A DNA stretch of 53,238 bases, the filler included, from Sphacelaria rigidula (Eukaryota), in NCBI GenBank assembly GCA_964200075.2. It is 4 parts of 4 records of this genome, joined end to end, with 100 filler letters (N's around TTAATTAATTAA, not from the genome) between each part and the next. Parts side by side here need not be neighbours in the genome. Positions count along the whole stretch, not along the records: positions 13,337 to 26,570 come from CAXNAA020003041.1; 3 more parts are not named here. One strand, 5' to 3'. A program made the position numbers and the translations under genes. This document shows positions 1 to 53,238 of this stretch, piece by piece (positions within the stretch are counted from its first letter, which is position 1; the number at the start of each line of letters is the position of its first letter). Below the pieces are notes generated by a model. The model searched no databases and was not told the DNA's origin. It saw only the letters and a list, made by a program, of their open reading frames with translations.

Positions 1-37
1 TGTCGCACGTCGAAGCGCGAACCGCCTTCCGCACGAG

Positions 38-38
<1 letters not shown>

Positions 39-75
<37 letters not shown>

Positions 76-84
76 TCAGCAGCA
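39..84. repeat. (CAG)n microsatellite
   Basis: About 11 perfect CAG units, one TAT interruption, then 2 more units. Confidence 0.95.
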
Positions 85-825
85 TATTTATTGCCGGTAA
101 ATGTACGTTGCTGGGTGTGGGTCTGAATCAGCGGATGCCGATGCTGCTGCTCTTCATTGTAGACGGTCCACCGGGCGTGGCCATTAACCTGCAACAGTTC
201 CGCGTTTCGACCGTGCGACAATACCCACGCACCTTGCGAGTGATAGCCACCGTGCTGGACAGCGCTGGTACGTCCTACCCGCCGATGGGTCCATGCTTGC
301 TTACTCGGCGAAGTTCTGGGAGATATAGCTGTGCATATCTACTCTGTACTGCTTTATACACTGTAGAAGTTCTGCTTTTCAACAGTAGGGATCAAAGTAT
401 GTGGGAGGGATCACGTTTTAGGCAGGTTCTTGGAAAGTTTTGTTTGGTTTTCGAAAAGTTCAGCTTGGTTCTGAACATATCTTCTGACAAAAACGAAAAA
501 ACATTATGTCACAGAAATTCAATGCTGAATCTGAAATGGCCTGAGACACCCAATTTGAAAATTCGGAAAAAATCCCAAGTTCAAGGTAATGAGGAAATAG
601 CTTCATCACCGAAGCATCAACTGACTTCGCTCAATATCACCATCAAGTGAGTTGATCACCCTGTTATTAGTTCGGTGTAACTACCCAGAGCTAGTTCAAG
701 TTCGAGAAACTTATACGAGCTGTGCCAGCTTCCCCAGTTTCCTGAGTGAACCCGATGTAAGCATATCACCGTGAAGTGTCGACCAACCTGGTGACTCACG
801 GCACCGCCGCTGAATGTAACAAAAA

Positions 826-2661
826 GAGCAATGGACTAGAAAAGGTATACCTTCTCGTTTTTTGCCCAAGAAAGGTACGAAAAATGGCCAAAAACGCGAA
901 AACAGCCAAACACGCCATTTTGACCGTTTTCGCTACGAATTTTTCACGCACATCATTCGGGGGGGCCATTGGCACCCCGGTCTCGAAAAAAAACGGGAAA
1001 AAAACATGTTACTCGAGAGATACGGCCACGCGAAAATGGACGTCTCGCCTTCAGAAACCGCTCACCTTTTGTAGGCCAAATTTCGCCCAGGTATACCTGA
1101 TCTAGGAATTATTTTTCAATCGTACCTTATCTGGGCCACCGATCGGCCGAGAAAGTACCTGTGCTAGGCCATCGCTCTCTAAACTGTACCTGATGCGGCA
1201 CATCGCGCGCAAGGGAGTCTACGCGCCAACTCCAACCATAGCGCCCGCACCTTCGGCTCTTTTCCCGCTCATTTGCCGTTCACGGACGGCACACCGACCA
1301 CGCCTCCTTCTCCCCGGAAATGGTTCTCAAGTCTCTCCGCTATTATTGTTCTGTCTCTAGCTCTCTTTGCGTGACGACCAGTACTGTATCCATTGCTTGA
1401 ACCAACCATCGATGATGCGAAAATCGCCCGTTGGTGGCGGAAGAGCCTAGCTTGACCCTGACACCAGCCCCGAGATCGCAAAAGTACAACAGTGTTCCAC
1501 AACCCACTGGATCACAAGAGACCGACGTGCTGTAAGTTGTGAGTCCACATGTTGTGTCGATAGACGTGATGGGTGTGTTGACCCTTAGACCGCGAGGGTA
1601 GTTCATCTGGATCATGCATACTTTTTTCAAGTGAAGTTGATGCCGATTTAACAGATGACCTTTTCTCGTCATCCAAAGGTTAACCGTTGAGCTACAAATG
1701 TTCATGGATGGTATTACTTGGTATGAGTGTGAACACCGAGAATCGGATCTTTAGTAGGGCTGACAGTCCCGTGTGCTCCTCGCATGCGCAAAACGCATTT
1801 TTGTTGAAACCGACGCCATAGGCGCCGATTTGGGGTCTACCAAGGCCGCATTTTGCCAAGAGAGTGCTATGTACCGCCCTTGCCCGAGGATTCTCGGTAT
1901 GCTTGGGGTTAGGGTTAGGGTAAGGCATCGACACAACATGTGGACTCACAACTTACAGCACGTCGGTCTCTTGTGATCCAGTGGGTTGTGGAACACTGTT
2001 GTACTTTTGCGATCTCGGGGCTGGTGTCAGGGTCAAGCTAGGCTCTTCCGCCACCAACGCGTGATTTTCGCATCATCGATGGTTGGTTCAAGCAATGGAT
2101 ACAGTACTGGTCGTCACGCAAAGAGAGCTAGAGACAGAACAGTAATAGCGGAGAGACTTGAGAACCATTTCCGGGGAGAAGGAGGCGTGGTCGTTGTGCC
2201 GTCCGTGAACGGCAAATGAGCGGGAAAAGAGCCAAAGGTGCGGACGCCATGGTTGGAGTTGGCGCGTAGACTCCGTTGCGCGCGATGTGCCGCATCAGGT
2301 ACAGTTTAGAGAGCGATGGCCTAGCACAGGTACGGTCTCGGCCGATCGGTGGCCCAGAAAAGGTACGATTGAAAAATAATTCCTAGATCAGGTATACCTG
2401 GGCGAAATTTGGCCTACAAAAGGTGAGCGGTTTCTGAAGGCAAGACGTCCGTTTTCGCGTGGCCGTATCTGTCGAGTAACATGTTTCTTTCCCGTTTTTT
2501 TTCGAGACCGGGGTGCCAATGCCCCCCCCGAATGATGTGCGTGAAATATTCGTAGCGAAAACGGTCAAAATGGCGTGTTTGGCTGTTTTCGCGTTTTGGC
2601 CATTTTTCGTACCTTTCTTGGGCAAAAAACGAGAAGGTATACGTTTTCTAGTCCATTGCTC
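826..2661. mobile_element. Foldback / long-TIR non-autonomous DNA transposon (arms 826-1561 and 1927-2661)
   Basis: The ~735-bp arms are near-perfect reverse complements (GAGCAATGGACTAGAAAAGGTATAC...GTATACGTTTTCTAGTCCATTGCTC). Mirrored ORFs 1269-1502(-) and 1986-2219(+) are nearly identical. The same terminus recurs at 26509-26570. Confidence 0.85.
1582..1679. mobile_element. piggyBac-like ~100-bp MITE in the foldback spacer
   Basis: Starts CCCTTAGACCGCGAGGGT and ends AAAGG followed by TTAA. Same family as 51494-51595; carries the GATGCCGATT motif. Confidence 0.7.
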
Positions 2662-3659
2662 AAATATGTATATTAATACGAGGGATTCGGCGGCTTACGC
2701 CGCCACCCTCAATGAGATTGATAGCCAAGGTACATGAGGATCGGTGATCGTTGCTCGCATTAGGTGACGGAACATATCACAGTTTCAAGTACAGTACATT
2801 GCGCTGTGTGCGGATGGTGACACGTGTCACGGGGGCAGGATATGAAGAAGAGTCTTATTGACGTTTGATGATTGTACCTACAGGAACGGGTGAAAGACGA
2901 CCTCCACCGCCGAAGAACACACACGGAGACACGCACTTACGATTAGCACCTACAGCAATGAATAGGAAACATCGTCCACCGCCGACAAACACAGCCGGTG
3001 ACACTCGTACCATCAGCCAAATATTATTGCGCCGCCCACTCACCCGATAACACAAAGACAAGTGTCACGACCATGAGTCCAGTACTATTGCACCGCAAAA
3101 GCGCTCGTAACCGCAGTGATTGTCGACGTTTTGAATCCCACACCACAATAATCAGGCAATATCCGCAACGTGATAGATATGTTGTGTGAAAAACGGAACA
3201 TGTGATGCATACAATCGACAAACAGTGGGGGTCGATCTCCTTCACAACCCACTCAACCACGGATCCCACACCACAGACATTATCTATCGTACGAAGCAGG
3301 GTTCAGAAACAGAAACGAAAACGGCATGCTCCTTGTATCTTTCGAAAACTCGTCTTTTTCAACCCTTTTGGAACCCTCTCGTCCTGTACCCGGGTCGAAG
3401 GCCTCATGATGAAAAGCCCTGACGAAGAGGAAAAGATGAAGACAGAAAAGGCCGACGACCACCATTTTGAAATAAAGCCAAAGAAGATCTTAAATCCAGT
3501 AGCACACGCGACGGGTACAGCAAAAGTGTTCCCGTGGAGAGGTCAGGTGAGGGATGTCTAATCATCCCACGCAACGGATGAAGTGTGTTCAATTGTATCC
3601 ATCGACAAAAATCAGCAAGAAAACTATGAAACATTCCATTTACAAATATCAATAGTGAT

Positions 3660-3900
3660 GCTACGGTAGGGTTGCACTTTTCAAGCGAAAGTGTTTCTCG
3701 GGGTGTTGCGCGGATAATTCTGAGAATCGACATCATTTTCACTTGAAGAAGACTGGATATGATGCCGATTCTCGAAAAGGCCCCTGTGTGCATCTTCATG
3801 TCCTGTCCCCGGAGATTTGGGTTGCACAGTAAGCCCCATATATTTAGGCTCCTACAACACGAGGCCCAGCAACGAAAAACGCAACCCCTATCGTAGCATT
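3660..3900. repeat. Dispersed repeat (GATGCCGATT family); inverted copy ~4920-5160, partial direct copy ~7060-7205
   Basis: Shared GTCCCCGGAGATTTGG(G/A)TTGCAC...CTATCGTAGC block in three places. Confidence 0.8.
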
Positions 3901-4164
3901 GCTCTCAACGGGTTCCCGGGTCTGGTACGGCACATCGGTGAATAGGAGACCTTTTTTTGTTCCACTTGTCACTCGCGCGGGTCTGAAAAAAACGCATTGG
4001 GCGAATATCGTTGCGTCTGAGCTGTGAACCATCAACCATATCTTGGTCAAAAACCGTCAAGAGCAAATGATCACTTTTCCATAGTAAGGTCCGAAAGGGC
4101 CAATTTCGAAAACCCTTGCACACGAAATCCGGTCTACCACACGCCGTCAATTGGCGGAAAAAAT

Positions 4165-4490
4165 ATATGTGCCCCCGGGTGCACCTTGGGTGCACCATCA
4201 AACTTGATGTGTACCCTGGGATAATGGTATAGCTGCTTAGTGCCGCATGACCACTGCCCCGATCGTGGTGCAACTTGGGTCACACTTGAAATCCGAGCAA
4301 GCACAACCAACGCAGGGCAGTGTAGTACAACAGCATCATGATGTTGCACTGTCTCTCATCTCTCACTGCTCGTCGCATGGTCGAGTCTGCGTGACTTCCC
4401 ACTGGCAGCTCGGAAACAAAAAATGCCTTGTGTTGACTATTTCAACACTCAAAATTCTATGCTCGCTTATTCCATGCTCCATCCATGTAT
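4165..4490. repeat. Repeat with a diverged inverted copy at ~6550-6865
   Basis: GCTCGCTTATTCCAT / ATGGAATAAGCGAGC and TGCTTAGTGCCGCATGACCAC / GTGGTCATGCGGCACTAAGCA are reverse complements. Confidence 0.8.
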
Positions 4491-5631
4491 GATTCACACC
4501 GACAAATTAGAGGTATCTCAAACTCGGCCCCCATTATCCTGCTTTATTCGCTGGCTCTGAGTTGTGTACTTCTTCTTCAGCTGAAACTGATCGCGATTCA
4601 TACAAGGACCTGACCTAGCGGCCAAAGGGTCTCATAATCTGATGAATTGGCATCACTTTTACTTGAAAGAATAGAGCAAAACAAACCGGGATACCGGGAG
4701 CCGAGTTTGAGATATCTCTTTTATAAAGGGAAAAGAGGTGCTCATTTGTGTACCCAGAGAGGCACAGAAAATCCAAGGTAGAGAGCGTGGCGTGTACCGG
4801 GACAGACAACATGATGGCGACAACGTGATATTCTACTGTTTGTAAGTAACGCCATTTGCGCCGTGTCATCTCTACAGCATCCGTCCGCTGTTTGAAAAAA
4901 CATGGAGAACGTGTCACAAAGCCATGCTACGATAGGGGTTGCACTTTTTGTTGCTGGGTCAGATTTTTGTAGGAGCCCAAATATATAGGGCTTACTGTGC
5001 AATCCAAATCTCCGGGGACAGGACATGAAGATTAACGCAGGGGCCTTTTCGTGAATCGGCATCAATTTCAGTGTTTTTCGAGTAAAAATGATGCCGATTC
5101 TCAAAATGACCCGTCCAACACCCCGAGAAACATTTTCGCCACAAAAGTGCACCCCTACCGTAACATGGCTCCACACCGAGGGTGGGTCCTCTCTTTCGGC
5201 ACAATTTTCACTTCGAAATGCCCACCCTGGCGGTAGAAAGGGGTCACGCTTCCCGGAGCTTTGGTCGAATGTGATCCTTCAGTTGTCCTGATGGACGAAG
5301 AGAAGAACGCAGCGGGAGGACAGAGAAAAAGACGACGGCACTGTCTGTACTGTTGTTTTATTTGGGCTGCCGTGTACATACAGTACATTGCCATGTGTAC
5401 AGTCCTGTGTGTAGGCCATCACTCACTTTGCTGTAGAGACGGCGCGGCGCACTTGGCGGTACATGGGCGATGGGCTAAACACAAGTAACGATCAGCAGAA
5501 CATGGTATCGCCACCACGATGTCGTCTGTCCCGGCACACGATACACTCTCTACTTCGTTTGTCTGTGCTTTTCCAGGTACACGAAGCAGCACCTACTCTT
5601 TTTCCTTCATAATTTGTCGGTATAAATCATA

Positions 5632-6545
5632 CGAGCTGGGCCAGCAGAATATTCCGCATTTGCATCTCCAACCATAACTCGTCAAGTATACTAGATCAGC
5701 TCGACTTGAGCATATCGCTGTGGACTGCAGACCAACCTGGTGGGCACGGCACCGCCGCTGGTCGATTGGCGAAGTTTTGGCGAGGATATTATTGTACTGC
5801 ATTGAGTACCGGGAACGTCTCGTGTCGTTGCGTGGTAGCGTGTCTGATGACGTTTCGTTTTACGAAATGCGATGGAATCACGGTAGGGAAATGCGCCGCA
5901 CAGGCACGCGTAGACTGGTACTCGTACGAGAACTGTAGTGCTGCAAGATGGCATCAAGGTCGTCAACAGCTCCATCATGGGAGAAAACCTCCCAGCCGAC
6001 GGTCATTTACCACCTTAAGAGGGAGAAGTACTACCTCAAACTGTACTATGCATCCCCCATATGCAAGGCCGTCACCATAATATTGAAACCCTTCGCAACT
6101 CGCGAGGAATGATGCACATAACATATTGCCATATTATGCGCAAACATAAAATGGTCGTGTCGGGATTTGAACTTGTGACGTCTGTGATAAGAGGCGGTTC
6201 TACCAGTTTGACCACCGGGTGCCCGACGAAAAAGTGAATGCTGTGGGTAACTCGATGAGTTAGGTGCTGAAATTTTGACACAACATGCTTATTATAACTA
6301 CGCACAACATTTCCCGAGGTGCTCCGTATTGTTTTTTTTTACGGTGTAATAGCATTTTCCTAGTTTTTCCAGAAATTTCAAATCGCTCCAACTTCCTTTT
6401 TTTTCTTTCTTTTTAATGCACCTCAGGAAATGTTGTGCGTAGTGATAATAAAAATGTTGAGTCAAATTTTCAGTGCCTAACTCTTCAAATTACCAACAGC
6501 ACCGCTAAAAAATACTTAAAAATCACCGTCACCTGGCCCAGCCTG
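5632..6545. mobile_element. TA-flanked non-autonomous TIR element (CGAGCTGGGCCAG TIR; Tc1/mariner-like)
   Basis: TA|CGAGCTGGGCCAGC at the left end, CTGGCCCAGCCTG|TA at the right end. Hairpin with ~85-bp arms (about 6240-6322 and 6418-6502) next to the right end. Confidence 0.65.
6153..6220 (-). mobile_element. tRNA-derived SINE head / tRNA-like remnant
   Basis: Minus strand has A-box-like GTGGTCAAACTGGTAG and B-box-like AGTTCAAATCCCG; no convincing cloverleaf. Confidence 0.45.
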
Positions 6546-8391
6546 TATGTACATGGAGGATGGAATAAGCGAGCATAGAATTTTGAGTTTGAAATAATCA
6601 ACACAAAGCATTTGTGTTTCCGAGCTGGCAGTGATACGTCACGCAGACTCGTCCACGCGACTAGCAGTGAGAGATGAGAGAGACTGCGACATCATGATAC
6701 TGTTGTACTGCACTGCCCTGCGTCGGTTGTGCTTGCTCGGATCTCAAGTGAAGCCAAGTTGCATCACGTTCGGGGTCGTGGTCATGCGGCACTAAGCAGC
6801 CGCACGTGTTATTGCCATTATCCCAGGGTGCACATCAAGGTTGATGGTGCACCCGGGGGCGCATAAAAAAAGAAATCCTGTCAACTGGGAACGGCATATT
6901 TTCCTTTACTGCAACAGCCAATCGTTCCTTCTGCTCGAAGAATTGCACCGCAATGGTTGCAAATTTCATGGTTTGAATCGGACAGAACAGGGTACACTTT
7001 GGCTTGTGATCTTCAAGGAGGGAAACGATGTTGTCTCAAACGCCACAACGCCATCAAAGGATGCCGATTCACGAAGTGGTCCCTGCGTGCAAACTCCATG
7101 TTATAGCCCGGTCCCCGGAGATTTGGGTTGCACCGTAAGCTCCATATATTTGGCCCCTCACCAAAAAAAAAGCCAGGAACAAAAAGTGCAACCACTATCG
7201 TAGCACCGCTTGCTTGTGAATGGGGTTCGGCTGTGCTGTTGTTTTCGCCGCTACTCTCCTTGCCCTTCTGGGCGATGTTTGTGGTTGGGGTTCGTCTGTA
7301 CTCTTTTGTTCCTGCGTGCAGACTACATGTTTGTGGGAGCCCGGTCCCCAAAGTAAAAAAAATATTCGCGGCTTATGGCCGAAAGCATCTCAGAAAAAAG
7401 GGTTCGAGGTCCGCGGCTCATCATGAAGAAGTGGCATCGAAAAAACAGTTCGCAGCTCATCATGAGGCGGCATCCCGAACGGTCAAACGGAACCCTTAGG
7501 AACCCCCCCCCCCTCAGTGCATATGATATGAAATGGATGAAACACCATGCAGAACACTGTCGGGAAAGCGGTGCTCCTGAAACCTCTTGAAGCATATAAT
7601 GAATGGCTGGTGTGGAGTGGTGTGTCAAGGCAGGGGCAGGCTAGGTAGGCTGGTGCCTACGATGATATTCTGGAGCCCGACGCATAAAATGTTTCCAGTT
7701 GAGGAACTCCGCGGCTCATGATAGAAATCAACAAAAAACAGTTGCAACAGGATATGTTCGGGAAACAATACAGCACAGCAACACAATACAAACAGAGCAC
7801 ACGCGAAGCCACATCCAGTCAGCGCCACGCGAGTAGAGACGTCGTGAAAGTTCGCAGCTCAAGATAGCAGAGACGTTCTGTTCTGTACACTGAGAAAGTT
7901 CCCGATTCATTATAATCAAGTAAGAGGAAGTGCTCGCTTCTCAGAGCTTCTGGGGACGTTCTGGGATTCTGACAATAAAAGTAGAAAACGGCGGAGCAAT
8001 TGAAAGGCCTGCATGCGGTGTGAGGTGGACGCACGAAGGGTCTACCGCCACGGCGAGGAAAAACGGCGTGGCGCATATGACACCATGCAGAACACTGCCG
8101 GGAAAGCGATGCTCCCGAAACCTCCTGAAGCGGCATGTCTAGGGAAATGGAGGCGAAAAGGCTGATATGGAAAAAGTTTAAAATCAAGTAATGCTGCCTT
8201 GTCAGGGCTCAAGAGAACGAAATGACCCCGTTTCAGTGTACTCTACAACCAAGTGAGAGCAAAATGCTTGCCTCTCAGAGCTTTTGGGAACGACAGAACG
8301 ACCCCGTTTGGCTGTAATGTAAAAGCAAGCGAAAAAGTGCACCTGTCTGCAGGACTCGCCAACCGCAAAAAAAATCGTATTATCTGTAAAT

Positions 8392-9240
8392 ATGTACATG
8401 TATCATTTCACATTTTTCACCACTTTTGCCGAGTGTTCTCTGGCGGCAAGGTATGTTTTCCTGCGCCTTCTTTCGTGGCGCGCTGAGAAGGGTCAGCCGT
8501 ACATTGCCGTTCAGGTTTGGGTATTATCCGATACCTGTGGCGCGTGATCTGGCCATCGAAAGTTGCTCAAACTGGCTCTTTTTCGCGGGGTGTCGATCTC
8601 AAACCACAAATGCCTTGTCGAGATCATGAAAAAATTGAAACAAGAATCCCGAACCACAGAGAAAAGCCTGTTGAAGATCATGGCAAGCTTCAAACATAAT
8701 TACTTTCGGCGGGGTATTCTTCTCCCCGTGTATCTCTTTGTCGCGTTCTCGTTCATTCGGGAGCACGAACACACCGGTTATGCCACCAATGTCACGAGAG
8801 CGTGAGAGCAAAGGAGTTGAGAAAAATAAAATATTGCCTTGGCCTTAGTCAGCAGCAAACACAAGACCGTGTGATGGGCCGTTGACGAGTTGAACAAAGC
8901 ACAGTAGCACGACAGAAACAAGAATGTTTGGCTGCAGAAACAATCACCCTGTTTCAAAAAAGGCCCGGTGATGTGGGAGCAACAGTGATGTACAATTAAC
9001 ATGTCCAGGATGTTCCACGCATTCCAATTTTTCGGGAGTGCCCCCCGCTGTCATGTCTCTGTGGCACGAGAGCTACTTGGCATTCTGACACCTCGGGAAT
9101 AACACACATGTCCTACAGCGGCGGTTCCGCCGTCGGCCTCCGTTGAAATTCCCATATATATCCCGAACGACAGCCGATAACAGATGCGACATTTTGTACC
9201 GCAACGATCACTACTATACATTGAGATTCAACAGCCTCCC
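8392..9240. repeat. ~850-bp dispersed repeat with decayed coding traces; other copy 13767-14621 in opposite orientation
   Basis: Block-wise reverse-complement similarity along the whole length (e.g. GGAGCACGAACACACCGGTTATGC). Both copies translate to similar peptides interrupted by stops. Confidence 0.8.
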
Positions 9241-9296
9241 TCAACCATGTATTTTCGACTTGCGTCACCCCCGCGAGGCCCGTACCAACCTCCCGG

Positions 9297-9737
9297 AGGG
9301 GAACCTTATATGAATATATGATTCCAAGCCTTTTGTGGGCGGCATTGGCTATCGATAGATTCTACCTGCAATAAACCATTGTTGATAATGTTTATTAATG
9401 GATACCCCCGAATCTATCGTCGGCGAAGGCCATCCATAGATTTTTCCCACAGTTTTTGGTAATGGTATGGCTATCAATAGGTGGCTTACCAAATCTACTG
9501 ATGGCAGCATGGCTGTCGATAGATGGCTCACCAAATATTATGGTGACGGTCATGGCTATCTATAGCTACATCCTAGAATCTAGTGCGGCATATAAGACCC
9601 ATCAATGACCAGTGATCTTGATCTATTACAGGTGCAGAGGGTCATCGATCGACGGTTGCAACATATTGTGTCTTCTCATCAATAAAGCCATTTCACCGTA
9701 TGTTGTGTTCGACTATATATAATGACATATTCCCCCC
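9297..9737. repeat. ~42-43-bp-period degenerate repeat with palindromic CTATCGATAG core
   Basis: Cores near 9349, 9392, 9430, 9471, 9513, 9556, 9599 and 9642. Loose inverted ends GGGGGAA...TTCCCCCC. Confidence 0.6.
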
Positions 9738-9779
9738 GCGTCTGTTGTTGGAGGAGTGGAAAGTTGTTGCGTCTATTGT

Positions 9780-9970
9780 AAAGAGAGTGAAAGGGATCGT
9801 CGAACCCTCCTCGTGATGAAGAGAAAGACAAGCACCCTAGAGTGGAGGTGGAGTACCAGATCGAACTTGAAAGATCCTGTGTTCACTGTCCTCCTGTGTG
9901 ACCCCGGCTGATGCGTACAGATATACCGAAGGTATTGCCTCGCCTCCAGAATAAATGGCGCGACAACATC
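9780..9970 (+). mobile_element. SINE 3' fragment (family of 51817-52145)
   Basis: CTCCTGTGTGACCCCGGCTGATGCG core shared with ~22285, ~32080 and ~52065. Confidence 0.7.
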
Positions 9971-11941
9971 AACACCCACACGAAGCCCTGGCGTGATCCT
10001 CGTACACCATTGCCGGAACCGAGAAGGCCATGGGGGAAGGCGGAACAGCGAGGAATAGATCTCGGAGGTTTTTGTCAAGCTACGGGCGCATTCCTTGTCT
10101 CAAACGATACCTCCCGGCATGCCCTATTCGTATCCGACGGATTAATAGAACTAAATGTCAGAAAGAACAGCGTTAGTTCTGTGTGATTGCGTTCCGGATT
10201 CCAGAATGCAATATGACCGTTGCGCTTGAACACAAATGAGCATTTGTCGTACCAGCTATGGAAAACTACCCGTCGTTAGGCTATCCCCTGCCGTTGTAGA
10301 ATCGAGCGAGTCGTTGGGGGAGGTAGTCATAGACATGGGCTAAAGTCGAAGGCCAATAGAGAGTTTCGGAAGATGTTTTTTTTCAGCATAGAGCCAGAGT
10401 GCAAAGTGAAAGCTTCGAAACTTCATAGTGGACGTTAAAAAGTTCAAAGCGGAGGCTGATGTGGCTTGACGTGATTGTTTTTGTCGCAGTGATTGGCCGC
10501 AGGTTGCCCCGCCACATGTACGATCGACCAGCGTCCACTTCGAAAGTGCATGGGATGGCACAACACTGACTGCATTGTACGCTGCGGCACCGTACGCACC
10601 ATACACCACGCTTTTTCACTGTACCTGCAGTACTTGCAATCCACTACGGGGCACTACAGGACACTGTAGTGCTGTGGTGCTAAAGTTCTGTGCAGGGTAA
10701 AGTACAGTGCAGTACAGATAGTGCAATACAGAACCCTGCAACAGTCAGTGCATTGCGATGCTGTGAACTATTATACTGTACAGCGATACGGTACAGAGAG
10801 TCAGTGGTGCAAACAGTAGTACAGACAGTACGGTACGCAGCACTTTCAAAGAGCAGACCTCGGCGGCATTACCATGCTTTTTCCACATGCCACCCGTAAC
10901 GGTGGTGCAAGACGTTATGATCTCTCACGGGATGGGAATACAGCCAGGTGTAGTACTGCTTGTGCGCTGTAGACTACGAATCGTTCTCACCGTCTTCTTC
11001 CAGCTGAAGCTAGCAAGAATGAGGAACTGCACCCAAGGCAACGTGTACCTGTCGAGCATTTGATTTTTCACGCAACACAACCAAGTGGATTGCTGATACC
11101 ATGGCGGCGTCTGTGAGGTCTTCTGGTTGCGATGCCAAGCTTTTCTACTTCGTAAATGCCCCATTGTGATGAGTACGGCAGTTTTGATGGATGATGAGTG
11201 TCCCATTTTGCTTGTTAAGGTTTATTGACTTTGGACTGGACGTGACCATGGTGGTGAAGGTGGGCGTGGTTGTTCTTTTCTGCTATAAACTCTGAGGAGG
11301 AACAACGGTTTTCAGAGTTAAGCGGTGCAAACGGGACTCTCACTCTGAAAAAGTCGCTTTGAAAAACATTCATAGCGGAAAGTGCACCGTTACCGGCTAT
11401 TTTCCGTTCCACTCTGACTCTTAGATTTGAAAAAAAGTTTTCCGAAACTCTCTAATATCGTTGTTTGTTTCATGCTTCATCGTTTTTACTGACTGTACCA
11501 TGTGCTATTTGAGAGGTGGCATGAAAGCGTGACACTCATTCAGGCGTGACACCGGTCACGTGAATGTTGCCGTCCAACAATAACGCCGTCGATCCACTCT
11601 GGCGAAACGATACGGAACCTACACGAAGTCCGGTGTTGGTGCGAACTCACTGCGCACCAGCCTGAAGACTTTGATAGTATAGTACCGCACGTTACGTGCG
11701 CCAAATGAACAAGTCTGTAGCCCAAACACACGATTATTCCACTAGGTCCGCACAACCGACAACTACCAGCAGGGCCGGCAGTGGCCATATCAGACTGGCA
11801 ACCTGAAATCAACAACTTCGTGGCCGTGGAGACGCTGATGGTTGAACACATGACATATCAACGCGTCGGACAAGTCAACTCAGGTTGACCCCAGTTCGCT
11901 TGTTTCTCCGAAATTCGCTTGGGAGTTAAAGTAATATAACC

Positions 11942-12090
11942 CAGCGGTGCATATTCTGGTCAGGTGAGACATACAACACAACTCAGCGGTGCATGTCTCC
12001 GATCTGGTAGGTTTTAGAACATGATTCAGTGGTGCACATTTTGGCCGGGTCAGTCATCAACATATCCCAGCGGTGTATATTTTGATCGGG
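11942..12090. repeat. Four ~42-bp degenerate tandem units starting CAG(C/T)GGTG(C/T)A
   Basis: Unit starts at 11942, 11984, 12027 and 12068. Confidence 0.7.
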
Positions 12091-13236
12091 TGGGTTAGAC
12101 CACTTTGTATGGCAGTCGCAAAAACGGATCAGTAGGCAGATCAGGGGACCTCAGATTCGGAAATGCATTGTATGGACCCCAATTTTGCCCAAATCGGGAG
12201 AGCTCACCTTCATTCGTCACGATTTGAGAACGGGTTTACACAAATCTGAGCGCAGATCCGGGAAATCGAGGTTCCCCGAATCTGTAGCAACTGACGTACG
12301 TATGTTGACATACAGTGATGGGGCAACAGGCGTTTGATACTTTTGCAACAACAGCAGCAGACAGTCTCATGACAGCACAGGCAGTGCCTGCGAGCGCCGG
12401 CTGCTCGAGCAGTTCCGCACGGGGTTTGACAAACGGATAAGAAGTGTTGACGACATGCACTGCGGTGATGGCAAAAATTGATGCTGCACTGTGCTGCTGT
12501 ATCATCATAACGGACGGTACTGTACTATCCTACACTCTGCTGTCGCGGTACTTGCAGGGTAATGAATGACACTGCACTTGTGAACTTTTGTCGCACACTG
12601 TGCAATGTTCTCACGATACCGACTGTACCATCATGTATCACCACACGGCATTATCGTTTACTGTGATTGTGCAGTGTACTGCACTGGATCATACCGCAGG
12701 GTGCCACGGTACGACGCTGCTTTTTAAGGATGATTCCCTACCTGCCTGTCCTTCGGCTTTACTGTGGTACCACACCCGCCCAGAAAATGACCGTTCGTGA
12801 ACAGAACGATTTCAACAAATCTGTGAAGTCATACAGGGGTACACACCTGGTATGCGTGTACATATGGCTGTCCCTCGAGAGGCCGAAAGATGGAACGTTG
12901 CGATTCTTAGTTCTTTAGTTCTTTGATTGGCGGTATTTGGGGCCTTGAGTCTCGCCCATAGTCGGACCCTGTGTTCATGTCTACTTGTCGCGCGTCGAGT
13001 TGGAAAACCGAGTGCCACCCTCTGAAGTCCGCATGGCCACCTGCGGCACCGGATCTTCTGAGGTTAGCCATATGTACTCCCTTGATTCTTTATTATTTAT
13101 TTCTGTTGTGCTCGTATCGCGTTTTGTGACTTTTTTAATTTGGGTATTTTCCTTTTTTTTGCTAGCCTGTCACCACGGAAGCGTCAGCATCAGATGCCCA
13201 GTACGAATGTACCGCGCAGATATCGGAACGGTTTTG

Positions 13237-13336
13237 NNNNNNNNNNNNNNNNNNNNNNNNNNNNNNNNNNNNNNNNNNNNTTAATTAATTAANNNNNNNN
13301 NNNNNNNNNNNNNNNNNNNNNNNNNNNNNNNNNNNN
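13237..13336. other. Artificial contig linker (N44-TTAATTAATTAA-N44)
   Basis: Six-frame stop linker inside an N run; the same linker is at 26571-26670 and 39905-40004. Confidence 0.97.
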
Positions 13337-13700
13337 GCCTCCTCTTCCTTCCTGTGCCATGAGGTCATGAACCTCTCCGTTCCCTGCAGCACTCCCGCGT
13401 GCCACGGCAACCCCCCCTCCTTTGCTGCTGATGTCCAAAGGGCGCGGTCAATTCCGAATGTCTGGCGGTTGTCGTCCGTAGAGCCGTCTGTGGCTCCGAA
13501 AATCCTCTGGAGGGACAAATGGCGCTCCTTTTGGGTGAAATACCGTCTGGTGGTCCATGATGCCTCTGGAGTGGACAGTAAACGAAGCCGCAAGAGCGCA
13601 CATGATTCTCTTGAGCGCATAATTGTCCGGACGGTGCCTCTGGAAAATCTGGAGAAGCAATGCCCTCCAAGGTGAAAATTTACCTCTGGAGTTCGCACAC
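13337..13700 (-). pseudogene. Non-LTR retrotransposon (LINE, RTE-like) C-terminal remnant
   Basis: Frameshifted peptides RHRPDNYALKRIM and FGATDGS...WTSAAK...WHAGVLQGTERFMTSWHRKEEE resemble post-RT C-termini of algal LINEs (recognised from memory, not searched). Confidence 0.5.
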
Positions 13701-13766
13701 CAAACCTCTGGACGACACTTGAACCACCAGATGGTATTTCATCCTCCGATGGCCGCGTGTGTAATA

Positions 13767-14621
13767 GAGGCTGTTGTAGCTCAATCTACAGTGGTTTTCG
13801 TGGCTGTACAAAACATCGCATGTGTTATCGGATGTCGTTCGGAAATACGAGAATTCGGACGGAGGCCGACGGCGGAACCGCCAGCGTAGGACATGTGGTA
13901 TTCCCGAGGTGCCAGAGTGCGAAGTAGCTATCGTGTCGCAAAGACATGACAGCGGGAGACACTTCCCGAAAAATCGGAATGCGTGGAAGATTCTTGACAT
14001 GTTCCTTGCACATCACTGTGGCTTCCACATCACCGGGCATTTTTGTTTTAACAGGGTGATTGTTTTTGCAGCAAGACATTCCTGTGCTGCCGTCCTGTGT
14101 GCCTTGGTCAACTCGCCAACGGCCCATTGCACGGTCTTGTGTTTGCTACTGACTAAGGTCAAGGCGATGTTCAATTGTGTTCAACTGCTTTGCTCTCATG
14201 TTCTCGCGATATTGGCAGCATAACCGGTGTGTTCGTGCTCCCAAGTGAACGAGAACACGACAAAGGGGAACACGGGGGTAAAAAATACCCCGCCAACAGT
14301 AATTCTGTTTGAAGATTTCCATGATCTTCAACAGGCTTTTTTGTGGCTCGGGTTCTTGTCTCAAATTTTCCATGATCTTGAAAAGGCTTTTGTGGTTCGG
14401 GATTGACACCCCGCGAAAAAGGGCCAGTTGGAGTGACTTTCGGTGGCCAGAACACGCGTCACAGGTATCAGATGACACCCAAACGTGAACGGTAATGTAC
14501 CGCTGAGCCTTCTCAGTGCGGGAAAAAATGCCAAACCTGAGAAAGCGCGGGAAAAAATGCCTTGCCGCCTGAGAAAAACTCGGCAAAAATGGTGAAAAAT
14601 GTAAAATGATACATGTACATC
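13767..14621. repeat. Second copy of the 8392-9240 repeat
   Basis: Reverse-complement similarity over ~850 bp. Confidence 0.8.
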
Positions 14622-14664
14622 GTACATAGTATATATATATAGAATATTTCGAACTCACGAGCGT

Positions 14665-14890
14665 GAAGCATACTTTGTAACGAGGCGTCCACGAGATTCA
14701 GGCTGATTTAGCCTGCAAGTTCCTCCGCACCCGCCCCGTGAGATGATCGTTCGGGCCAATGCTAATGCTAGGGGTCCATTGCCTGCATTCGTGCTAGAAT
14801 ATGTCCAGGGGTACACCTGCGTTCGCGACCGTTTGAACGGACGCGAGATCGCGGTGGTCCTGCAATGTTTCCGAAGCAGATGATTACTTC
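14665..14890. repeat. Diverged direct repeat, second copy ~17828-18045
   Basis: GCATACTTTGTA..GAGGCGTCCACGA...TGCAAGTTCCTCC...GGTCCTGCAATGTTTC present in both. Confidence 0.75.
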
Positions 14891-15906
14891 GTTCAAGCAA
14901 TCTATCCTGGAGTACAGACAGTACAAAACAACATCAAGAACAGAGAGTTCACGGCGCTGATTGTCGGTGGGTGGGTGCACCGACAGCTTCTCGTACACAA
15001 GGAGGAACGTGAAACGAAGTCTAGTGTAATACGGCGCTGAATGCTGACGTTGTGTTGTCTCAGTCTGGAGTTGAAAGCTTCCGACGCAGATGATTGCCGG
15101 TGCAAGTGATGCGTAGAAATAGTACAGTACCGACAAAACCGCAGGCAGCGAGAGGAGGTCATGGATTGAATCGGCATCAATTTCACATCAAAACTGTATG
15201 CATGACCGAGATGGACTACCCCCCCGGTGTGATGGTCAAGTACAGACATGAACAACAGTAGTATAAATTCAGTCAAGACGACTACAAGTATAGAGACTAC
15301 TGTTGTGATCTTCAAATGGGACGAGCGCATCCCACCATATACAACTCGGCATGTGGCCCCGTCTTCTCTGACTTTGGACGTTGGAGGCTTTACCACCTCG
15401 GTATATTACGGGGTATATGCCTCTCGGACAGTCGTCCTGTACCGCGAGGTTTTCCTCGGAGGCCGTCCATGTAAAACAAAGGTTCTACTTGCCTGCCGAG
15501 GCGAAGTCGCTTTTTTTACAGTACAGTACAAAACAAAGTTGAACCGTCGTGTGTACCCAAAGTAGAAAACGGGACCCAGACTCTGGTTTTGCCCTAAATC
15601 GTAGACGGAACAAGCTAAAAATGCGACCGAAGTCTCACGATTTGTCCACTGAGCCAGCACATAGTCGCGATCATGCACTAAGCTTGTCTGCGAGAACTTT
15701 TATTCATCTTTGTATCCTGCACGAGGACGGTTGCTGCCCGGGCACCCAATTCTCCGGTATTTCTCATATTCACTTTTACCTATCGTTCATACCCGTCCAC
15801 GTGGTTTTTACTGGAATGAGTGTATAATGCCCGCACCCGCCCGCACCCGAGCTTTTCATACTGTACATATATTGGAATTGTAATAATATATCTAAAGTTT
15901 AGCATT

Positions 15907-17506
15907 TATCACACCCTGGACAATACAATATGTAATATATATATATATATATATATATTGCCCGCTCGATAAGTCGACGCGTCGGGTGGTCAAAATATAT
16001 TGGGCGAGCAAGATGATGGCACGAGAGACAGGTCAATATATATTGTGCCATCAATATGTCAACGCTCGCGACATGCAATATATATCGACCGAACAATATA
16101 TCACGACACGCGCCACCTCAGTATATATTGGCCGAGTAATATGCTCATGCGGTAACGCACCAATTTAAATTTGTCGAGTTATTTGTTGGCTGCCGCACGA
16201 GGTCAATATATATATATATATATATTGACAATTCAATATACTCGACACCCGAAGCGGCAATATATATTGGGCGGACAATACACGAGGGAACGGATGGTCA
16301 CGATACATATTGGTGTAGCTATACATTTTGATTTTCAACATGTAGGTTTGACGTTGTATTGGAATTGGTATGGTGCGCAGTTTTATGTTCGTGGGCGCCA
16401 TTGAAAGACGTATCACCACATGCCAAAGACGCTCAATATATTACTCCGCGAGCGTGTTCAATATATATTGGCTGCAAAATAGCTATGCGATGAGCGTGCG
16501 CAATATATGTTGAAAAACAATACTTTTGCATGGTCTGCGCTCAATATATAATATGGTGACAATATGTTTCGCATTGCTTCGACTCAATATCTATTGACAC
16601 TCCAATACACACACGGCCGGCATGCACAATATATATTTAACGTTTTGTTCCCGAAGCAAATGCATGTCCAATACATATTGGCATACATTTCTTCACGATT
16701 ATGACACGAGGAATATATATATTGAGAAGACAATATTTGCGCTGTTTCCAATACAAAGTATTGGTATTATATTGGAACATATTGTATTGTCCAGGGTATA
16801 AGCAACACAGCACCGGTGACTACAGGGGTACCAAAAGGCGCAATTCGACCCGTGTTTTCTGTCGTCGTGATGTTTAGCCAAGATGTATTACATGCTGTAA
16901 AGGGGATGGGCGGCCCCGCACCGATGGCCAGATAGGTATCGGTATCAGGAGGCATATACTGTATACCGGGTCGCCTCTTCTGTCACCATATTTTCTGACA
17001 AATATTTATGTATACAATATATCAAACGCATGCGACAACACTCCGTAGCAATGCGCGCGAACTTCTGAGTCCCTTTGAAGCTTTTTCCAACCTGCACGGG
17101 CTCCGGCATCCATCGCGTCTGGATATTTCTCAAAGCGTACACCATAGTTGTAATATCGAATATATAGTGACCGGCCGATACATTGGCACCCACGCGGACC
17201 CAATATATATATTGACCGGTCAATATGTTTCTGCCAATGCGACCCTAATATGTATTGGTCGTGCAATATACCGTCGCCCACACTGCTTCAATATACTCCG
17301 GAGTATATATTGATTGGACAATATGTGTACAACCCCACGGTACCAATATGTATGCAGCCCGACGACATCAATATATACTGGGCGCGAAATACGTGTCCAG
17401 TCCAAGGGTACCAATAAATATTACGCCGGTAATGTATCGCAAAATTTCAATATGATCAACCAATATATATATATTGAAAACATATTATATTGTCCAAGGT
17501 GTGATA
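15907..17506. repeat. TIR-bounded periodic array of palindromic CAATATATATTG cores with unique spacers
   Basis: Left end TATCACACCCTGGACAATACAATATGT is the inverse of 16777-16801 and of 17480-17506. About 20 cores, mostly at 42/43-bp spacing. Confidence 0.85.
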
Positions 17507-18214
17507 TATTTATATATATATATAGTATTTGGGTCTCAAGAGCGCTATAGACCCTCCTGGACTCAGAACAAGGTCTAAGGACTGCTCCAAGGGCTTCCTT
17601 CCTCACTAGGGCTTGAAGGCTTCAAGACAGATGTTGTTCACAAGTGTACAGTCCTCGTTAACCGGAAGTAAACACATGCGCAAAGCATGTGATTTTCAAA
17701 CCCACATAGTCTGCCGATCAGACCCGCAAGTCCGTCAACCAATAGAAAACGCCCACAGCAGATTGTTCCACTTGTATATTATCATGAACCTGCACATACG
17801 TGTACTGGAGGTGGACTACTTGCGCGCAGCATACTTTGTAGGGAGGCGTCCACGACATTTATGCTGATCCTTGTGTGCAAGTTCCTCCCCGCTCGGCTGG
17901 GGGGATGACTGTTCGGGCGAATGCCACTGCTAGGTTTTCAGTCCTCGTTTTTCGTTCTACATTTAGTGTGAGCGGAACGTTCATACGCTCGCGTTCGCGA
18001 CCCTTCGAACAAGCGTGGTCGCGGTGGTTGGTCCTGCAATGTTTCGGCGGGCGTTCATGACCGCCCGGGAGTCCAGAAGGAACGCGCAGTCGTCGCGATG
18101 TCGTTGAACAAAGGCTCGCTCAACCGCACCGGCGTGCGGTCGGCATGGGAACCGGTTCTGCGCGCGTTCACGTGTGCACATCGCAGTCTCAAACTCGAGG
18201 ATTCCGGTATATCC

Positions 18215-18603
18215 GACTGCAGCTGGATTAGTAGTTCATGTCGTACGCTGCAAGACCGTTCCCCATAGACTTTACCGCATACCACGGTTGAACTTATCTA
18301 TGCCGTCCTGTGCCCCACTATGTGCAACAACAATACAGTGTATCGAGCTCCTTAATCTAATCCCCATACCATCTTCAGATAGTTCCGGGCGCAATCGACT
18401 GCAGTTGTATTAGCAGTTCATGTCGCATGCTGCAAGACCGTTCCCCGTAGACTTTCATACCACGGTTGAACTATCCTCCGCCACCCTGTTCCCCACTATG
18501 TGCAACCGTATAGATGTCGCACGCTGCAAGACCATTCCCCGTAGACTTTCATACCACGGTTGAACTAGTCTCCGCCACCCTGTTCCCCACTATGTGCAAC
18601 CGT
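18215..18603 (+). repeat. Local triplication of a ~90-bp unit
   Basis: ATGTCG..(C/T)GCTGCAAGACC.TTCCCC.TAGACTTT..CATACCACGGTTGAACT at ~18238, ~18420 and ~18514. Confidence 0.85.
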
Positions 18604-20880
18604 ACAGTTACGGTTCAATATACAGCAACGTCGAATTTGAGATATCGTACCTTTTATCACGTACACAAAGCACCGCACCACTGTACTGCCACCACTGTAC
18701 TGTTCTTTCTGTACAACTGTATCAAGCTGTATAACAATCTGATACCTACACCAGTTTCAGATTGTTCCGGGCGCAGTCGATGGCGGCATATTTTACAGCG
18801 CAGAACGCGGTAGCATGCGGATCGCATGCCGATGCGGTGGGTCGAGGTTCTCTGCAAATTATCACGGCTCAGCGAAGAATTATCCAACAATGTTGCACAC
18901 GGACACGCCATCAAGTACACCCGTCTGTTCGCCTTCGCTCACCGTCTGTTCATCAAAAGTCTGGGGGCCAAATGGAGATATCTTCCGCGATATCGTGTAC
19001 TCGTACTGAGCCTCGCGCGCTGAAGTTGCAAAACATGGCGAGGGGCGCATGTTTTTCAAGGAGACCCTTTGTAGCACAGCACGAGCAAATCACGAGCACT
19101 CGTGCAGTGAGACACGAAGGCCGAAAAATGCAGAGATGAATACTGATGGCTACACGCAAACGGAGATCAAGGATGATGACAGCAACTTCTGGGTTCCCCA
19201 TGTGTTTGACAGTGAATTATGTCGATTCTCATGGCAATTTGCTTCTGTCACGGGACAGTACAGAAACACAAGCAGAAAATGTAATGCGTACGTGCTGCTC
19301 TGGACTGCTGCTGTGCCAACGCGAATGGGGACAACCAATGGATGGGCACTTGGTATCATCTGCTTCAGAGTAGTGGTGAGCCGTCTGCCTGTGCAGTAGT
19401 CGACAATCAGTAAACTCGGTAATAGATGCTTCAAAGGGTATGGCATCCTTGAGTAGGCATGTCATATACCATTTGAAAAGCTCGTCTGTGCGAACCACGC
19501 TACAGTGATGCAGTGGGTACAGACGCCGCCAAACCGGCTCTATTCATACGGCATGAACGGGGCCACAACTGAACCCGTGAGAGTCTGTCTAATTACGTGC
19601 ACCCCAGGAAGCAAATCAAAGTTGCCACGTGCACAACAGCCTGGTGCAGCACACCACAAGCACGTGTGTCACGACATCGCACAACAAGCAGTACATGATA
19701 CAGTACAGTGCTCCAAGGTGATGTTGAGTCACAGTTACAGAATGGTGACTGCATGCAAAGCCCATTGTTAGGAGGCCGTCTGTTCAAAACACACGTGTAG
19801 GGCAGCTGCAGATGTGAGGCCGTGTCTTTAACAGCTAAGTGATAAATAGGGAAGACAGCATGGCACTGAATAAGATGTTCCATGTTTGCGCAGCGGCACG
19901 AAGATACCCCCGTTCGATAATCGCAAAATTGTCATCTGCATAAGAACCGGTGAGCTGTGGCAAAATGCACTACACCACAAACAAGTATATCACAACACCG
20001 CACAAGCGGCGCGTAGTGCAGTACAGCCCTCGAAGGTAACGTTGTGCGACCTTATTCGGGTGTGGGTACTTCTGCTAAAACCTCGATGAGCTGCAGCACA
20101 CTCGTTGCGGCGTACTACAGAGCAGGAGTACAGTACGGCGATGCATTTTCATTATGTCACAGACGCTGGCTCATGTGTCAACCCAGCAGACACACAGTCT
20201 CTGTCGTGTTGCATCCGCGGCTGACTTCCCATGAGTCTACACCCCGCAGTCTCGATGAAAAAATTGCTCCAGTGAGCTAAACTGTTTTCGACATCAACAT
20301 TTGCTCGATGCTCATACCCGCAGAGCAGCAGAGCTCACGTATGGGGAACATGCTCATTATTATTATCTCTGATTCGATTACTGAAGCACCATTATAACTC
20401 TTGATTATGATGCCTACTATCGTCTCCATTATTAAATCATCATTCGCTCCATCATATTGATTGTCATGATTGAGATTAGGTCGGTTATACCTATGACTTT
20501 GAATACCATCACTTCTGCTCATCATTCATATCCGCAGTCCTGGAAGAGTTTTCGTGTGTTTTGTGCTATATGCAAGATGAAAATTGCGAGCGAGGCTTGG
20601 CAACGCAAGACTACCGAGACCCTCAAAGAAGACGGACGGGACCGGGGCGAAACCTCGGTCCCGTACGGCTTGTATATACACACATATATATATATATATA
20701 TATATTTCCTGCACGTACGTCCTGCATCGTCAGAATTCGTACACGCCTCCGCAAACACCGCTTTCATATTGAACGCTACATTTTTTCAATGTTCAGTCGG
20801 CATCATTAAAAAATTGAATCGGCATCGTTCTTCAGATCGTTTTTCTTTGAATTCTGAACAGATTTGTGCGAGTTCGTAAC

Positions 20881-20977
20881 TCTTTGACCGCGAGCCTGGG
20901 TCATCTGTGGAATCAGCATCAGCTTTACGTGAAAAATCACTGCATGGCCAGATGACCTACCCTCGCGGTCTAGAGGA
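20881..20977. mobile_element. piggyBac-like MITE, degenerate copy
   Basis: TTTGACCGCGAG...CTACCCTCGCGGTCTAGAGG inverted ends, matching the 51494 family. Confidence 0.6.
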
Positions 20978-22119
20978 TAAACACCATGCTCAGCTGATGA
21001 GCAGCGATGGCGTTTTTTTTTAAGTATCACCTATGCCACTACGCAACGCGCGCAACTATCACGGGTTCGCGCGCGTCTCACAAACATCATCGTTTCTCCT
21101 CGAATTCTGAACAAATTTATTCAAGGTCACGCGCAGCTCAGGTGATGAGCAACTACGGCTCGAGCTGTGTGTTTTTGTTTCTCCGGGGGCAATGGCTTCC
21201 CGAGGTTCACCTCTGATGGTTTTGGGTTGTTTATCAAGTGTCTTTGCATGTGTCCCTGTGGACGGGACACCTATGTTGCTCTTCGGACTACAAACGAGGC
21301 AAAAAATATTCGTGTTTGGAATCGGCATCATTTTTCAAAATGAAATCGTCACACACAACATGCTCAGCTACTGAGCAGCTACGGCTTCTTCTCCAAATGG
21401 TGGCCTTTGCCATTACGCAACGCACACAGCTATCGCCGGTGCTCATGTATCTTGGGTGTCGATCCACTGATCGCGGTGGCGAAGCGCCGAAACTCTTGTA
21501 TCCATCGAGGCAGAATGTATTGCTTATTGTGTGTGTTTGACACTGCGTGCCAACCGCAGCAGTGACGCCTCGAGCGTTACTACCTGCTCACTGCACAACG
21601 GCAGGGTGCAGAGTGACACAGCACACCGCAGCACGTTACACCCTTGGCCTTAATTCCCTGCTGTCTTCTGCGGTTCGCCACAACATGAACGGTCGTGCTG
21701 CGGGCCATGTACACGTGGGATACCACCCCTCGCTACGTCACACTTTATAGAGCTGTCCGTGTCGCAGCTAAGCGTGCGTTTACCCTAGGTGGCGCACGCA
21801 GGAATGAAAGGATCCCTCAGCTGCCTTAGGGGCTGCCTGCATCTTGGGCGAAGCTGTATGGTAACACAGTCGCTATGGCGCGAAAGCCGCCTGGGACATT
21901 TCACACCGATGAGATTTCTACGCACTACCTGCGTGCAGTACCGACTACTACGAGTATTGCGCAAATTGCAGCTGACAAAAGAGTACACACTGTGCACAGT
22001 ACACGTTTTGATATTGTATACTGATCTTGGAATCTTGAGGTCGGGGTGTGGCACGTTTCCACATGTAATGTTCCGCGGTGAGATCGTGACAAAATCTGCA
22101 ACGTGTGGGCGAAGGAACA

Positions 22120-22365
22120 ACACTGTGGAGAGCCGACTAGGTCGTGGGTACACAAATTCGACTTCACAGTCGACGACGGAAAGAGACCGTTGGACCCTTC
22201 TCGCGATCAAAAAGAAAGGCAAGCACGGCAGAAGGAACGTCGAGCACTAAAGAAATAAAAAATATATATTCCTATGTTGACCTTTCTCCTGTGTGACCCC
22301 GGCCGATGCGCCCACATATACCAAAATGGGTAGACTGGCGTCCAGAACAGATTGGATGTCAACAG
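22120..22365 (+). mobile_element. SINE 3' fragment
   Basis: GTCGTGGGTACACAAATTCGAC...CCTGTGTGACCCCGGCCGATGCGCCCACATATACC matches 51940-52145. Confidence 0.75.
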
Positions 22366-23073
22366 AGTAAATGGGAGGACCCTGCACGCGCAACGCCTGG
22401 GCTTACTTTATAGTTACCCGGCGTTCATCCGGTTCTCGTTGATGAATGTCTGAAAATCGGTATTTGGCTCCTGTTCTTGAGTTTCACGTGCCTGTTCGGC
22501 CTGGGTTGTTCGAAATGTCCAGGTTAGCTTTAGGGTTTTTTAACGACAGTGCTTCATTAAACAACTGAACCGTGGCCCATATTTTGCGACCATTGACGAG
22601 GGGATCTCGGGAGGGCTGCGCCCTGCGTCCTTTTCATGATTGCATGGGTCCTACATAATGGTCCAGAGAAGTATCCCACCAGTGCCACCCATCGCGTAAG
22701 TTGTAAGAGCATTGGTGAGAGCTGCCCATTTCTTGATCGGACGCAGGCCTCTCATCTCCTGCTAGGATCTCTCCGGCAAATATGCGACTGTGCATAGAAA
22801 ACTGGAATCTCCCACCACCACCAACTCCGCATTCAACGAAACAAACGCGCAAGAAAACACGCTTTGATGATGGGCCTCGTGACGCCACAAGGTTTTAACA
22901 TCCATCCGCCGTGTGTTGCCTCCGCGCTGTCTCCCTTTAAACACCTCTCTGACTCTCCGTTATGGTCCAGGACTGTAAGCGGTTTACCTTCTACTGAACT
23001 GCTGGGCATCTCTCCAAAAGACGCTAGTGCTACTCTGGACGTTGTTGTATGCACTTCATGCCCAGAGATACCC

Positions 23074-23189
23074 ATGTCTGTTCCTGAGGTAGCAGCCTTG
23101 CACGATGCCGCTGGCCGGGGAGACGTTTCTGCAGTGCAGGGTCTGTTGAAAGATGGGGTCGATGCCAATAGCAGGGCTCACACGTTCAG
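23074..23189 (+). CDS. Ankyrin-repeat protein, exon 1
   Basis: ATG at 23074; MSVPEVAALHDAAGRGDVSAVQGLLKDGVDAN is an ankyrin repeat; AG|GTAACC donor (phase 2). Confidence 0.85.
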
Positions 23190-24260
23190 GTAACCCGACC
23201 TAAATACAAACCATGTAGCTGTCAAGATGCATTTCATCAGCCGCAGACATCACTTGAAACTGGATAAGTAGCGAAGGTGCAGTCAGCGCGAATCTTCCTG
23301 TGTTACCTGATGCGACCACGCGGCGGTGTCGCACTAACGTCCCCACCCAGTGAGGAGGCCCTGCCGGAGGCGAGAAAAACACGCCGTTTGACTTTACGTA
23401 TATTCCAACATCGTGTTGAATCTGTCGGTAGCCAACGGCGCTTCGAGTACGCTCGCAAAAACCGTAGAAATTGTGTAGGGGAAACTCGCAACTGATATCA
23501 AAGTTCTTCATGTCATATAGGAAAACCAGCTGGCTGAAGAAGACGTAGCATAAAGTTCCGGGCGTGCCCAGCCCAACAATTACCTGGAAACGTGCCAGAA
23601 ATAAGATCGAGAGCGCGGCATGACTGGTAACTTTTGTCGGTCGGCTGATTAGCCAGAGGGACCAAACGTCCATCTCCAGCAATGACTCTGTCGTCTCTCG
23701 GTGGTATGCGTTATTTCAGTCTCGTATTCATGAACAACCACTGGACACTCAACACCCTACAAACGCAACTAGAGGCGCAACAGAACGCATTTTCTGCTCG
23801 AGAGTCAGGTCCGTTCAACTGTTTGTGTTCAATATCAAATTCACCCGAGTTGAGCTTACCACGATCCGCTACTAGTACAACGCAGTGCACTCCTACCTGC
23901 TGACGAAATACTTTAACCCCAACCCAACAATTTGGGCACTGTTACCTTTATCTGCCGTGACGTTCCCTGCTTTGCGCCCTGTGATCAGATGTATAACACA
24001 ACTAAGCGTATTGGGCGTACGGTATATATAGCGATTAGGACATCCGTTTTGCATACTAGAGATGCATTGGAGAGTGGCGCATGAGCTAGAATTTTTTGAA
24101 TTTATGCTGGACAGTTATCCAGTTATACCAGTTCGCAAGTTTGAGATGGTGAGAATTATCAATTCCGAGCAGGAAGATGTGCGATGCCGTGATCGACCCT
24201 GCGCTCAAGAATACCTTCCCTCGTTTTGACTCGATGGTTTCGTTTGGCTTGAATACATAG

Positions 24261-25342
24261 ATGTCGTGACCCCAGCGGATGCAGCGCGCTTCACGTTGCT
24301 GTGCGCAAGGGACATTTCGAGGTAGCATTGACGCTGCTCGAGGCAGGGGCAGATCCCAACGGTCTACAGGGGGGACGAGATTCTGGTGATGAGTATGAAT
24401 CCGATCCTTATCCCCTACACGAGGCGGCAATGTCAGGCAATAGTGACCTGACACAGGCCTTGCTGGACGCTGGAGCTGAGACGGATCCCATCGCGAACGT
24501 CGAAGCAGTCGAAACGCTTTACGACATCGAGGCGGAGGGTTGCGGAACTCCGCTGTGCTACGCGGCTGAGTTGGGAAATATCGAGGTAGTACGTATCCTG
24601 GTGGAGGCTGGTGCCGATGTGAGCACCAGCGTCAACTTATTGGATAGAACGCCTTTACACAGAGCGGCCTGCAATGGTCACGGAAGTATTGTTGAGATTC
24701 TCGTTGACGCTGGAGCTGCTGTTGATGCCCAAGATAAGGGGGAGTTCACCCCTTTGCATGACGCAAGAAGTCTAGCGGTCGTTGAGGCACTCCTCGCTGC
24801 AGGAGCAGACCCAAACGTTGTCTGTGAAGGTTTAGACCTTGATATCCGATGCACCCCAATCGGCATGTACTGTCTTACTAGAAGAATGGACGAGGTTGTT
24901 GCCATGGTTGATGCCCTACTTTGCCACGGGGTAGATACCAGTATTCCCGTTTACGTGAGAGGAGGCCCAGTAGGGTCGCTGGTCAGCTGCGCGGTACAAG
25001 GTGGCAAGCCTGATCTTGTTTCGCGTTTGCTCGACGCTGGACTCGACCCCAATGATGCTGACCTGGAGCCCAACGAAGATGTTTACGACGGGATGCTGCC
25101 AATCCACATTGCGGCAATTTGCGGCGACGAGAAAGTTGTTCGTGTGCTCCTGCAGCGAGGCGCGGACAAGGAAGCCCGCACCGAGAAAATTGGGTCGACT
25201 CCTCTGCATCTAGCGTGTCGGTGGGCCAACTTGGAGTGCGTGCAGGAGTTTTTGCGTTGGAACGTCAGCCTAACCCAGCGGGACTCTAGGACCGGAGATT
25301 CTGGCAGTCTTGCTGAAGATGTAGTGGGCCGGGAATACTTTG
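24261..25342 (+). CDS. Ankyrin-repeat protein, exon 2
   Basis: CATAG acceptor is in phase with exon 1. Many ankyrin repeats (SALHVAV, YPLHEAA, TPLCYAA, TPLHRAA, TPLHDA, LPIHIAA, TPLHLAC). Probable G|GTGGGT donor. Confidence 0.92.
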
Positions 25343-25632
25343 GTGGGTGCGCATGGTTGGTCCTGTGCGGTTGGTGCGGAGCCGTGTATTCGAGTAATAG
25401 CGTATGCTTTCCCTACACAGTGTCAGTAGTGGGAGGACAATCCACCATTGGTTGCTGATCACACAATTAGTGCGAAGATGAGCTACGCTTATGTTCGAGT
25501 AGTGTCACTAGCGACGGAGTAAAACATGATGTGACGTCGAAGTATCCAGTGTCCTGTTGATTGAGTGGCTTCACTCCCGTTTGCCCGTTTTGTCCTCATC
25601 CGCCCCATTCCTGTTCCTCTTTGCACGAGTAG

Positions 25633-26117
25633 TCAGGGGCTGCCGTTCCGGTGCAGCGTTCAGGAGACGACGTGTTCCGGGGGCCTCAGACGCCGAGAAC
25701 CTGGTGCACGAGGCCAACAATCGCGACGCCGTTCGCCGCGTTCTCAGAGCGGCTGCAGCGTGGCGGAGAAGAGGCCCCGTGATTCTCCTGAGGGCATGTT
25801 TAGTGAAGCAGTTAGCGAAACCGATTGCTCCAGTGAAACGTTTTACCAAAGCACGTGCTTATAGTACAGGTATCGAAGACAGTGGTGGAAGTGGCGGCGA
25901 TTTGACCTTCACCGCAGACACGGGATGTGATGCAGGTGGCAGCCGCACCATCAGGAATTTGGAAGTTGGTGTCGGTGACGGTTGTATTGTAGTCACGCAG
26001 ACTCATGAGGCTGGCTATGCTCGCAACAAGGGAGCATTGTGCGATGTACTTGAGCGCCTGGTAGCACTCGGAAACGAGGAGGATGGCGTTTTCCGCCATG
26101 TCACGATGTTCCTCTGA
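25633..26117 (+). CDS. Ankyrin-repeat protein, exon 3 (spliced product ~560 aa)
   Basis: Polypyrimidine tract plus TAG acceptor in phase 1; the three exons total 1683 nt. C-terminal AWRRRG...DGVFRHVTMFL motif resembles brown algal ankyrin proteins. The exact acceptor is uncertain. Confidence 0.75.
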
Positions 26118-26508
26118 TGCATTGCCGTAGAGAGTGTTCCTCGGCACGCCATACGCCAGGGTTTGAGGGGTAGCGTTTCCGAAGCACGATGGAAGTCACA
26201 TATTCGATGGTTCGCTATTCAGGTGCGGGCGTGCTGTTATCTTAAGTGTGCATATGCTGCGTCGCTATGCACATGGAGCCCGCGAAGAGAGATGAGGGGC
26301 CCTAGGCCCAATGTCGCACGAAGAAATATCCAGACTAGGGTCGGCGCGCGCTCGTTGGTCAAGCGCGGGATGAAGGTGACGGTTGTACATTGATCAGTAC
26401 GCAGGTGAAGACAAACGATGAGATCCAAGCGCGGATGGATGTTGCGTTTTCCTTTTCCTTCAAGGCCCTTAGGGCTGAAAAGGGTTCTACTGAACCGAAA
26501 TAAAAAAA

Positions 26509-26570
26509 GGGCAATGGCCTAGAAAAGGTATACCTTCTCGTTTTTTGCCCAAGAAAGGTACGAAAAATGG
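26509..26570 (+). mobile_element. Terminus of a second copy of the 826-2661 foldback, truncated by the contig end
   Basis: GGGCAATGGCCTAGAAAAGGTATACCTTCTCGTTTTTTGCCCAAGAAAGGTACGAAAAATGG is nearly identical to 826-888. Confidence 0.9.
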
Positions 26571-26670
26571 NNNNNNNNNNNNNNNNNNNNNNNNNNNNNN
26601 NNNNNNNNNNNNNNTTAATTAATTAANNNNNNNNNNNNNNNNNNNNNNNNNNNNNNNNNNNNNNNNNNNN
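26571..26670. other. Artificial contig linker
   Basis: N-TTAATTAATTAA-N, 100 bp. Confidence 0.97.
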
Positions 26671-26992
26671 CTCGAAAGGCGAATGCGCCGGGCAATATTT
26701 AGAGTTGAACCCTGAAAATTGGTATGGAGAATGCACAGAGCATAATAAAAATCGGGAAGAAAGAAGGTCATGAAGTTTTTTTTTTCGTGAGTTAAGGGCA
26801 ATAATCAGTTTTCAGGTTTCAGCGAAACGCCCTCATTCTCACGAAGAAAAGAAAAAAACCTTCATGTGCTTCTTCCCGATTTTTTATTATGCCCCATGAA
26901 TTATCCGTACCAAATTTCAGGGTCTAACTCTAAATATTGCCCGGCGCATCCGCCTGCAAACGTTCATGCGGCCTCTAGGCTGCCCCAGCTCG
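26671..26992. mobile_element. Right end of a CGAG-TIR element with a ~280-bp hairpin
   Basis: Inverted arms spanning 26677-26955; ends AGGCTGCCCCAGCTCG|TA. Confidence 0.75.
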
Positions 26993-27224
26993 TACGCATG
27001 TCCAAAAAAACGCAAGCTTGAATATTACTACGCTTCAGATTTATATCACCTCGGAATCCCCAAAATCGTAACTTCGCGCAGTACCTGGTGTTGCTCGCTC
27101 ATCATTTCTTGTCCGTCATCGCTGCATGTATCATGCCCCACGATTACTTCGTGTGCCGTTTGCCAACGGTCGCGCGGTGTGGCAATCACCCCGTAGAGGT
27201 CTTGACTCTCCAAACCGTAGAAAG

Positions 27225-27425
27225 TAGGAAGAGGTGAGAGTAAGCGCGGGCTTCCGCATCTCCAGGCCGTGGAAACAGTGGGACATAAGCGTGGGCTCTT
27301 GCGTCTCCAGGCCGTTTTTTTTTTGAAAATAAGCCCGGGCTCTCGCGTCTCCGAGCCGTAGGAAGAGGTGAAAATAAGCGTGGGCTCTTGCGTTTCTGGG
27401 CCGTAGACGGAGGTAAAAAGTAGCG
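27225..27425. repeat. ~45-bp tandem repeat, 4-5 units
   Basis: TAAGC(G/C)(T/C)GGGCT...TCTCC(A/G)GGCCGT-like units at ~27241, 27286, 27330 and 27375. Confidence 0.8.
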
Positions 27426-28118
27426 CTGGAGATGGTCTTCGCCCATTCGATTTGTTGCCGTGCGCTGGGTTAGACGCCCGCTGTGGAAGGCCCATCTTGG
27501 TCAAATAGAGGTGCACTTTGGATATAATATGAGTCATCTTGAGACAAAATGAGGTACAAGATAAACTGACCAGTGTTTGTTGGGTACACCTACCCCACTG
27601 TCGGACAAAATAAGGAACTCCGCGAGGTCCTTGTTTCCCGCGGCGCTGTTCGGCCGTAACACCGCACTTTTTTTGCGAAAGTTGGTGTACATGCTCTGCA
27701 TGGGCTGTGGGCGCCTTGCCTTCGCGTGGAGATTGATTTTTTGAGTGGTTTGGGCCTAGCACTGACAGCTCCAACTTATGCGGTTACCTATACCTCCGTT
27801 TGGGCTGAAATAGGGAGTTCTGTCCTCGCTTTTGTCTTTTGCTCACCAGAAGTTACCGAAAGTGAAGAAACTGCCACTTTTGGCCCAAATGTTTACCTCA
27901 CCAGTTTTTATGGAAGAAAATCCCAACGGAAATGAACGGTTATTTTTGGAGCCGAACAATCGACGATCCCAGACAAGAATGCATGGATGTTTGTCCAAGC
28001 TAAACAGCCCGGATAAAGATCGTGTTGACATAAAACGCCTCCTCTGGACACCACCAGTGCTATGACTCTTGTGCAGTCCTGATCTCGCACACAATTCAGC
28101 CGTCTGCGCAAGGGGCGA

Positions 28119-29508
28119 GTGATGGAGGTCAAAGGCTGCGACTCGTCGGGTGACGAGATACTCGTGGCGGCGGTGCTGGCCGCTGTGATCAACCTGTACA
28201 CCACGGTGATCGCGGCCGGCCAAGAAGTACTGGACTACATGAAGGCTGAAGACGGCGGGTGCCCGTCCCGTGATGATTTGAACGGAAACATCTTCGATGC
28301 GGGCCCTAAAGAGGCAGCAACCCGTCCCGTAAGGCCGGGTTATGACGACACATGATTGGGAAAAGGACTTGCGGACATGGATGCACTGTTTCAGCCGTAG
28401 TCGACGGCAGCCCGGACGGCCCAGAACTTGTTTCGCATTCCCTACCCTGCCTTCGTCGAGCTCATGAAAGTAGTCGAGGGCAGAGCGCGAAAGGGGCTAT
28501 GGTTCACGTCGCTCAAGGAGGACGCGCAAGCCGGCGATGTTTACATCTCTCGCTCAAGGTACGGCATGGCTTGTTGATGTAGAGTACACTGGCCACATAA
28601 ATCTCGCTTTTGTGTCTTCCTGCATTTTTATCGCACTCCGGTGTGAAAACTTCGATTGGCGAGACAAATCCGATGCGGGCGCGGAAATCGAATCGAATCA
28701 TTCCGTTCTTGCCTTAGATCGCACCCCGCTGCCATGATCCTGATACGTGCGATAAATCCGGTGGGTCCGATCACTCGCATGATAACGGCGTTCCCACAAG
28801 CGGCGAGTGTGCGGCTGTGACTATAGCGCGACGATTGCCACAAGTAAGGAACTGTGTTGGGAACGCCAGCGATTAAATGCTCACTATCCATTTCGTCGCA
28901 TGACGCGTGCAAATGTGAACATCGCAGCATTCTGGGTATGTCGACGTTGCTCGTCAGCATGTGAGAGGTACTCGGGGCGCTTCGTGTGCTGGTGAGCGGC
29001 AAGTGCTCCGACGTCGTCGAGTAACGTTTCGGCTCCGAGCGGTTGGGTCTCGCACCTATTTTTGCACGCCTTCTGGTAAACGTTTCTCTTCGAGCTGCAC
29101 GTAACATGGATATCTCTGCCCGAGGGTGACGACCTCAAACGAGCGATCGGGCAACATGACCAACTGGGGTTCAAAGGTGCGATAGGCTCGATGGATGGGA
29201 CCCTCCTCCACTTCGGTCGGGCGACAGCGTCACGTGCCCAGCTCTCTGCTAAAAGGGAGGGGTTTCCAACGCGAGCATACGTGGCAAGGGTGGATCGCGA
29301 TGGCTGTGTTGTGGCATGTACGAGAGGTTTCCTAGGCTCGCAGAGCGACAAGATGATCATCCGTCTGGGCGCTGCCGTGACTATCGTTCGCAAGGACCAG
29401 ACGTGCGCCAATGCTGAGTATAAGCTCCTCAGCGAAGACGGCGCACTACCGGGCAAAGAGACGGCGTACAAGGGAGCATACCTCATCGTCGACGGAGGGT
29501 ACCACTGG
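28119..29508 (+). pseudogene. PIF/Harbinger DDE transposase, N-terminal and catalytic part, decayed
   Basis: FRIPYPAFVELM at 28431; LGFKGAIGSMDGT...KREGFPT...GSQSDK...YLIVDGGYHW match Harbinger/HARBI1-type motifs. In-frame TAA at 29077 and frameshifts upstream. Confidence 0.8.
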
Positions 29509-31375
29509 TGAGGGGTCGGCCTCGCATGCATTGATCGATTGGGTGATTGAATCGTTGTCGCAAACAAGCCGATGATACGCGACGGATCTGGTCGTGGTAA
29601 TATGATGGGCGTACCCAAGGTAAATGAGACGGAAACATTCTCCGAACAAAAGTGAAGAAACCAGAACGGTAGAACAGACATCATAGACTAAAAAAAAGCC
29701 AAGAATAAAAATAAGGGGAATCGCCGGCCTCTCTAACTTGACTCGAGATGGGAAAGGTCTTGCGCAACAGCACACGCATTCCCACCTAATCGGAGAAGAA
29801 AGAAAAGACGTGCGGATAGATTGCGGCTCATCTATTTTGGCGGTACTATTTCGGGTATGAGCTCTCCCCATGAAACTTACGCAAGTCAGGCACCGGAGGG
29901 AAAGAACTCACATGGAGGGAGAGAGGTGGTGAGAGAAGGAGAGAACAGAAGAGAAAACTGCGGAAGTTATGAAGCCCAAGGACACCTTACAGTAGAGCAG
30001 ATAACACAAATGCAATCCAGGGAACACCGCCGCAAGACCACCGACCAAGGACATAATCAACAACCGATGTGATGAGACAGGGGCACATCGGTTTCCGTAT
30101 AGCCCAGCTTCCCCCGTTAACCTCTAGCCGGTACAAGGCAGAACAGTATGTCGGCAATTTCCTTTCTGTGGCGGCTACTGTGTTGGCGGTAGCAGCTCCC
30201 CGATTGGCGGTCCCCGGCGCAGCAGCCTCTCGTGTATGGCGGAAGTACGATTCGTGTGCGTCCTCACGACGCCAAGCATCCTCAACTCTTTCGCATTGGG
30301 ATTTCATCATCTCCAGTGGTACCCGAAGTGCATCGTTTTTTCACGGCACGGTGCAGTTTGGTGCGGCGGAGCTTCCCAAAATCGTACGAGCTGGGCCAGC
30401 CTAAAAACGGATTTAGGCTCTCCAAGTAATATCTCATCGACACAGACGAGTTGGGCCGTGATCCGCACATCGTATTCATCCTCTAATCAAGGGTCCATCT
30501 GCTCGAAAATCTGGGCCAATATTTTCTCGTTGATTAAACCGCATGTCTGGTAACTCCTTTGCCGTACGGAGATAGCGTCCACACTCAAATCTATATGAAA
30601 CCCCGAACGATACATGCAGCGGATGATGACGTATTTTGGTGTGGACCTTCCCTGGAGCACGGCGAGACGATAGATACCCTCACCTCCACCTAATGGCGCA
30701 CATTAGGTTCCATACTCAAATCTATATTTTATGAACAGAGGCACTAGATGCCCTGAATCTGGATATCGCGTCTTGGTTTTTGAGAGTTGTAATTTCGTAT
30801 GGAGAACCACTAGTGCATGGTGAAATTAAAAACAAACAGCGTTCTACCTTTTCACGTTTTTTTTTCTTCATTTTTTTGTGTTTTTAGTGCAGTTTAGAGG
30901 AGAAACGAACATTGCTCTTGGGCCTTATTTGATTTTTTCAGCTCAATTTTTAGAACTGTGATTCGAAACTTAGCATGGACAACCATAGATGTATGCTGGG
31001 GAAAAACATAGGCGCTTCTTTTTTACTTTTTTCGGAGAGGTTCGAGCGTTCTTGTATAAAAATGTCGTTACCACACTAGAACGCCCTTAACCAGCGAAAA
31101 AAATCGAAACCAACCTCATCCATTTTTCTTCATTCATCATGACCTAGCGAGGTCCCGCACAAAGTTTCGATACACAAACACCAAACGTGGGGCGGTGAAC
31201 GACCTGCAAAATATTGTTCCGAATTTCCACCGGCCTGGGTTCTAAAAGGCGACTTCGCAACTTTTTACTTGGAGTTGGACCCGGAAATTTGGTATGGACA
31301 ATCAACAGGGCATGGATGAAGAAAATCATGCCGGGGTCCAAATATATATATATATATTATACTTTGCGTGAGTTA

Positions 31376-32164
31376 GGCTACTTTTCATGTATAAAAAACA
31401 CGTCATCACATATACCGTTTTTCAACAGTGATTTTTCACAAATGTTTTTAAACCAGCCCTTCTTACGTGATCGACGCACTATCAACATTGAAAACGCAGT
31501 GTTCATCGTTTTCTATGAGGTGTGCAGGCATCATTTCAAATTTTGGGGCGCGCGAGAGATGCGCAGCACCGTCCTGTCCTGTTGTGGTTTACGGTCCGTA
31601 CTGACTGTACTACTGTGATACATCCCTAAGCAATACGTGGTGGGCTGCGTGACGCAACACGACCAACAAGAACACCGCCTTGCTGTTCCCATGGGGTAAG
31701 GGGCCACTACGCTACTGGCGAGCGAGGGACAATGATGCAACACGCTGAATGCCCGCCAGCACCAGCGACAGCAGTAGTGGTGATGGCAACCGAGCCATCA
31801 CAGGTGCTGTCGTGCGCTGTAAGGTGTGTTGAAACGCTTTTTCAATAACAATTTTCCATAGCCCGAGGATTAGAAAATTGTGATTTTTTTATAAGTTTGG
31901 GCTGTCCGAAAATGTTATCAGAAGATTTCTCATCGTAAAGGTACACAAAATTCGACTCGACGGTCGACGAATTAAAGGGACTGCTGAACCCCTCTCGCGA
32001 TAAAAAATAAGGGCAAGCACCGCAGAAGAAAGGTGGAGTATTAAAAACAAATAAAAAATAAGCTCCTGTGTTGACCTTCCTCCTGTGTGACCCCGGCTGA
32101 TGCGCCCACATATACTGAAAGGTGTAGACAGGCGCCCAGAATAGATGGGACGACAACGCGCGCG

Positions 32165-32209
<45 letters not shown>

Positions 32210-32301
32210 CTCGTTTTCTTATCACATAAGAAGTGGGTTTCTGGCCTGTTATCGGAGAACGGGATTTTTTACACTGCTTATTTTTTACATAAGAAGTAGC
32301 C
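31376..32301. mobile_element. PIF/Harbinger (Tourist-like) non-autonomous element
   Basis: TIRs GGCTACTTTTCATGTA / TACATAAGAAGTAGCC with TTA duplicated on both sides. The empty site GAGTTAAGGGCAATAAT is present at ~26789. Confidence 0.85.
31940..32206 (+). mobile_element. SINE 3' fragment with (GC)n(AC)n microsatellite tail
   Basis: Matches the 51946-52145 core; followed by CGCGCG...ACACAC. Confidence 0.8.
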
Positions 32302-32414
32302 TTAAGGGCAACAATCAGTTTTCAGGTTTTCGTAAAATGCCCTTCGATCACCAAAAAAAAAGTTGCATATATATTTTTCTCAATGCCCTTTTGGTTGTCC
32401 ATTACCCATTTTAA

Positions 32415-32530
32415 CCCTTTGAACCCCATTCACGACTTTGTTTTTGCGTATCGGCATCATTTTGATTTGAACATGACTGAAAATGATGCCGATTCACACA
32501 AACAAAAATCGTCGATGGGGTCCAAAAGGG
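32415..32530. mobile_element. piggyBac-like hairpin MITE
   Basis: TTAA|CCCTTT...AAAGGG|TTAA; nearly fully palindromic, with ATCGGCATC / GATGCCGAT. Confidence 0.88.
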
Positions 32531-33249
32531 TTAAGTGTCCCACTCTGAGTAAAAAATTGCGAGTCTGCCTGCAAACTACAAATCCCCTTCCAGGCTGGCC
32601 CAGCTCGTGACGGACCGTGACTATTTTTAAGCGATGTTTACCGCACCGCACCGCACCGCATCGTGACGTACGAATAAAAACAAAAGCCCATCGTTGCGCT
32701 TTTACCACGGGAATATTCCTGTCTTTGTCGATCTTGACGTCTTTGGTAAACTACAGTGTTAGCGCGGGCGTCTGGCTTACACGTCGACCTGGCGGATGTG
32801 AATATTTTCACTTCACGGCGCGGACGTGCGTTGTTCGCTACAGCTATCCCCCCCCATGCGAGATGTTGGGTATCGTGGTACAAGGCGCTCTGTGTTGCAG
32901 ATATTTCTCATCAGATGTTTGAAAATTCCCCGTTGATCGACTTTTGGACGGACCGCGCGTTTGGTCATAAATTCGGGGTGCGATGCAGCAATGTGTTGGA
33001 GACCTCTTTCGCAAATGCAAGCCCACTCTTTCGTCAAATGTAGTAGACTGCAGATGCTCGACTGCTCGCCATATTTTCCCGGCGTGACGATTGTGTCTTT
33101 CCTGTTTGTATTGCGCCCGTTTGTGCGACATGAGCCGCTGACAATGCTAGTTTGCTGCCTCCCTGTATCCGTCGACCGCGTGCACCACATGCCTCTGGCC
33201 GCACAACGTCATCGCCAAACTGCCCGCGCACCGTTGTACCGTTTTGAAG

Positions 33250-33637
33250 TGAAAGATGCTCATACGCTCCATCAAATCTGCGGCGTTTGAGGGAATCGAC
33301 TGGAGCAAGAGACTCGATAGCGTTCGAGGTAATAGTAAATGCTTCTTCCGGGTGATGAAACCACGCTTCAGGATCCGGCGGGGATCTACGCAACATCTGA
33401 CCGGATAAGATTGGCAGCAGTTGTCGGACATGTTGCACCTTGCACAACATGCTGCACATGTACGCCGGTATGGACGAGATGGTGGCTGTTATGGATTGGG
33501 TCGGTGCTGGTCGTGACAACGACGAAGAAGCAAGTGTGTTCGCGGTCGCGATCGACGAAGAAGTTGGACTCCGGGAGTTCAGAGCAAGACTGTTGGAGCA
33601 CCTCGCGTTCAGAGACAACCGAAGGTCGCTTGCTTGA
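33250..33637 (+). pseudogene. PIF/Harbinger transposase, C-terminal part
   Basis: WSKRLDSVRGNSKCFFRVMKPRFRI, then after a frameshift TCCTLHNMLH...LREFRARLLEHL, matching the Harbinger R.DVE..FG.LK.RF and CC.LHN motifs. Confidence 0.75.
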
Positions 33638-36420
33638 CTGTGGTCGTGATACTGGCCATCACGAAGGGCGTAGGCATGCGGAGCTCGGTGGAGGAAAAGG
33701 GGAGGAACGTGTTGGGGGCTATACGCGATGCCAGCTGGAGAGTCCGCGCCAGCAACCCAAATTGTAGCGCGTAACGTTTGGGTGATGGTGGTGATGGTGG
33801 TGAGGGGAGGATGTTGACGTTGGGGGAAAGTAGCGTTTGGTCGCTTGCGGTCATCGCCGTTGCGCGGTTCTTCATTGACAGAGTGCTGTAGGTATTTGCG
33901 AAGCCCTGGTTCGGACGTAGGTCCTGACTGTGTTTCCGTGACAAGCGCGCACCGTGTCGAGTACCGGCTTAACCAGACTCGAGTAAAGTAGGGTGTTTGC
34001 GGGCGCCATGCCTGCTTCAGTAGTGATGGTGGTGCTTACTTGTGGATGAGCTGCCGCGGGCTGTGGTGGGCGTAAGCGGTTGTGGGTGATGGTGGATCTG
34101 GCCGGCTGCGATGCTTGGCTTGATCGTGCAAGAGGATCACAAGATTCAAACTTGCGAACTCCGCTAGAAGGCCTGTCCAAAACGCTGCTGCAACTCTGAG
34201 CGTTTTTTCGTTGTTGCCACGAGAAGTGGTCTTACAGTGATCCCGCCATTTTTTGGCTCGACAAAAAGTGGCGTTTTTTTTTCCAGGGCGGTTTTTGTTT
34301 GCCATGAGAAGCGGCCCAAGGGCCCATCTTCGCGAGAAAAAGCAAGAAGCAAGCAAAGAAACATGATGCTTGATCGTTTGCATTAGTGCCCCCTCGTGCC
34401 CCCACTAACAAGCGCGGTGGCGATTGTTTTCGAGGTGGTGCTTTTTTTAGGTGACGGCCATATTTTTCACGTTTTTCTCTTCCGGGAAGTTCGGCATGAA
34501 GGGCAACGTGAGCCAGCGGCGCAAGAACCCTTGCTGTGGTACACACCTGTCAGACAGTCCGGACCTAAGGCACAAGTTCACATCAATTTCTGATCTACCT
34601 GTTCCAGGTTGGTTGATGACAAGCTCGAGCCGTAGGTATAGATCAACTGAGTACGGCGTTTTTCGGCTTGGGGGAATCGGGTCAAAACCTTTCGAATCGC
34701 GATAACTTGTCGGATAGGCGCCGCATAACGCACGCACACAATCCAGAGCAACTTTTTTCCATCCACACGGCAGCCCCTTTTCCAGTACCGAACGGATTGC
34801 CGTGAAACAAACAGCACTATGCATAGATGAGCAAGAGCTAGTGCTAGGCGTTGTGAACTTGTCGTCTGGGTGTCTGTGCTTGTTTTCTCGAGCTGGGTGG
34901 CGTAGGTGTAATATCATCATCCACGCCTGTCGAGATTCCCAAACCTATTTCTGACTATGTCCAGCGCCAAAGGATCACCGCTTTCTCCAAGAAAGTCTGT
35001 TTTGTGATCTCTCGTGGGGTCCGAAAGTGGTTATTATGGGCAGGCAAGCTGCTTTGCTCGCTTCCCTCTTCACTCTTTTTTTTTGTCACGTTGAGATGGA
35101 CCCTAGAGCTCACATACAAACGTGACGCGCTGTAGGACGGGACTGGAGACCTAGAAACTGATGGCGTGCAGGTTGGGGCTTCAGGTCTGCGACTGATGTC
35201 ATGAAGTGGGATCAAGTGCGCTCGCCGCACTCGGACTGCGCTCAAAGTTCACGGAACTAACCCGACGACCCAGGGGACGCTCCTCACATTGTTCCTGATG
35301 TGTGCTTGTAGGTTTTTTGTGCCACTCCATACTAAGGGTTGGGCTTGGTCTTCCCTGTTCGCTTTTTTAATTGCGAGTCAACGAAGCTTCTGACTCATGC
35401 ATGGAGGCGGAAAGGTTCCAAAAGGGTTGGGCGTTGATCGCTGGAACCTTACGTTTCGAGCATCGCGGAACGCCCGTACCGTACCGCACTATCAGAGGAG
35501 GAAAACATGCTCGGACATGGGTGAAGATGATGCTATGTGGCTTAGAAAGAACGCGTGAAGGCCTGTCCAACGTGGAGGACGTGATTTTGATTCACACGCA
35601 ACACGCGTTTTCCCCAAGTGTTTTTCGTGTAACGCTTTCCGAACCCCCCTCCCCATTGTTTCCTGGGGTGTGAGCGCGGCGTGAAAGATCACAGGTAAAC
35701 CCTACTTGTATCCGCTGGTCTGAGAAAAATAGAAACATCAAGTTATCGTTGAATACGAAATATCAAGAAATGGATGGCGTGTTTTACGCTCTCACACAGA
35801 AACACTCCGGGAACCAGCTGGAGAGCAATCTCCAGTCGGTCAGGGGTGTTTTGCATCTAGATACTTGGTGTGATCTGGAGATGAGTCTTTGATGTGGTGT
35901 TCGATGTAGTGAACAAGTCGACCTTTGTGTTTTGCATTTTTTACTCTCCACATTTATGGTTCGCTTGGTGGTTTGTGTGCATTTCGAACATCTTATGTTT
36001 CGTTATGAATTTTGCAACATCATGTCCATTTTAATAGATTCGGAGACGAAGAATGGCCCAAGATGGAAGCCAGGTCAAGGGCGTCGTGGTGATCGTCCAC
36101 GTGTTTTTTGGAAACCCAAGTTTAGAGCCTGGGTGGAAGATGGAATGTTTCGGCGCGATATGCGGCCGAACCCAGCATGACGTGATTGAACTAATTGCGT
36201 ACAGGTACATGTACACAGTGGAGAACATAAGGTCTGGGTTCTTGCTAGGTATTTCCTTCGCGACCAAACCACACGGAGCCCACGAGCTCCACGCCTTTTC
36301 GTAACCCCAGGTCGTAACCCTGGCTCCAGCTTCCCTCTCCCCCCGAAACTGTTTATTGTCGCTCGGGCAATGGGTACAGAATGGGTGAATGTGGCGTCTA
36401 GTTGCGTATATCCAGTCCGC

Positions 36421-36495
36421 GCCCCGGTGATGTAATGGTTCGGCTGTCGCCATTAGGGTGGAGAGAACGAGGGTTCGATTCCCAATGCATTGGGC
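36421..36495 (+). mobile_element. tRNA-like (Pol III A/B box) head, probable SINE or tRNA pseudogene
   Basis: GCCCCGGTGATGTAATGGTT ... GAGGGTTCGATTCCC; the acceptor stem does not close. Confidence 0.45.
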
Positions 36496-38003
36496 TCTTT
36501 CTTCGTGGTATCCGATTTCCACCGTGGAAAGCGTGATGACGTGAGTGAACAAAGTAGTTGGCTGAGCTCGTTTGACGTGAGTTGACGCAGTGCGGGAGTG
36601 CTGACCCAATCCACGATACCAAAATGCAAGGAGTGTACCGGCAAGAGATGAGTTGATTCCTTGAGACCACGAGCTCGTCCCGAGTGAGGGGAGGGGTTCA
36701 AAGTGCGACAAATGAAAACAATGAAGATCCACCTCTGCATCGGAATTTTCACGTGTTGGTTCATTGTTTACGTTCGTATGTGCCACGTTTTTGAATCGTC
36801 ACCTTGTATTGTGGTACTCAGGTTTTCATATATGTCTTCTTATCGTACTCTCGTATCTCCTACGTTTTTCTCATTGCCTACTTTTTTTTATCTTCAATTT
36901 TCGCTTTGTTTAGAGGGGGGGTTGGGGGGGGGGGGGCGTGGAATTCCAGCGCCGATGGGGATACTATTTTCTGTTCGCTGAATGTGATGGCGAAGACTTG
37001 GAAAAATTACACACGTCGGACGAATCATTTCTTGTCGAAACGTGTGCACTCGTTGATATATATTTTTGAAAACACAACGAGCATGGCTCGAATGCTCGCC
37101 CTGTTGATTTTTTCATCACAAGCAATAACTGCGAGTGCTCGCTCTAAATGATTAATTTTCCACAACCAGTAATGACTCGAGTGTTCGCCCTATTGATTTT
37201 TCCACGACGAGCAATGATTCGAGTGCTCGAGGACCTCCAGAAACGGCCAACGAGCAGCCCCACGAGCGCGAGTGCCACCACGAATCATACGCGAGCTCGT
37301 CCGACGGATGAAAGAGTTCGGTCGCAGTTCCGTATGCGGAAAACTGCGCAGTCTCGTCCTTGGGCCATTGCTCATCTCGAGCCCAACACCAAAACCTGAA
37401 AGTATACAGTACGATAGAGGTGGCGGCACAGTGGTCTCGTCAGTCAGGCCGGGCCGTGCCTGCCTTTTGTTTGGTTCTCAATGCTAAGTCATTTTCCGTA
37501 CCTACGCGACGACTCAGGGGATGTGATCAATTTAACATGGCCATTCAATTGAAGGGCGGTGCGTACACAAATGCCTGCAGTACAGATCACGTATGGCATG
37601 CCGAGAGCTGAGATTGCCGCAGTAGTGTACCGAGGTCTTCGGATACTGTAGTGACCGCAATGCTTGGGTGTCACCGAGGTACCTACCGCAATTGTCCGGC
37701 TCTGTACCGTACCGCACCGCACTTTCGGAGAACTGTATGTCGTGTGTCGAGCGAAAGCGAGAAAATACAAGGGCAAGGGCACCCGGTCCCGCACCGTACC
37801 GCACTTGACCGGTACTCCAAGCTGTTTCCTACGGTGATACCGCGAAGATCAAGTACCATACCGTACGATCTTTTCCCGGAATCCATAACCCAGGACAACC
37901 CTGAAACGTTTTTGCCACCCCCATGCTTTTCCACCCTGACCCTCAGCGCGTTCCCCCCACCTCTTGTGTGTGTTGAAAAATCACTAAACATGGGGAACAA
38001 TAG

Positions 38004-38342
38004 GCGAGGGTACCTTCAATTCCTCGTCGACTCTAAGATCGTGTACGAGGCATTGGAAGAAACTTGTCTGGCCGACCCCCGCCTCGCTGCATTCCGAGAT
38101 ACCGGTTTGGAACGGTCAGCCGCGTTGGCGAAGGACATCGCCTGGCTGATGAAGACCTACCCGGATTCTTGCGCAGACGGAGACGGGCAGGCGCCATCCC
38201 CTACCGCGATCGCCACAGAGTATGCCTCGTTTTTGAGGAGCACCATACGTTCTAGTCTTCCTGCATTTATGTGCCACTTCTATAATCACTACTTTGCGCA
38301 TACGGCGGGTGGACGCAAGATCGGGGCGAAGGTATCTCAAAG
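38004..38342 (+). CDS. Heme oxygenase (plant/algal HY1-type), internal exon
   Basis: GYLQFLVDSKIVYEALE, TGLERSAALAKDIAW and FMCHFYNHYFAHTAGGRKIG motifs; TAG acceptor and AG|GTGAGG donor. Other exons not identified. Confidence 0.9.
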
Positions 38343-39864
38343 GTGAGGGACGATGACAATGTGCCTCCGCGCGGTGCTTTCTTGCGGGGAGGGCGCTTAC
38401 CCGACGACAGCGTCACGTCGAACGACGTTAAAGTGGGGTTATTTCTGGTCGTTTGCACACAACCTGATACAGCGCATAACGGACAACCTCCCATCCGAAA
38501 ACTCGAGAAGGTGGCTTTTAGTGTGTCGTGGACTCTGTACCGTTTGTGGTCCGTTCAACCTCTCATTCTCGAGAGGAGAGAAAATCTTGACCCTCGGGTA
38601 TCTACGATATGCCTGATGCTCAACAGGTACTTTTGTAAGGTATCGCTCAACACGGTTTTGTCCCGACTCTCCAAGTGCCTTGTTGGATGAAGGATCGGGA
38701 ATGGGAGGGCGAGGGTGCTCTGCACCTGGACTTGCGTTTGTAATGTAGTCACGCAAGGAAAGGGGCGAGGGTTTGTATCCCCGATCTGTGCCAATGCAGG
38801 GAGCCGTTATCGACGTTTGATTTTCCCTGGTGTTGTGGGCTTTGGTGTGGCGGTTTGGTCGTGGTGAATGGTCCGTGCGCCCTGGTTTCGTGCGCAGCAC
38901 GTGTTTGAAGATCGCGCACACCTGTTCAACTGCAAGTGACTTCATTTTCTTCTCGGTGAGGCAGTGTTCGTTTTTTTTTCCCTCACACTTTGAATCCCCC
39001 CCCCTTCGTCGGGATGAGTCCGTGGTCTCAAGGGATCAATCCACCTCTCCCCCATTACCGTGCCTTTTTGTTGTGAACAGCTTGAAAATCATTTTTGGGC
39101 GTATGGGTGCGGTATCTTTCAGTTCAGGCACCACAGGCTTCTTTGATTAAATGCATTCGTTGTAAGCAATCCGGGGATGGTCATTTTGTCTTTGACACCT
39201 GGGCACGCAAGCAATAACATGTGATATGTTGAAGTTTGGCTTCTTGCATTGCCACTTCGTGTAGTATGTGCGGCACACGACAGACCCCTCCCCCTCTACA
39301 GGAAAAGGGCTAGGTACGAAATGAGTTGAAGGAATCTGGGTTCAAAGTGGGTGGCAGCGTCCGTCTTGAGATCCGCCGTTTATCTTACAAGCGTCTTGAC
39401 CGACAGTTTTACAGAGAAATACACCGAGCTTCTGAGCAAAATGAAAACTGAAAGCGCTACTAAACTACTCTGTAGGAGTGTAGTTGTCACGTCCGCGTCC
39501 TCCTCTCGTAAAATGAAAGGTCCAGCAGAGGATGTCGTAGATAGCACTTCGGATCTAACACAATTAATTACTGGTATTCTACCGAAGGGTAGCGACGTTT
39601 CTCTTGAACATCCCCAAAACCCATGCAACTTCCCTGCGAAACGGCGAAGAAGCGGTGGGAACCAGCGCAGGAACGACCTATGAAACAGTGATCGCAAGTC
39701 CGTAGCTGGAGTTCGGGAAGTAAGCAGCCTTGAAACCGAACAATGGTGTCAGGCCCAACACCAGCCACATCTATGACCTTCCAATCAAATTCTCCGAACG
39801 TTTGGCATCCCAAGTGCCTGAATTCAGACTACCCGAACCCCCCCCCCCACCCCCCCCCCCCCCG

Positions 39865-39904
<40 letters not shown>

Positions 39905-40004
39905 NNNNNNNNNNNNNNNNNNNNNNNNNNNNNNNNNNNNNNNNNNNNTTAATTAATTAANNNNNNNNNNNNNNNNNNNNNNNNNNNNNNNNNNNNNNNN
40001 NNNN
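39905..40004. other. Artificial contig linker, preceded by a poly-C contig end (~39838-39904)
   Basis: N-TTAATTAATTAA-N, 100 bp. Confidence 0.97.
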
Positions 40005-40940
40005 GGACATTCTCTGGAGCAAGGGGAGGCGATAGAGATCCTCACCTTCACCTAACTCGTCATCTATCCCGAGATATGGCGCACATAATTTTCCATACTA
40101 AAATCAATGTATTATGAGCAGAGGCACTAGATGCCGTCATTCTGGACATTGCGTCTCATTTTTTGAGGATTGTTTGATAAAATTTCGTGTAGTGGACCGC
40201 TAGTGCATAATAAAGTATAAACGGCTTGCTACCTTTTCTCATTTTTTCTTCATTTTTTATCGTGTTTTTAGTGGAGTTTTGAGGAGAAATGAACGTTGCT
40301 CTTAGGCCTTATCGCAATGTTTTAGCTCAATTTCTAGAATTATGATTTGAAAGTTAGCATGGAGAACCACAAAAGTGTGCCGAAAAAAAAAACAAGGGCC
40401 TTCATTTTTTTTTCCATAGAGGTTCGGACGTTCTCGTGAAAAAATGGGCTTGACCATAGTGGAACGTCCTGAACCAGTGAAAAAAATGAAAGAAATCAAC
40501 CTTACCCACTTTTTTTGTTGATTATGCCTTAGAGAGCGCCCACACCATATTTCAATACACAAAAACCAAACGTGGGCCAGTGAGTGGCCTGCGAAATACT
40601 GTTCCGAATTTCTACCGATCCGGTTTTTGATGGGCCCATGCTCTACGATACATGTAAAGTTGGGCCCTGAAATTTGGTATGGACAGTGCAAAGGTCATGA
40701 AAATAAAATTACTTCGGTACCAAAAGTGTTTTTTTTTCAAGAATTAAGGGCAATAATCGGTTTTCAGGTATCAGTAAAATGCCCCTAACTCATGAAGAAA
40801 AAAAAAACTTTTGGTACCGAAGAAGTTTTTTTTTTTATGCCCTGTGCATTGTCCATACCAGATTCCAGGGCCCAACTCCAAAAGTATAAAAGAGCATGGG
40901 CGCGCAAAATTCAAATCTGCCTCCAGGCTGGCCCAGCTCG
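40005..40940. mobile_element. Right part of a CGAG-TIR element with a subterminal hairpin
   Basis: Homologous to 30645-31340; hairpin ~40635-40900; ends AGGCTGGCCCAGCTCG|TA. Confidence 0.8.
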
Positions 40941-41329
40941 TAGCACTTTCGAGTTCTGTCGAAGAGTAGTCGTGATAAAAAAAATACTTTTGAATACTAT
41001 ATCAAGACCTGTGCGTAGTAGATATCTGATTGACACACTCCCGGGAGACCATTTCGCGGCGATTTCGGTTATCCTACTTGTAACTACAGTTCTGCAGAGG
41101 GATACGCAGTACATTAACACCTTTATGTCACCCCTATTTGATCAGTTCTGGAGTCCCCAAATCCCATTACCCAGGGCCATTCATATCTATCACTACGGTA
41201 ATCATGATGACTCCCCGAGGAACTGCCCTCGGGTCCACGTATCTGAACACACCGCGTTGTACCATAGTCCCTTTCACACGTGCCGCGGCCAAAGCAGACG
41301 GTGGACTCTGCATGCATCACAACCCTTAC

Positions 41330-41500
41330 CTCTATCCGCTTCTTGAGGGCATCCATAGACCCCACGTCCATGCCCTTCCCGCGGAGCACCTCGCTGCGCA
41401 GCCCGTCCTCTTCGCCTCCGCTGCCATCCCCTCCGTCCGTGTCCATCGCGTCCACCTTGGCGGTGTCGGCACGCTCTTCTCCCTCTTCCCGAGCCCGCTC
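41330..41500 (-). CDS. RRP14/SURF6-like protein, exon 3
   Basis: CAG acceptor, GTAAGG donor, 171 nt, phase 0; ERAREEGEE...SMDALKKRIE. Confidence 0.7.
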
Positions 41501-43666
41501 CTGTCCGTGCGTGAAGTTGTAGGCAGGGTGCATGTGTCACGACTCAGAAGGCAGGCTGATACAGTAACCCCCTTGCGTCTTTGGATGTCGTGGTCTTGCT
41601 TGGGAATAAGATCGGAGGCCCAGTTTTGCCAGCCAGGTGCATGCATGTTCTTGTAACGTGCGGTTTGGAAGGTGTTGAATGCTGCAGACGTTCGACTGTG
41701 CATATGTCTCAAGATATTGCTTCCATAGCTTTTGCGCCGCGGGTGAGGGCATCATTTTTTTTCATGCCAATCTTGAAATCTGTACGACCTGCCATGACGT
41801 CAACCACGCCCACGCTCCGTATCCTTATGTGCGAAATAGCCAACCAAATGAAATCACGAGGGCCGCGACTCACCCACTGCCTGGATCAGTACAAAAAACA
41901 ACGCATCGCTTTGTCCGGGAAGAGGGGATGGGGAGTCAAAGGCTGTCTAACCACTGTAAAAATGTGCGGCATGCACTGTAAGGATGAACGTTCTGATGGG
42001 ACTGTCCCAGCACCCTCTCCTCCGGCCACATGCAGCCATCGATACCCACGGCACGTCGGACAGGAGCGGCGGTGCAGGTGTGCTGAACGAGGGTTTTCAG
42101 CATACTACGCTGACTGAATGGCGAGGGATCAAGTCTGTTTTACTCGGTCAAGTGGAAGGGGACGTGCCGAAGCAACCCTTTCGCGGTTGGCAGTTTCACC
42201 AGTGTTACAGACTGTTGGAAACTTAACCGTAAGCAGGCTGACAGTCGCGCTCATCGTGTCCGTGCATATTCCTCACGCTCCGTGGAGAAGAGAATGCGCC
42301 TTGGTGCTCCACTGCTCATTAAATGAGCAGCCGTCAATCCCAACCTTATCAGTATCTTTGCCTGAGTTTCGATATCCAGTGGAAGACTTCACAATCGGTG
42401 GCGGGCACGAAGAGTATGATGTAACGATACGAGCAGTCAATACAGCCGGTAGGGAGCGATACTGTGCTTTTCAACAGTGGTAACGCTGCCGGCGAACAAG
42501 TACTACACTGACCGTCCCTGGTCCTACGGTCAAGAAGAGGATGCACGGAGTGCTGCAGCAGCTCTATGCTGCTTATACGGCAAGACAGTAAGTAGCACAT
42601 ACACCATGCGTAGCTACTTTTGCACTGACAGCACTACGCTTGTGTGCGACGAGTGTGTGATGGAGCGCCACTTTTCACAGAGTTTGATCCCACTGAAAAC
42701 TGACTGCTTTTCTCGGCCAGATTTGGCAAAATTTCGCAGTTTCCAGATATCTTGATGAAAAATGGCCCCTATAAGGTCGCGCTGCGAAAAAAAGTCTCTG
42801 GAAATCGACCAAAACGACTCTTTTCAGACCAAAACGGGTGGTCTGAGGTTTACGAATTTCGCAACCAAACCTAGTATATATGTTTACTACCCGGGACGTA
42901 CACGTAGCTGTAGTTTTTCTTTCTCTTACTTTGAGACATTCAGTACCGCCTCACAGGAGTCCTCGCGCTGGGATCCCTGGAAGCCGGAAAATAGCGGAGA
43001 AACTTTCAACTGTTGTAAAAACAATACTTTTGCTCATTTGGAGCACCAATCTCTACGAAACCGTCAATTTTTCAAGGCGATATGAGCTCTTGTACGTCAG
43101 ATACAGGGAAGACCTTTCTTGGTCTTTGGTGCGTATCATAGGTGGAAATTCGACGACGCGAAAGCCCCGCCTCACCGAAATACCACGGCTTAGGGTTCAA
43201 CTCGATCCCATAGTAACCGTTTCCAAATATTTTTCTTCTGTTAGATTGCTGAGCTGATGGCAATCACCATGATTCAAAGTATGCGGAGATTGGGTAGAAA
43301 TGGGTTGAGAATTCGTCTCTTCATTTCTAGAATAATTTAGACTGTGCTGATTCGTCGAGGTGTCAGTTCGCCCTTGGCGTCACCGCTACGACCTTGAATA
43401 AAAATCCAGTCATGTCACCGTCTTCGTCTGCTGATTGCGGGAAGTATGGTGAGGTGTTTGCGACTATTGGGAAGGCATTTGCTGGTGACACAAGTTTGGC
43501 TGATGAGCGTGAACCGGCCTGCAGCTTGCAATTTTCCGTCACAGGAAACAGTGCCTGGATAGCTGCCGTCATTCGAGCTACGAAAGGTGGGGTGTAGGTG
43601 CATACTATATTATACACACTATTATCGTTGACAAAGACAACTTTTTACCCTGGGATGATCTCTGAC

Positions 43667-43774
43667 CTGCTGCCTCTCGAGCACCGTCTTCTGGTTCTCC
43701 GCCAGGTACCGAGCTCTCTTGTTCTTTTTTGACTCCTCCTTCTTGGACTGCTGCGGCGCTTGGCCCTTTTTGTT
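43667..43774 (-). CDS. RRP14/SURF6-like protein, exon 2
   Basis: CAG acceptor, GTCAGA donor, 108 nt, phase 0; NKKGQAPQQSKKEESKKNKRARYLAENQKTVLERQQ. Confidence 0.75.
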
Positions 43775-44321
43775 CTGTAAACACCCGGAGGAGACCGAAA
43801 ACACGCAGCGGGTTCTTGAAATGAATCAAGGCTTTGCGGGTTGGAGGGAGAAGAGGCAAACACAAACGGGACATGGTGCGCGTAGGCAGCAGCCCGCTAA
43901 TGCTCGTGCGTATAGACAGGAGTCAGTCACTGTTCTGCTGTACCGTAGTGGAGACCCGTTTCGTCCTCGGCACCCAGGGTGTAGTGTCTCATGATACGAT
44001 ACACAGTCATGCCTGGACAATAATCGGGTGAGAGCAAGATATCTTGGCTAGCGGATCGACATGAGGGGCAGATACAAGAAGCCCTCAACTTACTCAAGTG
44101 TACGCTGTTCCTGCTTTACAAACCTATCGGGATGTGCTTCACGATCAGAGTCAACATGTATAATCCTCATGTTCACAGCTCAGGCAGTGGAGAACATGCG
44201 GCACCCCACTCAGGGCAATCCGAACGGAGAACTATTTTCGAGTTTTCGGCCCCCGAAACGCACACCCTGTTCAGCACGTCCTTGATGCACCTCCTGTGCC
44301 ATGTCCTTCCACAAACCGTAC

Positions 44322-44801
44322 CTTCATATACTTGCTGGCATAGGAGGCCACGGGTACCTCCTTGGCCGGCAGCACCAAGTTCTCCGGGATCATGTCAAGC
44401 ATGGTTGAAAAGAACCGGTCGTGTTTCTCAATGGTGGCCACCAGCTCATCCACAACCACAGGGGCGTCGGAAACCACACCCTTTTGCCCGGCATCAAAAC
44501 TCTCACTCCTCGGACGCTTCTTGCCCGAATCGACACCACCTCCACCAACAGTAACAGTAGTAGAAGAATTATGTCGACCTGGGGACATTTGAATCGCGGC
44601 AGGTGGTCGCCCCTTGCCGGCGCCGACAACTGTGTCAGTCTTCGGCTTGTGCCGGCTGGCTATGTCCTGGGCGGCGAGCTTTGCAGCAGCAGAGCTGGTA
44701 TTATCCTTGCTGTTGCTGCCATTCTCGTGGTTTGCGTCATCTTTTACGCTCTTCAAAAGCTTTGCACGCTTAGACCGCTCTCCTCTCGAGACACGAGGCA
44801 T
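44322..44801 (-). CDS. RRP14/SURF6-like ribosome biogenesis protein, exon 1
   Basis: ATG at 44801, 480 nt, AAG|GTACGG donor. IEKHDRFFSTMLDMIP resembles the Rrp14 N-terminal H..F..L..LIP motif and is followed by a K-rich exon. Confidence 0.72.
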
Positions 44802-46403
44802 ATCAGGGAGATTTCAACAATGTAGTCCTGAGCAGTATGGCATAAAGACGCAGCTGCTCGGATGGGGAGAACCATGACAGCGTAACAGCAGGCTGGACCT
44901 CAAAGAAACGCGTGAATAAAAGCCATGCTCCATTTCATTACTGTAGCACTTTCTTGAACTATTGTAAGTGGTACAACATAAGGATAATGAAAAAGCGTTC
45001 TGCCTCCTCGAGATCCATTATTTTTCCTATCCATGTTTTTTTTCGGTGCGGCATTTTCTTCAGCGTGGTTAACGACTCCCATATCTAACCACCGTACTGT
45101 AGTGAGATACCCCCCACCAGACGAGTGGTGCATTGCATGCGTGGGTATGCAAGACCAAGAGTACTCTTGACTTCACAACGTCCGACTGCGGGTTTGAGTA
45201 TAAAGCAAATATCACTTTGAGAACAAGCATCGATCGCGGAATTATCTGAAGACTGGAGGTGCTATTGCCATTTTCAAGCGGTATAAGTTTTCCCTTCAGT
45301 CAGAGTTTTTCAAAGAGAACGTGTCAGTGAGAGCAGGGCGCGGTTGACGCCGTGGAGTGAAGGGAAACAGAGATCGGGGATTGATAAAAGGGAGAATTTG
45401 GTTTCTTCTTCGAGAAGAGAGGGAATCAATCTGGAGGTCAGTAATTTGCTTGAGTTTTCGTCGTACTGGCTGTGTCTGTTGATCGTGTCCCGAACAGACC
45501 AAGAAAGCTCACAGAGGTGCTCCGAGTTATTGCTGATGCGTGGTTGACTCAACCAACTTGAGAGCGATGTGTATTGCTGCGGGACCAACGACGATGTCTA
45601 TACAAGCAGATGACATAGTTCATTGGTCACGTTATAGCGACGTTTCGGTGTTGGGGCGCCACGCCTGCATTGACAAGAGTCTTCCGTTGTGGTTGTTTCG
45701 GTGCGTTGTTTTGTATCACCCCCACAATCTCCACGAGTCTCCGAAATGGTTGCCGAACTCACTCCCGCTCTTCCAAGAACTCCGCCCGAACGAGATACCT
45801 GATGTATGTACACCACTGACGACACAGTAGATAGACCCTTTTCATCCCCGAGTTTTTAAACACAGAACAGCTATCACCTCATTCACCCTGAGTCAAAACA
45901 TGTGCCGTCGCCGGTTGTCGTTCTTCATGTTGAGCTTATGCTGCCTAGAAAGTCGTTCAGCACTCTGTCCTCATCTTTTTCATAGCCGGTCAAGTTTTTA
46001 CCGACGCGGTTGTTTGTGCTGGCGTTGGGGGTACCGTATCTGGGCCGAGCGAGGTGTCCAACCCCCCGATTAAGTTGTTATTGTCGTTTTTATTGTTGAG
46101 GCTGCTTGCATGCGACGGCAGGGCGATGTTACCGCAGTAAATACCAATATGCCCGCACATATTTCGCTCCCCGCCACTCGCATCACTTTCGTAGTCACCA
46201 ACGGACTTTGTAGTCATGACCAAAACACGCACGCGCTCTCGAAGTGTTCGTTTCCGTCATACCAGCACATCTCCCATGTTCACCCGCATTAACGTCAGTG
46301 CTTCTTTGCTCCTCGCTTAATCTCACAGCAGAACAACGCACTTGAGAGTGGGTGGCGCCCCTGCCCCTCTCTCGTTTGAGGGAGAACGCCTTTGTCCGGC
46401 GTC

Positions 46404-49400
46404 ATGCCTACCCGCTCTAGCAGCCCGAGCAGAAGCCGATCTCGGAAACGCAGTCGTGGCATTTACAGCAGGAGCAGGAGCCACAGCAGTACTCGCAGTC
46501 AGAGCAGTCACGACAGCAGCAGCAGTAGCAGTAGCAGCAGCCCAAGTGCCAGTCACAGGAGTAACAGTAGCCGCAGCCGAAGCCGAAGTGATAGTCGTGA
46601 CCACCATAGCAGTCGCCGTCGATCCGTTACTCCCGAGCGTCGCCGCGGGAACAGCAGGGGCGGCGGCAGCAGTGGTAGCGGTTACCGCACCCCTGTCAAA
46701 TCATCTTCAGCGTCGCGCCATCGTAGCAATACTCCCAGTGGGCGCGACAGGTCAACGGAACGCAGGGCCTCCGGCGGCGGAAGGCGAGAGGGAAGGGGCG
46801 ACTCCAGGGACCCTGGGCGGGGCGGGGATTATGGTCGGGGTTCGGCCGATCGTGGGCGAGACTCGCGCGACGATCGAGGTAGCAGGGACCGGAGGGCTCT
46901 CGTGTCCGGTGACAGCAGCAGGGATTGGGGTCGAGATCGGGACCGAAATGCTGATAGGAGGGACCGCAGCCGCGACCGGCAGGCGCCACGCCGAGTAAAT
47001 TACAAGGGTGACAAAGGGGAACGATCTGGCGGCAGGAAGGATAGAGGCAGAGATCGAGACAAAAATCGGGAGAAGGACCGTAGCAGAGACAAAACGCGGG
47101 ATCGTGAAAAAGGAAGCCGAAAGTACGATGACGGGAGCAGTAGTGGTGTCGGGGATAATATGAGACGGGCAGGGGGTGGCGAGAGGGAGTCGGATGGGCG
47201 ACGAGGTCGGGGAGGTCGAGGACGATCTCGCGACCACAGCCAATCACATGATCGAGACAGTTCTGATGATAGTAGCAGCGAGGTAAGAGAGAGTGTCGGT
47301 GCCAAGCGGAGGCGTGCGAAGAACAAGGAACGGCGAAACAACTCCGACTCTGACGACAGCTTCCATATCGCCAAGAACAGATATAGGAGCGCTAGTAGAG
47401 ATTCTAGTGACAGCGACAGTGACAGCGACAGTGACGAGAGCGTTAATAGCAGACACTCTTTAAGTGAAATTGGTAGCGTTGGCTATGGAAGAGGGCAAAG
47501 CGGTGACGGCAGTCGAGGTCACAAAAAAGCCACGGGGGGCAAGAGCCCCAGATCTGGAGATTCTGGCCGCTCTCATCAGGGAAGGCCTCCGAAGGTGCCG
47601 CTGGCGATGAAGGACTCCAGGCCTGGTTTCAGAAAGCGCCCAAATAGTTCTGACGACGACAGCAGTCGAGATCGATTCCCGCCGAAATCGAAAGTCAGCA
47701 GTAAGGATAAACGACTATCCGCCAATGGCAAGCGAGACACGGGTAGCAGAGGCGCGACCGGCGGCCGCAGGGGTAAAAGTGGGTCGGGCGGCTCCGAGCG
47801 CTTTGAGAAAAGCGGCAAGGCTCTTTCCGCGTCGCCATCGGGCGGAGATCACAGCGCTTCCTCGGTTGTGGAGGTGACCCCGCCGCGCAAATCATCGTCT
47901 CGTCCGTCGTCTGCGTCCTCCGGAGGGCCTGAGGGTGCAGAAGAACCAACGAGGAACCTCACCAAGTCCAAGCGCCCGGGGAAATTCCGCAGCGAAGGAC
48001 GTCTCTCTAGTACGGACGGCTCACGGAAATATCGACCGTCCTATGACGAATACGATGACGAGGGACAGGCTAGTCCTCCCGGGAGGGAGTATTCGGATGC
48101 GGAGGACGAGGAAATGGACTCTCCAGACAGTATAAGACGCGCCGACGATCACTGTTCGCCGTGGACGAATGACTTTACCTCTGGTGTCGGCAGAGGTAGC
48201 GGTGGTGCACCAGCGCTTGTCACTCAATCTCAAACCTCATCCGAAAGCCCGCAGGCGAAGAAAGGGCACGGCGCAGGGCGTCATTCGCCCGGCATGCGAC
48301 CAGAAAGACGGCGGTCAACTGACAGAGACGCGATGCTGAACGAGGACGAGGAGCTAGCCGATCAGCAGCTGGTGCGCGGTGTCGCGTCAAGTTCACAACA
48401 CAGGGCGGCGGCCGCTGATGATGACGATGACGATGGCGTCGGGGAGCGATCCAAGGCAGGGGCCAGCGCAGATGACGGAGGAGTGGAAAGCGACGACGAG
48501 GAGGGAGTGACCGTAGAGCTCGATTCGGGAACTTCTAATATGGACGAAGAGGAACCGCTACCGACTGCGGCGGCAAAGATTAGCTTGTTCCCCGCTAAAG
48601 CCCCACAGGCAGCGGTGGCGCCCCAAGCATTATCGACACCTCCACCGCTTGTGAAGCCTACTCCTCAAGTGCAATTGGGGGTGCCGCGACCGCGACCGAT
48701 ATCCACATCGGCACTCGCCGGTTCCAACGCCCCCAAAGGCAACGGCAAGAAGCGTCCCCGACCATCGAGCCGCGGTGCAGACCCGACTGGAGCTCCGCCG
48801 ACCGCCCCGCGTGCTCCGTCCATGCTCGGCGTACCGGCGGCGGCGCCGGTGGCGATGGCGGTGGCGCCTAACGGCAAGCGCTCGCCAGCTGCCGGGAAGG
48901 TATCGTCGGGAAAAGACAAGAATCGGGCGCGTGGAGGGGAGAAAAAGGGCCGCGGAGGCAGCGGCGGCGGTGGCGGTGGCGGCAGCGTTGGAACAGCCAG
49001 CCGAGACGGCGGCGCACAGTCGCCGCCGCAAGCTCGAAGGACCCAACGTGCTGCGGCCGTTGTTGCCGCGGGCAAGATAAAAAACACTAGTGAAGGTGGA
49101 GGTGGTGGCGGCGGCGGCGGCGGCGTCGTCGTGGGAGGCGGAGGAGGTACAATAGGGGTCGGGATAGATGGCCCGACCGGTCCGGGAGGCGGCGGTGGGG
49201 GCAACGGCAGCGGAAGTGGGGCGGCCGCGGCGCCGGATGGATTTTTCTTGGGTGTGGAACCTCCGGGAGTGGAAAAGCCGGACGATAGCGACGAGGAGGC
49301 GACGCTGGATGAGTCGAAGCTGTCGACTGTAACGAGCGCAGGGGGGAGGATGTCAACCGGCGGGGGCGGGCGGGGAGGGTTGAAACCAACGATAATGGGC

Positions 49401-49585
49401 CCGCGGGAGTGGTTCACGGCAAAAAGCAAGGTGGCGGAGTTCATGTTACTGGATAAGAAGAACTTTTACAAGAACCATCCGTCGGACACAGTGGAAGATG
49501 GAAAAGTGTACTTGGCGATCGTTTCGAAGGCGTTTTGGCTGAGGCAGATTCAAGAGAAGGTTGGAAACACCAAGCTCGACTGCAG
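46404..49585 (+). CDS. Large low-complexity (RS/RD-rich, acidic, Gly/Pro-rich) protein, first coding exon; function unknown
   Basis: >1000-codon open frame with ATG at 46404. Upstream polypyrimidine-CAG acceptor at ~46328. Ends in a short globular-looking segment with an AG|GTGAAA donor. Confidence 0.85.
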
Positions 49586-50539
49586 GTGAAAGCATGTTTC
49601 CACTTGATTCCCCCTCCGATTCTTACGGAAGCCCCTGGATCTGATGGAACCAGCGTCCGTGACCGAATATGGAACAGTTTCCTGTCCACACTATCATGTG
49701 CTTTATTTTTGCGGTTGAAATGTTGAGGCTGACAAAGAAATGAATTAAAACATGCTGGAGCCACTAAACTAACAGTTCACGTAGCACTCATCGAGGACCC
49801 GACAAGCGCCACGAAGCTGTGGCCAAGGCCACAGTCACTGGTCGACCCCAATCACAGCTTACCCGTCAGGAGGGTAGATATGTTTGGTTCCAGCTGCGCC
49901 ACAAGTTGTGCAGGCAAACGACGCTGGTTGTTGTATTTACTGTTCTGTACTCTCTGAGTTGACACCCAACGTGTTCCTTGTACACACACTGATTCTCGTA
50001 CGACACAAGGCTGGGTTGCATCCGGTTACCATTTGGCGGTCTACAGCTATGATCGCGAGTAGATAGTGCGGTGTGTGTCCCGTGTGCACGGTGTGCATGC
50101 TGTGTCAGGTTTTTGCTACATATATATATATACACACATATATATATTTTCGTTTTCTTCGCGTGCGCAACAGCCTTTTGCCGGAACATTTTCCGCCCTT
50201 TTTTTTTCAGCACTTTTGAACTCCCGCCTCCTACAAATTTCCCGCAATGCCGCCCTGTCGGTGCTCTGAGTGAACGTTCGCCTCCCGCGTGCTTTGTATT
50301 TTCCTCGGTTCCAACGCGTGATCCACAGCTTTCGCAATAAGTCACTCACGAGATCTTATTTTTTTCAACGCATGTATTCTTTTTGTTTTTGTTTTCACAG
50401 GTTCGTCTTTGTAGGTTCAGCGCTTGTTGACTCTTGTCGCGTTTGTTGTTCGCTATTTGTTCTGGTGTCCCTGCGTCTCGATTCCAACGCAGCTGGTATT
50501 TATCACCCGCCGCCTTTCAGTCCCATCTGCGGGTTTACT

Positions 50540-50745
50540 CAACCCTCAGACCGCGGTCGGGGTAGTCCATCCGCATCATGCATACTTGTTTCAAGTGATA
50601 ATTGATGCCGATTCAGCAGGTGACCTATTCTCGCGGTCAAAAAGTTAACCCTTAGACTGCCAACGTAGTCCATCTGGACTATGCACCCTTTTTTCAAATG
50701 AAATTGATGCCGATTAAAGAGATGATCTACTCTCCCTGTCCAAGG
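50540..50745. mobile_element. Two tandem piggyBac-like MITEs joined at TTAA (~50645)
   Basis: CCCTCAGACCGCG...CGCGGTCAAAAG TTAA CCCTTAGAC...; both units contain TGATGCCGATT. Confidence 0.7.
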
Positions 50746-51493
50746 GATGAGATTTACGAAACCGCCAGGGGGACAGTTCACCTTGTGCGCTCATGAGGAC
50801 ACGTTTCGGCAACTGGTCTGTGATCCAAGCTATTTTGTTGCTGCCAGGCGTTTGAAGAGGCAAACCCCGGGCAATCGGTACCGTCGAACGACGAATGCGC
50901 GAGTAAGACATTTGCATTTGTTGGTGGTGGTGGTGGTGGTGTTTTTTTTTTTCTTTTTTGATATCGCTGCCCCCTTTCTTTCCTTTCCTTTCTGAGGCCG
51001 TTACTTCTGTCTTTTTCTGTTCCTTTCTTCTTTTTTCTATTGTTATGATTCTGTTCTGTTTTTGCTGCTCCTGACTACGGGCTGGATTGTTGCAATCAGC
51101 TAATGGGAGATAATCAATCAATCAATCAATGAAAGGAAACGATCGCTTTCAATGCCAGCGGATAACTCCCCGCATTCATGCAATGTGCTTTATGACAAGA
51201 ACGTGTTGAGATTTGTTTTTTTACACATCGCACCTCAACATGTGACAGTGACGCTGCAGCGCCGAATACCGCCACGACCACCCCGGAGAGCGATATCGTG
51301 TCATCATATCATCCCATATGCATATGTGGTGAAGGGCAGTCATTGTACGTGCGGTGAGGGGCCGACCGGGGGCCAATCAAGCAGCGACCCAGATTCGGAC
51401 AGTGCTCACTTTCGGATCGGGTAAACGGAAACGCATGACCCAGTGAAAAATAAGTCGTGTACGTTTCCAACAAGCGTTAGACCGCGAGAGTAA

Positions 51494-51595
51494 CCCTTAG
51501 ACCGCGGGGTGGGCAGCCCATCTGGATCACGCATACTTTTTTCAAGTGAATACTGATGCCGATTCAGCAAGTGACCTACCCTCGCGGTCTAAGGG
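51494..51595. mobile_element. piggyBac-like MITE
   Basis: (G)TAA|CCCTTAGACCGCGGGGT...ACCCTCGCGGTCTAAGGG|TTAA. Confidence 0.85.
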
Positions 51596-51609
51596 TTAAA
51601 ACGTCATAA

Positions 51610-51794
51610 CCCTTCTGGGACCCTCTACCCCACAATCGTATTTTAGCGGCAGGTGTTCGTTGGTTCTGTTTTCAAGTCAAGATGATGCCGATTCATGATA
51701 AGGCCCCTGCATGATGGCATCATCTTGACTTGAGAACAGCACAAGAGAACGCCTGCCGCTGAAACACGATTGTGGGGTAGAGGGTCCCAAAAGG
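51610..51794. mobile_element. Hairpin MITE of the GATGCCGATT superfamily
   Basis: CCTTCTGGGACCCTCTACCCCACAATCG / CGATTGTGGGGTAGAGGGTCCCAAAAGG; ~80-bp arms. Confidence 0.8.
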
Positions 51795-51816
51795 ACTGGC
51801 GTACATATGTAAATGG

Positions 51817-52145
51817 CCGGTCGCCCCGGTGGCTCGGTTGGTAACCTCAAAACATTCTGTCGGTTGGGTCGTTGGTTCGAATCTCGGAGCGATGTGGGAT
51901 TTTTTGCCACACCATGCCCAACAGTGGAGAGCGACTATGTCGTGGGTACACAAAATTCGACCCGATTGGGAAAAGGGAGTGCTGAACCCTAAAGGCAAGC
52001 ACCGCAGAAGGAAGGTGGAGTACTCAAAACAACCAAACAAGAAAAAACCTTCTGTGTTGACCCTCTTCCTGTGTGACCCCGACTGGTGCGCCCACATGTA
52101 CCGAAATGTGCAAACTGGCGTCCAATATAGATGGGACGATGACAC
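51817..52145 (+). mobile_element. Near full-length tRNA-derived SINE
   Basis: A box TGGCTCGGTTGG and B box GGTTCGAATC; conserved 3' body seen in three other copies; (TA)n tail. Confidence 0.8.
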
Positions 52146-52329
52146 AACTATATATACATATATATATGTATATTCGTTGAAAAGTTGTCATGGAAAATAG
52201 ACGAATGGTGGCCAGAGACGGCGAATCTGTCAGGGGCATAAGATATGTGGAAGGGTATGCGTAAAGTGTATGGAAGAAATTGTCTATGGGTTCCAAAAGG
52301 GTTTTATAAGCCTTATCCGGCGGTGCGGG

Positions 52330-52422
52330 TACGAGGTAGTGCATCTGGATCATGCAAACTTTTTTCAAGTGAGCATTGATGCCAATTCAGCTCGTGGCCT
52401 ACCCTCTCGGTCAAAGGGTTAA
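52330..52422. mobile_element. piggyBac-like MITE, 5'-degenerate
   Basis: CATCTGGATCATGCA...TTTTCAAGTGA...CTACCCTCTCGGTCAAAGGG|TTAA. Confidence 0.7.
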
Positions 52423-53238
52423 GGCAAGTAAATGTGAGTAACAGCGCCCCCGGCCCCCGGCGGTCCTTCACCGAAGGCGGCGTGGGACGGCCGGCTAATG
52501 CGCACCTCGCNNNNNNNNNNAAACTAAATTTCAATCCCCCCCCCCCCCTCCGGGAACAATGGACAGACGACTAACGCAAACAACAAATGAGTATGCCCCC
52601 CCCCCCCCCCCCCACCTCCCTTCCGTTCTCGGGACGAGTCCGACGTCTCCAAGAGGTTAACCCACACCTCCGCCAGTAGCAACCTCACACTTCAGTGTGA
52701 CCCGACCATGGGATTGGCACCCCCGCAGCCGCACGACCACCATCGAATTCCGGTGCTAACTAACTCTCTTTGAGTATTTCCTCCGGCGACGGAGCGAGAA
52801 AGCGAACTCCACAGTCGGGATTCGAACCCCCCAAATGTACCCAGCAATGGTGTAGGTTCTCCCCAAGGGCGCGGCGAATCACAGCACAGTACACAACACA
52901 AAACAGTAAAAGTATGCTGTGGTAGTAGTGTCCCGTCGGCATACGATGCCCAGCTGTCGCCAGCTACAGGGAAGCGGTGCAGTAGTGTACTGTAGGGCTG
53001 TGCTATACAGGCCTGCAGTACGACGATACGCGACGCGCCACAGTAGTCAGCGTCAGAAGTATGCAGGATCCGTAATTTTTTCAAAGATTGTCGGAATTTG
53101 TTTTGCTTGCCATCGCTCATCACGGTTACTGTTGGATGCAAAAAAATGGGCATCCGGAGATATCTGAATCCTCTTGACAACTATTGAAAGAAAAAGCATC
53201 TGCGATCAATATTCAGTGACTTACGGGCTTGACCGATC

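Follow-up and report, generated by a model that had tools for sequence, protein, structure and literature searches.

A CRISPR-looking array in the genome of Sphacelaria rigidula is most likely the interior of a common non-autonomous transposon remnant

DNA transposons of the EnSpm/CACTA group have CA..TG or CAC..GTG ends, together with target-site duplications (TSDs) 2–5 bp long, as described in the available excerpts of PMC12730594 and PMC6004678. The EnSpm families of the brown alga Ectocarpus have CAC termini, terminal inverted repeats (TIRs) of 20–25 bp and 2-bp TSDs, and two of them carry a further remark: EnSpm-N1 is listed with “complex palindromes in subtermini” and EnSpm-2 with a “tandemly repeated RE” (PMC12477816, supplement MOESM3). 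Subterminal motifs of plant CACTA elements form palindromic arrays that are bound by TNPA, according to the accessible part of PMC2613891. MITEs that target TA runs are also on record (PMC8449440, in excerpt).

We analysed a stretch of 53,238 nucleotides, filler included, from Sphacelaria rigidula (GenBank assembly GCA_964200075.2; hereafter the window), in which a first-pass annotation had marked a CRISPR-like array at 15907–16801. Our results indicate that this array is most likely the interior of a common 1.6-kb transposon remnant, the copies of which share the same spacers. As judged from listed features and not from sequences, the element has in common with EnSpm-1, -2, -N1, -N2 and -N3_Ec32 the CAC termini, a TIR length of 20–25 bp and a brown-algal host. 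Its palindromes can be likened to the palindromic subtermini of EnSpm-N1, and its internal right-end copy to the tandem right end of EnSpm-2. In turn, the Ectocarpus families are 6.9–15.2 kb long vs. 1.6 kb for the element, and their listed termini read CACCC, CACTG, CACAG and CACCG vs. CACAC in the element.

Like the plant CACTA elements Spm/En, Tgm1 and Tgmt, the element is asymmetric and carries reiterated direct and inverted motifs that form palindromes near the ends (PMC2613891, in excerpt). In the same excerpt Tgmt is described with 24 repeats in 732 bp at its right end, TNPA-type binding is proposed, and the plant elements are given a 13-bp CACTA TIR and a 3-bp TSD, whereas we found a 24-bp TIR and a candidate 2-bp TSD. 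The element differs further from its plant counterparts in the 6-mer motif, the near-fixed 42/43-bp period, the single polarity and the filling of most of its length. A regular period may also be a feature of Tgm1.

Two other Ectocarpus entries come close. The terminal pentamers of hAT-2_Ec32 (CACAC-GTGTG; 21-bp TIR) are identical to those of the element, and DNA-N1_Ec32 has a CAC terminus, a possible 2-bp TSD and is non-autonomous, as the element is; yet the table mentions no array in the case of these two, and the copy of the element in the window has no 8-bp duplication (PMC12477816). The CAC…GTG termini and the reiterated direct and inverted motifs, which here reach through the interior, are those of the EnSpm/CACTA group. 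The element appears to work like a CACTA-type non-autonomous element, and on these features its membership is plausible. Most likely it represents a new family of non-autonomous TIR transposons with a phased lattice of binding sites, that is, an ordinary kind of thing that is unusually regular. In open-access text we came across no account of a transposon with an array phased at 42/43 bp.

Extent of the element and architecture of its units

The element occupies 15910–17503 (1,594 bp, no strand assigned); it is a high-copy, non-coding sequence, the longest stop-free frame among the 29 listed having 104 codons. It is bounded by a left TIR, CACACCCTGGACAATACAATATGT (15910–15933, plus strand), in which CAATA occurs twice (at 15921 and 15926), and a right TIR (17480–17503, minus strand) that terminates in GGTGTG. 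The two 24-bp repeats are identical at 22 positions and give the element its CACAC…GTGTG ends. It is possible that the flanking dinucleotides AT (15908–15909, plus strand, and 17504–17505) are a candidate 2-bp TSD, and a TA duplication with TCAC ends would fit too. At this one copy, with its AT-rich, low-complexity flanks, the TSD tests gave 2/2 matches for a 2-bp duplication, 4/8 for 8 bp and 3/9 for 9 bp. No paralogous empty site was present in the window, and none of the 15 contig joints shown (of 371) skips the element.

The first-pass annotation had set the array between inverted termini of about 25 bp and ended it near 16801. A perfect 21-bp inverted repeat (15913–15933/16777–16797) does exist there, but the left end is matched more completely by 17480–17503. 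The claimed right end was about 700 bp off; it is an internal copy of the terminus, and the third run of units beyond it had been missed.

Units are arranged in three runs, all of the same polarity, which occupy about two thirds of the element and not its ends alone. Run 1 (15934–16324, plus strand) comprises 9 units with periods of 42, 43, 42, 43, 42, 55, 42 and 43 bp and has two TA-expanded cores, the first core of the run (ending at 15960), absent from the list in the first-pass annotation, being one of them. An interval without units (16325–16433, no strand assigned) separates it from run 2 (16434–16736, plus strand), which is made of a leading half unit and 7 units at periods of 42, 41, 43, 42, 42 and 44 bp. 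Next comes the internal copy of the right end (16737–16798, minus strand), which contains the right arm of the perfect 21-bp repeat (16777–16797) and lacks the outer CAC. It is followed by a unique middle segment (16799–17157, no strand assigned), which belongs to the repeat family by its high depth and bridging contigs and has no second copy in the window. Run 3 (17158–17476, plus strand) has 7 cores and, at 17344, one unit without the core and the 6-bp gap; a loose contig end from one public data set (X3) shows a complete core at this place in other copies.

The two right ends, the internal one on the side of 16798 and the outer one on the side of 17503, align over about 35 bp, which is beyond chance. 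By eye, no 2-bp match flanks the internal terminus end at 16798. The best reading of this layout is a left end plus a duplicated right-end region. Two adjacent separate elements were considered and rejected, as contigs bridge the internal terminus and 17158 is without a proper left TIR; a long mirror-image TIR or foldback structure was rejected because the runs have one polarity. Homology of the unit-free interval (16325–16433) to the middle segment was likewise dismissed, its score being equal to that of shuffles. Run 3 also holds two perfect 18-bp palindromes (17209–17226 and 17291–17308), the second of which is a 12-bp insertion into a core.

Each unit consists of a 12-bp palindromic core, 6 bp, a CAATAY hexamer and a GC-rich linker of 18/19 bp. 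The core, CAATATATATTG, is formed by two hexamers head to head; a single motif thus occurs three times in the unit and gives it a polarity. Allowing 2 mismatches, we found 29 matches to CAATATATATTG in the window, 25 of them inside 15910–17503, vs. 1.53 expected over the whole window (largest number 5 in 100 shuffles). In 15907–16801, 10 pairs of cores lie 42/43 bp apart, and at most 1 such pair appeared in 1000 shuffles. Of the 15 cores listed in the first-pass annotation, 14 are within 2 mismatches of CAATATATATTG, the exception being 16161 with 3; the core placed at 16711 was recovered as a TA-extended core at 16713. The alternating 42/43-bp spacing claimed there is beyond chance, although strict alternation is confined to run 1: linker lengths alternate strictly between 18 and 19 bp in run 1, read 18, 18, 19, 18, 18, 18 in run 2 and are all 19 in run 3. 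In agreement with the view that this is unlike an ordinary minisatellite, TRF reported no 42/43-bp array in 15907–16801.

The third CAATAY hexamer was detected within one mismatch in 16 of the 23 units (interval shuffles: mean 0.23, maximum 4 in 20,000). As this hexamer is fixed 6 bp past the core, the 30-bp intervals are not free, and the variable parts are of 6 and 18/19 bp. The intervals had been taken as mostly GC-richer and mutually dissimilar. The 19 complete linkers are indeed 60% GC; the intervals, however, have the hexamer in common, and linker similarity exceeds that of shuffles (pair mean of 0.283 vs. 0.248 ± 0.007, reached by 0/500 shuffles). Neighbouring linkers score 0.36 and the best pair 0.74. 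Such weak residual relatedness would be as expected of an old tandem duplication. We also tried an 85-bp dimer repeat and rejected it, since the lag-2 linker score (0.31) is lower than that at lag 1 (0.36). Motif positions deviate in 57 of 426 cases in the window's copy. The pattern is that of a constrained motif and length and a much less constrained linker sequence, with linkers that are near saturation. The longest match of the spacers elsewhere in the window is 11 nt, and 18/19-mers are too short for collection-wide tests.

Related copies in public sequence data

Five of ten public data sets (from 2 studies; none recorded as RNA) contain part of the stretch, and four were aligned to 15400–17900. 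Contigs were aligned at 80% likeness, a threshold that arrays less than 80% alike, e.g., with wholly different spacers, escape. Diverged contigs aligned in all four data sets (6841, 5735, 6751, and 2567), most of them 80–95% alike. Their colinearity extends through spacers and internal terminus alike, and they differ mainly by transitions, which make up 63–67% of the variable places over the whole 2,501-bp stretch.

In one data set (X1) the summed contig depth, which is no copy number, was 3,081 immediately outside the left end and rose to 26,990 in the bin of the terminus, where some letters were skipped at the TA run, and to 156,471–208,730 in the next two bins. Thereafter it ranged from 9,443 to 197,172 up to 17499, middle segment included, and the boundary was less sharp at the right end than at the left. 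Individual listed contigs of this data set had a depth of 56–144. We infer that there are many hundreds of copies. The internal terminus is bridged by seven listed contigs, from all 4 data sets, with more than 31 letters on each side; the listed pieces link up between 15990 and 17293, interrupted once (16211–16261), and none spans the whole element. Only 0.03 of the aligned contig sequence continues into unlike sequence.

Among the 40 best-supported differences (601 further ones were recorded), 24 are inside the element. All nine majority changes at motif positions in this set restore the motif, suggesting a more regular family from which the window's copy departs by decay. Another six of the best-supported differences fall in six different linkers, and at each position one letter accounts for 95–99.6% of the depth in X1; such near-monomorphic positions indicate that the linkers are inherited.

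Changes of whole units were also observed. The 15 contig joints shown of 371 include skips of about one unit (16500 to 16542, 41 letters; 16143 to 16204, where 17 letters intervene), 43 letters added at 16714, a return by 126 letters at 16583 and one joint that links run 1 to run 3. In other copies, run 2 has one unit more or fewer. Loose ends of contigs revealed a variant linker after 16143, which is equally long and by eye agrees at 11 of 17 letters; before 16258, they showed another unit in 15–38 contigs per data set. The linker of this unit is unlike that of the window's copy, but 7 consecutive letters of it recur, by eye, in a linker of run 3. Subfamily divergence, together with slippage or unequal exchange between cores, can explain these changes without new machinery.

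Taken against CRISPR arrays and integron cassette arrays, the likeness is superficial and comes down to a palindromic repeat, a fixed period and dissimilar intervals. The element is eukaryotic, high-copy and enclosed in TIRs; its spacers are inherited and shared and contain a second fixed motif, its repeats are degenerate, and no associated enzyme was seen in the 12 frames scanned (of 72). CRISPR arrays combine near-identical repeats with unrelated spacers, whereas we found 57 deviations at 426 motif positions, a fixed hexamer and related linkers. They also acquire spacers in a polarised manner; copies at least 80% alike show no such polarity, and their units are gained and lost internally. 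The proposal of a CRISPR-like, cassette or spacer-acquiring array does not agree with related contigs from four data sets (2 studies) that are colinear through the spacers. The opposite outcome envisaged in the first-pass annotation, copies with the same colinear spacers that differ by point changes, largely describes what we see, except that some copies gain or lose whole units.

Outside the window, neither phage nor plasmid records matched the element. The TIR pattern had 0 hits in viral contigs and 0 in genome contigs; its 8 loci in metagenome contigs were set down to chance, none having a core or an array. The unit patterns likewise had 0 hits in viral and 0 in genome contigs, and the 10 viral loci of a shorter unit pattern were discarded, none having two cores 41–44 bp apart.

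Role of the lattice and competing readings

Because the element has inverted termini, no coding frame and many diverged colinear copies, it is very probably a non-autonomous TIR transposon with inherited spacers. As a fuller account, we consider it likely that this is a high-copy, non-autonomous cut-and-paste transposon of the EnSpm/CACTA-like type, the motif and spacing of which are kept for a DNA-binding protein while the linkers drift. CAATAY, found three times in each unit and also within the termini, would be the protein site, and we favour with some reserve a lattice that would serve the binding of a transposition protein. Membership of EnSpm/CMC is a closer call, towards which the termini and repeated ends make us lean slightly.

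In the proposed mechanism, a transposase or a TnpA-like subterminal binder, supplied in trans, would recognise CAATAY, and the element would be mobilised in trans by cut and paste. A distance of 42/43 bp corresponds to four helical turns of B-DNA (about 10.6 bp each). This period would put equivalent sites on one face of the DNA and might thereby promote cooperative loading and the pairing of ends. Copies that keep motif and spacing would be mobilised more often, and linkers would drift; after such drift, an old tandem duplication may now resemble repeats with unique spacers. Slippage or unequal exchange from one core to another would add or remove units. The constraint on motif and phase and the transposase-binding scaffold in a TIR element, both raised in the first-pass annotation, fit the evidence.

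Some observations count against this reading. All three runs have one polarity, while mirror-image ends would be the simple expectation; units in about two thirds of the element provide far more sites than end recognition should need; neither an autonomous partner nor a transposase of the element turned up; and the TSD comes from a single copy in AT-rich DNA. We tentatively suggest, with more doubt than conviction, that a single-polarity four-turn lattice could serve as the track of a one-faced protein filament that extends over the entire transposon. What counts against EnSpm/CMC in particular is that Ectocarpus hAT-2 carries the same CACAC-GTGTG termini, with 21-bp TIRs (PMC12477816). An element of the same kind and mechanism may belong to another superfamily, e.g., as a relative of hAT-2 or in a TA-targeting lineage, which we regard as rather unlikely. 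On the right the element is flanked by a TA run, in which erosion could have removed a longer TSD; Mutator-like MITEs that target TA have been described (PMC8449440, in excerpt), and the flanks also permit the TA duplication with TCAC ends. Membership of hAT agrees less well with the TSD tests at the one copy (4/8 and 3/9 for 8 and 9 bp vs. 2/2 for 2 bp); moreover, the TSD of hAT-2 is an assumed one in the table of PMC12477816, and it is EnSpm for which that table mentions palindromic subtermini and repeated right ends.

The single polarity and the three internal runs, not needed for end recognition alone, would also suit a lattice kept for a host protein or a chromatin effect, with an HMG, AT-hook or TBP-type binder that aids spread or escape from silencing. 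AT-rich palindromes are generic targets in the minor groove. Even so, we hold this to be unlikely, given that CAATA is itself part of the termini, which usually marks sites for transposase or TnpA (PMC2613891, in excerpt), and that brown-algal centromeres are reportedly mostly without satellite arrays (bioRxiv 10.64898/2025.12.07.692804, in excerpt). Far more improbable is a modular array in which a dedicated enzyme adds or exchanges whole 42/43-bp units with new linkers at the core, so that subfamilies differ in cassettes. Unit-sized insertions and deletions (16714, 16500, 16583) and the unit with an unlike linker before 16258 in other copies speak for it, and fully different arrays would escape the 80% threshold. 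These points are outweighed by the colinear copies with near-monomorphic linker positions, the equal length and 11 of 17 common letters of the alternative linker after 16143 (by eye), linkers more alike than chance, degenerate and TA-expanded cores, variable parts of just 18/19 bp and the lack of a recombinase or cas domain in the 12 frames scanned (of 72 listed). We give just as little credence to a structured RNA precursor from which cleavage at the cores would release small RNAs. The fixed period of the palindromic cores would be in line with it, and Ectocarpus transposable elements give 21-nt RNAs in localised patches (PMC12477816, in excerpt); ordinary siRNAs of such elements, however, would not need this design, the folding of two stretches of the element was not beyond that of shuffles (z −0.87 as DNA, z −1.55 as RNA), and the single Rfam match, a chance one, scored 21.5 bits, far below the threshold of 100.

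On the preferred reading of a transposon with binding sites, a eukaryote's convincing look-alike of CRISPR would be explained by selection that acts on a short motif and the distance between its copies while the sequence in between drifts. Should binding be confirmed, the element would show which motif a brown-algal transposition protein recognises and in what geometry, and its hundreds of variants would amount to a natural phasing experiment. The apparently abundant repeat family of this seaweed is useful for annotation; no new class of system is opened by it.

Other features of the window

Other repeats abound in the window. A lower-copy repeat (15400–15900; 10–37 contigs per listed position), the family match of which stops near 15815–15840, adjoins the element on its left. 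To the right, a separate high-copy insert of about 277 bp (17545–17821), with imperfect inverted ends and a possible 3-bp duplication, splits a repeat that has an uninterrupted homologue at 14630–14871. Long inverted-repeat pairs (826–1561/1927–2661, with 681 nt at 97%; 8479–9157/13845–14520; 3658–3857/4967–5166) are probably other TIR or foldback elements. Dispersed ends of about 100 bp that share the GATGCCGATT motif occur at 50541–50649, 51492–51600, 52315–52423, 20953–20981 and other places; some of them end in AAGGG, with TTAA after it, like the piggyBac termini listed for Ectocarpus (PMC12477816). Ordinary minisatellites at 27224–27419 (period 45) and 37073–37229 (period 42) are unrelated to the array by inspection. 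The stretches 13237–13336, 26571–26670 and 39905–40004 (44 N, a 12-bp AT linker and 44 N) are artefacts.

A fragment of a Harbinger/PIF-type DDE transposase was found at 29080–29511 by a weak DDE_Tnp_4 match and one relative at 30% identity. It was set aside as a partner of the element, Ectocarpus Harbinger termini mostly starting with GG or AG and having 3-bp TSDs (PMC12477816). Host genes are represented by an ankyrin-repeat protein (24253–25458), a heme oxygenase exon (37612–38346) and an Rrp14-like exon (44271–44813). The heme oxygenase exon shows 70–71% identity to proteins of Scytosiphon and Ectocarpus, as against 60% for Choristocarpus and 54% for Tribonema, indicative of a brown alga as the host.
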